From the NCBI GenBank assembly GCA_963772955.1, contig CAVYZF010000003.1, forward strand, positions 364,799 to 428,798: a DNA stretch of 64,000 bases, written 5' to 3'. Source of the DNA: an uncultured Acidobacteriota bacterium (GTDB lineage: Bacteria; Acidobacteriota; Vicinamibacteria; Vicinamibacterales; UBA2999). This document shows, in pieces, positions 1 through 64,000 of this stretch. The position numbers and the translations under genes are program-made. Numbering within the stretch: position 1 is the stretch's first letter; each line of letters starts with the position of its first letter. The notes beneath the pieces were generated by a model. That model was not told the origin of the DNA, ran no database searches, and saw only the letters and a list, made by a program, of their open reading frames with translations.

Positions 1-2189
1 GGAACCAACAGGAGATCCCCGGACTGTTCGGCAACAGGAACGCGGGCGATCAGTCGAAGTGGTTCTATGACAAGGACGAGACGCTGACGGCGCGCGGCGC
101 AGCCGCGAAGATGATCGAGGCCATCCGACTGACGGGTCAGGCGACACCGCGCAACAAGGTCGGCTTCTATCTCGACTATCAAAACGTCTGCAACGGATCG
201 GCGTACGCCCAGGGTGCCGAACAGTGCCGCGATCGCGGCGACGACTGGGTAGCGCTCGGGAGCGTCGGCGCCGGGTTCTTCGGTGCGCTCGCTCCGGAAT
301 CAGGCAACGTGTGGGACAACCGCGAGAAGATCACGCAGTTCACCTGGACGTCGCCGTTCACGAGCAAGCTGTTGCTCGAAGCGGGATTCTCGCAGTTCGC
401 GAGCCGATTTGGCGGGCAGATCCCGGGCGGCGCGCTCACCAACTTCATCCCGGTCCAGGAACAGAGCACGCTCGGCGGAACGCCCGTCGGCAACTTCACG
501 TATCGCGGCTGGTCGTCCGCCGGATCGAACGAACAGTTCCATAACGTCTGGCGCGCATCGGGCACCTACGTCACCGGCGCACACAGCTTGAAGGTCGGGT
601 ATCAGGCCGCGTTCCAGGTGCAGAAGAACTTCCAGAACGCGGGCAGCCAACTGAGTTACGTCTTCAACAACCGCACACCGATTCAGTTCACGCTGCGCGA
701 CGCGCCGTTCTGGCAGAGCAACCGCACACGTTTCGATGCGATCTACGTCCAGGATCAGTGGACGCGCGGCCGGCTTACGCTGCAAGGAGGCCTTCGATAC
801 GAGCACGCATGGAGCTGGTTCCCGGACGGCGAAAACGGCGTCGTCGAGGACAACCAGTTCGGATCCACCTTCCTCTTCCCCGAACTCGATGGCGTGACCG
901 GCTATCACGACATCACGCCTCGCATGGGCGCGGCCTACGACTTGTTCGGCAACGGCAAGACGTCGCTCAAGGCGAACTTCAGCAAGTATCTGCAGGCCGC
1001 GAACAACGACGCGCAGTACACCATTGCGAATCCGGCGGTCACCTTCCAGCAGACCACGAATCGATCCTGGACCGATTCGAACGGCAACTTCGCTGTTGAT
1101 TGCGTGCTGATGAACAAGGTCGCCGAGGACAACCGCCCGACAGGTGGTGACGTCTGCGGTCCGTGGACCAACCTGAACTTCGGCAACCCGTTCAGTACGA
1201 CGACGGTCAATCCGGACGTGCTGCATGGCTGGGGAATCCGTCCGTACGACTGGCAGTTCGGCGTCTCGGTCCAACATGAGCTGCTGCCGCGCGTGTCGGT
1301 GGACGTCGGCTACAACCGGCGGTGGTGGGGCAATCACTTCTTCACCGACAACCGCGCGATCGGGCCGCAGGACTTCGACACGGCGACCATCACTGCGCCG
1401 AGCCACTCGAATCTGTCGAACGGCGGCGGCTACCCGGTGACGTTTGTGACCCGCAACGCACGATCGCCGCTGGGCGCGACGGACAACTACTATACGTTCG
1501 CGAGCGACTACGGCGACGTCACGACCTACTGGCATGGCGTGGATGTGTCGGTGAACGCGCGCACGTCGAACGGCATCACGTTCCAGGGCGGGACGAGCAC
1601 GGGTCGCGGCGTGCGCGACTACTGCCAGATCACCGACGCGCTGCCCGAGCTGTTCGTCACCGTCGGTTCCGTCCTCGCCAACGCACAGAAGTCTGCATGC
1701 GCGATCGACGAGTCGTGGCTCACGACGTTCCGCAGCTCCGTGACGTACATGATTCCGCGGATCGAGGTACTGGTGGCCGGCTCGATCCGATCGACACCGA
1801 ACACGCAGCCGTCGACAATCAACACGTTCGTGGCGACCAACGGTGGATCCGTCGCCGCGAACTACAACGTCACCAGCCAGATTCTCCAGGGCTCGACGAT
1901 CGGGCGGCCGCTCGCACCAGGCCTGGCGTTCCAGACCGTGGACCTGACACTGCCCGGCGAGGTGTACCCCGATCGCGTCAACTCGGTGGACATGCGAGTC
2001 GCGAAAGTCCTCCGCTTCCACGGCTACCGCATGGATGTCGGGTTCGACTTCTACAACCTGTTCAACGCGAACACCGGCACTGCGTTCAACCAGGTGTACG
2101 ACGTCGTCTCCAACGGCGCGAGCTGGCTGCGACCGACCTCTGTGCTCAATCCGCGGTTCGCACGGTTCAATTTCACGCTGAACTTCTGA
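1..2189 (+). CDS. TonB-dependent outer-membrane receptor, C-terminal part (5' end outside window)
   Basis: The frame is open from base 3 with no stop before 2187. The product is Gly/Asn/Thr/Tyr-rich and beta-strand-like, and ends ...RFARFNFTLNF (terminal Phe is typical of TonB-dependent/OM beta-barrels). The track Met at 111 is internal. Confidence 0.8.
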   Translation, partial: NQQEIPGLFGNRNAGDQSKWFYDKDETLTARGAAAKMIEAIRLTGQATPRNKVGFYLDYQNVCNGSAYAQGAEQCRDRGDDWVALGSVGAGFFGALAPESGNVWDNREKITQFTWTSPFTSKLLLEAGFSQFASRFGGQIPGGALTNFIPVQEQSTLGGTPVGNFTYRGWSSAGSNEQFHNVWRASGTYVTGAHSLKVGYQAAFQVQKNFQNAGSQLSYVFNNRTPIQFTLRDAPFWQSNRTRFDAIYVQDQWTRGRLTLQGGLRYEHAWSWFPDGENGVVEDNQFGSTFLFPELDGVTGYHDITPRMGAAYDLFGNGKTSLKANFSKYLQAANNDAQYTIANPAVTFQQTTNRSWTDSNGNFAVDCVLMNKVAEDNRPTGGDVCGPWTNLNFGNPFSTTTVNPDVLHGWGIRPYDWQFGVSVQHELLPRVSVDVGYNRRWWGNHFFTDNRAIGPQDFDTATITAPSHSNLSNGGGYPVTFVTRNARSPLGATDNYYTFASDYGDVTTYWHGVDVSVNARTSNGITFQGGTSTGRGVRDYCQITDALPELFVTVGSVLANAQKSACAIDESWLTTFRSSVTYMIPRIEVLVAGSIRSTPNTQPSTINTFVATNGGSVAANYNVTSQILQGSTIGRPLAPGLAFQTVDLTLPGEVYPDRVNSVDMRVAKVLRFHGYRMDVGFDFYNLFNANTGTAFNQVYDVVSNGASWLRPTSVLNPRFARFNFTLNF

Positions 2190-2200
2190 TCCGCGGAGTT

Positions 2201-2227
2201 CACGAAGGGCACGAAGATCACGAAGGA
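2201..2227. repeat. Tandem 9-nt repeat x3 (CACGAAGnn)
   Basis: Reads CACGAAGgg CACGAAGat CACGAAGga directly after the receptor stop codon. Confidence 0.8.
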
Positions 2228-2230
2228 GAC

Positions 2231-2376
2231 ATTGTTGATTTAAGGATCTGTGATTGGCGATTCGTTGGTGATTGCTGATTCGTGATTGGAGATTGAAAAC
2301 AGGTGTAACACAATCCCCAATCAGCAATACCCCGATCATCAACGACTCAACAATCACAGATCCCCAAATCAACAAT
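2231..2376. repeat. AT-rich imperfect palindromic element built from TGATTG/CAATCA words (copy A)
   Basis: The left arm 2231-2295 (attgttgatttaaggatctgtgattg...) is the near reverse complement of the right arm 2311-2376 (...caatcacagatccccaaatcaacaat), with a 15-nt loop. It shares the string tcgttggtgattg with the element at 58102-58236. Confidence 0.75.
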
Positions 2377-2393
2377 CGACGAGATTCAGAGAT

Positions 2394-2495
2394 TCAGACT
2401 GCCACCATCGCCTTCGGCTGATAGTCACCCACGACCGGCCGGAACGACACGTTGAGGCGGTTCCAGCTGTTGATGATGATCACGGCAAACGTGAT
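2394..2495 (-). pseudogene. 3' remnant of an AhpD-like/carboxymuconolactone decarboxylase family gene
   Basis: The minus frame reads ITFAVIIINSWNRLNVSFRPVVGDYQPKAMVAV*, which resembles the conserved C-terminus of the CMD/AhpD family. An in-frame stop lies just upstream (about 2508) and no N-terminal part is present. Confidence 0.45.
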
Positions 2496-2539
2496 AACTC
2501 TGCGGGGTCAGACCCCATCCCAGCTTTATACTGACGCGC

Positions 2540-4477
2540 ATGAGACGCCCTCTCGCGCGTTTGCCCGCCTGTGTGCTCGCGGCTGCGAGTCTGTATGTCG
2601 CATCCGGCCTCAGCCGGACCGTCTCCGCCGACCAGCAGTGCGTTGACCATTCCAAGGATCCGGCCGGCTGTCAGCCGAGCACCTTCGATACGCCGATGGC
2701 GCAGATGCCATCAGTGCGCGTCAACCGTCAGGGCCAGATCGATCCGCACTCATCCGAGGCCGACGCGAAGGCGGGCGCCTTCGAGGTCGAGAAGCGGCTC
2801 TTCCTCTTCCGCAATCTCGAGCACATTCACTGGGTGCCGCTGATTCCGTCCGAACGCGATCCGGCAAGCGGCGGTTGGCGCGGCGGCGACCTCGACGGGG
2901 CCGGCGATGGACGCGGGCTCGGTGTCGCCGGCAATTGCATCTTCGTCGGACATTCGAACGGTGCCGGCGTGAAGCACGCGGTCAACATCCTGAAGATTCA
3001 GCCCGACCCCGCGAAACAGCAGCCGGTTGTCGTGGGTGAGATTCCTGCGATGGTCGAAGGCAACGAAGGCTTCGACGATCGCGAACTGCGGTCGCTCGTC
3101 TACAAGACGTCGCGCGGAGAAGACCGCTACATCCTCGTGCGCAACGCCGGCACCAACACGCTCGGCCGGATGGAGACATACCGCATCGACATGAACACGT
3201 GCCTGCCGACCGCGAAGAGCGAGGTCGTGGACTTCTACTCGCAGTCGCACGAGTTCTTCCTCTGGCACGATCCGGCGAACACGAACCGCGTGCTCGTGTA
3301 CATGACGAACTGGACCGGCGGCGTGCCCGATCCAACCAGTCCAGGCCTGAAGGTGCCTGACCTCCTCGTGATGGCGGTCACCGACGAGGACAGCGGCGAG
3401 ATGCTGCCGAAGCCGAAGTTCCTCGCGGGCTTCACCCTGCAGGAAGTGGGCGGCCCTCCCGTCGACGAGCGCCCGGACGCAACCGGTCTCTTCTCCGATG
3501 GACGCTTCCTCGACTTCAGCGACTCGAAGACCGGACTCGGCCAGGCGGGCAACTTTCAGAACCGCGAGCAGAACCGCTTGCACTCGGTGTCGGTCACTGA
3601 CGACGGCGAGCGGGTGTACGTGGCGGGCACGACGGCCGGGTTTTATGTGCTCGACTCAGAGAAGATCGCGCACTCACGCGACGCGATGCTGGCGACTGCC
3701 GGAGCCGGCTGCAATCAGCGCTCGACCATCGTCTCGGCCAACGGCGTGATGGACGCAGCGAAGATCGCGCAGATTGCCGACGACTGCCTGCACATGGTGG
3801 TCAACAACGATCCGGGCCTGAAGGCATTCCTCGCATCGAATGCCTCGCCGGAAGCCAAGGCCGCGCGCTACCTCGTGCTCATGACCCGATCGCGCTTCGA
3901 CGTGTATCCACCGGTGAACGCGTCTCCCACAGGGACGCACAGCGCGGTGTTCGTGCCGGGCAGGCCGGCTCGCGTGCGCGGAAACACGAAGGGGCGTCCG
4001 GCGTACGTCTGGCTGAGCGACGAGAACGGCGGCTGTCCGCTCAACTACGCGCGCATGGTCTCTGTCGAATCAGAGATGGTGCCGATCATGGTGGGCGCCT
4101 TCGCGATTCCCGACAATCAGATCGAGGAGTGCCTCACCCAGGCGACGACAGAGCCGAACGGACAGCCTCGCCGCCGCATCCCGCAGCAGAATCACAATCC
4201 GACGATCTTCAAGAACCTTGTCTTCACGACGTGGTACGCGCACGGTCTGCGCGTCATCGACATCTCGAATCCCTACGGGCCGCGCGAAGTGGGCCACGCG
4301 CTGACGGTGCCGCAGGGTGTCGCGCGCACCTACCCCGTCTTCAAGGACGGGCTGATCTACTGGGTGGACAACGACACCGGTCTCCATGTCGCGCGCTACA
4401 CGGGTCCGCGCGCCGACGAACTGCCTGGCCCTGGCACGGGCACGTATGAGGGCAATGCGACGAGCCCGCATCGCTAA
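2540..4477 (+). CDS. Secreted LVIVD-repeat beta-propeller protein (function unknown)
   Basis: 645-aa ORF with a signal-like N-terminus (MRRPLARLPACVLAAASLYVASG). The C-terminal WYAHGLRVIDISNPYGPREVG matches the LVIVD repeat motif. A TATACT hexamer lies 7 nt upstream of the ATG. Confidence 0.7.
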   Translation: MRRPLARLPACVLAAASLYVASGLSRTVSADQQCVDHSKDPAGCQPSTFDTPMAQMPSVRVNRQGQIDPHSSEADAKAGAFEVEKRLFLFRNLEHIHWVPLIPSERDPASGGWRGGDLDGAGDGRGLGVAGNCIFVGHSNGAGVKHAVNILKIQPDPAKQQPVVVGEIPAMVEGNEGFDDRELRSLVYKTSRGEDRYILVRNAGTNTLGRMETYRIDMNTCLPTAKSEVVDFYSQSHEFFLWHDPANTNRVLVYMTNWTGGVPDPTSPGLKVPDLLVMAVTDEDSGEMLPKPKFLAGFTLQEVGGPPVDERPDATGLFSDGRFLDFSDSKTGLGQAGNFQNREQNRLHSVSVTDDGERVYVAGTTAGFYVLDSEKIAHSRDAMLATAGAGCNQRSTIVSANGVMDAAKIAQIADDCLHMVVNNDPGLKAFLASNASPEAKAARYLVLMTRSRFDVYPPVNASPTGTHSAVFVPGRPARVRGNTKGRPAYVWLSDENGGCPLNYARMVSVESEMVPIMVGAFAIPDNQIEECLTQATTEPNGQPRRRIPQQNHNPTIFKNLVFTTWYAHGLRVIDISNPYGPREVGHALTVPQGVARTYPVFKDGLIYWVDNDTGLHVARYTGPRADELPGPGTGTYEGNATSPHR

Positions 4478-5486
4478 CCGCGTATTCGCCACGATCGCCA
4501 CGCTGACGCTGTGCGTGCTGGTCACGCTTTTCGTCCAGGCGCAGCAATCACCGGGATCCGGGATCCGGGGCCCGGGATCCGAATCAATCGATGCTGAAAC
4601 GGCGTTCGTGTGCCCGATGCATCCGGACTACACGCTCGACATTGCCGGCACGTGCCCGCGATGCGGCATGGCGCTCGTGCGCGGCGCACCGTTCGACGTG
4701 CGCGACTACGGGCTCGAACTCCTCACGACACCCGCCGTCGTGCAGGCGGGGAAGCCCGCACGGTGGCAGTTCCGCATCTCTCATCCCGGCACGGGCGAGC
4801 GCATCCTGAAGTTCGAGACGGTGCACGAGCGGCAGTACCACCTGTTCGTCATCAGCCAGGACATGACTCACTTTCAGCACATCCATCCGGAGCTGCAGCC
4901 GGATGGCGCGTGGGTCATCGACGTCACGCTGCCGAAAGCCGGCTACTACAAGGTCCTCTCTGATTTCCTTCCCGCAGGTGGCGCATCACAGTTCATCGCG
5001 CGGCCGCTGGTCACGGCCGGGTACGCAGGTGATTTCGCCGGTGACTCTGCGCGGCTGACTCCGGACGCCAGCAACACGCAGACGATCGACGACCTCACTG
5101 CCAGAGTCAGCTACGACCCGGCTCCTTTCGTCGCTGGCCTCTACGGCCATCTCCAATTCGATCTGACAGACGCTGCGACAGGAAGCCCGGTCACGGATCT
5201 ACAGACCTACCTGGGCGCCTTCGGGCACACGCTCATCATGAGCGAAGACCTGAACGAGTACGTCCACTCCCACTCGCTCGACATCGTTCCCGGTGGTAAC
5301 GACGACGAAGACATGCCGCAGTTCCTGATACCGCCCGGTGCCGACCTCGAGAAGCTGCGCGGTGGTCCCAGGGTGATCTTCGACGGCTTGATGCCAAAGC
5401 CCGGCCGCTACCGTGCGTGGACGCAGTTCAGGCGTCGCGACAGGGTCCACACGTTCGTGACGACGTTCGAGGTGCGGGAGAGATGA
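4446..5486 (+). CDS. Heavy-metal-binding-domain (HMBD) protein with two Ig-like His-motif domains
   Basis: I chose the start at ATG 4446 (MRAMRRARIANRVFATIATLTLCVLV, signal/TM). CPMHPDYTLDIAGTCPRCGMALV is the HMBD motif seen at the N-terminus of CusB-type proteins. There are two repeats with His clusters (HLFVISQDMTHFQHIHP; HTLIMSEDLNEYVHSH). It overlaps the upstream CDS by 32 nt. Confidence 0.7.
   Translation: MRAMRRARIANRVFATIATLTLCVLVTLFVQAQQSPGSGIRGPGSESIDAETAFVCPMHPDYTLDIAGTCPRCGMALVRGAPFDVRDYGLELLTTPAVVQAGKPARWQFRISHPGTGERILKFETVHERQYHLFVISQDMTHFQHIHPELQPDGAWVIDVTLPKAGYYKVLSDFLPAGGASQFIARPLVTAGYAGDFAGDSARLTPDASNTQTIDDLTARVSYDPAPFVAGLYGHLQFDLTDAATGSPVTDLQTYLGAFGHTLIMSEDLNEYVHSHSLDIVPGGNDDEDMPQFLIPPGADLEKLRGGPRVIFDGLMPKPGRYRAWTQFRRRDRVHTFVTTFEVRER
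4551..4582. repeat. Tandem 7-nt repeat (~5 units) inside CDS
   Basis: Reads ccgggat ccgggat ccggggc ccgggat ccga and encodes PGSGIRGPGSE in the linker after the signal/TM segment. Confidence 0.7.
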
Positions 5487-6604
5487 AGCCGGCTCTCGGC
5501 TCTGGGCTCTTGGCTCTGGGCATTGCCCTCGTCATGGCGTGGCCGCAGTCAGTCCAGTCCCACGGATCGCTGACGACGACGGTGCTGTTCGATCGGGAGA
5601 TCGTGCGGATCCTGAATCAGCGCTGCGTGATGTGTCACATGGACAAGGGATTGTCGTTTCCGCTCGAGACCTACGAGCAGACATGGCTGCAAGGCCGGGC
5701 CATGCGAGCGTCGGTGCTGCGTCGCCACATGCCTCCATGGTCCGCTGTTGCCGGATACGGCGAATTCGTCAACGACAACCGCCTGACGCTGCGCGAATCG
5801 CAATTCCTCGTGTCGTGGGTCGAAGGCCTCGGACCACGAAACGGCGGCAAGGTGTTCCTCAACGTCGTCGATCCGAAAGCGTCGGCCGCGCGGGAGATCC
5901 GCGCCACGCCGCACACCGATCACTGGCAGCTCGGTGAACCCGATCTCCTGCGGCCGTTGCCACCGAGTGCGATCGACGCAAAGGCGAGCGATGCGACGAA
6001 GAGGCTCGTGGTCGATCTCGGCCTCACGGCCACGCGGCAGGTGCGGGGACTCGAGTTCATGCCTGGCGACCGTCGCGTCGTACGTGCGGCGACGTTCAGC
6101 CTCGAAAGCACCGGACAATGGCTCGGCAGCTGGACGCCGTGGCACAGCTTCGTGGAACTTCCGCAGGGCGTTGCCTATCGCCTTCCCGCGCGGTCCCGGA
6201 TCGTCGTTGACATTCACTATCGCGGAACGAACGTGGAGACAACCGACCGCAGCACACTCGGCGTGTTCTTTGTATCGAATCCCGAACCCCGAATCCCGAA
6301 TCCCGATATCAAGGCCGCCACCGACCTCGTTGTCGACACCCGGACCAGGCTCGCCCGAGACACGCGCGTGTGGGCGGTTCAGCCCGAGATCGTGGCCGGT
6401 CTCACATCGCTCGAAGTGTCCGCGAGACGGCCGGATGGCGGCACGGATGTCCTGTTGGCGCTGACTGATCCATCAGCAGACTGGCCAACGCCGTATCTGC
6501 TCAAGACTCCCCGGTTGCTCAGTCGAGGAACAGAGGTTTTTGTCGTCGCACGGTCTGCCACAGCGCAGTCGCGGCCACTACGCGTGCGACTGAGCCGGTA
6601 CTAG
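5483..6604 (+). CDS. Periplasmic mono-heme cytochrome c-like protein
   Basis: ATG 5483 overlaps the upstream stop (ATGA). Signal peptide MKPALGSGLLALGIALVMAWPQSVQS. There is one CXXCH motif (ILNQRCVMCHMDKGLSF) in a planctomycete-type cytochrome context. The C-terminal half is unassigned. Confidence 0.6.
   Translation: MKPALGSGLLALGIALVMAWPQSVQSHGSLTTTVLFDREIVRILNQRCVMCHMDKGLSFPLETYEQTWLQGRAMRASVLRRHMPPWSAVAGYGEFVNDNRLTLRESQFLVSWVEGLGPRNGGKVFLNVVDPKASAAREIRATPHTDHWQLGEPDLLRPLPPSAIDAKASDATKRLVVDLGLTATRQVRGLEFMPGDRRVVRAATFSLESTGQWLGSWTPWHSFVELPQGVAYRLPARSRIVVDIHYRGTNVETTDRSTLGVFFVSNPEPRIPNPDIKAATDLVVDTRTRLARDTRVWAVQPEIVAGLTSLEVSARRPDGGTDVLLALTDPSADWPTPYLLKTPRLLSRGTEVFVVARSATAQSRPLRVRLSRY
5491..5520. 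repeat. Tandem 7-nt repeat x4 (GGCTCTn) in signal-peptide coding region
   Basis: Reads ggctctc ggctctg ggctctt ggctctg ggc and encodes ALGSGLLALG. Confidence 0.7.
6276..6306. repeat. Tandem 7-nt repeat x4+ (CGAATCC) inside CDS
   Basis: Reads cgaatcc cgaaccc cgaatcc cgaatcc cga and encodes SNPEPRIPNPD. Confidence 0.75.
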
Positions 6605-8016
6605 TAACGCGCTCTCGCCAACTCCATCACAACGTCGTACTGAAACCGCACGAAGCGATGCAGCTCGCTCTCGAGGATGCGCTCCTGGTCGCTGTGCGCG
6701 CCGAAGCCGCGCGCGGAGTCTTCGGTGTCGAGCGCCGGACCGATGCCGTAGCACTGCACACCCTTCGATCGAACTTGCGACATGTCGGTCGCGCCGGTGC
6801 CCATCATCGGAAGCGCGATGGTGTTGTAGTGCGCCTTGAGCTGATTCTGCAGCACCGTGAACGCCTCGGTGTTCAGTCGTGACGCACCCGCAGGGCGGTA
6901 CGACTCGCGCGTCCATCGCACTTCCACTTTGGGATCGCTGATCACGTCGCGGACGCGATCGAGGAAGGTCTTCTGGTCCTCTTCAGGATGCAACCGCACA
7001 TCGATGGTCGCCTTCGCCTCAGACGGAATCACGTTGTAGCGATAGCCGCCGTCGATCATCGTCGGCACGAGCGACGTGTGCAGCATTGACCAGTGCTGCG
7101 GTTGGTTCTCGAGCATCCACTCGGCGGCGGCGGCCGCGACTTTCGGATTGGTGCTCAGCACGTCGCGGTAGCGTTGGGCGGCATCGGGCGAGGCCACAGT
7201 CGCCAGCGTCTTGAAGTACGCGATGGTCGTTTCGCTGAGTTGAAGCGGCGGCACCCAGGCCGAGATCTTTGCAAGCGCCGACGAGAGCCGCGCGATGGCG
7301 TTGTCCTTCAGTGGAACCGATCCGTGACCTGACGTGCCATGCGCGATGAGTTGAATCGGTCGCGGCTCTTTCTCGGTCGTCCCCACCGTCGCCTGCGTGA
7401 CGCGGCCGCCCGCGCGCGCAACGCCGCCGCCCTCGGCAAAGCAGTACTCGGCGTCGATCGCGGCGAAGTGGTCGTCGATCATGAACTGCGCGCCGAACTC
7501 CGGCGCGCCTTCTTCACCGGACTCTGCCAGGAAGATGACGTCACGATCGAGCGCCGTTTCCATGCGTTTGAGCGTGAGCATCAGCATCAGGCCGGCTACT
7601 ACGCTGTCCTTGTCGTCAACGGTTCCGCGGCCGTAGACGTAGCCGCCGTCTCGCGTCGCGCCAAACGGTGGAAAGCTCCACTTCTGCGGATCCACGGACA
7701 CGACGTCGGTGTGCCCCATCACGAGAATCGGCCGCTTCTTTCCGTTGCCCTTGATGCGCGCGACCAGGTTTGGACGCTGTGGATCCTTGGCGAACACCTG
7801 ATACGTGATGCCCTCGCGTTTGAGGACCTGCTCGAGGTACTCGACCGCGCGCCGCTCATTACCCGGCGGGCTGGTCGTGTCGAGACGCAGCAGCGCCTGA
7901 AAATGCTGCATCGTCTCGGTCTCGATTACCGTCGCATTCCACTGCGCGCCCAGGCCGGTGTTGAAGACAGACGCTGCCGCGATGATCGTGAGGAGCAGGA
8001 GACGCAAAAAGTGCAT
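6601..8016 (-). CDS. M20/M25/M40 family metallopeptidase (secreted)
   Basis: Start at MHFLRLLLLTIIAAASVF (ATG 8016), not the track start 8487. Motifs: ILVMGHTDVV, GRGTVDDKD, and a Glu-Glu pair (ESGEEG). Confidence 0.88.
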   Translation of the reverse strand: MHFLRLLLLTIIAAASVFNTGLGAQWNATVIETETMQHFQALLRLDTTSPPGNERRAVEYLEQVLKREGITYQVFAKDPQRPNLVARIKGNGKKRPILVMGHTDVVSVDPQKWSFPPFGATRDGGYVYGRGTVDDKDSVVAGLMLMLTLKRMETALDRDVIFLAESGEEGAPEFGAQFMIDDHFAAIDAEYCFAEGGGVARAGGRVTQATVGTTEKEPRPIQLIAHGTSGHGSVPLKDNAIARLSSALAKISAWVPPLQLSETTIAYFKTLATVASPDAAQRYRDVLSTNPKVAAAAAEWMLENQPQHWSMLHTSLVPTMIDGGYRYNVIPSEAKATIDVRLHPEEDQKTFLDRVRDVISDPKVEVRWTRESYRPAGASRLNTEAFTVLQNQLKAHYNTIALPMMGTGATDMSQVRSKGVQCYGIGPALDTEDSARGFGAHSDQERILESELHRFVRFQYDVVMELARARY

Positions 8017-8037
8017 GCGTCGAGAATACCGCAGCCT

Positions 8038-8067
8038 GACCGGGACCCGGGACCCGGGCCCCGGACC
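8038..8067. repeat. Tandem 7-nt repeat (ACCCGGG-type)
   Basis: Reads gaccggg acccggg acccggg ccccgga cc in the short spacer upstream of the M20 peptidase start. Confidence 0.65.
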
Positions 8068-8564
8068 TACGGCCTGAAGAACGTCAGCAACCGCCCGGCG
8101 GACATGACGCCGATCCATGCAAGCAGCGATACCCCGCCTGCCAGCCGTGCCGCCAGCGGGGGCGGGGCTCCGGGCGGCGCCTCCAACAATCGCCTGAACG
8201 TCCCTGCATAGAAAATCATCACATTGATGCCGGCAATCGTGATGAACGTGACTTTCCAGTAGAACGCCTTGTTGAACAGGTATTGATCGGGCGTGGCCGA
8301 GATGAAGCAGATCCCGGTCAGCATGTTGATGACGAATCCCGAGATGCCGATCGGAATCAATCGATGAAGCGCTGCGATAGGGATCCGCTTCGCGAAGCCA
8401 AGCAACCTGAGATCGAAGACACCGACCGTGCCGAGCAGCAGGGACATCCCTGTGAAGTGCAGCGACTCGAAGATCGGCCATCCCCATTTCGCCGTACGCA
8501 GGAACTCGCCCTGCGGGGTGTGGCGCAGATACGCCTCCAGCGCGTGAAGGACCTGGTCTAGCAC
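8067..8564 (-). CDS. 4-TM membrane protein, paralog B of the 8558..9061 product
   Basis: Hydrophobic helices, with a shared pattern to the upstream gene (LH..G....G.....D.R.LGF...IP..AL.R...GF..N). I propose a GTG start at 8564, overlapping the upstream stop by 7 nt. The track start at 8636 is the alternative. Confidence 0.55.
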   Translation of the reverse strand: MLDQVLHALEAYLRHTPQGEFLRTAKWGWPIFESLHFTGMSLLLGTVGVFDLRLLGFAKRIPIAALHRLIPIGISGFVINMLTGICFISATPDQYLFNKAFYWKVTFITIAGINVMIFYAGTFRRLLEAPPGAPPPLAARLAGGVSLLAWIGVMSAGRLLTFFRP

Positions 8565-9061
8565 GGGAAATCCACCGTCAGCCGCGTGCACGTGTACGCG
8601 AGCAGGCGCCCTGCGAAGATGACTGCCACCCAGCACGCGAGCGATACCGCCGCGAGCATCCTCGCCAGCTGGGTCGCGTCGGCACGAGAGCCAGCACGAT
8701 CAACCTCGCGACGAATCCGAAACGCGAGCACCACTCCGAGCCCAATGAGCGCAAGCTTCACGAAAAAGAGCGGATTGGTCAGGGCTTTGGTCGGATACGC
8801 AAGAAGCAGCAACACGCCGGAGAACGCGTTCACCCAGAAGCCAGCCCACATCACCAGGAAGTAGCGACGCAACGCGTCGAGCGGAATGCCCAGGCTGAAG
8901 CCGAGGACGCGAACATCCCACGCGATGTTCGCGCCGACGAAGAACGCGAGGCCCACTGTGTGGAGGATCAGCACAAACGGAAAGGCCCACAGCGAGGGCG
9001 ACTCGCGCAGCCAGACGCTGAGAGGTAGCGCTTCGAGCCAGACGAACAGCGACTCCATCAT
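8558..9061 (-). CDS. 4-TM membrane protein, paralog A (last genes of the metal RND operon)
   Basis: Start MMESLFVWLEALPLSVW at 9061, 5 nt after the cusA-like stop (9066). The sequence suggests four hydrophobic segments. No family name assigned. Confidence 0.6.
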   Translation of the reverse strand: MMESLFVWLEALPLSVWLRESPSLWAFPFVLILHTVGLAFFVGANIAWDVRVLGFSLGIPLDALRRYFLVMWAGFWVNAFSGVLLLLAYPTKALTNPLFFVKLALIGLGVVLAFRIRREVDRAGSRADATQLARMLAAVSLACWVAVIFAGRLLAYTCTRLTVDFPC

Positions 9062-9065
9062 CTCC

Positions 9066-12000
9066 TCACCGGCCGAACCGCAGGTACAACGTGGGCACAA
9101 CGAACATGTTGAGCAGCGTTGACGTCAACAGGCCACACAGAATCACGATGGCCATCGGCGTTTGAATTTCGCTGCCCGACTGTCCTCCTCCGAGAGCCAG
9201 CGGGATCAGTGCCAGGCCGGCCGCCATGGCCGTCATGAGAATTGGCACCAAGCGCTCCAGCGCACCGCGTTCGACTGCCACGCGAAAGTCTGACACACCC
9301 TCCACCTCGCGGAGGTGTCGGACATGGGAAATCAACATGATCCCGTTTCTCGTTGCGATGCCGAACAGCGTGATGAACCCGATTATCGTCGCCACGTTGA
9401 GAACGCCGCCAGCGAGGAACACTCCCGCCACGCCTCCGATTAGTGCCAGTGGCAGGTTGATCATCACAATCAGCGCGTCTCGCGCCCGGCCGAACGCCAG
9501 GACGAGGAGCATGAACAGGCCAGCGATGACGAGTACACCCAGCGCAAGCAGGCGCTGTGTCGCACGTTCTTCGCTCTCGAACTGGCCGCCATATTCAACC
9601 CGATAGCCAGCGGGCATCGGCACCGCCTGAGCGACGGCACCTTGTACGTCACGGACCACGCTACCCAGATCACGGCCGGCAACGTTGCAGGAGATCACAA
9701 TTCGCCGCTGAACGTTCTCTCGCAGCACCATGTTCGGTCCTTCTTCGCGCCGCACGTCCGCCAGGAGTCGAACCGGTACAACCGCGCCGGCTGGCGTGTC
9801 GATTGGCAAATCGGCAACGCGGTCGAAATCGGCGCCAATAGAAGGATCGAGCTTCACGATCAGATCGAACGCCGTACCCCGATCGAAGATCCGGCCGACA
9901 GTGGCGCCAGCAAAGCTGGTCTCGATCGCTTCGGCAACATCGCCAGGCCGCAGTCCATAACGCGCGATCGTCGGCCGGTTCAGGACGAATCGAACGAACG
10001 GCACGTCCATCTGCTGTTCGAGCGAAAGGTCGGCAACACCCGGAACGGCCTGCATCGCATTCCGGACGTTCTCGCCGAGCCGGCGCAACGTACGCAGGTC
10101 GTCACCGAAGACTTTCACCGCGATGTTGGCCCGTGTGCCGGACAACATGTGATCAATGCGGTGCGAGATCGGCTGGCCGATCGTCACGTTCGTACCCGGC
10201 AGCGTCGAGAACTGCCGCCGCAGCTCCGCGAGTAACTCGTCCCGCCGTCGTCCGGTCTCTCTCAAACCCACATCAATTTCTGCAGCCTCGACTCCCTGCA
10301 CGTGCTCGTCATACTCCGCGCGACCCGTTCGCCGCGCCGTGGCCACCACCTCGGGCTGCGCCAGCAGGATGCGCTCGACACGGTTGCCGATCTCGTCCGA
10401 TTTCGCGAGCGAGGTGCCCGGTAGCGTGTTCGCTTGCACCGTGAGGCTGCCTTCGTGGAACTCGGGCAGGAAAGCCGTTCCGGCTCTCGTCAATCCGAAC
10501 GAGGCCACCGCCAGCAACACGACCGCCGCACCAACGACGGGAACCGGGTGGTTGAGGATTGGCGGCAACAGTCGCGCGAACCGCGCTTTGAGCACGCGGG
10601 TCAACCACCCGTCGTGGCCACGCTGAATCGACGCCGACGATGGCAGGAACGCAAAACACAACGCTGGCGTCACGACGATCGCGACGGCCAACGATGCGAG
10701 CAGCGCCACGATATACGCAAACGCAAGCGGCGTGAGCAGGCGTCCTTCGATGCCTTCCAGGCCGAATACAGGCATGAAGACCATCACGATGATGACGGTC
10801 GCGAAGACGATCGACGATCGGATCTCCAACGTCGCCTCGCGCACGATCACGGAAGCTGGCGCTCGCTCCCCTGCCGGCTTTGCGTGGTTCTCGCGCAGTC
10901 GCCTGACGACGTTCTCGACGTCGATGATCGCATCGTCAACGAGTGCGCCAATTGCGATGGCCATGCCGCCAAGCGTCATGGTGTTGATACTCGCGCCGAA
11001 GGCACGCAGCGCAAGAACGGCGGCCGCCAGCGACAGCGGCATGGCCGTCAGCGTGATCGCGCTGGCCCGCATGTTGGCCAGAAAGATCAGAACAACGAAC
11101 ACCACCAGGATGCCGCCATCGCGCAGGGCCCGAATGACGTTATCCACCGCGACTTCGATGAAATCCGATTGCCGGAAGATGCGGCGATCGATGGTCAGAC
11201 CGCGCGGCAGTTCCTGCTGTAGAGCGTCCAGCGCCCGATCGAGTCGTTGCGTTACTTCGATGGTGTTGGCACCCGGCTGCTTCTGCACCCCTACGATGAC
11301 CGCGGGCTTACCACTTCGGGACCCTTCGCCGCGCTTGAACGCTGCGCCCTCGCGAACATCGGCGACGTCGCGGACGAGCACCGAGCGATCGCCGCGCATG
11401 GCCACGACGGTCTCCCCGATCTCCTGGGGAGTACGAACACGTCCGATCGCTTCGAGCACGTACTCCTGAGCACCCTCGGTATAGACGCCGGCGGACGTGT
11501 TCTCGCTGGCGCCGCGAGCCGCATCGAGCAGTTCCGTCAGCGTGACGTTGTTCGCTCTGAGCGCATCCGGATGCGCGACAACCTGGAACTGCCGTTCGGC
11601 GCCTCCGATTGGCGTCACCTGCGACACCCCGGGCACGGCCAACAAGCGGCGACGGACAGTGGTATCTGCAATCGTTCGCAGCGCGAGCGGATCGTCCTGC
11701 TCCGACGAAATCGCGAAGAACAGGATCTCGCCCATGATCGACGACACCGGCGCCAGCACCGGCTGATGCACCTGCGGCGGAAGCGTGCCGCCAACCAGCG
11801 TCAACTTCTCCGAGACGAGCTGACGGGCCATGAAGATGTCGGTGCCCCAGTCGAACTCGACCCATACGACGGCGATGCCAACCGCTGTCGCCGAGCGGAC
11901 GCGTCGCACCCCCGATGCCCCGTTGATGGCGCTCTCGATGGGAAACGTAACGAGGGACTCCATCTCCTCTGGTGCCATGCCGTGCCCCTCGGTGAGGATG

Positions 12001-12140
12001 GTGACGGTGGGCGCCGTGAGATCGGGAAACACGTCGACCGGCATCTGGCGTGCGGTCCACGCCCCGGAGACGAACAAGAGCACCGACAGGCCGATCACGA
12101 TCCAATGGTGGTCGATCGACCACTGCACTATTCGTTTCAT
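9066..12140 (-). CDS. CusA/CzcA-family heavy-metal efflux RND permease
   Basis: 1024 aa. The N-terminus MKRIVQWSIDHHWIVIGLSVLLFVSGAWTARQMPVDVFPDLTAPTVTILTEGHGMAPEEMESLVTFPIE is typical of HME-RND pumps, and the protein shows a 12-TM RND architecture. Confidence 0.93.
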   Translation of the reverse strand: MKRIVQWSIDHHWIVIGLSVLLFVSGAWTARQMPVDVFPDLTAPTVTILTEGHGMAPEEMESLVTFPIESAINGASGVRRVRSATAVGIAVVWVEFDWGTDIFMARQLVSEKLTLVGGTLPPQVHQPVLAPVSSIMGEILFFAISSEQDDPLALRTIADTTVRRRLLAVPGVSQVTPIGGAERQFQVVAHPDALRANNVTLTELLDAARGASENTSAGVYTEGAQEYVLEAIGRVRTPQEIGETVVAMRGDRSVLVRDVADVREGAAFKRGEGSRSGKPAVIVGVQKQPGANTIEVTQRLDRALDALQQELPRGLTIDRRIFRQSDFIEVAVDNVIRALRDGGILVVFVVLIFLANMRASAITLTAMPLSLAAAVLALRAFGASINTMTLGGMAIAIGALVDDAIIDVENVVRRLRENHAKPAGERAPASVIVREATLEIRSSIVFATVIIVMVFMPVFGLEGIEGRLLTPLAFAYIVALLASLAVAIVVTPALCFAFLPSSASIQRGHDGWLTRVLKARFARLLPPILNHPVPVVGAAVVLLAVASFGLTRAGTAFLPEFHEGSLTVQANTLPGTSLAKSDEIGNRVERILLAQPEVVATARRTGRAEYDEHVQGVEAAEIDVGLRETGRRRDELLAELRRQFSTLPGTNVTIGQPISHRIDHMLSGTRANIAVKVFGDDLRTLRRLGENVRNAMQAVPGVADLSLEQQMDVPFVRFVLNRPTIARYGLRPGDVAEAIETSFAGATVGRIFDRGTAFDLIVKLDPSIGADFDRVADLPIDTPAGAVVPVRLLADVRREEGPNMVLRENVQRRIVISCNVAGRDLGSVVRDVQGAVAQAVPMPAGYRVEYGGQFESEERATQRLLALGVLVIAGLFMLLVLAFGRARDALIVMINLPLALIGGVAGVFLAGGVLNVATIIGFITLFGIATRNGIMLISHVRHLREVEGVSDFRVAVERGALERLVPILMTAMAAGLALIPLALGGGQSGSEIQTPMAIVILCGLLTSTLLNMFVVPTLYLRFGR

Positions 12141-12149
12141 GACGGCCCC

Positions 12150-13694
12150 TTAGTGAACGTGCCCTTCGGCCGGCAGGCCTTTGGCGGCCGATGCCAGTTG
12201 GACTTCATACGCGCCGCGCGTGACGACGCGATCGCCGGACGTGACGCCGCTGCGGATGCCGACGAGATCGCCGTCGCGGGAAGCCACTTCAACGTAGCGG
12301 CGCGAAAACGTCTCGCCACCGATCTGCACGAAGACATACGGTCGCCCTGCTTCCATCAGGACCGCGTCGCGAGGAACGACCGACATGTGCTGAGTCCGGC
12401 CGGTGTAGATGACCGCCGTGCCTGTCTGACCGATGAGCAGCCGGCCGCCGCGATTCTCGACTTCGATCTGAACCGGCAGCGCGCGCGTCTTCGGGTCGAT
12501 CACGCCGGCGTCGTGCACGTGGTCCGGCTTCAGCTCGATCGGTTCCGGACGGCCAGGCACCTCAAACGCCAACGCAGCAATCCGCTCGGACAGCGGCGCT
12601 TCGCTCGGCGGAATCTGCGCCTGTAACTCGACCCGATCGGTACGCACGATGCGGAAGAGTGGTGCGCCCTCGTCGAACGACGCGCCGAGCGCGGCGTAGA
12701 CCTCGGCAACTCGACCGGCGATCGGAGCGCGCAGCACGAACGCGTTCCCGGAGGCGACGCTGCCACCGCTGCGCAACACCTCGTCACGTTGCGCAAGTCG
12801 CGCCTGCGCCGCTGTCATCCTCGTCTCGGCGATGGAAGTCGCTCGGCGGGCATCCTCGACGCGGCGCGCCGGCACGGCCCGTTCCTGGAACAGACGCTCG
12901 GCGCGTGCCTGATCGGCCGTGGCTGCATCGAGCGCTACCTGCGCCTCCGCCACGTTGGCAGCAAGCGAGGCGCGATCCTCGCCTCCTTCGGCCAGCCGCG
13001 GCTCGAGTTGCCCGAGCACGTCGCCGGCAGAGACGCGATCGCCAACGGACGGAAATGTCTTCGACGCGTAGAGTCCGTCGGCGGGTGCGGCCACAATCGC
13101 TTCGCCGCCGGTCAGCGGCTCGATTGCCGCCGGGACTCGCAAAGCGGACCGAACATTTCCTTCGCGAACCAGAGCGGTCTGGAAAGGATTGGTCCACTGC
13201 TGCTCTTTCAGGTACGCGATCGCTGCCGCATCCTTGTCAGGCTGCTTCTCGGCATCGGCGTTGCCAGCCGTGTCGTCACCGAACACGGTCGTGACTCCGA
13301 GATCGTGACGATCAGACAAACCCGGTGCGTTGACGAGCAGCGCCCACCGGTAACGTCCAGCCGGGGGAATCTTTCCTTCGACCCGGAACGCACCCGGCCT
13401 CAGCGGCTCGGATCCCGGTAGGGTCGTTGGCGATCCACCGGACTCTGGCGTCATCTCAATGGATGGCCGGCCGGCGTTCAACGCGCTGAAGTCGGCGAGC
13501 TTCGTGAGATGCACAGCGAAGCGCACAGTCTTACCCGCCACGAGCGGCGGATGCTCCATGAACAGTTCGCTCGTGTCGGTCCAGCTCGTGACGTCGAGCG
13601 TGGGGGTTTCGTCAGCACTGGCTGGTGCCTCGCGTGCGCGAGTGCACCCGGCCGCGACGGTTCCGATCACAATCACGCTGAGCAGGTATCGCAT
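12150..13694 (-). CDS. Efflux RND periplasmic adaptor (CusB/CzcB-like) with N-terminal Ig-like extension
   Basis: Start at MRYLLSVIVIGTVAAGC (lipoprotein-like), overlapping the tolC-like stop by 1 nt (TGATG). It has the coiled-coil, lipoyl and beta-barrel pattern of an MFP. An extra ~150 aa at the N-terminus resembles the Ig-like domains of the 4446..5486 product. Confidence 0.88.
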   Translation of the reverse strand: MRYLLSVIVIGTVAAGCTRAREAPASADETPTLDVTSWTDTSELFMEHPPLVAGKTVRFAVHLTKLADFSALNAGRPSIEMTPESGGSPTTLPGSEPLRPGAFRVEGKIPPAGRYRWALLVNAPGLSDRHDLGVTTVFGDDTAGNADAEKQPDKDAAAIAYLKEQQWTNPFQTALVREGNVRSALRVPAAIEPLTGGEAIVAAPADGLYASKTFPSVGDRVSAGDVLGQLEPRLAEGGEDRASLAANVAEAQVALDAATADQARAERLFQERAVPARRVEDARRATSIAETRMTAAQARLAQRDEVLRSGGSVASGNAFVLRAPIAGRVAEVYAALGASFDEGAPLFRIVRTDRVELQAQIPPSEAPLSERIAALAFEVPGRPEPIELKPDHVHDAGVIDPKTRALPVQIEVENRGGRLLIGQTGTAVIYTGRTQHMSVVPRDAVLMEAGRPYVFVQIGGETFSRRYVEVASRDGDLVGIRSGVTSGDRVVTRGAYEVQLASAAKGLPAEGHVH

Positions 13695-14917
13695 CACTGG
13701 ATCTCCCAACCGCTGACAAACTCCAATTCGATTTCGGCGCGCCGAACTGCGGCGTCGAGCACCGCCTGGCGAATACGTGCCACGGCGCCGCTGCGATAGG
13801 CATCGAGCAGTTCGAGGATGCCGCGCTCGCCCGCGTCGTAGCTCACGTGCGCGATGCGCTCGAGCTCGGCTGCGCTCGTGGTGGACGTCGCGCGATACCG
13901 CTGTGCGGCCTCGCGCCGTTCTTCGACCAGCATGCGCAAGGCGACGATTTGTGCGGATACGGAAGTGCGAAAGACAGCCGCACGCGCCTCGGCCTGCGCG
14001 AGATGCGCCTGCGCGATCGCACGCTCCGGCCGGGCATGGTCGAACAGCGGGATCGTCGCGTGAACGCTGAGGACACTGCCGACGTCGCCGCCCCCGACGT
14101 TCGACGACTTCCTGCCGGCGACAATCTCCGGCTCCGGGACCAGGCGCCGTGCCGCTGCGCGATCGGCAAAACGCGCAGACTCGATTTCCTGTTGCAAGGC
14201 TGCTCCCTCGCCGCGTGTCATCTCGGCGCGCGCCGTCAACGTGTCAATCGTGGGCAGCGGTGCTCGACTGGTTGTCGCCGGGACGACTGCGACAATGGCG
14301 GTGACGTCGCCGGGAGCCACGAAGAACGCGGCAAGCGCGGCCTGCGCACGGGCACGATCGCCGCGAGCCGCCACCCAGTCTGCGTCGATGTCCATGACCT
14401 CGCGCTCGGCGCGGAGGCGGTCATAACCTGCAGCGTCGCCGGCTGTTTCGCGTCGCGCCAACACCTCAGCCAGCGTTCGCAGCTGGTCGCGAGCCCGCGC
14501 CAACTCCGTCTCACGCACCTGCGCCGAGACGAGGTCCGCGTAAGCCGTGCGAAGTTCGGCGTGTGCTCGACGGATCTCCTCGTCGGCTCTGCGCTCGCTC
14601 GCCTCGATGAGTGCTGACGCGGCATCCACTTCGAGTCCGCGGCGGCCGGTAATCGGCAATGGCTGCGTGACGGTCACCATGTTCTCGGTGATGCCCGCGA
14701 CGGACTCGCGATTGAAGGTCGCGCGCGGATTGGGCCAACGGCCTGCACTGAGGACGTCAGCCCGGGCAACATCGACTGACGACCGAATGGCACGAACGCG
14801 AGGACTGTCAGGTGAAAGCCGCGCCAGCGCGTCACTTTCAGAGAGAACGATTTGGGCGGTGGCGGGCGCGCCGAACGACAGCAGCACCGCAGCCACGCAC
14901 CACGTACGTGTCCGCAT
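13694..14917 (-). CDS. TolC-family outer-membrane efflux protein (CusC/CzcC-like)
   Basis: Signal peptide MRTRTWCVAAVLLSFGAPATAQ. Two Ala/Arg/Glu-rich coiled-coil repeats typical of OMF proteins. First structural gene of the CBA order. Confidence 0.85.
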   Translation of the reverse strand: MRTRTWCVAAVLLSFGAPATAQIVLSESDALARLSPDSPRVRAIRSSVDVARADVLSAGRWPNPRATFNRESVAGITENMVTVTQPLPITGRRGLEVDAASALIEASERRADEEIRRAHAELRTAYADLVSAQVRETELARARDQLRTLAEVLARRETAGDAAGYDRLRAEREVMDIDADWVAARGDRARAQAALAAFFVAPGDVTAIVAVVPATTSRAPLPTIDTLTARAEMTRGEGAALQQEIESARFADRAAARRLVPEPEIVAGRKSSNVGGGDVGSVLSVHATIPLFDHARPERAIAQAHLAQAEARAAVFRTSVSAQIVALRMLVEERREAAQRYRATSTTSAAELERIAHVSYDAGERGILELLDAYRSGAVARIRQAVLDAAVRRAEIELEFVSGWEIQ

Positions 14918-14965
14918 ACGACCCCTTCAGGACAGAGAAATATCGAGACGGCCGACTGGCCGCGA

Positions 14966-15370
14966 CTAGAGGCGGGACACTGCGGGAGGCGCGCGGAGCG
15001 AGGTTGGAGCCCGGGGCGGTGCGTGGATCAGCCGTTCAACGTAGTCCCTCGACCGGTTCAGTGTTTCCGTTGCCGGGGGCTCGATCGTTGCCAGCACGAT
15101 GCTGGGCGGCGCCCCGACGACGTGTGACGCTGACGGAACGACGTAGACCGGCTCGAACGTCAGGACCGGCGCGTCTTCGTGATCGAGAATCTGCTCGTGG
15201 CGTGAGACGTGCTGGGGAAGGGTGTGCGCGCCAAGATGCCGATGGACGAGGAGCGTTTCGTGCCCATGCTCCTCTTCTTCGTGAACGTGTTCCGGCGGAG
15301 CGACGGGAATCCATCCCACAGCTGCCACGAGGACGAGTCCGACCAGCCGGCTCCTGAACACTTGCGCCAT
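14966..15370 (-). CDS. His-rich small exported protein, first gene of the metal RND operon
   Basis: 134 aa with an N-terminal hydrophobic segment. There are 12 His in total, 10 of them within residues 27-64 (PPEHVHEEEEHGHETLLVHRHLGAHTLPQHVSRHEQILDHED). Coding-like G/C third positions. No family assigned. Confidence 0.55.
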   Translation of the reverse strand: MAQVFRSRLVGLVLVAAVGWIPVAPPEHVHEEEEHGHETLLVHRHLGAHTLPQHVSRHEQILDHEDAPVLTFEPVYVVPSASHVVGAPPSIVLATIEPPATETLNRSRDYVERLIHAPPRAPTSLRAPPAVSRL

Positions 15371-15408
15371 CGTATGCGAGGCCTGCCCAACTCACAACTG
15401 AAGACTGT

Positions 15409-15494
15409 CTGAACTGTCGTTCAGAATCGATGTCGATAGCCATCGACTCATGTTGACATTCTAGATGAGTCGCGACATGCTCCTTTAGAATGTC
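15409..15494. promoter_or_regulatory. Nested inverted repeats in the divergent padR / metal-operon control region
   Basis: CTGAAC-tgtc-GTTCAG (15409-15424). GTCGAT-agcc-ATCGAC (15432-15447). GACTCAT...ATGAGTC (15445-15471). GACATTCTAg...tTAGAATGTC (15455-15464 / 15485-15494), which overlaps the padR ATG. A TTGACA hexamer lies at 15453-15458. Confidence 0.4.
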
Positions 15495-15828
15495 TAGAGA
15501 AGTACTGCAGGGCACCCTCGATCTCATGGTGTTGCGGACGCTCGCCGCGATGGGACCGCAACACGGACTCGGACTCGCCAGGCGGATCCTCCAGGTCTCG
15601 GAAGGCCTTCTCGATTTGAATCAGGGCACGCTGTACCCCGCGCTCCTCCGGCTCGAGCACCGACGATGGATCAAGTCTCGCTGGGGCGTCTCAGACAACA
15701 ACCGGAAGGCGAAGTTCTACGAGCTGACGGCACGCGGCCGACGACAGATTCGCGAGGAAACCGCGAGCTGGGAACTGACGGTGGCCTTGATGGCGAAGTT
15801 CCTTGCCGACCCGGCGGGCGAGCGATGA
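15490..15828 (+). CDS. PadR-family transcriptional regulator
   Basis: MSREVLQGTLDLMVLRTLAAMGPQHGLGLARRILQVSEGLLDLNQGTLYPALLRLEHRRWIKSRWGVSDNNRKAKFYELTARGR is the canonical PadR winged-helix sequence. Its stop overlaps the downstream ATG (ATGA). Confidence 0.92.
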   Translation: MSREVLQGTLDLMVLRTLAAMGPQHGLGLARRILQVSEGLLDLNQGTLYPALLRLEHRRWIKSRWGVSDNNRKAKFYELTARGRRQIREETASWELTVALMAKFLADPAGER

Positions 15829-18328
15829 TCTGGGGCCGCATCATCGACGTGCTCCGTCGCCGGCGGCTCGACGCCGACCTGGACGCTCAGCTCGCGCCTA
15901 CCATCTCGACGGGCTCGAGGCGGTCGCGCGCACGGCATGGGGCCCGACGAGGCCCATGCGGCGGCTCGCCGCGCGATGGGTGGACTGACACAAGTCCAGG
16001 ACGCGTATCGCGAGCAACTCACGATTCCTGTCATTGAGGAGCTCTGGCAGGACGTTCGCTACGGCTGCCGTGTCATGCGCCGCAATCCCACGTTCACCGT
16101 GGGTCAACACCATTTCGACGGTGACTGGCGTGGGCGACCCAGAACAGGTCCGCGTGATCGGCATCAGCGACGGCCTCCTGCCAGCGCTCAATGTTCCACC
16201 CGCAGCCGGCCGCTGGCTCCTCGCCGCCGACCAGGTCGGCGCCACGCGGCCTCCGCCAAGCGTCTTCCAGGTGTGGACCCGCGTGATGCTCACCTACGGG
16301 TACTGGCAACGGCGCTTCGGAGGGGACCCATCCGTGATCGGACGCGCGATCATCATGGACTCACGCCCGAGGGAGATCGTCGGCGTGATGCCGCCGGGGT
16401 TCAGGATCGTCAATGACGAAGCGGACATCATCTTTCCGCTGGCATTCGATCGAGGACGATTCACGCTCGCCGGTTTCAACTATCGAGGCGTGGCCCGGCT
16501 CAAGCCGGGAGTCACGATCGAGCAAGCCAACGCCGACGTAGCGCGCATGATTCCGATCTGGATGAACTCCTGGTCGGATGGACCGGGCACAGATGCACGA
16601 GCCTACGAGACCTGGAGAATGACGCCCGACCTCCGTCCCCTGAAACAGGAAGTGGTCGGCAGCGTGACCGACGTGCTGTGGGTGGTGATGGCCACGATCG
16701 GCCTGGTGATGCTCATCGCCTGCGCAAACGTGGCGAATCTGCTGCTCGTTCGGGCGGAGGTGCGGCAAAAGGAGTTGGGTCTGCGCGCGGCGCTTGGCGC
16801 GGGCCGCGGACGGATCATCCGGAGTCTGCTGGTCGAAAGCCTGCTGCTGGGTGTTATCGGCGGCGCGCTCGGAGTGGGACTCGCGTACGCCGGCTTGCGA
16901 TTGTTGCTGGTCATTGGCCCGTCGAATCTTCCACGACTGAGCGAAATCTCACTCGATTCGCGAACGTTGGCTTTCAGTGCCGTGCTCTCGCTCGTGTCGA
17001 GTGTGTTGTTTGGACTCCTCCCGGCGCTGAAATACACGAGGCCGCGGATGTCGGCTGCGCTGGGCAGCGTCGGCCGAACAGCGAGCGTGAGCCGAGAGCG
17101 CCACCGCGTCCGCAGCGCGCTGGTTGTGGTGCAGGTGGCGATCGCGCTCGTACTCCTGGTGAGCGCTGGATTGATGATTCGCACATTCGAGTCCTTGCGG
17201 ACCGTCGCGCCGGGGTTCACAGAGCCCGAGCGTCTCCACATCATGCGATTCTTTTTCGCTGCGTCGGCCGGTACGGACCCGAGAGGAGTGACGCGGGTAC
17301 AGAACGACCTTCAGGACAAGCTGTCGTCGATTCCGGGTGTGACCTCGGCAGCGTTCGGGAACGCGATGCCGATGGAAGGGTTCGGTCCGAACCTGGGCGT
17401 CATAAACTTCGGCGCCATCCGCACAGAGGATCGGACCGATGAAGAGTCTGAAAGCCCACCGGTGCGCGTATTCAAGTACGCCTCGCCCGGCTTCTTTCGC
17501 ACTGCGGGCACCCGAGTGATCGCCGGCCGCGAGATCACGTGGACAGAGGTCTACGATCTGCGACCCGTCGCCCTGGTTTCCGAGAATCTCGCCCGTGAAC
17601 TCTGGGGCACACCACCAGCTGCCGTTGGCAAACACCTCCGCCAGCGTCCCGACATGCCCTGGCATGAAGTGATCGGTGTCGTGGAGGATGTCCGTGAAAA
17701 CGGTCTCAACCAGCACGCCCCTGCCATCGTCTACTGGCCAACGATGTCTGCGTATTTGAATGTCGCTGGAGGACAGCCGAATGCCATCCGCGGGGTGTCC
17801 TTCATCGTCCGCAGCGATCGCACCAGCACTGAAGGGTTTCTCAGCCAAGTCCGGCAAGCGGTGTGGTCAGTGGACCCCACGCTGCCCGTGTCGCTGCGGA
17901 CCATGCGCGACGTCTACGATCAGTCGCTCGCCCGGACGTCCTTTACGCTGGTCATGCTGGCAATCGCCGCGGCGATGGCTCTGCTCCTGGGCATCGTCGG
18001 CATCTACGGCGTGATCTCGTACGTCGTCTCGCAGCGCAGGCGCGAGATTGGCATTCGCGCGGCGCTCGGCGCACAGCGGGGAGAATTGAAACGAATGTTT
18101 GTGCGCCATGGACTGGCGCTGGCTGGTGTGGGTGTCATGGTGGGACTGGCGGCCGCAGCAGGCCTCACGCGCCTGATGTCGACGTTGCTGTACGGCATCA
18201 CGCCACTCGATCCGATGACGTATGCGGTAGTGCCTGTCATCTTAGTGATCGTCACGGTACTCGCGAGTTATCTGCCGGCTCGACGGGCTGTGTCCGTCGA
18301 TCCCGTAGAAGTTCTCGGGTCAGAGTAG
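15825..18328 (+). pseudogene. ADOP-family (MacB-like, duplicated FtsX) permease, disrupted
   Basis: The N-terminus is spread over three frames: MIWGRIIDVLRRRRLDADLDAQL, then AYHLDGLEAVARTAW, then GPDEAHAAARRAMGGLTQVQDAYREQLTIPVIEELWQDVRYGCRVMRRNPTFTV. The segment expected after PGFT (TM1 plus the start of the periplasmic domain, ~70-80 aa) is absent before ...VTGVGDPEQVRV. The remaining 764 aa (16034..18328) is intact MacB/FtsX-like. Confidence 0.75.
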
Positions 18329-18331
18329 CGA

Positions 18332-18609
18332 TCAGCTCCCTGTGGACTGATAGTGCCGCACCCCGAGCTTCCACATCTGGAAGCACACCAACATGAAGAT
18401 CGGACCCACTTTCACGGTCGATTTCCCTGCGCCGTTGGGGCCGATGTAGCCGATCAGCTCTCCAGCGTCGAGAGTAAGAGACACGCCATCGAGTGCACGC
18501 ACGGTCCGATACTCTCGGTGACGACGCCGCGAATGGCGTCCCACAGTCCCGCCGCGCGTTCAGCGACTCGGAACGTCTTCACCAGGTTCTCAACGATGAT
18601 GTGGTGCAT
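18332..18609 (-). pseudogene. Remnant: ABC ATPase N-terminus fused to an ABC-2 permease C-terminus
   Basis: MHHIIVENLVKTFRVAERAAGLWDAIRGVVT, then a frameshift, then REYRTVRALDGVSLTLDAGELIGYIGPNGAGKST (Walker A). This jumps directly to ...IFMLVCFQMWKLGVRHYQSTGS*, which resembles a permease C-terminal end. Everything in between is missing. Confidence 0.55.
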
Positions 18610-18659
18610 GACAGTGATCGGGCGACCGCGGGCCGTAGCCGCCGCAGCGAGCCTCGCCG

Positions 18660-20996
18660 TTACTCGGCGCGCAACGCGACCGCCGGATCGACACGCGTAG
18701 CGCTGCGAACCGCCGGGAGTACCGCAGCGAGGAGCGCGAGACCGAACGTCGCGAGACCGAGCAGATACCCGACGGAATCAAGCGACGTATCGAGTCCAAG
18801 CCCCGCGCTGACGCCGATCATCGCCTGTGCAACGAGCGTCGCCAGCACTGCGCCCGCGCCCACTCCAGCGGCCAACGGCGTCAGGTACTGCCACAGCAGC
18901 AAAGACGCAATGCTGCGCGCGTGCGCGCCCAGCGCTCGACGCACAGCGAGCTCGCGCGTGCGCTCACGAACGGCAAACGTCAGCAGTCCGAAGATTCCGA
19001 ATGCTGCGAGGCTGGCTGCGACCGCGCCGAGAGCTCCGATCATCCGGCTGGCGGCGAGCGAGTGCTGCAAGAGCTGGTCGATGGGGCGCTGCAACAGCCA
19101 GGCGGATGGCTGCGCATTGGACATGGATGCCGCGGAACGTGCACGTCGGAGAACACTGCGGGCGTCGCCTCGAGTGCGAACGATGATCGATGCCTCTCCC
19201 ACACTGTTCTCGTCGAGCGCCACGTACGATTCAACGGCACGGACATCCCGGAGTCTTCCGAGCACCGTGTCCTCGACGACCCCCACCACCGTGGCCGCCT
19301 CGCCGCCGGGCGTCCAGATCTGGCCCAGCGCATCTGCGTCATCGAACACAGCCCGCTCGGCGGAACGGCTGATCACGGCAACGCGGCGTTCACCGGGCAT
19401 GGGAATCCGGCCGCGCAGCACGTGAATGCCCATCACCGCGAAGTACCCGGGATCCACACGCGACTGCAGGATCACCGGCGCACCATCCGCGCTCAGGACG
19501 GCCGGCCCATAAATGGGATCTGCCGCGACTGCCACGCCGGCGACATCGGGAACTGCGCGAACACGCGCGGCCATGCCGTCGACTGCGGCGAGCGTTGCGG
19601 CGCCGGGAAAAGCGCCTTCGTCGAGCTGTGGCTCGACCACCATGATCGACGTGTGATCGGCGTGGCCGGCCAGCGTCAGCTGACGCTGCGAACCACGCAC
19701 CAGAAGTCCGGCGAGAACGAGGAGCAAGCAGCTCGTCGCCACCTGTACGGCGACCAGCGTCTGCCGGGCCCTCGTTGCGGGCGGACGCTGCCGGCTGACA
19801 TGACGGGCTGGCGCGAGGCCGAATGCAATCGCGCAGACCAGGGCGAGAACACCAGCTGCCGCGACGATCGAAAAGTCAGTCGTCACGCGCACGTTGAGCT
19901 GCCCCGCAAAGTTGGCCACCAACAGTCGGCCGCCAACGCTCGCGAGCGCTATTCCCACCACAGCCGCCAGCGCTGACAGCAGCAGCGCTTCTGTCATCAG
20001 CTGCCGTACCAACCGGTTGCGGCTCGCGCCGACTGCGACGCGGGTGTCGATCTCGCGCCGCCGTGCGACACCGCGCGCAAGCATCATGTTCCCGAGGTTG
20101 GCGCACGACGTGAGCAGAACGAGAAACACCAGCACCGTGGCGATCGGCAACCCATTGCCGCGACGCTCATCCTCGCGAACGGGACGCACGCGAACCACTT
20201 CGCGTTGTTCAAACAGGCGGGGCTGCTGCAGGCGCAGTTCAGCATCAATGGCACTTAGCTGAGCGGAGATGGCGTCTCGGCTCACACCCGGACGCGGTTG
20301 CGCAACGAGAGCCGTATCCGGCAGGTCCGCGTCCCCGTCGCGACCGATTGCGCCCAGCAGGCCGGGACGATTTGCATCCGGAAACCAGAGATCGCCGCGG
20401 CCCATGGTCACAGCAACGAAGTCGGACGGCAGCACGCCGAGGACCATCACGCTGTTGCCGTTGATGGTCACTGTCCGCGAGACGACAGACGGATCGCTAC
20501 CGAAGCGCCGCTTCCAGTAGCCGTCGCTCAGCACCGCAACGAGGGGCGCTCCGCGTTGGTCGTCAACCGGCTCCAACAGGCGGCCGAGCGCGGGAGTGAC
20601 GCCGAGATCGCGGAAATAGTTACCGGACACGAACTTCGCGCGCGCGTCCTCGTCGTCCTGCTGCACCTGCACCGGCTCGGTAGTCAGGCGCTCGGCGACG
20701 ACATAAGAAAACACGCTCGTGTTCTCACGATACAAACGCAGCGCGCTCATCGTCATGGCCCAGCGCTCCGCCTGCGGAGATTGGCGGACGATGCGCACGA
20801 GTGAGTCGGCATCGCGGAACGGCAGGCTCCCCGAGAGCGTCGCTTTCACGACATGAAGAAACGCGAGGTTGAGCCCGATGCCGACAGCCAGGACGAGCAC
20901 CGCGGACGCGGTAAAGCCAGGACTCCGTCTCAGTGCACGGCTCCCTAAGCGGATGTCGTGCGACAGATCCTCCATCCAGTGAGCGACGCGTGACAT
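18660..20996 (-). CDS. ADOP-family (MacB-like, duplicated FtsX) permease
   Basis: Start MSRVAHWMEDLSHDIRLGSRALRRSPGFTASAVLVLAVGIGLNLAF (ATG 20996; alternative 20975). Two MacB periplasmic domains and two FtsX 4-TM modules. No adjacent ATPase gene. Confidence 0.88.
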   Translation of the reverse strand: MSRVAHWMEDLSHDIRLGSRALRRSPGFTASAVLVLAVGIGLNLAFLHVVKATLSGSLPFRDADSLVRIVRQSPQAERWAMTMSALRLYRENTSVFSYVVAERLTTEPVQVQQDDEDARAKFVSGNYFRDLGVTPALGRLLEPVDDQRGAPLVAVLSDGYWKRRFGSDPSVVSRTVTINGNSVMVLGVLPSDFVAVTMGRGDLWFPDANRPGLLGAIGRDGDADLPDTALVAQPRPGVSRDAISAQLSAIDAELRLQQPRLFEQREVVRVRPVREDERRGNGLPIATVLVFLVLLTSCANLGNMMLARGVARRREIDTRVAVGASRNRLVRQLMTEALLLSALAAVVGIALASVGGRLLVANFAGQLNVRVTTDFSIVAAAGVLALVCAIAFGLAPARHVSRQRPPATRARQTLVAVQVATSCLLLVLAGLLVRGSQRQLTLAGHADHTSIMVVEPQLDEGAFPGAATLAAVDGMAARVRAVPDVAGVAVAADPIYGPAVLSADGAPVILQSRVDPGYFAVMGIHVLRGRIPMPGERRVAVISRSAERAVFDDADALGQIWTPGGEAATVVGVVEDTVLGRLRDVRAVESYVALDENSVGEASIIVRTRGDARSVLRRARSAASMSNAQPSAWLLQRPIDQLLQHSLAASRMIGALGAVAASLAAFGIFGLLTFAVRERTRELAVRRALGAHARSIASLLLWQYLTPLAAGVGAGAVLATLVAQAMIGVSAGLGLDTSLDSVGYLLGLATFGLALLAAVLPAVRSATRVDPAVALRAE

Positions 20997-21039
20997 GAGC
21001 GACCGATTATAACGACTGATGACCGTTCGCGGTGGTGGG

Positions 21040-21504
21040 TCAACGCAGACTCGATCCAATCACCCCAACGCCCTGCTCGTACACGAGCCGGCCTCCGCGC
21101 TCGGCCGTTTGTTGAAGTCCAGCGACTCCAACGAGCGCGGCGACCAGTAGTGCGACTCGATAGCGACGGGCGAGAGGTGCGCGGAATGCCACGCTCACTC
21201 GTATCAGCGTCAGCACGGAAAAATAGCTGGCGGTGGCAATGGCCCACGTTCGATGGGCCTGGACGATGGGATGCGCCATACCGGGCATGAAGACGGTATC
21301 AAGCGCCTGTTGCCCGGTGAGACACGCGGCGATCGCGGCCGCACTCCCGAGGACGAACAACGTCGTTGCTGCGGATGTCAGCCATCCGGGGCGACCGAAC
21401 AGCGTATCGACCAGGTCCGCGAACGCCGCAACGACGATGAGCGCGATCGGGAAATGAATAACGAGCGGATGGAGGTTCGGGGCCCAGGTTGGGAGCAGCG
21501 GCAT
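21040..21504 (-). CDS. DUF2231-type integral membrane protein
   Basis: MPLLPTWAPNLHPLVIHFPIALIVVAAF... (the HFPIAL motif) with 4 predicted TM segments. Confidence 0.7.
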   Translation of the reverse strand: MPLLPTWAPNLHPLVIHFPIALIVVAAFADLVDTLFGRPGWLTSAATTLFVLGSAAAIAACLTGQQALDTVFMPGMAHPIVQAHRTWAIATASYFSVLTLIRVSVAFRAPLARRYRVALLVAALVGVAGLQQTAERGGRLVYEQGVGVIGSSLR

Positions 21505-21513
21505 CGTGTGCTC

Positions 21514-22174
21514 TCAGGGTGCGAGTGGCGCGAGCGGAATGATCATGAGCAGCGAGAACGACCACGGATTCGCGTCGTCCAGGAACCGTTCGGCGCCGAC
21601 CACGTCACCGGCTTTCGGCAATCCGCTCGCAAGGTAATCCAGCGACACCTCGGCCTCCACATTTCGTAACCAGTGCCCCTTCGGCAATCTGTTGAACAGA
21701 TGAAATGCGGTATCCCACTCGAAGTCGAGTTTGTGCGTGTAGCTGCTCGTCGCCCGTGGTGTCTCGCCCGGGCTGAACTGATCGACAACGTCGATGTGCG
21801 ATGAGACCCACCCTCCCGTCCGATCGGTGTCGAACACATGGAAGTTGAACTCAGTTTCAATCTCGACACTGTTGTCGCTGACGAAGGGGGCAAAGATCGT
21901 CTCGAATGTGAACCCCACGCGCGGAATCGTCGTGGGGATATCGAGGGCGAGTACCGAGCTCAAACACAGACCCGGCACCAATCGACTCCACCTGCCCATC
22001 GACTTCAACACGGCGCGCCCCTCCGAGATTCTCGATCGTCCACGTCGGCTCGATCTTGAGCTCCGGCGCGCACAGGATCACGCACCGCGGTTCGCTCTGT
22101 GCGTCCGCCGGCGCAGGAGCCGCCAGCCATCCTGCGGCCAGGAGGCACGCAGCAGCTAACCGCCCACGCGCCAT
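21514..22174 (-). pseudogene. Secreted hypothetical protein, apparent frameshift near 21950-21960
   Basis: The N-terminal part MARGRLAAACLLAAGWLAAPAPADAQSEPRCVILCAPELKIEPTWTIENLGGARRVEVDGQVESIGAGSVFEL is in the frame of the track ORF 21857..22366. It continues in the 21514..22011 frame (SVLALDIPTTIPRVGFTFETIFAPFVSDNSVEIETEFNFHVFD...). An internal restart (MGRWSRLVPGLCLSS...) cannot be excluded. Confidence 0.5.
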
Positions 22175-23379
22175 GCGGACACTCCCGGCCATTTCTTCAA
22201 CGCATCCCTCGCCCACTGCGGTGTGCGGTCTTTGTGACACGACATGCAGGGGTTCGGCACACCGCTCTGTTCGGTCGTTGTGGGCGAGATGAACTTGAAC
22301 GTGTGACTGCGCACGTTGACCGTGCCCACAGTGCGCGCGATCTGCGGCATGTGACAGGCGATGCACTTGCTCCCTTCACTGTCGGCCTTGTGCTGCGTGT
22401 GCTGCTCGATCGTACCGGGCGGCCCTGGCTGACGCTGTGGCCCGTGACACTCCAGACAGACGGCGTTTCCCGGTAAACGGAGATCTGCCTCGTACTTTGT
22501 CCCATGGACGTCATGACACCCGTAGCAGCGCACGCCTTTCACGGACATCTGACTCTGCACGTAGTCGTTTCCCTGCATCCGGTTCTTGTGCGCATGACCG
22601 TCAGGCCAATGCGTGAACGTTTCCTTGCCAGGGTGATGCTCCTCGAGCATCCAGACGTCGCTCAATCGATCGCCCGGTTGATAACCCACCGGCCAGTCGT
22701 AGTAGACGCCCTCGATCGGTTTCGTTCGCGGCTGTCCCTGCGTATGACACTGCAGGCAGACATCGTCGGCCCGCTCTCCCTGCAGCTTTGCCGGATTGAC
22801 GATCGTGGCTGCGACGGGATTCTGAACGTGCAGACTTCCGGGGCCGTGGCACTTTTCGCAGCCCACGTTCCATTCGGTGACCGTCTTCGTCTTGATGTCG
22901 TAGTTGACGGAGTGACACCCATCGCAGAGCGGACCCGTCGGCCGCTGCATCTGATCTGCGGGATAGTGCTCCGCCCACCAATCCGTTCCCGGCTCGACGA
23001 AGTAGCGCCGCCAGGTCTTCGCCTGGACGTCCCATTGCGCGGGGAACACGAAGTAGTCGTCGCCGCGCTTCGTGAAGTAGCGCTGCTTCCACTTCGTCCC
23101 GTAGACGAACGCCACATCCTCTTTCTTGAAAGTGACGAGAGGGTTCGGCGCAGAGAAATCACCGAGCACCGCATCGGGGTGCTTGACGGGATCGAGGATG
23201 ACACGCGCCATCAGCGTGTCTTTCCACCTGGTGTACTCGTCCCGATGGCAGGATTCGCACGCGGCCGACCCCACGAACGTCTTAGCCGTCGTGGTGGTGG
23301 CAGGCGGCGGTGGCGAAGATGACGTGCACGCGGTGGTAAGCGCGACGAGCACGGAGACAACGGAAACCCTTCGCAACAT
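22156..23379 (-). CDS. Octaheme c-type cytochrome (lipoprotein-like signal)
   Basis: Eight CXXCH motifs: CESCH, CDGCH, CEKCH, CLQCH, CYGCH, CLECH, CIACH, CMSCH. Start MLRRVSVVSVLVALTTAC at 23379 (alternative 23394). There is no CXXCK motif, so it is not NrfA-type. Confidence 0.9.
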   Translation of the reverse strand: MLRRVSVVSVLVALTTACTSSSPPPPATTTTAKTFVGSAACESCHRDEYTRWKDTLMARVILDPVKHPDAVLGDFSAPNPLVTFKKEDVAFVYGTKWKQRYFTKRGDDYFVFPAQWDVQAKTWRRYFVEPGTDWWAEHYPADQMQRPTGPLCDGCHSVNYDIKTKTVTEWNVGCEKCHGPGSLHVQNPVAATIVNPAKLQGERADDVCLQCHTQGQPRTKPIEGVYYDWPVGYQPGDRLSDVWMLEEHHPGKETFTHWPDGHAHKNRMQGNDYVQSQMSVKGVRCYGCHDVHGTKYEADLRLPGNAVCLECHGPQRQPGPPGTIEQHTQHKADSEGSKCIACHMPQIARTVGTVNVRSHTFKFISPTTTEQSGVPNPCMSCHKDRTPQWARDALKKWPGVSAWRVGG

Positions 23380-23392
23380 GTAACAGGACGAC

Positions 23393-23400
23393 ATTATAAT
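23393..23400. promoter_or_regulatory. Palindromic ATTATAAT shared by divergent cytochrome and chrB genes
   Basis: ATTATAAT reads TATAAT on both strands. It lies 13 nt from the cytochrome ATG (23379), and 7 nt from the chrB TTG (23408) or 22 nt from the chrB ATG (23423). Confidence 0.4.
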
Positions 23401-23422
23401 TGAAACGTTGGTTACAGAGCGA

Positions 23423-24487
23423 ATGCCGGTACGGCGCGCCACCAGCCGAGTCGCTCCAGGCAGGGCTGGCGTCGCGAAGCGGTGGCTGCTGTTCGTCCAT
23501 CAGCTGCCGTCGAAGCCATCGAATATCCGCGTCCGCGTCTGGCGGCGTTTACAGCAGATTGGTGCGCTCGTGATCAAGCAGGCCGTCTACGTGCTGCCTG
23601 ATTCCGCTGAGGCGCGAGAAGACTTCGAGTGGTTGAAAGCCGAGATCGAAGGCGTGGGTGGGCAGGCGAGCATTCTGTCAGCCGACCACATCGACGGCGC
23701 CGCAGACGAGGCGCTGGTCGAGGAATTCAGACGCGCCCGGCAAGACGACTATGTTGCGCTGGCGCGCGAGATCGAGGACGGCCTCAACGCCACGCGCGCC
23801 GCGGTGTCGCGAGGCAAACGAGTCATCCGGGGCGAGCAGCGGCCGGTTCAGACGTTTCGCCAGCGCCTTGCCGCCATCGAGCGTGTGGATTTCTTCGACA
23901 GCGCGGGTCGCGATCGTGTCGTCGCGTTGATCGATCAGATGTCGTCGCGCCGGACACAAGAAAGCAGGCACAGCACCGAGAGGAGCACCAGCTCGAAGGG
24001 CACATACCACGCTCGTTCCTGGGTGACACGCCCGCGGCCCGGCGTTGATCGCATGTCGTCGGCATGGCTAATCCGGCGCTTCATCGATTCAAAAGCTGCG
24101 TTTGGCTTCGTGCGAGAACGAGAAAAAGCTCCACACGACGCCCTTCCCTTCGACATGTTTGCAGTCGAGTTCGGGCATCGCGGACGGAACTGCACGTTCG
24201 AGACGCTGTGTGAAGTGTTCTCCATCGCCGACCCGGCTGTCGCCCGCATCGCATCAATCGTTCACGATCTCGACTTGAAGGACGGACGCTTCCGTGCTCC
24301 CGAGTCGGCGACGGTCGGTGCCGTCATCGACGGACTGCGCCTGGCGCACGCTGACGATCACGAACTGCTCGATCGGGGGATGACGCTGTTCGAATCGCTG
24401 TACCGGTCGTTCGAACAAGCCACCAAACGACCGCAGCCGCGCCGGGTGGCGCGGCCGCAATCTAGCCGTAAAGACCGCTCGCGTTGA
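23423..24487 (+). CDS. chrB: ChrB-family chromate-resistance regulator-like protein
   Basis: The N-terminal domain (WLLFVHQLPSKPSNIRVRVWRRLQQIGALVIKQAVYVLPDSAEAREDFEWL) and the C-terminal domain (WVTRPRPGVDRMSSAWLIRRFIDSKAAFGFV...FETLCEVFSIADPAVARIASIVHDLD) match the ChrB_N and Chrome_Resist patterns. The start is ATG 23423 or TTG 23408. Confidence 0.82.
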   Translation: MPVRRATSRVAPGRAGVAKRWLLFVHQLPSKPSNIRVRVWRRLQQIGALVIKQAVYVLPDSAEAREDFEWLKAEIEGVGGQASILSADHIDGAADEALVEEFRRARQDDYVALAREIEDGLNATRAAVSRGKRVIRGEQRPVQTFRQRLAAIERVDFFDSAGRDRVVALIDQMSSRRTQESRHSTERSTSSKGTYHARSWVTRPRPGVDRMSSAWLIRRFIDSKAAFGFVREREKAPHDALPFDMFAVEFGHRGRNCTFETLCEVFSIADPAVARIASIVHDLDLKDGRFRAPESATVGAVIDGLRLAHADDHELLDRGMTLFESLYRSFEQATKRPQPRRVARPQSSRKDRSR

Positions 24488-24501
24488 GGCGAGCCGGTGC
24501 G

Positions 24502-27084
24502 TTACTTGCCGAGCGCCATCCGCAGTGTGACGCCGACTGTGCGCGGATCGCCCGGCAGGCCGACGATGAGACCCGAGTTGCCCGGCTGCGCCGTCAGGAA
24601 CTCGAAGTACTGCTTGTCGAGCAGATTGCGCGACCAGAGGAACACCGACCAGCCCTGGTTCCACCGGAAGCCCGCACGCAGGTTGACGAGGCCGTACCCG
24701 TCAACCGTCATGTACCGCGAAGCCGACGGGCTCGAGGAGAATTCCGATCGATAGCTGGTGTCAACCGCGCCGAAAAATTCACCAGCCTGACTGAAGACCG
24801 TCGCCGGGTGGTTGTATTCGCCACCGAACGTGAGCGCCCACTTCGAGATACCCGGCAGGACCGAGCCCGAGATGTCCTTGGTCTGGGGACCGCCAGTGTC
24901 CTCGACCGGCGGCGGCGCATCCGGGAACGAGACGTAGATGCCGTCGGTGTAGGCAGCGGCGCCATAGAACGAGAGCCGGCGGTTGATGCGCGCGTTGCCG
25001 TCGAATTCGGCGCCTCGCACCCGCACTTTCTCGGCGTTTGCGAGATAGCCGCGCAGCACGCCGACCTGTGCGTTGACGACCTGCGTCTGATAGTCATCGA
25101 TGCTCGTATTGAACACCGTGACGTTCGCGGTATACCCGGGGCGGAACTCGGTCTTCACTCCGAACTCGACGTGATGTGCGTCCTCCGGCTTGACGGTCGC
25201 CGCCGACAGAACGGGATTGCCGAGCGCGTCGGTGGGCAAGCCATTCAGATTCAAACCGACAGACTTGAACCCGGTCGAGTAGGTGCCATACGTGTTGACG
25301 GCGTTCGAAATCTTGTACGCCACCGTCAGCTGACCTGATGTGTTCGTGTCATCGACGTCCGCGGTGTACGCCTGCGGCGCAAGGACCGAGAGCTTGAGTG
25401 CGATGAGCGCCGGGTTGGTCGTCTCCAGTCCGCCATACACCTGCTGGTCGTAGTCAGCGCTCTTCTGGTCGTAGTTGAAGCGCAGGCCCGGGAGGATGCG
25501 CAGGCGATCGGTGACGAGCCACTCGAGTTGACCGAAGGCTGCTGCGCTGGTGTTCCGGAATGTCAGGTACTGGTTGTAGCCGTAGCCGTCGAGCAGGCCC
25601 GGTGTTGCCGCCGCCGCGCTCGGCGCGAGCAGGAAGCGCGCGGCCGCCGATCCCTGCTCCTGCTTGAACGACGGATTGGAATCGAGCGCCTGGTGGAACG
25701 CGAAGATGCCGGTCACCAGGTTGAAGCGCGACGACAGCGGGCCGGCGTAGCGCACCTCCTGCGTCCACTGGTTCTGTTTCGATGGCGCTGCAGAGATCGA
25801 TGTGACCGGCAGGCCGATGAAGTCGCGGTCGTTGGACGGATCCCAATTCCAGTACCGATACGCCGTCGTCGAGGTCACGCGACCTCGTCCAACATTCCAA
25901 TCGACGTTTGCCGAGGCACCGCCGAGATCCTGGTTGGACTGCCAGCTCGTGTCCGTGTCGGTGAGTCGATCGAAGGCGTTGTAGCTCGGGGGCGTGTACC
26001 CGAGGTCGGCTGTGATCGCCTCCCACTGACGGTTCGCAGGTCGCAGCGTCGGCGCCACACCTGCGACAACCTGCGCATAGCCCTCGGGCCGCTGACGCGT
26101 GTGATCCACCGACACGTTGACGGCAACTGATTTCGACGGCGTCACGAGCAGCTGACCTCGGAACCCCAGATTGTTCAGCGTGTTCGTCTCTGCCTGCGTC
26201 TTCGTGTTGTAGATGAAGCCCTCGCGCCCCGTGCCGGAGAACGAAACACGTCCAGCGACCTTGCTGCTCAACGGACCGGCCAGCGACGCCTTGGCCTGGA
26301 CGAAGTCGTAGCTGCCATACGCGAGCTCGACGTTCGACTCCCGCGAGAACGTCGGCCGGCGACTGGTGACGTTGATCGCCCCCGCCGTCGTGTTCTTGCC
26401 GAAGAGCGTCCCCTGCGGTCCGCGCAGCACTTCGACTTGCGCCACGTCGAGGAAGTCGAGCGTTGCAGACGCGGGGCGCGCGTAGAACACGCCATCGATG
26501 TACATCCCGACCCCCGGCTCGATGCCGTCATTGGTCAGACCGAACGGTGACCCGATGCCGCGAATGGTGACCGCGGAGTTGCGCGGGTTGGACGAGTAGA
26601 ACTGGACGGTGGGAATGAGCTCCTTGACGCGATTCACGTTGAACGCACCGGCGCTGGCGACGAGCTCGCCAGTCAGTACCGACACCGGAATCGGAACTTC
26701 CTGAACCGCCTCTTCGACGCGACGAGCCGTCACAACCACGCCTTCCGTCAGTCGAGCCGGCGTCAGCGTCACGTCAATCTTCGCCGCCTGGCGTCCGTCG
26801 AGTGCGCCGCGAACAACTGCGGCTTCGAACCCATCGAGGTTCGCTTCCACACGATACTGACCGGGTGCCAGGTCACTGACCTGATAGCTGCCCTCGGCGT
26901 CGCTCACGGCTTCCTTCGCGGCGCCGCTCGCCTCGTTAATCACTCGAATCGTCACGCCCGGAATAGCGCCACCACTCGAGTCGCGAACAACGCCGTTGAC
27001 GGTACCGGCGGTCTGGGCCAGCGCTGCCGTCGGCATCAACCCGGCGAGCAGGACGGCGGCGAACATCAACACTCTGCGTAACAT
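24502..27084 (-). CDS. TonB-dependent receptor with CarboxypepD_reg-like N-terminal domain
   Basis: Signal MLRRVLMFAAVLLAGLMPTAALAQ. TAGTVNGVVRDSSGGAIPGVTIRVINEASG...YQVSDLAPGQYRV is the carboxypeptidase-regulatory fold. This is followed by a plug (VVVTARRVEEAVQEVPIPVSVL) and a long beta-barrel. Confidence 0.9.
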   Translation of the reverse strand: MLRRVLMFAAVLLAGLMPTAALAQTAGTVNGVVRDSSGGAIPGVTIRVINEASGAAKEAVSDAEGSYQVSDLAPGQYRVEANLDGFEAAVVRGALDGRQAAKIDVTLTPARLTEGVVVTARRVEEAVQEVPIPVSVLTGELVASAGAFNVNRVKELIPTVQFYSSNPRNSAVTIRGIGSPFGLTNDGIEPGVGMYIDGVFYARPASATLDFLDVAQVEVLRGPQGTLFGKNTTAGAINVTSRRPTFSRESNVELAYGSYDFVQAKASLAGPLSSKVAGRVSFSGTGREGFIYNTKTQAETNTLNNLGFRGQLLVTPSKSVAVNVSVDHTRQRPEGYAQVVAGVAPTLRPANRQWEAITADLGYTPPSYNAFDRLTDTDTSWQSNQDLGGASANVDWNVGRGRVTSTTAYRYWNWDPSNDRDFIGLPVTSISAAPSKQNQWTQEVRYAGPLSSRFNLVTGIFAFHQALDSNPSFKQEQGSAAARFLLAPSAAAATPGLLDGYGYNQYLTFRNTSAAAFGQLEWLVTDRLRILPGLRFNYDQKSADYDQQVYGGLETTNPALIALKLSVLAPQAYTADVDDTNTSGQLTVAYKISNAVNTYGTYSTGFKSVGLNLNGLPTDALGNPVLSAATVKPEDAHHVEFGVKTEFRPGYTANVTVFNTSIDDYQTQVVNAQVGVLRGYLANAEKVRVRGAEFDGNARINRRLSFYGAAAYTDGIYVSFPDAPPPVEDTGGPQTKDISGSVLPGISKWALTFGGEYNHPATVFSQAGEFFGAVDTSYRSEFSSSPSASRYMTVDGYGLVNLRAGFRWNQGWSVFLWSRNLLDKQYFEFLTAQPGNSGLIVGLPGDPRTVGVTLRMALGK

Positions 27085-27124
27085 CGAATCTCCTTGGCCG
27101 ATGCGCTGATCGGCACCCCGTAAC

Positions 27125-27140
27125 GCCGCGCATGCGCGGC
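27125..27140. promoter_or_regulatory. Perfect 16-bp palindrome GCCGCGCATGCGCGGC upstream of the TonB receptor
   Basis: Read directly from the sequence, about 40 nt upstream of the receptor start codon (27084, minus strand). Function unknown. Confidence 0.3.
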
Positions 27141-27374
27141 AACCATCTGGTTGAAGGTGAACTGAGTCAGCCGAACGACCGGGGTCTGGAAGGTGGGAGC
27201 GGAACGAACCGAAAGAACTAGCTCACCACCTGGTGGTCGTCGGCGTCATACATGCGCACCGACACAACGTGGGGCAACAGAGACATCGATGGGCGAGAAG
27301 AGACATTCGCCGGACTAGAGGCAAGACCTGGACCGTAAACGATTTGGGAGGGAATTTGACTTCCCAGACCCAGA

Positions 27375-27404
27375 TTGACGACTATCTATCAAATAAGATA
27401 GATT
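27375..27404 (+). promoter_or_regulatory. Sigma-70-like promoter with embedded operator-like palindrome
   Basis: TTGACG (27375-27380), 18 nt, TAGATT (27399-27404). The inverted repeat ATCTATC-aaataa-GATAGAT (27384-27403) spans the spacer and the -10 in an AT-rich island upstream of the sigma-54 activator gene. Confidence 0.4.
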
Positions 27405-27436
27405 TTCTGTTTCAATATACAGCCAATTTCCGTCAT

Positions 27437-28507
27437 ATGTCACAGAAACAAAGAGCCGCTCCGGCCCGTCTGGCGCCAGACATCCTCATCAACGGCGATC
27501 TGCGCGCCGGCGAAGAGCAGCTGATCGGCGGCGACACGGGATTGGCCGCGGTGATGACACGCGCGCGCATCGTCTCGCGAAGTACCGCCCCGGTGCTGCT
27601 CTTCGGCGAAACGGGAACCGGCAAGGAGATCATCGCGCGGGCGATCCACGAGCACTCGCCGTTTCGGAGCGGCCCTTTCCGTCGTGTGAACTGCGGCGCG
27701 ATTCCCTCTGAACTGATCGACTCTGAGCTCTTCGGTCACGAGCAGGGCGCCTTCACTGGTGCCGTGAGTCGGCGCAAGGGATGGTTCGAACAGGCCGACG
27801 GCGGCACGCTGTTCCTCGACGAGGTCGGCGAGCTTGCCCTGGCTGCGCAGGTGCGCCTGCTGCGCGTCGTGCAGGAGTCCGAGCTCGTTCGCGTGGGCGG
27901 AGAGCGACCAGTGAAAGTGAACGTTCGAATCGTGGCTGCCACGCATCGTGATCTGCCGGGCATGGTGGAGCAACAGACGTTTCGCGAGGATCTTTACTAT
28001 CGCCTGTCGGTGTTTCCGATCGTGATCCCGCCGCTGCGCGATCGCCCGAGCGACGTCCGTGCGTTCGCCGAATACTTCGCAGAGCGCGCAGCCAACCGTT
28101 TCGGTCTTCGACTCGTGCCGGTCTCTGACGACGATGTGCGGGTGCTGGCCGAGTACCACTGGCCGGGCAACGTGCGCGAGATGGCCGCCGTGATGGATCG
28201 CGCGGTGTTGATCGGCCAGGGGAAGACGCTCAATGTCGCGGGCGCGCTCGGTCAGGGCGCGAGGGCGTCGGTCCCCTCTCCGGTGCGAGGCAACGACGCA
28301 GTACCGTCGCGTATTGCCCCGCTGGACGTCGTCATTCGACAGCACATCGAGACCGCGCTCGAGGCGACCAACGGTCGAGTGGAGGGGCGGCACGGCGCCG
28401 CGCGCCTGCTCAAGATCAATCCACACACGCTGCGGGCGCGCATGCGGAAACTGAAGATCGACTGGCGCCAGTATCGCGAGCGTGACGCCATGGACGAGCC
28501 CGAATGA
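27437..28507 (+). CDS. Sigma-54-dependent transcriptional activator (AAA+ plus Fis-type HTH) without a sensory domain
   Basis: Start [12 protein letters not shown] (ATG 27437). Walker [19 protein letters not shown] loop ([10 protein letters not shown]), Walker [12 protein letters not shown], and a C-terminal HTH ([19 protein letters not shown]). Only ~40 aa precede the AAA+ core. Confidence 0.88.
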
Positions 28508-28583
28508 ACGCGCAGCTCGAACCGGGCGGCCGTTTGACAGACTCGCGACAAACACGCAAAACTGGCAGGCTTTCCCTCAGGTA

Positions 28584-29489
28584 ATGGACTCCACTCAGAT
28601 CGCACTCGTCTTCATCACACTCGGCGCGGCCATCGTCAACGGTGCCCTCGGCTACGGGTTCTCGTCGATCACCGTGCCGATCGCGTTGCTCTTCCTGACC
28701 AACCGCGTTCTCAATCCCGCGCTGGTTCCGATCGAAGTCGTTCTCAATGCCTACGTGCTGTGGGTGAATCGCGACGCACTGCCTCGCGTGTGGCGTCGCG
28801 TGCTGCCGATCGTGATCGGGTTACTTCCAGGCGTCATCCTTGGCACCACGATCGTGTCGATGGTCAACCCGGGCTGGCTCCGGTTCGGCACGTTCATCGT
28901 GCTCCTGCCGCTGATTCTGTTTCAGGCCGCAGGATATCGCCGGCCCATCAAGTCCGAGAAATCGGTGGGATTCGTGTTCGGCGGCGGCGTCGGCGTGCTC
29001 TACTCGGTGACGACGATCTCGGGACCGCCGTTGGCGGTGATGCTGAGCAATCAGGGGCTGACGCAGAAGGACTTTCGCGCAGCGCTCGGTTTCATCCGGT
29101 TGGCCGAATCGAGCTTCACGGCAGTCGCGTACGCATACGCCGGGCTCTACACGGCGCAAAGTCTTGCGCTCATTCCATCCATCCTGCCGAGCATCGCGAT
29201 CGGGGTCCCGATCGGCGCGTACATCATTCATCGCATCAGGCCGGAGACATTCCGTCGCCTGTGTATGAGCTTCGATGCGTGGATCGTGGGCTTTGGCTTG
29301 TCCACGCTGCTCAAGGACCTCGGTCTGGTGCAGAGCAACATCGCCTACCTGGTGCTCGTTACCGTCGGCCTGCTCGATTCGTGGCTGCTCTACCGGTTCT
29401 TCTCCGTGCAGTTGCCGCAGGTCAAACGCAATGAAGAACTCGCGCGATCTCGAATTCCCCCGGCCGAACCTGTGCGACCGCAGGGCTAA
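28584..29489 (+). CDS. TauE/SafE-family sulfite/anion exporter
   Basis: Start MDSTQIALVFITLGAAIVNGALGYGFSSITVPIALLFL (ATG 28584). A polytopic membrane protein with the DUF81 duplicated 4-TM pattern. Confidence 0.82.
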   Translation: MDSTQIALVFITLGAAIVNGALGYGFSSITVPIALLFLTNRVLNPALVPIEVVLNAYVLWVNRDALPRVWRRVLPIVIGLLPGVILGTTIVSMVNPGWLRFGTFIVLLPLILFQAAGYRRPIKSEKSVGFVFGGGVGVLYSVTTISGPPLAVMLSNQGLTQKDFRAALGFIRLAESSFTAVAYAYAGLYTAQSLALIPSILPSIAIGVPIGAYIIHRIRPETFRRLCMSFDAWIVGFGLSTLLKDLGLVQSNIAYLVLVTVGLLDSWLLYRFFSVQLPQVKRNEELARSRIPPAEPVRPQG

Positions 29490-30010
29490 GGCGCGTCTCG
29501 AAGCGCAGCGAGCGTGTTCTTGAATTGACGATACGTCGATGCGTCCGTATCGACGTACGTCATCGCTCCCATCAAGAGGGACTCCCGCGGGAGGAGCAAG
29601 TAGTCCTGCGCGGAGAGTTCGTAGTAGAGCAGATCCGCACCGGCGGGCGCGTTGGCGAGCGTGTAGATCGCTCCACTTCCGGAAGAGGCCGGGCCCTTGT
29701 GTCGCCTCGCCCGCCTGAGCGCAATCGTACGGCCATCAATACGCACGGCGCGCTTGCGGAACCCGTGACGCGCGGGAATCAGCGTGACGCGCGGCTGCTG
29801 CACCGACGATCGAACGTGACGATAGAAGCGCAGAAACAGCGCGTCCTCGAGCAGCCGGCGCTTCATGTGATGCTCGCGACACAGCTGCTGCCGGCGATGC
29901 CCGCGTGGCGCGTCTGGCAGCAGGCGCTGGTGCCACTGCCGGACGCACTCGCGTGTCACGCCGAATTCCGAGGCAATGCGTGCGAATGTCACGCACGGCT
30001 GTGCGAGCAT
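29486..30010 (-). CDS. Hypothetical protein with N-terminal helix-turn-helix
   Basis: The segment FARIASEFGVTRECVRQWHQR is HTH-like. The C-terminal 120 aa is unassigned. G/C-biased third positions. Convergent 4-nt overlap with the TauE gene. Confidence 0.45.
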   Translation of the reverse strand: MLAQPCVTFARIASEFGVTRECVRQWHQRLLPDAPRGHRRQQLCREHHMKRRLLEDALFLRFYRHVRSSVQQPRVTLIPARHGFRKRAVRIDGRTIALRRARRHKGPASSGSGAIYTLANAPAGADLLYYELSAQDYLLLPRESLLMGAMTYVDTDASTYRQFKNTLAALRDAP

Positions 30011-30076
30011 CGTCAGCAGCCGCTCAGCCGGCGCGCCAATGGTCCGTCATGGGTCGCCGCGCCGCTCACCATTTGC

Positions 30077-30994
30077 TCAACGTCTTCGGTGCTTTGTGCG
30101 TGTCGTCACGTAGATGTCGTTCGATCCGAAACCACCGTCGCGCATCGACGTAAAGAAGAGCGTCTCGCCGTCGGGCGAGATGGCGCCAAGGTTGTCGCTG
30201 GCCGCGGTGTTCACGACCGTCCCCAGTGTCTCGGGCTCAGACCAGGGCTCGAGCACGCTCTTCCGCACCGATGAATACAGGTCGGACCCTGCACTTCCGA
30301 TCCGGTTGGAGTGGAAAAAGATCTCGAGTCCGTCGGCGGTAATCGATGGGTCCGCGTCGGTCGCTTCGCTGTTCAGTTCTTTCACCGGCACCGCCGAGCC
30401 GAACGCGTCAGCGACGTAGATGTCGGTAAGGGCGCTGCCGGGCCGAAGACTGTGGAAGAAGAGCTGCGCCAGGCCCCGCTTCCTGTTCTCGAAATAGGCG
30501 GGCCCTCCCTCCGAGTCGGCGGTGTTGACCCCAGGACCGAGGGGTACCGGCAACTGCCATCCGTTGTCTCCCAGGTCATCGCTAACGTTCTTCCGGTAGG
30601 AAACCCAAATGTCCCCTGGGGCTCGAAAGAAGAACAGATGGTGTTCATTCCGAGAAAGGGCCGGAAAGCCTTCGAAGGCAGCGGTGTTGATATTCGCGCC
30701 CAGATTCACGGGCCAGTCCCAGGGAAGGTGCACGCTCTCGCGCCGAGCGACGTACAGGTCGTTATCACCGAAAGCGTCGGGAGGGACGCCCGGGCGATTC
30801 GAAACGAAATACAAGGTAAGCCCGTCCTGGGAGATGGCCGGGGCCGCTTCGCCAAATAACGTATTGATGCCCGCCCCAAGGTTGACCGGTGTCGACCACT
30901 CGGAACCCTTCGAATCCCGCGAAGCATCGGCCGGTGGCATCAGCATCATGACCATCGCTACCGCACCACATGCTGCTACGAGTTGTCGCATCAT
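30077..30994 (-). CDS. Secreted PD40 (TolB-like WD40-like) beta-propeller repeat protein
   Basis: Start MMRQLVAACGAVAMVMMLMPPADA. Repeated units follow the pattern W..P.NLG..INT...E..PAIS.DG..L.F.SNR.G..G..DLY (5 repeats). Confidence 0.78.
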   Translation of the reverse strand: MMRQLVAACGAVAMVMMLMPPADASRDSKGSEWSTPVNLGAGINTLFGEAAPAISQDGLTLYFVSNRPGVPPDAFGDNDLYVARRESVHLPWDWPVNLGANINTAAFEGFPALSRNEHHLFFFRAPGDIWVSYRKNVSDDLGDNGWQLPVPLGPGVNTADSEGGPAYFENRKRGLAQLFFHSLRPGSALTDIYVADAFGSAVPVKELNSEATDADPSITADGLEIFFHSNRIGSAGSDLYSSVRKSVLEPWSEPETLGTVVNTAASDNLGAISPDGETLFFTSMRDGGFGSNDIYVTTRTKHRRR

Positions 30995-31114
30995 TTGAGT
31001 GTCCTCCCAGTTGTGCGTGACCACGTTTGGCTCACCTGACGCGAATAAGGAAACGCGGCACGGGAGGTTACAGCCTCAGCGGGAACAGGTATAGGATGCC
31101 GCTTTCAGGATGAA

Positions 31115-33804
31115 ATGCCAGACTGTCCACGGTGCGGAGCGGAACTGACCTCCGGCGATCCCGAGGGACTCTGCCCGACGTGTCTGATTCAGGGCGCACT
31201 CGGGAGCTCCGGTAGCGACGAGCTCGGGACCGAGGTGCCTCGCCCTGCCCCAGGTGCAGCCCTGGATGACGACTTCGGCCGCTATCGCATTATCAAGTCC
31301 CTGGGCGAGGGCGGGATGGGTACGGTGTCTCTCGCCGAGCAGCGTGAACCCATTCGCCGGCGCGTGGCGCTCAAAGTCGTGAAGCTCGGCATGGACACCG
31401 CAGCGGTGCTCGCCCGCTTCGCCAACGAACGCCAGGCGCTCGCGATGATGGACCACCCGAACATCGCCCAGATCTTCGACGCCGGCGCGACCAGCAAAGG
31501 GCGCCCGTACTTCGTGATGGAGTACATCGAAGGGGCGGTCATCACCCAGTTTTGCGATCGCAAGCGGATGCCGACGAGGGATCGGCTCGCCTTGTTCCTC
31601 GCGGTGTGCGATGCGATCCACCACGCGCACCGGAAGGGTGTGATCCACCGCGACGTGAAGCCGTCGAACGTGCTGGTGATGGAACGGGACCGCACGCCGA
31701 TTCCCAAAGTCATCGACTTCGGAATAGCAAAGGCCACCGACAAGTGGGCTGTGGAGAAGAGCGCGCTCACCCACTTCGGCCAGATCGTGGGGACGCCGGA
31801 GTACGCCAGCCCGGAGCAGGTGGACACGATGCAGGGAGACGTCGATGAGAGCTCCGACGTCTATTCGCTCGGCGTGCTCTTGTTCGAGATGCTGATCGGC
31901 GCCGTGCCGTTCGACCCCGCGACGTTGCGCAGCGCCGGTCTGGCCGAAATGCTGCGGATCATTCGCGAAGATGAGGCCCCTTCGCTCTCCCGAAAGCTCA
32001 CCTCGTTGGGCGCCGCGGTGACGCACATTGCCGAGCGTCGGCAGACCGACCCGGTCTCGTTGCGCCGTCTCGTGGACGGCGACCTGAACTCGATCACGAT
32101 GAAGGCCCTGGAGAAGGCGCGCGAGCGGCGCTACGCGTCGGTCGCTGACCTCGCAGCCGATATCCGGAATTACCTGGAGCACCGGCCTGTGCTGGCCGCG
32201 CCGCCGGGCCGGCTGTACCGAACTCGGAAGTTTCTCCGCAGGCACCGGGCTGCCGCTGTCGGCACAGCCGCCGGACTCGCACTCCTCGTGTCGATCGGGG
32301 TGACGGCATGGTCGCTCTCCTCTCGCGTGTCGCCGATGAGACCCACGCTGACCGAGAAGGACACCATCGTGCTGGTGGACGTCACGAACCAGACCGGCGA
32401 TCCGGTCTTCGACGGCGCGCTCCGTCAAGGGTTGTCGTTCGAGCTCGCACAATCGCCATTCGCAGTGATATCGGACACCAAGGTTCAAGAGACCCTGGCG
32501 CTGATGGGCCAGCCGAGAGACGCGAGAGTGACTCCGGAGATCGCGCAGCGATCTCGATCGAACAGCGTGCGGCGACTCTGGAGGGGTCGATTACCAGACT
32601 TGGCAGCCAATACGTGCTGGGCTTGCGCGCCAGGAACTGCACGACGGGCCGCATCCTCGATCAACAGCAGATCCAGGTGGCTCGGCAAGAGGACATTCTC
32701 AACGCCCTGAGTCAGATCGCGCGAAGATTCAGAACCCGGGCAGGCGAATCGCTGCTCACAGTTGAAAAGCACGCGCCCTTGCCCGAAACCACGACATCAT
32801 CCACGACGCCTTGAGGCGTCCGCCGGAGACGGCCGTCCCTTCGGAAGTCGCGGTGAATCGCTTTCATCGCCGCGCCGTCGAACTCGATCCCGGGTTCGCG
32901 ATGGCGCACGCCCGGCTGGGACTGAACTCCCTCGGGGAATCAGAGCTGGCGGCCGAGAGCACCAGAAGAGCGTGGCTCCTGCGAGATCGCGTCAGCGATC
33001 GCGAAAGGTTCTTCATCGACTTTATCTACGACCGTCAAGTCACGGGAAATCTCGAAAAGGCCTATCAGACGCTCGAATTGTGGTTCAGACGTATCCCCGC
33101 ACGGAACAACCCAATCCCCATAGTCTGCTTGGCGGCATCTCCACCCATGGGACCGGCCGTTACGAGAGGGCGCTCGAAGCATCTCGAAAGGAAATCGCGG
33201 CTGATCCCGACTTTGGGTTGGGGTATGGCAATCTCGCGGGAAGCTATTTCCTCACCGGTCGCTTCGCGGAAGCCGAGAGGACGATTCAGGCGGCTTCCGA
33301 GCGCAAGCTGGAGCTCGACCGTCTTGTCGTCATCCGATACAACCTCGCGGTGCTGACGGGTGACCAGGAGCAGATGGCCCGGTCAGTCGCGCTGGCCCGG
33401 GGCAAGCGCAGCGTGGAACACCGGATCGCGCACGCGCAGTCCCTCGCGCTGGCTCGTACCGGCCGTTTGGAGGCCGCCAGGCTGTCGTCCAACCGCGCCT
33501 GGAGGCGCGGGAGGGAGCGAACCCTCGCATGGCGGTTTTGCAGACCACCGCGTTGCCGCTTCGCCACCGCGCCGAATCTGGTTAGGGTTGAAGCTAACTT
33601 CCAACATTACGGCGGCGGTCGCACGGGTGCGCGGCGAGGTGATGGTGCGCGACGGTGGCGATCGTTCTGTCGGGAGAGAGGACCAAGGCCAAGGCTGCCT
33701 ATGAGACATTCCTGGCCTTGTGGAAGGATGCTGACGCCGATATCCCGGTCCTGAAGCGCGCCAAAGCTGAATACGCGCGGCTGCAGCCGGCACATCAGCG
33801 ATGA
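31115..33804 (+). pseudogene. Ser/Thr protein kinase with TPR-like C-terminal region, heavily decayed
   Basis: The Zn-ribbon (MPDCPRCGAELTSGDPEGLCPTCL), kinase domain (GEGGMGTV, HRDVKPSNVLV, DFGIAKA, GTPEYASPEQ) and TM segment are intact to about 32520. The remainder must be read through at least 5 frame changes: ATLEGSITRLGSQYVLGLRARNCTTGRILD..., then AVELDPGFAMAHARLG...YDRQVTGNLEKAYQTLELW, then QTYPRTEQ...GTGRYERALEASRKEIAADPDF..., then ...TKAKAAYETFLALWKDADADIPVLKRAKAEYARLQPAHQR* with stop at 33802-33804. The region 33490-33650 looks internally deleted. Confidence 0.75.
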
Positions 33805-33867
33805 GCGCAGTGTAACCATTGACTTCCAATTCCTTATGCCTGTTGTGGAGCGGCACAGGTTGAGCTC

Positions 33868-34130
33868 ATGACCGGCGATCCCGGAAACACCGCAGGCGGA
33901 ACGATGCACACGCTGGCGGGGGGATCAGCTTTCCCGACCACATGGTGGACGATGGTGATCGCCCGCCGTTCCCCCGGCCGTGGCTCGCTCCGCTCGGTGT
34001 CGCGCTGCGAGCTGGTCGCTTACGCTACGTTCGCCGCCGCGGGTATCCGGCTGACCAAGCGCAGGATCTCACGCAGGAGTTCTTCATCCGCGTGATGGAA
34101 GGCCGATATCTCGATCGCGCAACCGAAGGT
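33868..34130 (+). pseudogene. ECF-type sigma-70 factor remnant (region 2 only, frameshifted and 3'-truncated)
   Basis: SAFPTTWWTMVIA is in one frame and RYVRRRGYPADQAQDLTQEFFIRVMEGRYLDRA is in another. Both are typical of the N-terminal third of kinase-associated ECF sigma factors. Nothing sigma-like follows after about 34130. Confidence 0.55.
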
Positions 34131-34520
34131 CCCGCCCGCTGCGATTTTCACGAGCGCTCCCCCCTCCGCTTCGTAGTCCTGAGCGCCGGCAGCACTAGCC
34201 ACCTTGAAGCCGTTCTTCTGCAAGAGTTCCGCCGCTCGCACCGAGCGCGTCGAGTGATTCGAGACGGTGACGATCACGCGCTCTCGTGGAATCGATGGCA
34301 GTCGCGTCTCGAGATCGCCGATCTGCACATTCAGGTAGACGGGGAATCCGCCAATCGAACCGATCTCGTCTGGACGGCGCACGTCGATCACGAGAACATC
34401 CGCCGGCCTCGCGAGAAGCGCGTCAACCTCCGCGCGCGTGAGCACATTGACCGGCTGTTGCGCCTGGATCGCAACGGAAACAGACAGGAGCAGAACTATC
34501 GAGAGCAGTGTCCGAAACAT
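34020..34520 (-). CDS. Secreted rhodanese-domain sulfurtransferase (with aberrant 3' extension)
   Basis: Start MFRTLLSIVLLLSVSVAIQAQ (ATG 34520). The rhodanese core is LVIDVRRPDEIGSIGGFPVYLNVQIGDLETRLPSIPRERVIVTVSNHSTRSVRAAELLQKNGFKV. The last ~39 codons are antisense to the sigma-factor remnant. Confidence 0.78.
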   Translation of the reverse strand: MFRTLLSIVLLLSVSVAIQAQQPVNVLTRAEVDALLARPADVLVIDVRRPDEIGSIGGFPVYLNVQIGDLETRLPSIPRERVIVTVSNHSTRSVRAAELLQKNGFKVASAAGAQDYEAEGGALVKIAAGGTFGCAIEISAFHHADEELLREILRLVSRIPAAANVA

Positions 34521-34540
34521 GTGGATTCCTTCGCCGTACA

Positions 34541-34576
34541 AAGAAAAAGGCCCGGAAGCGTGAACCTCCGGGCCTT
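34541..34576 (-). terminator. Intrinsic terminator 20 nt upstream of the rhodanese ATG
   Basis: The minus strand reads GGCCCGGA-ggttcacgct-TCCGGGCC followed by TTTTTCTTT. Confidence 0.7.
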
Positions 34577-34609
34577 CGATCGGTGGCCGAGCCTGAATGA
34601 GATCAGGAG

Positions 34610-34714
34610 CTAAGGGCTTGAGATGAGGCCCTCCACCGCGCGCGTGTCGCCGGAGACACTTCTGCTGCTGCAACAACAACAGCAACAAGAGAGACGCGGG
34701 GCCGTGGGCATCAT
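34610..34714 (-). CDS. Polycysteine leader peptide (sORF, 34 aa; 36 aa if started at 34720)
   Basis: The minus strand reads ATG(34720) CCA ATG(34714) ATG CCC ACG GCC CCG CGT CTC TCT TGT TGC TGT TGT TGT TGC AGC AGC AGA ... CCT TAG, giving (MP)MMPTAPRLSCCCCCCSSRSVSGDTRAVEGLISSP*. The six consecutive Cys codons are at 34687-34670. Confidence 0.6.
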   Translation of the reverse strand: MMPTAPRLSCCCCCCSSRSVSGDTRAVEGLISSP

Positions 34715-34723
34715 TGGCATCAC

Positions 34724-34753
34724 TTTGTAGCGCACTGAACGAATCGTCGTCAA
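34724..34753 (-). promoter_or_regulatory. Sigma-70-like promoter for the polyCys leader and rhodanese
   Basis: The minus strand reads TTGACG (34753-34748), 18 nt, TACAAA (34729-34724). ATG 34714 lies 9 nt after the -10, which is leaderless-type geometry. Confidence 0.4.
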
Positions 34754-34770
34754 AGAAAGTTGACTTCCGA

Positions 34771-37170
34771 CTAGTCGGCCCTGAGCGCGACGATCGGATC
34801 CACGCGAAGCGCACGGCGTGCAGGCAGGTACACGGCAAGCACAACGACAGCGACAAGAAACAGCGTGGCGAGCATCAGGGCCGCGGGGTCGGTGGGCGTG
34901 ACACCATGGAGCAATCCGGCGAGCGTTCTGGCGAAGGCCATTGAGGCGGCGAGGCCAATCGCCACGCCACCGGCGGCAAGCAGAACAGTGCGGCGCATGA
35001 CGAGCCAGAGCACGGCGCCAGGTTGCGCACCGATGGCCACTCGCAAAGCGATCTCACTCGTGCGGCGCGCCACCCAGAACGCCACCACTCCGTACAGTCC
35101 CATTCCCGCGAGGAGCAGCGCGACCCCGGCGAAGCCGCCAAGCAGCTGCATTGCGAATCGTGGGCGTGACAAGTCGTCGGCAACGAAATCGGCAAGAGCG
35201 CGGACATCTGCAACCGGCTGATTGGGATCCAGCCGCCGGATCACACCGCTGACGATAGGCGCGACAGACGCGGCATCACCCGTCGACCGAACCGCCAACG
35301 CGAAATCACGCGTCGTCACCTGCGGAAACCACCAATAGGCGCTTGGCGGCGCATCCGCGGCCAGCCCGCCAAATCGGACACTGCCAACGATGCCGACGAC
35401 CCTTCCAGTCAGCGTCTCGTTGTTCCCGCGGTGCCACGTGAGATGCGCACCCACCGCATCTCCGCCGGGCCAGTAGCGGCGGGCCAGCAATTCGTCGATC
35501 ACGAACACCGGCTCACTCCGCTCGGTATCGTCGCGCCCCGGCAACCGGCCGCTGACGAGCGGGATCCCCATCGCCTCGAAGTACCGTCCGCCGACGATGC
35601 TGACCCACGAGAATTTCTGATCTTCGACGTGCGTCTCAGCACGCCCGTCTATCTCGAAGCGATTCGCCGCGCCGCCGCGGCTCATGGGCAGATAGTTGGC
35701 GAACCCGGCACGCGACACTTGCGGTTCGTTCTCGAGCAGACGCACGAGTTCCGCACCAAAGACTCGAATCTGCTCTTCGCGCGGATACGCGCCCTCGGAG
35801 AGTGCGGTCTTCATGGTGAGGACACGATCCGCATCGAAGCCGGGCGCGATGTGCGTCAGCTGCTGAACCGTGCGCGTCAGAAGGCCTGTGCCCGCGAGAA
35901 GCATGAGAGCAAACGCGACCTCGGCAACGATGATTGCGTTGGTGATTCTCGGGTGACGTTGACCCACGACGCCGCGCGTTGCACCTGGCGACGCGCCGCC
36001 GATTGCCATTCGCGATACTGAGACGATCCACATCGCCAACGCCGCGACAACTGTGACGACGAATGCGAAGCCAAGCGTCCGCAGGTTGACAATGATCTCC
36101 GTCGTTCGCGGGAGGTTCATGCCGGGAGAAATCAGCCCCTGAATGGCGTCTGTCCCCCACCAGGCCAACAGCATCCCCGCAGTCCCGCCGAGACTCGCGA
36201 GGGCGACACTCTCGAAAAACAGTTGCCGCACCAGGCGACCGTGGCTCGCGCCCAGCGACCAGCGAACGGCGAACTCTCCCTGCCGTGCCACACTGCGGCT
36301 GATCGCCAGATTGGCCACGTTCGCACACGCGATGAACAGCAGGAGCATCACCGCACCGAAGAGCGCAAGCAGCAACGGACGCGCGTCGCGCACTGTTGCT
36401 TCCAGAAGCGGAAGCGTCTGGATGCGCCAATCGTGGCTATAGGACGGAAACTGATCCTCGACACGTGCGGCGATCGCCGACAGGTCTGCTTGCGCCTGCT
36501 CGAGTGTGGCCCCCGATGCCAGGCGCCCGACAACGTGGAGATCGCCTCCCATCCCTACGAGTTCGCTCGGATCGAGGCGGAGAGGTTGCCACAACTCCGC
36601 GCGCGATTCGGCAAACTCGGTCGTGCGGATCGTAAAGGCCTGCGGCATGACGCCGACGATGGTCCGCGTCGCGCCATCGAGGACGATTGATTGGCCCACG
36701 ACATTCGGATCGCCTCCGAACCGCCGTTGCCACAAGCCATAGCTGAGGGCAACTTCGGGCGCGATCCGGCTCAGATCGCGTTCGGTCGTAAATGTGCGGC
36801 CGACGAGTGGAGGCGTTCCGAGCACGGCGAAGAAATTCGTGGTCGCATGGTCCGCAACAACCTGAACAGGCTCGCCGCGACCGGTCAGCGTCGCTCTGGC
36901 TTCGTGCCATCCCACCAGATCCGCAAACGTGCCGCTCTGGCGACGCCACTGATCCAGGTAGCCCCGCGACAGACGTGCGCCGGACGTCGGACGCAGCATG
37001 ACGAGCCGCTCCGGCTCCGGGAAACGCAGCGGGCGAAGCAGCACGGAATCGACGATGGCGAACATCGCAGTGCTCGCCCCGATGCCGAGTGCGAGCGTGG
37101 CAAGGGCCGCTAGAGCAAACGCAGGAGCGCGCCTGAGCAGACGTAGCGCGTAGCTGACGTCCTGTTTCAT
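34771..37170 (-). CDS. ADOP-family (MacB-like, duplicated FtsX) permease
   Basis: Start MKQDVSYALRLLRRAPAFALAALATLALGIGASTAMFAIVDSVLLRPLRFPEPERLVML (ATG 37170, ATGA overlap with the upstream stop). Duplicated MacB_PCD/FtsX architecture. Confidence 0.9.
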   Translation of the reverse strand: MKQDVSYALRLLRRAPAFALAALATLALGIGASTAMFAIVDSVLLRPLRFPEPERLVMLRPTSGARLSRGYLDQWRRQSGTFADLVGWHEARATLTGRGEPVQVVADHATTNFFAVLGTPPLVGRTFTTERDLSRIAPEVALSYGLWQRRFGGDPNVVGQSIVLDGATRTIVGVMPQAFTIRTTEFAESRAELWQPLRLDPSELVGMGGDLHVVGRLASGATLEQAQADLSAIAARVEDQFPSYSHDWRIQTLPLLEATVRDARPLLLALFGAVMLLLFIACANVANLAISRSVARQGEFAVRWSLGASHGRLVRQLFFESVALASLGGTAGMLLAWWGTDAIQGLISPGMNLPRTTEIIVNLRTLGFAFVVTVVAALAMWIVSVSRMAIGGASPGATRGVVGQRHPRITNAIIVAEVAFALMLLAGTGLLTRTVQQLTHIAPGFDADRVLTMKTALSEGAYPREEQIRVFGAELVRLLENEPQVSRAGFANYLPMSRGGAANRFEIDGRAETHVEDQKFSWVSIVGGRYFEAMGIPLVSGRLPGRDDTERSEPVFVIDELLARRYWPGGDAVGAHLTWHRGNNETLTGRVVGIVGSVRFGGLAADAPPSAYWWFPQVTTRDFALAVRSTGDAASVAPIVSGVIRRLDPNQPVADVRALADFVADDLSRPRFAMQLLGGFAGVALLLAGMGLYGVVAFWVARRTSEIALRVAIGAQPGAVLWLVMRRTVLLAAGGVAIGLAASMAFARTLAGLLHGVTPTDPAALMLATLFLVAVVVLAVYLPARRALRVDPIVALRAD

Positions 37171-37997
37171 TTGCGCGGGAGCGGCGGCGGCAACGGCGCG
37201 GGATCGATGTAGCCACGGGTGCCGTCGGGCCTGATCGGACCCGGTCCGAAACCGAGATGTGCCGCATCGACGTTGTTCTCGCTGCAGGCGTACTCCATGA
37301 TTTCTTCGTCGGGCTTCCCGAGTACCCACGTGCGCGAGTAGGTGAACGGACGCGTGTAGAACTTCGGATCCTCGATCAGCGTGTCGACGTGAATGTGGTC
37401 GGCATCAGGGCGCGTCCATCGCTCGACGACGTGCAATGCGTCACTGTGAGGGTTGGCGTTTTCGTCGATCCAGACCTTTTCGTCCTTGAAGCCGATCGAG
37501 TCGATGACGAGCGTGTCGCCTTCCCACTTGCCAAGCTCTTCCCCGAAGAAGGACGGATCGGGATCGTCCGAGTGCTTGCGGTTCGGATCGATCGGGATCA
37601 AACGGAAGTAGCTGTACCAATACAGAAACGCGATCTTGTTGTTGCCTTGCAGGACCTCGAACGGAAGACCACTGGCGTTGTGGCGCGGGATTCCACCGAT
37701 GATGCAGAGGCTCTCGGGATCGATCGTCGCCGTGAGATTGTGCTTGAGGGCGGCCTCTCCGGCCGGCGTCAGCGGCAGCTTCCACCCGGGTAGGTCCTTG
37801 CCGATGTTGCCGCCAGGCTTCGTATCGGTGGTGCCCTTCCAATAGCCGCTGAAGTCTGGCTTGCCGTTTGCCATTCGCGGCGTTGGTCGGTTCGACTTGA
37901 AGTCCGGCACCTGCATCTGCGCACGGGTCGCGATAGCAGAGAGCGCGAGCGCGAACAAAACAATTGCCGGTATGAGGCCCGCCCTCATCGCTGTCAT
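37167..37997 (-). CDS. Secreted hypothetical protein (family also at 51832..52812 and 52830..53633)
   Basis: Signal MTAMRAGLIPAIVLFALALSAIATRAQ. Shared pattern with the two later ORFs: G.W...., P.N/T..A, C....G.P, then G.W.G.TLV, then DP..Y..P. ATGA overlap with the DUF6152-like gene. Confidence 0.65.
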   Translation of the reverse strand: MTAMRAGLIPAIVLFALALSAIATRAQMQVPDFKSNRPTPRMANGKPDFSGYWKGTTDTKPGGNIGKDLPGWKLPLTPAGEAALKHNLTATIDPESLCIIGGIPRHNASGLPFEVLQGNNKIAFLYWYSYFRLIPIDPNRKHSDDPDPSFFGEELGKWEGDTLVIDSIGFKDEKVWIDENANPHSDALHVVERWTRPDADHIHVDTLIEDPKFYTRPFTYSRTWVLGKPDEEIMEYACSENNVDAAHLGFGPGPIRPDGTRGYIDPAPLPPPLPRK

Positions 37998-38392
37998 TGC
38001 GGCCCTCCGTCTCCGGCCGAGGCGCCCGAGACGATACGGCCGTCCGCGAGCGTCACACGACGGGCATCCATCAGGTTCGACCCGTTCTTCGCGCGATACC
38101 CGTCCACCACGATCGTGTCGCCGAGTTTGAGATCACCGCGCTTGAACCCGCGCCGGCTCAGCGCCCCGGGGGCACCCGACTCACAGGTCCACTTCACCGC
38201 GTTTCCCTGCTCGTCCTTCGCATCCAGGTAGAAGTAGATATGCGGATTGGTCCACTCCACCTTGGACAGCGTCCCGGTGACGCGAATCGCTTTGCTGGCA
38301 TCGAACTCCGCCGCAAACGAATGGTGTGCGAGCAGTTGAGCGCCACTTGCCGTGGCGACCGCCACAACGAGGAGCAACAGAATCTTCTTCAT
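37994..38392 (-). CDS. DUF6152-like small periplasmic protein
   Basis: MKKILLLLVVAVATASGAQLLAHHSFAAEFDASKAIRVTGTLSKVEWTNPHIYFYLDAKDEQGNAVKWTCESGAPGALSRRGFKRGDLKLGDTIVVDGYRAKNGS. The signal, AHHSF start and OB-like pattern fit this family as I recall it. Confidence 0.65.
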   Translation of the reverse strand: MKKILLLLVVAVATASGAQLLAHHSFAAEFDASKAIRVTGTLSKVEWTNPHIYFYLDAKDEQGNAVKWTCESGAPGALSRRGFKRGDLKLGDTIVVDGYRAKNGSNLMDARRVTLADGRIVSGASAGDGGPQ

Positions 38393-38424
38393 GCCCTACA
38401 CCATACCCCCGGCTTACCCCCTTT

Positions 38425-38453
38425 TTGCGTTCCTGGCGGCTGGCAGGTAGAAT
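38425..38453 (+). promoter_or_regulatory. Sigma-70-like promoter of the cys leader/cysDNH operon
   Basis: TTGCGT (38425-38430), 17 nt, TAGAAT (38448-38453). The sORF ATG at 38463 lies 9 nt downstream. Confidence 0.55.
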
Positions 38454-38462
38454 CTAGTTTCG

Positions 38463-38534
38463 ATGTCCGCCCGAATCTGTCGCCTTTGCGTTTGCTGCTG
38501 TTGTAGCAGGACCTGTAATGGGTCCCCGAGGTGA
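38463..38534 (+). CDS. Polycysteine leader peptide (sORF, 23 aa)
   Basis: ATG TCC GCC CGA ATC TGT CGC CTT TGC GTT TGC TGC TGT TGT AGC AGG ACC TGT AAT GGG TCC CCG AGG TGA gives MSARICRLCVCCCCSRTCNGSPR*. It has 7 Cys, four of them consecutive (38493-38504). Confidence 0.65.
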   Translation: MSARICRLCVCCCCSRTCNGSPR

Positions 38535-38588
38535 CGATCCGGCAATTGGGTGAATAGCAGAACAACCCAGAAACACGCTACGCGATCG

Positions 38589-38620
38589 AAGCCCGGGGAA
38601 ACGAACCCGGGCTTTTTTAT
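38589..38620 (+). terminator. Intrinsic terminator 17 nt upstream of the cysD ATG
   Basis: aaGCCCGGG-gaaacgaa-CCCGGGCtt followed by a T6 run (38613-38618). Confidence 0.8.
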
Positions 38621-38636
38621 TGCTCGTCTTAGGAAT

Positions 38637-39575
38637 ATGTCGACAGTGACCCTGACCCCTAGCTCGACCGTCGCCTCCCGCCTCGACCATCTGCGGGCAC
38701 TCGAGGCGGAGAGCATTCACATCTTCCGCGAGGTCGTCGCCGAGTTCGAACGGCCGGTGATGCTCTACTCCATCGGCAAGGACTCGTCGGTCCTGCTGCG
38801 GCTTGCGCAGAAGGCGTTCTACCCGGGTCCGATTCCCTTTCCCCTGCTTCACGTCGATACCACCTACAAGTTCCGCGAAATGATCGAGTTCCGTGACGAG
38901 ATGGCCCGTTCTGTCGGCGCCCGGCTGATCGTCCACACGAACGAGGAAGCGATCGCGGACGGCACGCAGCCCTTCAAGGTCGGCACGCAGCGCTGCTGCG
39001 GCCTGCTCAAGACGAAGTCGCTGCTCGATGCGCTCCAGGCCGGGAACTTCGACGCGGCCATCGGCGGCGCCCGCCGCGACGAGGAGCGCTCGCGCGCCAA
39101 AGAGCGCATCTTCTCCGTGCGCGATCCGAATGGACAGTGGGACCCGAAGCGTCAGCGTCCCGAGCTCTGGACGCTGCTCAACGCGAAGCTGCGGCCCGGC
39201 GAGAGCATCCGGGTGTTCCCGCTCTCGAACTGGACGGAAATCGACGTGTGGAACTACATCCACGCCGAGAACATCCCGATCGTGCCGCTCTACTTCGCAA
39301 GGGAGCGCGAGGTGATCGTCCGTGGCGCCTCGCTCATCGTCCAGGAACAACCGTTCGTCGTGACGATGCCCGGAGAGAAGCCGCAGGTGGTCAAGTGCCG
39401 CATGCGCTCGCTCGGTTGCTCACCATGCACGGGCGCCATCAAGTCCGACGCAGATACGGTGCCCAAGATCATCGAAGAGCTGATCGCGACGCGCCAGTCC
39501 GAACGTCAGCTGCGCATCATCGATCACGACCAGGACGGCTCGATGGAGTTGAAGAAGCGGGAAGGCTACTTCTGA
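38637..39575 (+). CDS. cysD: Sulfate adenylyltransferase subunit 2
   Basis: Start [61 protein letters not shown] (ATG 38637). PAPS-reductase-like fold, ending ...[10 protein letters not shown]. Confidence 0.95.
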
Positions 39576-40908
39576 TGCCGGAACTGGGAACCCGGACCAT
39601 GGAATCCAGCCTCCTGAGAATCTGCACGGCCGGCAGCGTGGACGATGGAAAGAGCACGCTGATTGGGCGGTTACTCCACGATTCGCAGTCGGTCTACGAA
39701 GACCAGGTGGCGTCGGTCGCCAAGGCGTCGAAGAATCGCAACGCCGGGCCCATCGACTTCTCGCTGTTCACCGACGGCCTGCGCGCCGAGCGCGAACAGG
39801 GCATCACGATCGACGTCGCGTATCGCTACTTCGCCACCGCGCGCCGCAAGTTCATCCTCGCGGACACACCCGGTCACGAGCAGTACACGCGGAACATGGC
39901 AACGGGCGCATCAACCGCCGACGTCGCCATTCTGCTCATCGACGCGCGCAACGGCGTCCGGACGCAGTCGAAGCGGCATGCACGCATCGCACGCCTGCTC
40001 GGCATCACCAACTTCGTGCTCGCCATCAACAAGATGGACCTCGTCGACTTCGATCGCGAGGTCTACGAGAAGATCCTGGACGACTTCAGCGAGTTCCTCA
40101 CCGGCGCCGCGGTACATGCGATTCCGATGAGCGCGCTCGAGGGCGACAACGTCATCACGCGCAGCGAGCGCACGCCGTACTTCGACGGCCCCCCGCTGCT
40201 CGAGTTCCTCGAGACCGTGCAGGTCCATCGCAACCTGCCGGCGGCGCCGTTCCGCTTCCCGGTGCAGATGGTGCTTCGTCCCGACCACGAGTTCCGCGGA
40301 TACGCGGGGCAGATCGTGTCGGGCAGCGTCAGAACCGGCGATCGCATCACCGCCTGGCCCTCCGGCCGCAGCGCTCGCGTCAAGCGCATCGTCACCTACG
40401 ACGGCGACCTGGCTATGGGCTTCGCGCCGATGTCGGTGACGCTGACGCTGGACGACGAGATCGACATCAGTCGCGGCGACGTGCTGACGGTGGAACCGGC
40501 GTTCGTCGGACAGAAATTCGAGGCGGAGCTGGTGTGGATGGACGAGCGGCCGCTGGATCCGGGTCGCGTGTACCTGCTGAAGCACGGCACGCGCACCGTG
40601 ACGGCCGAAGTCAATCACGCGCTCGTGCTGAATCAGATCGGCAACGTCCAGATCTCGACGGCACGACCGCTCGTGTTCGATCGCTACGCTGAGAATCGCG
40701 CCACCGGCAGCTTCATCCTGATCGATCCGGCCACGCAGTTCACCTGCGGCGCGGGGATGATCACCGATCCGCTTGCGTGCGAGCCGTCGAAGTGCAGGGG
40801 GCGCCGCTCACGTTCGCTCAGCGCCTGGCGCACATCGCACGGCGGGCGGCGTCGGATGAAGAGGCCGCCGAGGCCGTGCGCAAGGCGCTCGAGGAGATGC
40901 TCACATGA
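39575..40908 (+). pseudogene. cysN: Sulfate adenylyltransferase subunit 1 (GTPase), apparent -1 nt frameshift in a G5 run near 40797-40801
   Basis: The ATG overlaps the cysD stop (TGATG). G-domain motifs GSVDDGKST, DTPGHEQY and NKMD are present, and the sequence is intact through ...TCGAGMITDPL. The original frame then runs Arg-rich with no stop until 41326. The neighbouring frame reads ...GAPLTFAQRLAHIARRAASDEEAAEAVRKALEEMLT* and stops at 40906-40908, overlapping the cysH ATG. Confidence 0.85.
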
Positions 40909-41577
40909 CCCGGGATTCGGGACTCGGGGTTCGAGATTCGAACCTCGTGAATCAAGCGAGACACACGGTCGAAGACGCGTTGGCCAGCGCCCAGACGCCC
41001 TGCATCACGTCGAGCTTTCAGGCCGAGTGCGTGGTGCTCACGCACATGCTGCGCGAGGTTCGTCCCGACATCCCGGTGCTGTTCCTCGATACGTTCCATC
41101 ACTTCGAGCAGACGCTGACCTATCGCGACGAGCTCAGTGCGCGCTGGGGATTGAATCTGATCAACCTTGCGCGCGCAGACGCCGAGCGTCGGGTTGTGGC
41201 AGGCCGAGAGCACTGAGGCGTGCTGCAAGCGTCACAAGGTGGAGCCGCTGTTCGCTGCACTCGAAGGCTACGACACCTGGTTCACGGCGCTGCGGCGCGA
41301 TCAGTCGCCGTCACGCGCGAACCTGAAGGAAGTGGAGCCGTTCAATCTCCCGGGGCGGACCATCTCACGCGTCGCGCCGATTGCTGGCTGGACGGCGCGC
41401 GACGTGTGGGCGTACGCGAAGGCGCACGACATTCCGCTGCTGCCGCTCTACGAACTGGGCTACACGAGCATCGGCTGCGAGCCGTGCACGGCACTGCCCT
41501 TCGATCCGGAAAACCCGCGCTCGGGCCGCTGGCAGGGCCAGAAGCTCGAATGCGGGATTCACATCCAGGCGAAGTAA
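40905..41577 (+). pseudogene. cysH: Adenylyl-sulfate (APS/PAPS) reductase, apparent +1 nt frameshift near 41166-41169
   Basis: The 40905 frame (...PVLFLDTFHHFEQTLTYRDELSARWGLNLINL) stops at 41216. The sequence continues in the 41167 frame (RAQTPSVGLWQAESTEACCKRHKVEPL...YTSIGCEPCT...KLECGIHIQAK*). The CC...CXXC cysteines suggest an Fe-S APS-reductase type. Confidence 0.85.
40909..40945. repeat. Tandem 7-nt repeat (GGGATTC-type, reverse orientation of the 6276 repeat) at the cysH 5' end
   Basis: Reads cc cgggatt cgggact cggggtt cgagatt cgaacc and encodes TRDSGLGVRDSNL. Confidence 0.7.
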
Positions 41578-41674
41578 TCCGGTCGTCAGTCCCGCGGTCT
41601 CCAGTCCTCGATCGTAGCGGCGGGTCTTTCCTGGCCTGAGCGCAGTCGAAGGCAGACCCGCCGTCGCCGAGCCG

Positions 41675-43317
41675 TCATCGGGCGCGCAGCTTCGAGAGTT
41701 CCGCGCTCAGCTCGTCGAGCAGCTTCTGCATTTCTCGACTGTCCAGCTGCGACGCCGCGCTCTTCGCGGAGAACTCCGACAGCGTCTTCTGCATGACTTC
41801 GATCTGCGCCTCGGCAGCGAGCGACTCGATTCGCATCTTCGCCATCTCGGCCTGCGCCTGACGAATCGCTTCCTGCTTGAGGCCCACGTCCGCAGTGGCG
41901 CGGCGCAACTCCTCGAAGCTTTCGGCGATCTGTTGCGTCGCACTCTTGATCAACTCGTGGATCGAGTCCGGATCCAGACCGAGCGGCTCCGCGGGCGGAG
42001 CCGGTGGCGCGGGAGGTGCCGGAAGTGCCGGCAAGGACCTGCGCGTTCGGCGGTAGCGGAGGCGCGGGCGCTGCAGGCGCTGAGCCCGGCGGCGCGGGCA
42101 CAGCGAACGGCGGAAGGCACCGGTGGCACGGGCGGCTGCGGTGGTTGAGGCCAGGGCTGGGCCTCGGGCTGCGGCGTGGGTTGAGCCTGCGGTTGCGACG
42201 TGGGCCGGCCCTGGGGCCGAGGCGCAGGCTGGGGCCGAGGCGCAGTGTCCTCCACCGCCTTGCGGTCGCGAACGGCAGACGGCAACACCGGAACCTGCGG
42301 CGGATTCGACTGCCCACTGTCCGATTGCAGTGACGTCACCAGCCCACTCGCATCGGCGACCGTCAGAGCTGGAGTCACCACGATCGCCGTGACGACGGCC
42401 AGCGCCGCTGCGATCGTCCACATGGTCGATCGACGTTCTTTCATCGGCGATTCCCCGAGCAGACGGCGGATCCGATCGACCAGCCGGCCTCCAGATGCAT
42501 TGAGCGAGAGCATGGGTTGGAGTCCTCTCAATTCTTCGAGTTGAGCGAGTGCTGCCGCATACGCCACTCGATTGCCGCCGGCCTCGACCACCATGTCGTC
42601 GCAGCAGTGCTCGCGTTCGATTCGAATCTGCCGCGAGCACCACCAGACTGCCGGGTGGTAGAAGAGAAGCGTTTCGACGAGCGACTGCAGCACGTTGACG
42701 AGGTAATCATGCCGGCGCACGTGAGCAAGCTCGTGCGCGAGCACGGCATCGAGGTACGCCGGCATCAGACCGGTGAGCACGCTCGCCGGAAGCAGGATGA
42801 CCGGTCGCAGGCAACCGACGACGGTCGGCACGCGAACAAGAGTCGATTCGAATACGCGCACGGGCCTGTCGATGCCGAAGCGGTGTGCGAGCGACTGCAC
42901 TCGAGCGATCACCGTCGCATCAACAGCTCGAGTCGCCCACTTCAGCCGCTCGACGCCGGCCCACGCGACGATGAGCCGCACGGAGAGCAGCAGAACACCG
43001 ACCAGCCAGACGACGACGGCAGCAGGCAGGAGACGATCGAGTGGCACCGGCGGGCCGACGTTGATTGAGGTTGCCGCGGCCGAGACGATGGCCAGTGAAT
43101 CCGATCCGCGATCGGCGAGCACTGCGACGAGGGGAACGATCAGCATCAGTGCGAGGCTGAAACACGCCACGGCGTAACGAACGGTGGGTCGCGCGCCGGC
43201 AAGCGCACGAAGCGCAAGCGCGGAGGCGATACCGATCACCGTGCCCTGCCAGACGAAATGAATCAGCGCCCAGCCAATCGATTGAACCAGCGGCATGTCG
43301 AGCAGCGGATCAGTCAC
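41675..43317 (-). pseudogene. BlaR1/MecR1-like M56 metallopeptidase sensor with Pro-rich linker and coiled-coil C-terminus (two apparent frameshifts in the Pro-rich region)
   Basis: HELAHVRRHD zinc motif and 4 TM segments. After ...PQPPQPPVPPVP (about 42115) the sensible sequence moves to PPFAVPAPPGSAPAAPAPPLPPNAQV. After about 42040 it moves again to LPALPAPPAPPAPPAEPLGLDPDSIHELIK...LDELSAELSKLRAR* (stop 41675). Confidence 0.7.
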
Positions 43318-43702
43318 GGTTCTTCTCCTCGTGCTCCTTCAACAGGCGTCGAATCTCACGGAGTTCGTCTGCGGAGGCCGGTTTCACCGCAAGCGCCTGC
43401 ATGACGAGCTGACTGGGCGAACCGCCAAATGCGCGATCGACCAGGTCTCGAATCAGGTGCCGCTGCGTTTCCTCCTGCGCGACCGCAGCCCGGTACAGAT
43501 GGACACGGCCATCCTCGTCACGGACGGCAACGCCCTTCTCCGTCATCAGCTGCAGCAGCTTCAGGGTGGTCGTGTAGGCGAAGTCGCGGTCGGCGGAGAG
43601 CACGTCATGGACCTGGCGGACGGTGCTCGGGCCGCGTTCCCAGAGGACGCGCAGGATGGATAGCTCGGCGTCGGTGGGTCGTGGAGTCGGGCGACGTGCC
43701 AT
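43310..43702 (-). CDS. blaI: BlaI/MecI/CopY-family transcriptional repressor
   Basis: MARRPTPRPTDAELSILRVLWERGPSTVRQVHDVLSADRDFAYTTTLKLLQLMTEKGVAVRDEDGRVHLY is the canonical winged-helix sequence of the family. It overlaps the M56 gene start by 8 nt. Confidence 0.9.
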   Translation of the reverse strand: MARRPTPRPTDAELSILRVLWERGPSTVRQVHDVLSADRDFAYTTTLKLLQLMTEKGVAVRDEDGRVHLYRAAVAQEETQRHLIRDLVDRAFGGSPSQLVMQALAVKPASADELREIRRLLKEHEEKNRD

Positions 43703-43715
43703 GTCCCGCAGTCTC

Positions 43716-43754
43716 CTACGATTAATTTCGTAGTGTCAACGAAATTCTTCGTAG
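43716..43754. promoter_or_regulatory. Two tandem 18-bp operator-like palindromes upstream of blaI
   Basis: CTACGAT-taat-TTCGTAG (43716-43733) and CAACGAA-attc-TTCGTAG (43737-43754). The centres are 21 bp apart, 14-52 nt upstream of the blaI ATG (43702). Confidence 0.55.
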
Positions 43755-43775
43755 CGCTGTTCTCGCGCCTGAAAC

Positions 43776-43795
43776 GGCGGGCCTGAAGGCCCGCC
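43776..43795 (-). terminator. GC-rich hairpin downstream of the 43816..44860 membrane gene
   Basis: GGCGGGCC-tgaa-GGCCCGCC is a perfect 8-bp stem, followed by a weak U tract (GTTTCAGG on the minus strand). It has the same stem family as the hairpins at 51239 and 51779. Confidence 0.4.
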
Positions 43796-43815
43796 GCTAC
43801 TGGATACTGCCTCCC

Positions 43816-44860
43816 CTACTGCTTACTTCGTAAGAGCGGCCAGAACCCAAGAAACACTGCGTGGTAGATGAGGAATGGGAACGTCACGCTGAGGAGTGCG
43901 TTGGCAATCCAGACCTCCCTGTCGTATGCCGGCGGTCCGGATGGCAGCGGTCCCGTGACCATCGGGATGAGAGAGATGTACAGGTGCGCAAGAATCAGCC
44001 CCACTGCCACGGCGGCGATCGTGTTCATCACGCCTTTGAGGGGCTGGGTCATGCGCGCGAAGAGCGAGTTCTGGAGCATGTTCAGGACGACGATCGATCC
44101 GAAGATGAAGGGCACCGAGACCTCGGTCAAGAAGGCCATCGGGTCTGCCCCGGCTCCAGTGACGCCGACCGACATCGCAACCGCCGCACCGATCAACGCA
44201 ATGGCGGTCCAGACCACGCCCAACACCGGCTGCTTCATGATGGCCGGTACCGATGTGAGTGGCCAGAGATCGAAGCAGAGCACGAGAAACATGACAGCGA
44301 GTGCCGTGACGTAGAACACCAGTGCAGACACGCCGTTGAACATGCCCCTTCGGCGCCGACTGGAGATACACCGGCGCTCCCTGCATGAAGTCGTAGTTGA
44401 AGAAGACTCGGAAGACGACGTACGTCACGACGTACGCCGCGATAAGCGTCAGCAAACCGCTCACGATCGGGTTCGAGCTCACCCGGTTGAACGGCCAGCC
44501 GCCCATCATGATCGTCAGCCAGAACGTCGTGGGCACGACGATGACCGCGTAGTGTGAGGGGATCGGTCCGGGCGGCGCTGCGCCCTCACCCACAAGCATG
44601 TGAACGAGCGGCGTGATCACCAGCGTCGCGACCACCGTGACCAACACCAGGATGACGCCCTTCGCTGGCTGACGCAATCCGCTCGCGAATGCGGGATTGC
44701 CGCCCCAGAGGACGACGGCGACGACCTGCATGGGAATGAGGCCCAGCATCGTGAACGCGATCCATCCCGCGAACGTCCCAAAATCGAAGAGCGAGATGAA
44801 CCCCAGAGCGATCGCCATCACGATGGCGCTCGAGAGCAGTCCAAGTGCGGGTTGAGTCAC
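43816..44860 (-). pseudogene. Polytopic membrane protein (~345 aa, ~10 TM), apparent frameshift at a G4 run near 44345-44348
   Basis: The N-terminal half is in the 43823..44860 frame (MTQPALGLLSSAIVMAIALGF...APVYLQSAPKG). The C-terminal half is in the 43816..44343 frame (MFNGVSALVFYVTALAVMFLV...FLGFWPLLRSKQ*). Both halves are hydrophobic and coding-like. After the junction, the first frame becomes Arg/His-rich. Confidence 0.6.
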
Positions 44861-44999
44861 AGAGTCCTCCTCGGTGAGGCGTGCGCACTACCTTGACGTG
44901 ATGTTGCGGGAGGCCGGGCCCCTGTGCGGGACCCGGCATGATGCGTGGGGAGTATAAAGCCTTCGTGGTCTGCGCGATCGTCGCGTCGTGGACTTCGTG

Positions 45000-45935
45000 C
45001 TAATTCCCTTTGAGCTCCTCGAAGATCACGCCGAAGTTCCCGCCCGGGCCGCCACGGCCACCGGTCAGGTTGTAGTCCTTGAACTTCTCGGGCAGCTTCA
45101 AGTCCATCATCGCCTGCTCCGGCGTCTTGCCGGCCTTGAGCGATGCGCGCGCGTGCTCGAGGAACAACCGGTTGAACTCACCGAAGTCGACGAGATCCTG
45201 GAACTTCATCAACACCGGCGAATGCCCGTTGATGACGATGTCGACGTTCCTGATACCCTTCGCGGCTTTCGCGATCGTCTCGGGATACGCGATGCCGCTG
45301 CCGCCGTTATTGCGATCGATAAGCGGCTGACCCTTGTTGGCAAACGCGTCACCGGCGTGCACGACGCGCGCGTTGCGGTACACGACGAACGTGTCGCCGT
45401 TGGTGTGCGCCGGGCCAAAGTAGTACAGGTCGATCGCGTCCTTCCCGCTAAGCAACGTCATCTTGTCCTTGTAGGTGCGATCGGGAAGACCGTGTCTGTT
45501 CAACGCCTCCTGGAACGCCGGCATCTTCTGCATGTTCGCGGCGGTGTTCTCCTGCGAGACAATCTCCACGCTCGCCGGAAAGAAGACGTTGCTCCCGTTG
45601 TGATCGCCGTGCGTGTGCGTGTTGATGATGTGCGTGATCGGCTTGTCGGTGACCGACTTGACCTGATCGAGGATGCCCTGCCCATTGTTGGGGTTCTTGG
45701 TGTCGACGAGGACGACACCCTTATCAGCGATGTACACGCCAGTGTTGCCGCCGGCGCCGAAGATGAAATAGAGATTGTCGGCAACCTTTTCGATCTTGCC
45801 GAGCGCCGGACCGCCACCGCCACCACGACCAGCCTGGCCTCCCGCGGCCGGCTGTTGTTGGGCGCCCAGATTCGCAGCCGCTGCCGCGACAACGCCCGCA
45901 ACCACGATCATGCCGAGCACATACGTGCGTCTCAT
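45000..45935 (-). CDS. Secreted MBL-fold metallo-hydrolase
   Basis: Start MRRTYVLGMIVVAGVVAAAAANLGAQ (ATG 45935). HxHxDH motif (NTHTHGDHNG). Confidence 0.85.
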   Translation of the reverse strand: MRRTYVLGMIVVAGVVAAAAANLGAQQQPAAGGQAGRGGGGGPALGKIEKVADNLYFIFGAGGNTGVYIADKGVVLVDTKNPNNGQGILDQVKSVTDKPITHIINTHTHGDHNGSNVFFPASVEIVSQENTAANMQKMPAFQEALNRHGLPDRTYKDKMTLLSGKDAIDLYYFGPAHTNGDTFVVYRNARVVHAGDAFANKGQPLIDRNNGGSGIAYPETIAKAAKGIRNVDIVINGHSPVLMKFQDLVDFGEFNRLFLEHARASLKAGKTPEQAMMDLKLPEKFKDYNLTGGRGGPGGNFGVIFEELKGN

Positions 45936-45956
45936 AGCGTCCCCTCTATGAAGAAC

Positions 45957-45982
45957 TCCAACTCCCAAGGTTCCAACTCCCA
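45957..45982. repeat. Direct repeat TCCAACTCCCA x2 (15-nt period) upstream of the MBL gene
   Basis: Copies at 45957-45967 and 45972-45982, 22-47 nt upstream of the ATG at 45935 (minus strand: TGGGAGTTGGA-n4-TGGGAGTTGGA). Confidence 0.5.
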
Positions 45983-46020
45983 CACGACACCCTGAGACAG
46001 CCGAAGTCCGGAGCCCGATT

Positions 46021-47017
46021 TCACCGCGCGAATTGTATCTTGTCTGACATCCCGTCTTCCCAGTTGCTCCAGCCCGACGTCATTCCATAGGGCACGCGCT
46101 CCAGCACCGCTTCGATTTCGTGCAGGAGCCCCTTCTCGACCTTGAACAGTTCCGCGATCTGCCACGTCCACGGCACCACGGGACCTGCCGTCACCGTGCG
46201 CCCGCCCGGGGTCTGGAACGTCCGTGAGGCACCCGCATCGTGATCGAAGAAGACGAACGCGAGCACGAGGCCGCGCTCCTCGTCGACGGCGACGTAGCGA
46301 CGGTCACGGATCCGGCTGACGAAGTGCAGCAACCCCGACTCGAACTGCTCGCGGCAACTCCACATTCCCGAGTAGTTGCTCGCCGTCTTCGGGTCGGGCT
46401 TCCCCTCGCCACCCTTGCTGGGAGCGTTGGTTGACCGGCCGCCGTTCTCGATCCGGTCACAGTCGTCGGCGAACGGATACTGTCCCTTGCCGTCGTTCAG
46501 TTGCATGCCGCTGAAGTACATGTTTGCGACGCGCACCAGTTCGGCGCGCGACACCCGATCGGCCGGCGGGGTCACACGGCTGAACGCAGGCCGCGGCTGG
46601 CCGAGCGCTTCGAATCCCTTGGCGCCGTTCTCGCTGCGCGCGACCATCGTCTCGATCTCACTGATGCGTCCCTGGTCAACCTTGAGCCGGGTCACGAGGA
46701 TGACGGGCGAGTTGGCCTCACGCATCGTGATAATCGTGGCCACCTGGCTCGCCGTCGTGTCCGGCAGGTGAATCTTGTAGGTGCCACGGCCCGAGACCGA
46801 GTTCCAGAAACCGTCACCCAGCTTGAGGCGCTGCCCGTTCTCGGTGAACTTCACGGTCGCCGACGCGAGCGGAAGCTTCGATGTGATCCTTCGCGACAAG
46901 CGCATCGAGGTACTGCTCCGCGATTCCTGTCAGGCACTCGCGGTCACACGTCTGAGCCGCTGCAAGGCCTGTCATCACGATCCACGCGGCAACCACCGCA
47001 ACTGCCTGAAGTCTCAT
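46021..47017 (-). pseudogene. Secreted hypothetical protein, apparent frameshift near 46880-46890
   Basis: The signal and N-terminus MRLQAVAVVAAWIVMTGLAAAQTCDRECLTGIAEQYLDALVAKD are in the 46814..47053 frame. The sequence continues as SKLPLASATVKFTENGQRLKLGDGFW... in the 46021..46905 frame. Confidence 0.55.
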
Positions 47018-47027
47018 TGCGCGTTCT

Positions 47028-48362
47028 CTACCTTCCGGATCCCACCAGACCAAAGTTCTTCTTCAGCCCCTGCCAGTGCGTGTAGTAGTCACGCTCGAGC
47101 AGATCCGTTTCCAGCGCGAAGCGGGTCGGACGAATCGGCAGCTGCGTTTCGAACAGAAATACCAGCGTGTCGTCCAGGAACTGTGGCTTCAGTTCCGCCG
47201 TCCGCCCGCGCTCGTACGCGTCCGCGTCCGGACCGTGACCTGACATGCAGTTGTGCAGGCTCGTGCTGCCAGGACCGAAGTCGTCTCCCTTGCCGATGTA
47301 CTTCCCGGCAATCAGCCCGAGAAACTCGCTCGCGACATTTCGGTGGAAAGGCGGTGGACGGAACGTGTGTTCAGCGACGGTCCATCTTGGCGGGAAACAT
47401 CCAAACTCCATGTTCGAGGTGCCTGGCACAGACGTCGGCGACGCGAGCACACAGTAGATCGACGGATCCGGATGATCGAAGGTGACCGTGTTGATGCACT
47501 GAAATTTGTAGAGGTCGTACCTGAACGGCAGGTAGTTGCCACGCCAGGCGACGATGTCGAGTGGAGAGTGATCGATTTCAGCTTCCCACATCCCGCCACC
47601 GAACTTGGCGACGAGGCGGAAGTCACCTTCGCGATCTTCGAAGCCGGCGACCGGAGCCTGAAAGTCGCGCGCGTTGGCGAGGCCGAACGTCCCGATGGGG
47701 CCAAGGTCGGGCAACCGCAGATTCTGCCCGTAGTTCTCGCAGATGAAACCGCGCACCGGCCCATCCGGAAGCTCGACCCGAAACTTGACGCCGCGAGGGA
47801 TCAACACCACCTGCCCAGGCGGCGCATCGAGGATCCCGAACTCCGTATGCAACACGAGCGCGCCCGACTGCGGCACGATCAGAAGTTCTCCATCGGCGTT
47901 ATAGAAAAACCGATCCCGCATGGAAAGATTAGCCGCGTACAGGTGAATTGCCGCACCTGACTGAGCCGCGGGGTCGCCGTTGCCGCCGATCGTGACGATG
48001 CCATCCACGAAATCGGTCGGATCTTTGGGGATCGGCATCGCTTTCCAGCGGAGCTGGTTCGGGGTCGGCGGAACTTCGTTGAACGGACCACTACGGATCA
48101 ATCGCAGGCCGCGCGGCTTGAACGGCTTGTGCATCGCCGACGGCCTGATCCGATAGGTCCAGGTCGAGCGACTCACGCCACGCGGCGCCGTGAACGCAGT
48201 GCCGTTCAACTCCTCGATATACAGGCCCAAGGGCGGCTTCTGAGGCGTGTTCTGATCGCGCGGTAGAGCGCCGGCGATCGCCTCAGACGCGAACTCATTG
48301 CCGAAGCCCGACAGATATTCCCGTTCTCCAGCCGAGGTAAAACCAGGTGCCTTGGATGACAT
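47028..48362 (-). CDS. hmgA: Homogentisate 1,2-dioxygenase
   Basis: 444 aa. [61 protein letters not shown]... is typical of HmgA across its full length. Confidence 0.93.
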
Positions 48363-48550
48363 TGGAACGGTAGGCTATCGCCGCTTCTGTGCAACGTCAA
48401 CACGGAGCGGCGCGCCGCTTGCTAGGTTCAACGGTGGCGATGCCATTCTCTCGAAAAACGCCGTGAAATAACGCGTGGATCGAGGCACAAAGGTAAGAAA
48501 AAAGTTCGTCGCCGCGGAGACTGTTCAGTAGGTTTTGGAGACCAGAAGCG

Positions 48551-48841
48551 ATGGTCCCGGTTGACCGCCCGGTTATACGGCTGTTCACGCAGAACCTCAT
48601 CTCGGTTCGGTGGGAAACGCGGATTGCCGAGGGACGCGGGCTGGATTTGAAAGTTTTCGGACCTGGCGCCCTGCGACGATCGTATGCGTTTCAGGATGCA
48701 CTTTCGCTCGTGGAGTATCAGGTTCAATTCGAGCAGCAGTTGCTCTCGAATGGGTACGGCGTGCTGCCACAGAGTGAGCGGCGCACGGGATATGACCGAC
48801 GCCGGCAAACGCGCTTCACAGAAGACAGGCGCAAACAGTGA
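48551..48841 (+). CDS. Small hypothetical protein with Arg-rich tail
   Basis: 96 aa with an ATG start and GGAG upstream. It ends ...SERRTGYDRRRQTRFTEDRRKQ*. GC is lower than in neighbouring genes. Its stop overlaps the GTG of the next ORF (GTGA). Confidence 0.4.
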   Translation: MVPVDRPVIRLFTQNLISVRWETRIAEGRGLDLKVFGPGALRRSYAFQDALSLVEYQVQFEQQLLSNGYGVLPQSERRTGYDRRRQTRFTEDRRKQ

Positions 48842-49125
48842 CGACCGAAGGATCCGGGATGCTCCACATCGTCGCCAAGAACGATTCGCCCACACAGCGC
48901 ATTTCGCTCGCGAGGCGTCACATCGAGACCGCCATCGCGCACATCAATGACGTCGCACAGACGCGGGTGCTCGAAGCGCGCAGCACATCCGGCGTCGATG
49001 AACTTCGCCTGATCGTTCGCGCGCTCGCCGACATCCGCGAGGCGCTCCGCAGTTGCGAGTGGTCAGCGGCAGCCGAGCCAGCAGAAGCCGACCACGCAGA
49101 AACGGTTGCCGTCCGCGTCGAGTAA
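48838..49125 (+). CDS. Small helical hypothetical protein
   Basis: 95 aa, translationally coupled to the upstream sORF. No recognisable motif. Confidence 0.35.
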   Translation: MTTEGSGMLHIVAKNDSPTQRISLARRHIETAIAHINDVAQTRVLEARSTSGVDELRLIVRALADIREALRSCEWSAAAEPAEADHAETVAVRVE

Positions 49126-49176
49126 AAACCCTCCCCCTTCGCACCGCACGCCTGTCTTCGATCTACACTTTGCCCC

Positions 49177-51144
49177 ATGCGCAAAGTGGCTCTGTCATTC
49201 CCATTCATCCTGACCGCCCTGGCCGTCTGGACCGTGACCGGCGGCGCCGCTGACGCCGATCGCGATTGGCCTGCGTACGCCGGCGACAAGGGCAGCACGA
49301 AGTACTCGCCCCTCGATCAGATCAACAAGGACACGATCAAGAACCTGAGGGTCGCGTGGACACGCTCCGGCCTGCCGGAGGAACTGCGTTCGACATTCCC
49401 CGATGCGCAGGCAGCGGCGAACTACCAGCACACACCGCTCGTCGTGGGCGGCGTGATGTACATGAGTTCCGCCGTCGGCGCAATCGTCGCTCTCGATCCA
49501 ACAACTGGGAAGACGCTGTGGTACGACACTCTTCCCCTTCGTCCGGATGGACAAGGCCCCGCGCGCGGCGGCGCCACACGGAGCCTCGCCTACTGGACCG
49601 ATGGACGCGATGCGCGCATCGTGACCAACGTCGGCGCGAATCTGGTTGCCATCAACGCGAAGACTGGAAAGCGGTACCCCGACTTCGGCGAGAACGGGCA
49701 GGTCGATCTCACGAAAGGCTTCGAGCGTCCGATCACCGGGTGGCGCTGGAGCAGCGGGCCGATCGTCGTCAAGGACGTCGTAGTCGTCGCCGGCGTCCCC
49801 TCGCCGGCAACGGACATCCTCAACGAACGCGCACGCGCGCCGAAGGAGATGCCGCCAGACGACGTCCGTGGCTACGACGTGCGGACGGGCAAGCTGTTGT
49901 GGACCTTTCACGTCGTGCCACGTAAAGGCGAACCGGGAAACGACACGTGGCTCAACGATTCGTGGACGTATTCAGGGAACAGCGGGGCGTGGTCGCTGCT
50001 GAGCGCCGACGAAGACCTCGGCTACGTGTATCTGCCGCTCGAAGAAGCGACTGGTGACTACTACGGTGGCACGCGGCCTGGCAACAACCTCTATGCCGAG
50101 TCGATCGTCTGCCTCGACGCGCGCACCGGCAAACGCGTGTGGCATTTCCAGACCATTCATCACGGCCTGTGGGACTACGACCTTCCCGCTGCACCCGTCC
50201 TCGGCGACATCACGGTCAACGGACGACGGATCAAAGCCGTCGCGCAGGTGTCGAAGCAGGCATTCGTGTATGTCTTCGATCGCGTGACCGGTCAGCCGGT
50301 GTGGCCGATCGAAGAGAAGCCGGTGCCGAAAGGAGATGTGCCCGGTGAGTGGTACTCAGCGACGCAGCCGATTCCGTCGAAGCCACCCGCGTTCGATCAG
50401 CAGGGAGTCTCTGACAACGATCTGATCGACTTCACGCCGGAGTTGAAGGCTGAAGCGAAGAAGATCGTCAGCGAGTACAAGACCGGCCCGATCTACACAC
50501 CGCCCGTCCTCCTTGGCAGCGCCGATGGTCCCAAGGGACTCCTGCTCGTGCCGGGAACGAATGGCGGTGCTGACTGGGGTGGCGCCGCGTTCGATCCTGA
50601 GTCGGGCATGTTGTACGTGCCGTCTGCCCACATGCCGACGGTCATCGCACTGGGCAAGTCGCAGCATCCGGAGTCGACACTGCCGTACGTGAAGCAGACG
50701 GCGTCGTGGCCATTCGGGCCGCAGGGCCTGCCCGATCCGTTCAAGCCGCCGTACTCGCGTCTCGTCGCGATCGACTTGAACAAGGGCGACATCGCGTGGT
50801 CGGTCGCGAATGGCGATGGACTGCGCAATCATCCGGCGTTCAAGGGGCTGAATCTTCCGCCGCTCGGCACGCCCGGCCGTCTCGCCGCGCTCGTCACCAA
50901 GAGCTTCGTGTTCATGGGTGAAGGGAGCGACAGTGGTGTGGGACTGCCACCTGGTGGTCCGTGGGGCGGCAAGAAATTCCGCGCGTTCGACAAGAAGACG
51001 GGCGCGATCGTCTGGGAGATGGAATTGCCCGCTGGCGTCAGCAATGCGCCGATGACCTACATGGCCAAAGGCAAGCAGTACATCGTCGTCGGGATCTCAG
51101 GACGGCAGTATCCAGGCGAGCTCGTCGCGCTGGCATTGCCATGA
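49177..51144 (+). CDS. PQQ-dependent dehydrogenase (quinoprotein beta-propeller)
   Basis: Signal MRKVALSFPFILTALAVWTVTGGAADA. DWPAYAGDKGSTKYSPLDQINKDTIKNLRVAW and the repeated W-motifs are typical of quinoprotein glucose/alcohol dehydrogenases. A TACACT hexamer lies 7 nt upstream of the ATG. Confidence 0.85.
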   Translation: MRKVALSFPFILTALAVWTVTGGAADADRDWPAYAGDKGSTKYSPLDQINKDTIKNLRVAWTRSGLPEELRSTFPDAQAAANYQHTPLVVGGVMYMSSAVGAIVALDPTTGKTLWYDTLPLRPDGQGPARGGATRSLAYWTDGRDARIVTNVGANLVAINAKTGKRYPDFGENGQVDLTKGFERPITGWRWSSGPIVVKDVVVVAGVPSPATDILNERARAPKEMPPDDVRGYDVRTGKLLWTFHVVPRKGEPGNDTWLNDSWTYSGNSGAWSLLSADEDLGYVYLPLEEATGDYYGGTRPGNNLYAESIVCLDARTGKRVWHFQTIHHGLWDYDLPAAPVLGDITVNGRRIKAVAQVSKQAFVYVFDRVTGQPVWPIEEKPVPKGDVPGEWYSATQPIPSKPPAFDQQGVSDNDLIDFTPELKAEAKKIVSEYKTGPIYTPPVLLGSADGPKGLLLVPGTNGGADWGGAAFDPESGMLYVPSAHMPTVIALGKSQHPESTLPYVKQTASWPFGPQGLPDPFKPPYSRLVAIDLNKGDIAWSVANGDGLRNHPAFKGLNLPPLGTPGRLAALVTKSFVFMGEGSDSGVGLPPGGPWGGKKFRAFDKKTGAIVWEMELPAGVSNAPMTYMAKGKQYIVVGISGRQYPGELVALALP

Positions 51145-51238
51145 CGCTCGGACACGCGCACCTTCTTCGCGCGATCGCATCGGGACTCGCGAGTCTACGG
51201 CAAGCGCTTCGAGGACGCGCGTCGACGGGGATCGGTGG

Positions 51239-51798
51239 CGGCGGGTCTTCAGACCCGCCGTCGATCCAATCACGCGATCGTTACACACTCGTCCGGCGTC
51301 CGCTCCGCACGGCGGGAAATTGCTCTCCGCTCAATCCCTCTCGCTCCCGCCGCGAGTAGTACCCGTTTCACACGCCTGCCATCGCGGCATGCACCGCCGG
51401 ATTCGATTCCATCAGATGGATCGCGCGGCACGAACTCGCGGCGTTGAATCGCTGCGATCAATTTCCGGCTACGCGGTGTAACGCTGTGCTCCGAACGGAC
51501 GCCGGACCGAGCATGTAACGATCGCGCGCGCTCACGTCGAAGGTCCGTGGGTCGGCCCACTGAATATCTCGCCAGTTAAACTTCAGTTCACGATCAGCGC
51601 GATCCGTGGCGGTGGTATTAGCACTGCCGGTGCATGCCGCGATAGCAGACGTCGGCATCGGAAACTACTCGCGGTGAGCGCGTCAGGGTAAGAGCGAAGA
51701 GCGATTTCCCGCCGCGCGGAGCGACCGCCCGGAGAGGGCGAGCCGCGAGCCGTAGAAGGCGACATGTGCGTGTACGAAGGCGGGTCAGAAGACCCGCC
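51239..51798. repeat. 560-bp foldback: ~160-170-bp imperfect inverted repeats flanking a 231-bp core
   Basis: The left arm 51239-51396 and right arm 51628-51798 are reverse complements at roughly 70% identity in the inner ~100 nt. Examples: ccgctccgcacggcgggaaattgctc vs tcgctccgcgcggcgggaaatcgctc; ccgcgagtagt; atcgcggcatgcaccg. Each outer end is a hairpin GGCGGGTC-n4-GACCCGCC. Confidence 0.8.
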
Positions 51799-51831
51799 TC
51801 TACAAACTACCTATGTTCGACTCGCCGTGCC

Positions 51832-52812
51832 CTACGGCGTTGGCGGCGGGGCGTCGCCTTCACGACACGCGGCGTTGTTCGTGTTCGGCACGGTCAGCCC
51901 CGTGCCGCCGCAACAGTACACCGTGCATTTTACTGGCGGCTTGTAGGTTGACCTCAACTTCTTCCCGTACTCTGGATACGTCGTTGCCGCGCCACCACGC
52001 ACCGCTTCGAGCGGCAGATTGAATGTCTCTGCGAACTCGTTGAGATACGGGTTCTCTCCCGGCAGGTAGTGCGGCACGACGCCAGGCGCGCGCGGGATTT
52101 CGACCTGCGGTTCACACGGCTCTGGCAACACGCGCGTCTGAGGATCGAGCTCGAACGTCGCATTCCTGATGAACGGCTCTTCGTAGTAGATCGGGTCGTT
52201 CAGGATCATCGTGATCGTGAGCATGTCGCCGTGACGCGCGTAGAACTCCGTGATAGTCGCCTGATCGCTGTGCGGCACGCCGTTTCGCCACACGAGCCCG
52301 GCCTTCAGGTGCGTCGTCTGCGCGACGATCGTCCCGCCCTGCCAGACACCGGTCGAAAACCCGCCCGGCGTATGAGGCGAATTCTTCGAGGGATGCGGAC
52401 GGCCGTCCATCCAGACTGTGTGAGGCGCGCGGTCGACGGTACCAGTCATGTGGAGCGCAACGATCGCGCCAGAGATCGGATCGACTTCGGGCTCGATGCG
52501 CACGTTCTGCGGACCCATGACGATGTACTGGGAGGTGTAGAGGATGCATTGCCGCTCGGGCATGTTCTGCATCGACACCTGATAGAGGTCGGCGTACGCC
52601 CGCGCTTCGTCGTTGATCGGCAAACCGCTGTAGTCACCGATGTGCGGTCCCGGCGCGCGCTCGACCCAGTCCTCGTGCAGGCGGTTGGCCCACGAGCCTG
52701 CGAGGTCGGTGACCTGCCCGCGCGTCGCCGCTGCCGCGGCCTCGACTTGCCCCTGCGCAAACGCCGGCACGCTCGCGAGCATCGCCACGGCAGTCAGCAC
52801 ACTGATCTTCAT
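51832..52812 (-). CDS. Secreted hypothetical protein (paralog family)
   Basis: Start MKISVLTAVAMLASVPAFAQ (ATG 52812), not the track start 53319. LAGSWANRLHEDWVERAPGPHIGDYSGLPINDEA... parallels the 52830..53633 product. Confidence 0.7.
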   Translation of the reverse strand: MKISVLTAVAMLASVPAFAQGQVEAAAAATRGQVTDLAGSWANRLHEDWVERAPGPHIGDYSGLPINDEARAYADLYQVSMQNMPERQCILYTSQYIVMGPQNVRIEPEVDPISGAIVALHMTGTVDRAPHTVWMDGRPHPSKNSPHTPGGFSTGVWQGGTIVAQTTHLKAGLVWRNGVPHSDQATITEFYARHGDMLTITMILNDPIYYEEPFIRNATFELDPQTRVLPEPCEPQVEIPRAPGVVPHYLPGENPYLNEFAETFNLPLEAVRGGAATTYPEYGKKLRSTYKPPVKCTVYCCGGTGLTVPNTNNAACREGDAPPPTP

Positions 52813-52829
52813 TCGAGTTCCTCGCACTT

Positions 52830-53633
52830 CTAGCTCGCCTCGCACGCGGACGGATCCCACTTCGATCCGTTCGCTTCCTTCTTGAAGTTGAGCGACGTGA
52901 TCCACGTCCGGCTCAGATACATCGGATCCTCGACGACCGTCGTGATCACGATCCACTGCTCTCCTGTTGGCTGACGCAGCAGATCCCAATACTCGGTGAG
53001 CGTCGCCTTCTCGCTGAAGGGAACGCCGTTCTTGCGAAGGTAGCCCGCCATCAGCCCTGTGGTCACCGTCTTCAGGTTGCCAGCGCGCTGATCCGGCGGA
53101 GGCAGCGGCTGCCCACGACGCCCCTGACGTGCTTCCCACTGCGCCGTCGTGTTGCCCTGGCGTGTCGGTCCGCCCGCCGGCGGCTTCCAGTCGCCGAAGT
53201 GCAGGAGGCGTGTCTGCGTGCCCGCATCTGTTTCGACCTTCAGCGTCGTGTCGTCCTGCCATGAGATGCGCAACCGAGTGGGCAGACGCATCAGGCCGGG
53301 CGCGCCGTACGCCTTGCACTGATCACCGGCGGCAACGTCCTTCGCCGAGTCCCATGCGTCCGCAACCTTCTTCGCCTCCGCGTTGATCGGAATGCTTGTG
53401 TAGTCACCCTTGGGAGGCGTGACCATTCGCCAGCGCCAGTCCTCCGTGACGACAGAGACCCAGTTGCCCGCGAGATCGATTGGCGCCGCGGCACGGGGTG
53501 TCGGTGGCGGTTCGGGAGGCGTTTGCCCACGCCCACCCTGGCCTTGTCCGCGCGCCGGCGTCTGCGCGACGGCATTCGACGCGACCAGCGCAACGAGCAG
53601 CGCTGTTGCGAATACGAAGTTGCCCGTTCTCAC
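52830..53633 (-). CDS. Secreted hypothetical protein (paralog family)
   Basis: Signal MRTGNFVFATALLVALVASNAVAQ. LAGNWVSVVTEDWRWRMVTPPKGDYTSIPINAEA.... Confidence 0.7.
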   Translation of the reverse strand: MRTGNFVFATALLVALVASNAVAQTPARGQGQGGRGQTPPEPPPTPRAAAPIDLAGNWVSVVTEDWRWRMVTPPKGDYTSIPINAEAKKVADAWDSAKDVAAGDQCKAYGAPGLMRLPTRLRISWQDDTTLKVETDAGTQTRLLHFGDWKPPAGGPTRQGNTTAQWEARQGRRGQPLPPPDQRAGNLKTVTTGLMAGYLRKNGVPFSEKATLTEYWDLLRQPTGEQWIVITTVVEDPMYLSRTWITSLNFKKEANGSKWDPSACEAS

Positions 53634-53639
53634 TGTGAT

Positions 53640-54659
53640 TTACTTTCCGCCGAGGTCTTTGTAGACCGCCTCGATGAACTTGTCCGTGGTCCATGCGCCG
53701 GTGTTGGCGCCGTACCGCCCACGGAAACCCTTGACCGGATCGGCCTTGCGCACCTGTTCGAGCGTCATGCCCTTGCCGATCCACGACTGAATCCGATCGC
53801 GAACGATCGTCACCATGTCGCGATAGTCAACGACATCGGCCTCATGGCTCACGAGACCGTGACCCGGCACGACGATGGTGCCACCTTCCTGCCAGATGAA
53901 CGGAATCGGCGGCACGGTGATCCCGATGATGCGGTTGAGACTGTCGATGACGCCTTGAATGCTCCCGCCCTTCTCGCGATCGATCACCGGGAAGCGCGTC
54001 TGATCGAAGACGTCACCGGTCACCAGCACATCGGAGCGGCGGAAGAACACGATGCTGTCGCCGTCGGTGTGCGCAGCGGGCTGATAGGTCGTGATGATCG
54101 CTTCGCCGTTGATGTAGAGATCCTTCTGCATTTCCTCGAGCGCTGACGCGTAGGTGACGGTCGGCCACGCGCCGATCGGAAACGCGGACTTCTCGCCCTC
54201 TGGCGCGGCCATCCGCGATTGCACGTTCTCTTCAGCCAGGATCGGTGCTCGTCCACCAGCCGCGCCGATCTCGTTGAGACCGCCGGTCGGAATCACCGAC
54301 TGCCCGGCTGCCGACACTTCATCGTTGCCGCCAACGTGATCGGGATCGGCGCTGGTGTTGATCACATACCGGATCGGTTTCGTGGACAGCTTGCGAATCT
54401 CAGCGAGCACCTGCTTCGCCTTGTCCCCAATCCCGGTATCGACAATCACGATGCCGTCACTTCCCAACTGCACGGCGATGTTCGAGCCGTCGCCGGCGAT
54501 GACGTAGAAGTTGGGGCGAAGCTGAATGACCTCGAGGGCGTTCGGGTCGGCCGCCGCCTGCTGGCGCGCGATCAGGTTCACGCCGCCGGCGACGACAGCG
54601 GCAAGCATCGTGACGAGCGCGGCGAGCGGTGCACGGGACATTCGGTACGTTGATCTCAT
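53640..54659 (-). CDS. Secreted MBL-fold hydrolase (degenerate metal motif)
   Basis: Start MRSTYRMSRAPLAALVTMLAAVVAGG (54659; alternative 54641). YVINTSADPDHVGGN occupies the HxHxDH position. Overall similar to the 45000..45935 product. Confidence 0.75.
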   Translation of the reverse strand: MRSTYRMSRAPLAALVTMLAAVVAGGVNLIARQQAAADPNALEVIQLRPNFYVIAGDGSNIAVQLGSDGIVIVDTGIGDKAKQVLAEIRKLSTKPIRYVINTSADPDHVGGNDEVSAAGQSVIPTGGLNEIGAAGGRAPILAEENVQSRMAAPEGEKSAFPIGAWPTVTYASALEEMQKDLYINGEAIITTYQPAAHTDGDSIVFFRRSDVLVTGDVFDQTRFPVIDREKGGSIQGVIDSLNRIIGITVPPIPFIWQEGGTIVVPGHGLVSHEADVVDYRDMVTIVRDRIQSWIGKGMTLEQVRKADPVKGFRGRYGANTGAWTTDKFIEAVYKDLGGK

Positions 54660-54735
54660 CAACACATGGTTCTCACGGCGCAATACTGTGAAGGGTCTGA
54701 CCCTCCTCAATTACGCGGGGGAGTGGACAGGCGTT

Positions 54736-55779
54736 TCACCTGGTCTCTGGCGTGGCTTCCTCGACGATGCGCTCGACGCGGCCGTCGGCGTGTTTGGCGA
54801 ATCGCACGGGATCGCGGCCGTGGACTGGCGCCTTGTCGGGCCAGGGCCATCCGCCAAACAACGTGCGTTGATAGTCACTGAACGCACGCTCCAGTTCTTC
54901 ACGCGTGTTCATGACGAAGGGGCCGTACTGGGCGACAGGTTCACCGATCGGCCGGCCCTGAAGGAGCAGGACATCAGCGGGGCCGTCGACGGCCTCGATC
55001 TCGATCGGCTCATCCGCCGTCACCTGCACGGCCGACGGGCCCGTCACGAGTCGTCCTGCGACGCGCAACGAGGTTCCCGCGAAGAAGTTGAGCGTGCGCA
55101 ACGTGTGCCGGCCGGTCGCAGACGGCACCGTCCACGTCGCGCCCTTCTCGAGAGAGATCGACCAGATCGCGAGATCGGACTCCGGCGTCGACGCCCACGA
55201 GTGAGGAGGCGGTGCGAGCGGCATCGTTCCGTCGAGTGACCCGGCGATCACCATGACTTCGGTACGCCGGCTCGCCGCGTCGGTGAATACACGGCGCGGG
55301 ATCTCGCGATCCCACAGCATCGTGAAGTACGGCTCGACCAGTTTGTCCTTCGACGGAAGATTCAACCAGATCTGAAACAACTCCAGCGTGTTCGGCCCCT
55401 CGCGATTGAGCAGCGGAAACATTTCCGAGTGGACGACCCCGGATCCGGCGGTCAGCCACTGCACGTCGCCGGCGCCGAATCGGACCGCGGCACCAAGCGA
55501 GTCGGAGTGATCGATGTAGCCGCGGCGAATGATCGTGACCGTCTCGAAACCGCGATGCGGATGCTGCGGGAAGCCGGGCACGATGTCGCCGTGATACATG
55601 CGCCAGCCGTCGACACCCTCGAAGTCCTGACCGATGTCGTGCCCGGTCAGCGGCACAGCCGGTCCGTACTGCTCGTTTCCCTGCGGGTAGTGGTCGATGT
55701 GGTGCACGCAGAAGAGGAAGGGGTCAACAGTCTGCCAACGATTGCCGAGGGGGCGGATATCCAGAACGGGATCGGCCAT
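54736..55779 (-). CDS. Pirin-family protein
   Basis: GFPQHPHRGFETVTIIRRGYIDHSDSLG...VQWLTAGSGVVHSE is the cupin metal motif of pirins. Bicupin length. Confidence 0.9.
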   Translation of the reverse strand: MADPVLDIRPLGNRWQTVDPFLFCVHHIDHYPQGNEQYGPAVPLTGHDIGQDFEGVDGWRMYHGDIVPGFPQHPHRGFETVTIIRRGYIDHSDSLGAAVRFGAGDVQWLTAGSGVVHSEMFPLLNREGPNTLELFQIWLNLPSKDKLVEPYFTMLWDREIPRRVFTDAASRRTEVMVIAGSLDGTMPLAPPPHSWASTPESDLAIWSISLEKGATWTVPSATGRHTLRTLNFFAGTSLRVAGRLVTGPSAVQVTADEPIEIEAVDGPADVLLLQGRPIGEPVAQYGPFVMNTREELERAFSDYQRTLFGGWPWPDKAPVHGRDPVRFAKHADGRVERIVEEATPETR

Positions 55780-55799
55780 TCAAGTCGATCAAAGGTACT

Positions 55800-57317
55800 T
55801 CACTTTTGACCGTCGACGAAGCCGGCGGCGACTGCTTCGGGCGAGCGTCCATCCTGGTCGACCGCCAGATTCATCCGCCGCATGCGGTCGGCGTCGATTG
55901 TCCCGCTCAGACCGCGCAGAGCGGCGACGGCGTCAGGGTGCTCGCGGACGAGCCGCGCGCCGGCCAGGATCACGGCGTCATATGGCGGAATCGCATGACG
56001 CTCGTCCTCCAGCAGCACGAGGTCGAGCGCGGCGATACGCCCGTCGGTCGAGAACGCTCCGATGAGATCGACCTGGCTGTTCGCGACAGCCTGATACATC
56101 AGTGAGGGATCCATGCTGCGTTGTTCGCGGAAGCGCAGGCCGTATCGCTCCCGGATCGCGCGCCATTCCGGCCGATCGAAGAACTCGTAGTCGCCACCCA
56201 CAGAAAGCCGCGACGCGTAGGGCACCAGATCGCTGAGGCTGCGAACCTTGAGATCCGCAGCGTGCGCACGGCGCATGGCCATCGCGTAGGCGTTTTCGAA
56301 GCCGAGCGTACCGACCACCTCGATGCCATGCTCGTCCTGCAAATAGCGGCCAACCTCGCGCAATACGGTGTCACGCTCGACCGAGGACGCCTCCCGACGC
56401 ATGATCGTGGCCCAAATCGTTCCGGTGTAGTCGACGTACGCATCGATGTCGCCCGCACGAAGCGCATCGAACGCTACGGTCGAACCCAGCGACGACACCA
56501 CGTCGACTTGATTGCCCGTGGCGGTGGCGACTGTCGTCGAGAGAATCCTCGCAAGGATGTACTGCTCGGTGAACGTCTTCGCTCCGACCACGATACGCGC
56601 CGGGCCCGTTCGCGTCGCCGACGTCACGAACGCAATCGAGGCATGCGCGTAGAGCAGGGCGAACACCGCGAGGACGGCGATGATCGAGGAACGTTTACGT
56701 GCGAGCACCGCGGCGCCAAGCGCGCGAACCAGGCCATCGAGCGTCAGAGCCAGGGCGGCCGCGGCCACGCATCCCACGAGGACCGCCGTCAGGTTTCTCG
56801 TCTGGAGACCCGCGAAGATGTAGTTGCCGAGACTCGGTGCGCCGACTGGCGTCGAGAGCGTGGCCATGCCGACCGTCCACACGGTCGATGTGCGAAGCCC
56901 CGCCAGGATCACCGGCAGGGCGAGCGGCAGCTCGACTCGCCACAACTGCTGGCGCGATGTCATCCCCACACCGCGTGCCGCCTCCTTCAGCGCCGGATCG
57001 AGACCGGCGAAGCCGGTGACGGTATTCCGCAGCACCGGCAACACGCTGTAGAGCGTCAACCCGATGAACGCTGGAAGAAATCCGATGCTCCGCAGACCGA
57101 GCGACGACAACGCGGGTACCATGACCGCGAGCAGCGCGAGGCTGGGAACGGTCTGAATCACGCTGGCGATACCGAGAACAGGACGCTCGAGGCGACGGCT
57201 CCGGGTAATGGCGATGCCAAGGGGAATGCTCACCGCGGTCCCGGCCAGCAGCGCGAACAGCGTCAGCTGGAGGTGGGCGGTCAGGTACCCAGGCAGGAGC
57301 AGGAGCTGATCTCTCAT
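55800..57317 (-). CDS. Osmoprotectant (glycine betaine/choline-type) ABC transporter, fused permease and substrate-binding protein
   Basis: N-terminal BPD permease (LGLRSIGFLPAFIGLTLYSVLPVLRNTVTGFAGLDPALKEAARGVGMT) followed by an OpuAC/OpuBC-like binding domain (IVVGAKTFTEQYILARIL...DAYVDYTGT). Confidence 0.85.
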   Translation of the reverse strand: MRDQLLLLPGYLTAHLQLTLFALLAGTAVSIPLGIAITRSRRLERPVLGIASVIQTVPSLALLAVMVPALSSLGLRSIGFLPAFIGLTLYSVLPVLRNTVTGFAGLDPALKEAARGVGMTSRQQLWRVELPLALPVILAGLRTSTVWTVGMATLSTPVGAPSLGNYIFAGLQTRNLTAVLVGCVAAAALALTLDGLVRALGAAVLARKRSSIIAVLAVFALLYAHASIAFVTSATRTGPARIVVGAKTFTEQYILARILSTTVATATGNQVDVVSSLGSTVAFDALRAGDIDAYVDYTGTIWATIMRREASSVERDTVLREVGRYLQDEHGIEVVGTLGFENAYAMAMRRAHAADLKVRSLSDLVPYASRLSVGGDYEFFDRPEWRAIRERYGLRFREQRSMDPSLMYQAVANSQVDLIGAFSTDGRIAALDLVLLEDERHAIPPYDAVILAGARLVREHPDAVAALRGLSGTIDADRMRRMNLAVDQDGRSPEAVAAGFVDGQK

Positions 57318-58081
57318 GAGGGCCTGGCCGCGAGGAGGCCTTCGACCAGTTCCGCCTGCCGCCGTGGTGTGCTCATCAGCTGACGAACGTAGTCGTCGGC
57401 CGGCGACTGCAACAGCTCCGACGGTGTGCCGACCTGCACGAGCCGTCCGCCGTGCATCACGGCAATCCGATCGCCCATGAGCAGCGCTTCCACCATGTCG
57501 TGCGTGACGAAGATCGCCGTGAGCGACAGGCGCCGGCGAATGCGCAGGAAGGACTGTTGCAGGCGATCGCGCGTCAGCGGGTCGAGCGCACCGAACGGCT
57601 CATCGAGCAGCATCAAACGAGGCGAGGCCGCGAGCGCACGCGCCACGCCGACGCGCTGCTGCTCTCCTCCCGACAGCTCGTCTGGATGTCGATCGCGCAC
57701 AAGCCCTGGATCGAGCTCCACCAGTTCCAGCAGCTCGTTGACCCGTGCGCCAACGCGAGCGCGATCCCATCCGAGCAGCGTCAACGTGACGCCCACGTTT
57801 TCGCCGATGGTCATGTGCGGGAAGAGACCAACACGTTGGAAGACATATCCGATTCGGCGCCGCAACTCGTGCGCCGGGATCGCGCCGGCATCCTCGCCGT
57901 CGATCAGCACGCGACCAGCAGTCGGCTCGATCAGCCGGTTCACCATCTTGAGCGTGGTCGTCTTGCCGGATCCCGAGCCTCCGAGCAACACGACCAGCTC
58001 ACCTTCCTTCACCTTCAGCGAAAGGCGATCGACGGCGGTGACCTGCCCGTAGCGTCGTGTCAGATCCTGCGCCTCAATCAC
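57314..58081 (-). CDS. ABC transporter ATP-binding protein of the osmoprotectant system
   Basis: GTG start with an AGAGGA SD. Walker A GGSGSGKTT, signature LSGGEQQRV, Walker B LMLLDEP. 4-nt overlap with the permease gene. Confidence 0.9.
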   Translation of the reverse strand: MIEAQDLTRRYGQVTAVDRLSLKVKEGELVVLLGGSGSGKTTTLKMVNRLIEPTAGRVLIDGEDAGAIPAHELRRRIGYVFQRVGLFPHMTIGENVGVTLTLLGWDRARVGARVNELLELVELDPGLVRDRHPDELSGGEQQRVGVARALAASPRLMLLDEPFGALDPLTRDRLQQSFLRIRRRLSLTAIFVTHDMVEALLMGDRIAVMHGGRLVQVGTPSELLQSPADDYVRQLMSTPRRQAELVEGLLAARPS

Positions 58082-58101
58082 GTCTCAATCCTCTGTGCAT
58101 C

Positions 58102-58236
58102 GGTGATTTTGGTGGTCTTTGATTGATTGGTTGGCGAATTTTGATTCGTGACTGGGGATCTAGCTCTGAAACAACAATCACGGGTTCAACAATCACCAAC
58201 GATTCAACAATCAGACATCACGAAATCAACGATTGG
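58102..58236. repeat. AT-rich imperfect palindromic TGATTG/CAATCA element (copy B)
   Basis: The left part is ggtgattttggtggtctttgattgattggttggcgaattttgattcgtg. The right part is caacaatcacgggttcaacaatcaccaacgattcaacaatcagacatcacgaaatcaacgattgg. It lies in the divergent region between the opu operon and the 58374 gene. Confidence 0.7.
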
Positions 58237-58373
58237 CAACCGCCAGCACGTCATTTGCTCCTCTCACCCCCGGCGGCTGTCTGACCGTGTCATTTCCGTG
58301 CATCGGTGCGCGGGGTCGATCACGGAACCGTCAGTTCGCCCACGCAATCGGAAGTTGAAGCAGGAGGTCCGAG

Positions 58374-59285
58374 ATGATTCGTCATGCCGCAGCCGTCGTC
58401 ATCGTTCTGCTGTTGAGCCCGTCGTGGGTGACGGCCCAGAGCACTGAACTGACAATCAACGTGTCGTCGGCCAGTGTGCACAAGGCGCCGAGCACTGCCA
58501 GCCCGGTGATCGGTCAGGCCGCCCGCGGCGCCAGGCTCCAGGTGACTCGCAACGTTGGCGACTGGGTGAAGGTCGCGTGGCCGTCTGCTGCGGACGGTGT
58601 CGGCTACGTGCGCGTGAGCGTCGGCAGCGTATCAAACGGCACCGCTTCGAACGGCACCGTCGCGCCCACAGCGCCGCTGCCGAACAATGCGACTGCCAAG
58701 AGTGCCGGCGTCCAGCCATCTCAGCGCGTGGTAACCACGCCAGTCGTCGTGCCCGTCGAGCCAGCACAGGCACAGACCGGGAATCGCCTGCCCGTTCGCA
58801 CCACGTCACCGTCATCGACGGGAACGACCCACAAATTCGGCGTGGGCGCGTTAATGGGAGGTCCGTCGTTCGGCCTCGGCGTCACCGCGCGCGGCTGGTC
58901 GCGCAAGCGGCTCGGCGTGCAGTTCGACGTCGCGCACTACAACGTCTCGAGCCCGATCGACCTGGGTTCGATGTCGTCAACCGAGTTCGGCCCGAGCGTG
59001 CTGTTCTCGTTCAACGATCACGTCGCGGACTACACGTGGCTGCGTCCGTACATCGGTGCCGGTATGAACTTCTACAAGTCGTCGCTCACCAGCCCTCTGC
59101 TCGGCGACATGTCGGACTCGCGCTACGGGTCGCAGATGTTCGGCGGCGGCGAGTTGTCGTTCGCCAGCGTGCCGAAGTTCGCGATCAGCACGCAGGTGAG
59201 CTACCGCTGGTTCAACGAGGCCCGGGTGGGATACGACCTGGGCGGCGTGGGAGTGAGCCTCGCCGGGCACTGGTACATGAAATAA
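58374..59285 (+). CDS. SH3-domain protein with C-terminal outer-membrane beta-barrel-like domain
   Basis: AGGAGG SD. Signal MIRHAAAVVIVLLLSPSWVTAQ. Bacterial SH3 pattern (VHKAPSTASPVIGQAARGARLQVTRNVGDWVKVAW). The C-terminal Gly/aromatic alternating strands end ...GVSLAGHWYMK. Confidence 0.7.
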   Translation: MIRHAAAVVIVLLLSPSWVTAQSTELTINVSSASVHKAPSTASPVIGQAARGARLQVTRNVGDWVKVAWPSAADGVGYVRVSVGSVSNGTASNGTVAPTAPLPNNATAKSAGVQPSQRVVTTPVVVPVEPAQAQTGNRLPVRTTSPSSTGTTHKFGVGALMGGPSFGLGVTARGWSRKRLGVQFDVAHYNVSSPIDLGSMSSTEFGPSVLFSFNDHVADYTWLRPYIGAGMNFYKSSLTSPLLGDMSDSRYGSQMFGGGELSFASVPKFAISTQVSYRWFNEARVGYDLGGVGVSLAGHWYMK

Positions 59286-59432
59286 GCGGTCCGATGGGAC
59301 GACGGGGCGAAGGTGCGAAGGTCCAGTACGGGGTCCGACGGTCAGGTCCGACGGTCAGGTTCGAGAGTCAGGTGGACCGTCGCACTCTGGACCGGACCAT
59401 CGCACCGTCGTCCCCTCGCCCCGTCGGACCGC
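59286..59432. repeat. GC-rich composite palindrome with internal 13-nt tandem repeats between convergent genes
   Basis: The outer arms GCGGTCCGA (59286-59294) and TCGGACCGC (59424-59432) are complementary. Inner complementary blocks are GGGACGACGG/CCGTCGTCCC and GGGGCGA/TCGCCCC. The centre reads gtccgacggtcag gtccgacggtcag gttcgagagtcag. Confidence 0.7.
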
Positions 59433-59435
59433 TGA

Positions 59436-62400
59436 CTAGTGTGCAGCCACTGGAACTTCCTGATGCTCTCTTGCGAGACGACGACGCATCAGGCGAGCAC
59501 GGGCACCCTCGATGTAGACGTAGTAGACAGGCGTGATGTAAAGCGTCAGCAACTGCGACACCAGGAGACCACCGACCACTGCAAGGCCCAGCGGGCGGCG
59601 CGATTCGGCGCCCGCACCCAGTCCCAACGCAATCGGCAACGTCCCCACGAGCGCGGCCATCGTCGTCATCATGATCGGCCGGAACCTGACGAGACATGCT
59701 TCGTGGATGGCTTCCGCGGCCGACTTCCCCTGCCGCTGCAGGTCCACGGCGAAGTCCACCATCATGATGCCGTTCTTCTTGACCAGGCCGACGAGCATGA
59801 TCACGCCGACGAACGCGTAGAGGTTCAGCTCGGTCTTGAAGACGATGAGTGTCAGCAACGCGCCAAGACCCGCTGCCGGAAGACCAGAGAGAATCGTGAG
59901 CGGGTGCGTGAAGCTCTCATACAGCACCCCGAGCACGATGTAGATGACGACAATCGCCATCGCGAGAACCAGACCGAGACCGCGCAGCGAATCCTGGAAC
60001 GCCTGCGCCGTTCCCTGGAACGCGAGATTGATCGTCGCCGGCAGCGTCGAGGCCGCCATCGACTGAACCTGGTTCACCGCGTCGCCGAGTGCGAAGCCCG
60101 GCGCAAGGTTGAACGCGATGGTCACGGCCGGAAGCTGACCGAAGTGATTCACCTGGAACGGACCGACTTCAGTCTTCACGCGCGCAACGGACTCGAGTGG
60201 AATCAGCCGGCCGTTGTTCGCGCGAATGTAGAGCAGCGACATCGCCCCGGGATCGCGCTGGAACTGCGGCGCCACACGCAGAATGACCTGGTACTGATTG
60301 TTCGGCGCGAAAATCTGAGAGACCTGCCGCGTGCCGTACGCGTTGTAGAGCGCGTTCTCCACCTGTGTGGCAGACAGACCGAGCGTCGACAGCTTGTCGC
60401 GATTCATCTCGACGGTCACCTGCGGGTTGTTCAACTGCAGGTCGCTGTTGACGTCTTCGAATCCAGGCGTCTGCCGAATCTTCGCTTCGAACACCGGCGC
60501 CCACTTGTACAACTCGGCGGTGTCGGTGTCCTGCATCGTGAACTGATACAGCGCGCGGTTCTGCCCACCTCCACCGAGATTGATCGGCGGCTGGTTCACC
60601 ATGAACGAGCGGATGCCGGGAATCTCGGCCAGCTTCGGGCGCAATTCGGCAATCACCTGGTCGACGCTCATCGAACGCTCGGCGCGCGGCTTCAGCTCGA
60701 CGAACATGCGTCCCTGATTGGAGCCGCCGGTCGCGTTGTTCCCCATCTGGCCGACGTTCACGCCCGCGCTGGCGATGTTGGGATCCTTCAACAAGACGTC
60801 GGCCACCTGCAGTTGGTGGCGAACCATCTCATCGAAGCTGATGCCCTGCGCCCCTTCGGTGTTGACGTTGAATCGTCCCTGGTCTTCGCTCGGCAGAAAG
60901 CCCTTCGGCACTGCGATGAACAGATACACGGTCGCAACCATCAGAGCCACTGAGATGGTCGCAGTAATGAACCGATATCTCAGGGCAACGCGAAGCGTCA
61001 CGCTGTACGCACCGCGCCACGTATCGAATACCCACTCGAACAGGTTGTAGAGGCGGCCGTGATTCTGCACATGCGGCGGCCGGAGGAATCGGCTGCACAG
61101 CATGGGCGTCAGGCTGATCGAGACAAAGCCCGAGATCAGAATCGCCGCGGTAATGGTGATCGCAAACTCGTGCAACAGGCGACCGACGATGCCGCCCATG
61201 AACAGCACCGGGATGAACACGGCGACGAGCGACAGCGTCATCGACAGAATCGTGAACGCCACTTCCTTCGAGCCATCGAAGGCAGCCTGCATGGCGTTCT
61301 TGCCCATCTCCATGTGGCGGACGATGTTCTCCAGCATCACGATCGCATCGTCGACGACGAACCCGACGGAGAGGGTGAGGGCCATCAGGGACAGATTGTC
61401 GAGGCTGTATCCGAGCAGATACATCACCGCGAAGGTCCCGACGAGCGAGCACGGGAGCGCGAGGCTCGGGATAATCGTGGCGGAGAGGTTGCGAAGGAAC
61501 AGGAAGATCACGAGCACGACCAGCGCGACCGTGATCATGAGCGTGAGCTTCACGTCGTGCACCGACTCGCGAATCGTGAGGGCGCGATCGCTGCGGACGT
61601 CGAGCGTGACCGACGCCGGCAACTGCTCGCGGATGGTTGGCAGCAACGCCTTGATCCGATCGACGGTCTCGACCACGTTCACGCCGGGCTGCTTCTGCAC
61701 CGGCAGGTAGATACAGCGTTCACCGTTCTGCCAGCTGGCCGTCTTGTCGTTTTCGACCCCGTCGTAGACGTGCGCAACTTCGTCCAGGCGGACGGGCATG
61801 CCATTGCGGTAGGCGATGATCGTCGGCCCGTACGCGGCGGCACGCATCAACTGGCCGTTGGACCGGACCACGAACGTGCGCTCACCGTAGATCGTGCCTG
61901 TCGGCAGATTCGAGTTTGCGTTGTTGATGGCGTTGGCAACCTCGTCGATACCGATCGAGCGCGCCGCCAGCTCGCGCGGGTCCACGTCGACGCGGACCGC
62001 GAACTTCTGCGACCCGAAGATATTGACCTGCGCCACGCCGCTGACCATCGAGATGCGCTGCGCGACCTGCGACTGGGCGATCTCATCGAGCACCGCGAGC
62101 GACAGCGTCGACGACCGCAGGACAATGAAGAAGATCGACTGATCCGCCGGGTTGACCTTCTGATAAGAAGGCGGGGACGGCATCTCCGGTGGGAGCTGCC
62201 GTGAGGCGCGGCCGATCATCGACTGAACGTCCTGGGCGGCGGCGTCGATGTTCTTGTTGATGTCGAACTGAATGGTGATGTCGGTGCCGCCCTGCGTGCT
62301 GGTGGAATTGATGCTGGTGACCCCGGCAATCGACGTGAACTGCTTTTCCAGCGGAAGGGCGACCGAGGCGGCCATCGTCTCGGGACTGGCACCGGGCAGC

Positions 62401-62549
62401 GATGCCTGGACTCGGATGGACGGGAAATCAACGCTCGGCAGATCGGCGACCGGCAGAACCTGGTAGGCGAGCCCGCCGAACACCAGGATTCCGAGCATCA
62501 AGAGCGTCGTGGTGACCGGACGCTTGATGAACAGTGCCGACATATTCAT
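59436..62549 (-). CDS. Multidrug efflux RND permease (AcrB/MdtB/MdtC family)
   Basis: 1037 aa. MNMSALFIKRPVTTTLLMLGILVFGGLAYQVLPVADLPSVDFPSIRVQASLPGASPETMAASVALPLEKQF is a typical HAE1 N-terminus. Confidence 0.93.
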   Translation of the reverse strand: MNMSALFIKRPVTTTLLMLGILVFGGLAYQVLPVADLPSVDFPSIRVQASLPGASPETMAASVALPLEKQFTSIAGVTSINSTSTQGGTDITIQFDINKNIDAAAQDVQSMIGRASRQLPPEMPSPPSYQKVNPADQSIFFIVLRSSTLSLAVLDEIAQSQVAQRISMVSGVAQVNIFGSQKFAVRVDVDPRELAARSIGIDEVANAINNANSNLPTGTIYGERTFVVRSNGQLMRAAAYGPTIIAYRNGMPVRLDEVAHVYDGVENDKTASWQNGERCIYLPVQKQPGVNVVETVDRIKALLPTIREQLPASVTLDVRSDRALTIRESVHDVKLTLMITVALVVLVIFLFLRNLSATIIPSLALPCSLVGTFAVMYLLGYSLDNLSLMALTLSVGFVVDDAIVMLENIVRHMEMGKNAMQAAFDGSKEVAFTILSMTLSLVAVFIPVLFMGGIVGRLLHEFAITITAAILISGFVSISLTPMLCSRFLRPPHVQNHGRLYNLFEWVFDTWRGAYSVTLRVALRYRFITATISVALMVATVYLFIAVPKGFLPSEDQGRFNVNTEGAQGISFDEMVRHQLQVADVLLKDPNIASAGVNVGQMGNNATGGSNQGRMFVELKPRAERSMSVDQVIAELRPKLAEIPGIRSFMVNQPPINLGGGGQNRALYQFTMQDTDTAELYKWAPVFEAKIRQTPGFEDVNSDLQLNNPQVTVEMNRDKLSTLGLSATQVENALYNAYGTRQVSQIFAPNNQYQVILRVAPQFQRDPGAMSLLYIRANNGRLIPLESVARVKTEVGPFQVNHFGQLPAVTIAFNLAPGFALGDAVNQVQSMAASTLPATINLAFQGTAQAFQDSLRGLGLVLAMAIVVIYIVLGVLYESFTHPLTILSGLPAAGLGALLTLIVFKTELNLYAFVGVIMLVGLVKKNGIMMVDFAVDLQRQGKSAAEAIHEACLVRFRPIMMTTMAALVGTLPIALGLGAGAESRRPLGLAVVGGLLVSQLLTLYITPVYYVYIEGARARLMRRRLAREHQEVPVAAH

Positions 62550-63742
62550 GGCGCGCCCTTTCGATCGTCCTGCGGCTGGCTTTGATTCGCCTGCTGGTTG
62601 CTGTCTCCCTTGACGCTGATGCGGCTTCCAGGAACGAGCCGCAGATGGCCGTCGGTGACCACCGTATCGCCCGGCTGCACCCCGCCGCTCGCGAGCACGG
62701 TCTCGCTCGCGCTTGCGCGCTGCACCGTGACAGGACGCATTTCAACGGTCTGGTCCGGCTTGACCACGAACACGAACGTGCCCTGCTGGCCGTTCTGCAC
62801 TGCAACCGACGGCACGACGATCGCCTTCGGATCGGTCGTCAGCGTCACGACGACGTTGACGTACTGGCCCGGCCAGAGCCGACGATCCGTGTTGGCGAAC
62901 GTGCCTTTGACACGAATCGTGCCGCTGTTCTCGTCAACCGCGTTGTCGATGAAGGCGATCCTGCCAACAGCGGCGGGACCCTCGTCGTTGGGCGGTGTCG
63001 CCCTGACGGCAAGCGCGCCGAGAGCGAGGTAGCGCTTCAACTCGGAAAGACGTGATTCCGGCACTGAGAACGACACCGACATCGGCATGACCTGGTTGAT
63101 GGTCACGAGCGCAGTCTGATCGTTGGCGCGCACGAGGTTGCCCTCATGCACTGCCAGAGCGCCGGTACGACCGGAGATCGGCGCCTTGATCGTGGCGTAG
63201 TCCAACTGCACGCTCGCGTTCTCGACCGCAGCTTTGTCCGCGTTGACCGTTGCGTTGAGCGCAGCCATGTCCGCCCGCGACGTGTCCAGCTGCTCGCGCG
63301 GTGCGATGCCGCGCTTCGCGAGATCCTCGTAGCGTTTGGTCATGAGCGCAGCGTTCTCGGCCCGCGCCATGTCGCGTTCGAGATTTGCCTGCGCTTCGCG
63401 GAGCGCCAACTCGAGCGGCCGACGATCCAGCGTGAACAGCACCTGACCCTGCTGCACATCGTCGCCTTCGGTGAAGTTGACCTTCTCGAGCAGCCCGGTG
63501 ATCTGGGAACGGATCCCGACGTTCGAAAACGCCTCTGCCGTGCCGATGACCGTGATCTCGATCGGCATCGCCTTGGTGAGGACAGGCGCAACCGTCACCG
63601 GCACCGCACCACCACCACGGCCACCGCCGCGGCCTGAGGCGGCCGACGCCGCGCTGGCGGCCGGATCTTCCGCGGCACAACCAGCCGCAGCGACCGACGC
63701 GGCCGCAACCGTTGCAACAAGAAGGAGTCGAATGAAGCCCAT
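62546..63742 (-). CDS. Efflux RND periplasmic adaptor subunit (MdtA/AcrA-like)
   Basis: Lipoprotein-like MGFIRLLLVATVAAASVAAAGC. Lipoyl, hairpin and beta-barrel MFP pattern. 4-nt overlap with the permease. Confidence 0.9.
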   Translation of the reverse strand: MGFIRLLLVATVAAASVAAAGCAAEDPAASAASAASGRGGGRGGGAVPVTVAPVLTKAMPIEITVIGTAEAFSNVGIRSQITGLLEKVNFTEGDDVQQGQVLFTLDRRPLELALREAQANLERDMARAENAALMTKRYEDLAKRGIAPREQLDTSRADMAALNATVNADKAAVENASVQLDYATIKAPISGRTGALAVHEGNLVRANDQTALVTINQVMPMSVSFSVPESRLSELKRYLALGALAVRATPPNDEGPAAVGRIAFIDNAVDENSGTIRVKGTFANTDRRLWPGQYVNVVVTLTTDPKAIVVPSVAVQNGQQGTFVFVVKPDQTVEMRPVTVQRASASETVLASGGVQPGDTVVTDGHLRLVPGSRISVKGDSNQQANQSQPQDDRKGAP

Positions 63743-63834
63743 GCGTGGTTCCGGTATGCCGATATAAATGCCCAGACGGATCTTAGTCGGTCCGCGACCG
63801 CCATTGATGCTTACTGCGAATTTCTGTCTTCTGC

Positions 63835-64000
63835 TTACTGAACGGGCTCGATCTTGAGCACCGCCCCTTCTTTCTCGTCGGTCAGGAGGTACAAGAGGCC
63901 GTCGGGACCCTGGCGAACCTCTCGAATACGCTGCCGTAACTCGACGAGCAGTGATTCGCGCCGCAGTTCCTCCATTTTTTCGTTGAAGAGAATCCGCTCG
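63835..64000 (-). CDS. PQQ-dependent sugar dehydrogenase, C-terminal end only (rest outside window)
   Basis: The minus strand reads ...[54 protein letters not shown] (TAA at 63835-63837). The RQGPDG.LY.LTD motif is typical of the glucose/sorbosone dehydrogenase family. Confidence 0.65.

Follow-up and report, generated by a model that had tools for sequence, protein, structure and literature searches.

The closest described counterparts of the locus reported here are the eleven RNA motifs DUF3800-I to -XI (Weinberg et al. 2017, PMC5737381; Rfam entries include RF02969 and RF02968). Each is a conserved, structured non-coding element lying beside a DUF3800 gene, on either side of it and in either orientation, often with a terminal hairpin, which for several motifs has been described at the 3′ end (PMC5737381). 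The motifs are structurally unrelated to one another and their function is unknown. DUF3800 proteins are RNase H2-like and occur also in type VII retrons and with a Cas12a2 branch. The element described below shares these traits with the known motifs, but it belongs to Acidobacteriota, it is present as two diverged, inverted copies that bracket the gene, and it also survives as gene-less pairs and, at other loci, as solo copies.

The window, as we call the whole 64,000-nt stretch of DNA analysed here, carries between two convergent genes a 560-bp imperfect foldback. In our judgement this is probably the decayed remnant of a three-part DUF3800 module that sits between a gene of 334 aa and the PQQ dehydrogenase gene in a clade of Vicinamibacterales, and whose repeated unit is a DUF3800-associated structured element. 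The full module would consist of an optional GTAG hairpin, unit B, a DUF3800 (RNase H2-like) gene on the same strand as B, unit A facing them both, and a second optional hairpin, with A and B being old paralogues of one non-coding element of about 265 nt. In the window, deletions would have taken the greater part of the gene and one third of B, at its 3′ end, leaving A and a gene relic of about 45 nt; since the two units are inward-facing, what is left reads as a foldback. The features concerned are as follows.

51141 to 51844: segment present in the window and represented by 14 nt in four related contigs, L030-L033 (blastn against L030, and junction sequences).
51235 to 51259, plus strand: left REP-like hairpin, a GTGG(C) head followed by GGCGGGTC-TTCA-GACCCGCC (pattern scan).
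51265 to 51531, plus strand: unit A, full length (about 265 nt), with a predicted closing rod of 51273-51330 paired with about 51451-51526 around an inner domain (covariance model R1, 279 bits, model positions 1-267; nhmmer, 241 bits; fold and covariation).
51555 to 51597, minus strand: putative relic of the DUF3800 gene (38 of 47 positions match L009 948-995).
51592 to 51759, minus strand: unit B, truncated, with model positions of about 1-166 kept and about 100 nt lost at the 3′ end (nhmmer 51751-51592, HMM positions 7-166, 124.5 bits; R1, 106.5 bits).
51779 to 51803, minus strand: right REP-like hairpin, GTAGA followed by GGCGGGTC-TTCT-GACCCGCC (pattern scan), missing at the same place in L003 and L029.
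43776 to 43800, minus strand: solo hairpin, GTAGC followed by GGCGGGCC-TTCA-GGCCCGCC, about 20 nt after a minus-strand gene, where R1 sees no unit nearby.

The flanking genes are that of the PQQ dehydrogenase (49177-51144, plus strand; Pfam PF01011, E = 2e-181) and, convergent to it, an uncharacterised minus-strand gene that ends at 51832. The true length of the latter's product is about 334 aa; the 495-aa ORF listed at 51832-53319 is overextended, since homologues are about 330 aa long and have no Pfam domain. With 1330 matches at E ≤ 1e-20, the 334-aa protein represents a widespread uncharacterised family in Vicinamibacterales-like soil bacteria.

A repeat finder returned a gapless inverted match of 51288-51396 with 51628-51736 (109 nt, 78% complementary, 231 nt between the arms), and a gapped match reaches both hairpins at about 71% over about 171 nt. 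Local alignment of the left arm with the reverse complement of the right arm scored 101, against 19.6 ± 2.7 (maximum 32) in 500 dinucleotide shuffles, which corresponds to z of about 30. This formal check bears out the inverted repeat reported in a first-pass annotation of the sequence, and the three shared sequence blocks named there are found in both arms. The inner similarity that it had put at roughly 70% measures 78%. Its arms were drawn too short, the homology between copies running about 35 nt further inward, and its separate ‘231-bp core’ dissolves, about 130 nt of it belonging to the left unit as its 3′ half, a stretch that folds back to pair with the 5′ end of that unit (51273-51305 with 51493-51526).

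Further copies were sought with a degenerate pattern built from two conserved blocks of the unit and with an HMM made from the first copies. The pattern matched seven loci in contigs representing one genome per species, all seven with copies, and 21 loci in metagenome contigs, 18 of them with a copy by nhmmer; at the three other metagenome matches (L010, L011 and L028) nhmmer found none, and a scan of viral contigs for the unit gave no match. Altogether nhmmer finds about 40 copies, many of them full length at about 255-265 nt, and the named records that carry them are all Acidobacteriota or Vicinamibacterales MAGs. The suspected repeat family is thus present in Vicinamibacterales MAGs and in soil metagenomes alike, but its unit measures about 265 nt with a closing rod of its own, not the 170 nt originally estimated. 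Identity is 80-94% among type A copies and 77-96% among type B copies, whereas A and B share 73-79%, in keeping with the earlier view of two old, diverged copies in inverted orientation rather than a recent hairpin. The left copy of the window is of type A (294 bits with the type-A HMM versus 156 with type B) and the right copy of type B (143 bits versus 91 with type A); unlike the window's B, the orthologous B units of L003 and L029 are complete. A weak full-length match to the covariance model of the unit (23.5 bits; 47413-47681, minus strand) falls inside the homogentisate dioxygenase gene of the window and, given the rough calibration of the model, is probably GC-rich noise.

Related contigs were found through homologues of the 334-aa protein, and orthology was judged by homology of the flanks. 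The relatives share the order ABC transporter, metallo-beta-lactamase, 198-aa gene, 334-aa gene, PQQ dehydrogenase, HgmA and second lactamase, and flank comparison places most of the metagenome unit matches at this same orthologous locus in other strains. Comparison of related genomes reveals empty sites: in L030-L033, whose flanking proteins are 90-93% identical to those of the window, the 334-aa gene and the PQQ dehydrogenase gene overlap by 9 nt, and the 704 nt of the window segment correspond to the 14 nt listed above. Elsewhere the site holds B, a gene and a facing A (L012/L016/L027, L022 and L009/L013), a gene with A on one side and an A-like copy on the other (L015), A and a partial B around a gene fragment (L024), a gene-less pair with a spacer of 119-122 nt (L003 and L029), B only (L026) or two truncated, abutting units (L018), and pseudogenes are also among the states; the window, with A complete and B truncated, adds its own. 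That L030-L033 are empty might stem from secondary loss; in L019 the PQQ dehydrogenase is only 87% identical, and a unit is still present. Set against the empty site, the window junctions show no target duplication, the event being old and the junctions remodelled. Five independent insertions of a mobile cassette (L009, L012, L015, L022 and L024) had also been considered, and were ruled out by the flanks, which show one orthologous locus.

Between the units at the orthologous loci L009, L012/L027, L015, L022 and L024 lies a DUF3800 gene. The frameshift-merged product of L022 matches Pfam PF12686 over its full length (E = 4.5e-5; 24.6 bits, cut-off 21), and the intact 280-aa product of L027 (P0121) belongs to a family of 60 proteins in which D9-E10, H55, D128, E158 and Q204-x-x-D207 are invariant. 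An AlphaFold2 model of the L027 product (pLDDT 89.8) has its best structural matches in RNase H2/HII (3puf and 1eke; probability 1.0, TM 0.42-0.52). DE and QxxD motifs are hallmarks of DUF3800 (PMC7736814). On the combined basis of the invariant D-E and QxxD residues, the above-cut-off match to PF12686 and the RNase H2/HII-like model, the cassette gene is assigned to DUF3800, with a predicted RNase H2-like fold. PADLOC returned no match for the DUF3800 proteins.

In each of the four cassettes that pair an A with a B (L009, L012, L022 and L024) the gene is co-oriented with B, and the relic in the window, downstream of B on the same strand, has the placement seen in intact cassettes. This relic is short, its match extending over only 47 aligned positions of a segment of L009 that encodes ..TYGERKFLTGGIFSDG.., and two 2-nt gaps break its frame. 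The module of the window is probably inert, aside from any action that unit A may have in trans.

The L012-type and L022-type cassettes were compared with each other. Their proteins are barely alignable (E = 0.013, N-terminus only), while the units flanking them are about 89-90% identical, and the DNA homology of the cassettes ends at the unit ends. Since very different DUF3800 alleles have been swapped between the same units, these appear to delimit an exchangeable cassette. We further suggest that the units are a structured nucleic-acid partner of the DUF3800 nuclease and would represent a twelfth kind of DUF3800-associated RNA motif, the link between unit and DUF3800 being drawn from one hypervariable locus and from the analogous L038 locus described below. 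Closer relatives of the gene (L037, L047 and L048) have no flanking units, and neither the HMM nor the covariance model detects units around more distant DUF3800 homologues. At L048 (3501-4370) a 42%-identical DUF3800-like gene adjoins a P22-type portal gene, so that the family occurs also in phage or prophage DNA.

Like the known DUF3800 motifs, the unit has a secondary structure backed by covariation, and it is predicted to fold into an imperfect rod of 45-50 bp that closes an inner domain. RNAalifold applied to 19 full-length copies gave 46 pairs, with 96.2% of cells paired. Compensatory changes occur at 13 pairs, against 3.5 ± 1.1 in column shuffles (none of 500 reaches 13) and 2-6 when the structure is slid by 1-3 columns, although this covariation comes largely from the split between A and B and from one divergent copy (L004b), and so from few independent events. 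The outermost closing stem, 13-25 bp long and outside the RNAalifold alignment, is wholly different among the four subtypes (A, B, L004a and L004b) and is nonetheless complementary to itself in every copy: the termini of the unit differ wholesale while its interior is conserved. When closing stems are swapped, mean self-pairing amounts to -30 kcal/mol versus -21 for cross-pairing, and the stem of L004a reaches -40 with itself and -26 or weaker with every other copy. A covariance-model check against Rfam, which had been suggested for the unit, yielded no match in Rfam 15 for the window and six related loci, even at E ≤ 5-10, and none of the eleven DUF3800 motif models in Rfam matches the unit.

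Two other identities for the arms were rejected. A shared open frame in both arms is ruled out by single-base indels that break every frame among the copies, by arm mismatches without third-position bias (10/6/8 over the codon positions) and by the lack of any Pfam match to the arms. An integron attC site was set aside by inspection: RYYYAAC/GTTRRRY cores are lacking, attC sites reach at most half the length of the unit, and its copies come as inverted pairs.

Which strand of the unit would act is a matter on which the tests conflict. In helices common to both strands, the counts of G-U and A-C are 22 and 5 on the inward strand, which reads hairpin then unit and is favoured by this measure. 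In favour of the outward strand, on the other hand, are the folding energy (better in 18 of 19 copies), the z-scores (-5.1 versus -3.8 inward), a stabler rod in 16 of 19 copies and a gain of extra conserved G-U pairs, although the inward strand is C-rich and the energy tests are biased accordingly. The outward preference bears on one candidate of the first-pass annotation, a small-RNA gene with its own terminator, taken here as two divergently transcribed genes that each end in an outward terminator hairpin and are unrelated to any protein gene. In such an arrangement the hairpin would come at the 3′ end, as in several DUF3800 motifs (PMC5737381), and the proposal survives only if the outward strand is the one transcribed. 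Against it, the hairpins have no U-tract and are missing from orthologous copies. Nothing beyond chance was seen of a sigma-70-like promoter or U-tailed terminator in the window and three cassettes, with no promoter-like site in the 65-nt interval between the window units; the right copy is truncated at its would-be 5′ end, and the DUF3800 association argues against independence from a protein gene. We therefore regard a pair of independent small-RNA genes as very unlikely, and prefer the remnant of a DUF3800 module.

The hairpins themselves appear to be a separate matter. The motif GGCGGGTC-n4-GACCCGCC occurs exactly at 51240-51259 and 51779-51798, and the third hairpin at 43776-43795 carries a T>C change compensated by A>G, so that three matches stand against 0.2 expected by chance; the identical outer hairpins and the third family member had all been correctly recognised before. 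Their reading as integral ends of the unit fails, as at the orthologous site they are found on both sides in the window, on the A side only in L029 and on neither side in L003, which has other small hairpins in these positions. They are also not classical terminators, because they lack a T-run: their tails read GTCGATCC and TCTACAAA, and no terminator-like site was found in 50500-52500. A GTAG-headed version of the left hairpin lies upstream of the units in L009, L012, L014, L018, L022 and L026, and in L009, L012, L014/L026, L018, L022 and the window the GTAG hairpin stands 10-65 nt outside the units. We infer that the hairpins are separate REP-like or terminator-like elements that land after GTAG and turn over independently of the units. 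In L012 (2695-2745, minus strand), where the stop of the 334-aa gene adjoins the hairpin, the 17-nt TCCCCCGAAATCCGTAG is tandemly repeated, which may be the footprint of a hairpin insertion after GTAG. Downstream of the solo hairpin in the window (43700-43770, minus strand), a palindrome ATTTCGT..ACGAAAT overlaps a TTGACA-like hexamer just upstream of a minus-strand ORF (43310-43702) and, judged by its sequence, looks like an operator and promoter.

Could the foldback as a whole be a giant REPIN, that is, two inverted GTAG-headed REP hairpins together with what they enclose, moved by a transposase of the RAYT (Y1/HUH) type? Both outer hairpins do combine a GTAG head, or GTGG in the left window copy, with a GC-rich palindrome, and they are inverted; the hairpin always follows GTAG; at the end of the 334-aa gene (...CCGTAG|) L009 and L012 have it, but L003, L015 and L029 do not; and there is a solo copy at 43776. 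The likeness to REP elements, including the position after gene ends and the turnover by presence and absence, is nevertheless confined to these 25-nt outer hairpins and does not extend to the 265-nt units. The hairpins are individually dispensable, L003 having both units without any and L029 only one, and they stand about 520 nt apart, far beyond the spacing of a REPIN doublet. In about 300 kb of fetched loci they occur almost only beside units, no RAYT gene was seen, and the conserved, covarying part is the unit rather than the hairpin. A REPIN origin is accordingly highly improbable, and the DUF3800 module remains the reading on which we build.

The architecture of this module recurs with another sequence, for in another Vicinamibacterales MAG (L038) a 51%-identical DUF3800 homologue, with a pseudouridine synthase gene on one side and a cold-shock gene on the other, is bracketed by an inverted repeat unrelated in sequence to unit A/B. 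This repeat is 154 nt long with 95% identity, each of its arms lies within a unit of about 200 nt (3613-3812 and 4965-5174) closed by a 39-44-bp stem, and a GTAGTGTCCGGC... hairpin stands upstream. Upstream of the cold-shock gene, L038 also contains a sub-threshold match to the cspA thermoregulator (5275-5601, minus strand; 34.9 bits, gathering score 78).

Bacterial genomes harbour dispersed, imperfectly palindromic intergenic units of 100-300 nt, such as ERIC/IRU, the Correia repeats of Neisseria and RUP/BOX, which often lie after genes, form long hairpins if transcribed and commonly include truncated copies. The units described here resemble these and MITEs in being dispersed, intergenic and imperfectly palindromic. 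One MAG, MCT-CON-06, has six copies on four contigs, and there are about ten contexts outside the PQQ dehydrogenase locus: at L004/L008 an a/b pair separates a cupin gene from an amidase gene, at L006 two copies stand in tandem between the genes for MacB and LigD, at L007 two incomplete copies surround DUF4097 and MFS genes, and further instances are found at L002, L005, L017, L020, L021, L023 and L025, with no DUF3800 gene near any of these. Units lie just 3′ of a co-oriented gene in 8 of 11 independent cases (orthologous copies merged), each ends in an inverted repeat of 13-25 bp, the site beside the PQQ dehydrogenase gene is polymorphic for presence and absence, and truncated and tandem copies occur (L006, L007 and L018). 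On such grounds the units might be selfish repeats of the MITE or ERIC/Correia kind, moved in trans by an unseen transposase and piling up between convergent genes, with the DUF3800 gene as an unrelated insertion at a hotspot.

We consider this unlikely, though not negligible. The terminal inverted repeats are the least conserved part of the unit, differing between subtypes while remaining complementary within each copy, which is the reverse of what transposase-binding ends would show; this, together with the lack of a visible target duplication at the (remodelled) window junctions, also tells against the first-pass suggestions of a MITE or of decayed IS ends. No autonomous partner was found. 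The window contains no transposase, as had been stated, and the sole one seen with a unit is incidental: at L020 (106-1810) an insertion of 1.4 kb with a DDE_Tnp_1 transposase gene divides the unit in two, about 15 unit positions being duplicated at the two junctions, and this enzyme was rejected as the mobiliser of the unit since its insertion interrupts it. Moreover, the same units form the exact borders of two DUF3800 alleles that look unrelated, and L038 repeats the architecture with another sequence. A DUF3800-associated element, set apart from MITE-type repeats by its conserved interior and its link to the nuclease gene, thus stays our preferred interpretation.

Transposons, too, carry members of the protein family found in the cassette. 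In IS1595-family insertion sequences of about 2.2 kb the second gene is a DUF3800-like homologue, 38-60% identical to the L027-type protein, in the layout DUF3800 facing a convergent DDE_Tnp_IS1595 (L041 3837-6016, also L042-L044; L045 2880-5059, also L046; L040 3802-6109). These elements have terminal repeats of 24-28 nt (GGTAATAATATACTTGAC...; GGTAATAATATACTTG...) and 8-bp target duplications (ACCGTAAC, AAAGTTAA and CTGACAAG), and a leader of 160-210 nt before the DUF3800 gene is partly conserved among the three. A fourth such case was noticed on the contig of P0132. As in the cassette, a gene of this family lies between inverted terminal sequences, but the window and the unit-bearing loci have no IS1595 transposase ORF, no match to the terminal repeats and no duplication.

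TnpB and IscB of IS200/IS605 elements are RNase H-fold nucleases that operate with an adjacent conserved structured RNA, the omega-RNA, and these RNAs were first catalogued as orphan motifs (IS605-orfB and HEARO). By analogy, DUF3800 RNase H2-like proteins might be transposon-borne nucleases with a structured RNA beside the gene, be it one of the eleven orphan motifs or the present units; in Vicinamibacterales the inverted units would then have two roles, supplying the RNA partner and forming the termini of a cassette that is exchangeable or mobile. Such a reading would explain the different alleles between the same units and the persistence of gene-less pairs, and it fits the IS1595 elements with their DUF3800 second gene, clean terminal repeats and 8-bp duplications. 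The two systems would have in common a transposon-carried accessory nuclease with an RNase H fold and a structured motif next to its gene, but for DUF3800 a guide segment, a link between RNA and protein and a nuclease activity would all be putative, and we offer this extension as a speculation with a rather low chance of being right.

For the window, these results mean that the spacer should be annotated as a dead cassette and not as a regulatory hairpin for the PQQ dehydrogenase. For the family they may reach further. The eleven DUF3800-associated RNA motifs have been without a functional hypothesis since 2017, and the locus adds a further, unrelated-looking structured DUF3800 partner in a new phylum. 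It also provides a natural series at one site, comprising empty, intact, allele-swapped, pseudogenised and gene-less states, in which the units bound an exchangeable segment and outlast the gene, and work on the locus links the DUF3800 clade of the cassette to IS1595 transposons. Taken together, the new partner, the series of states and the IS1595 link make testable the idea that DUF3800 and its structured partner form a mobile-element module.
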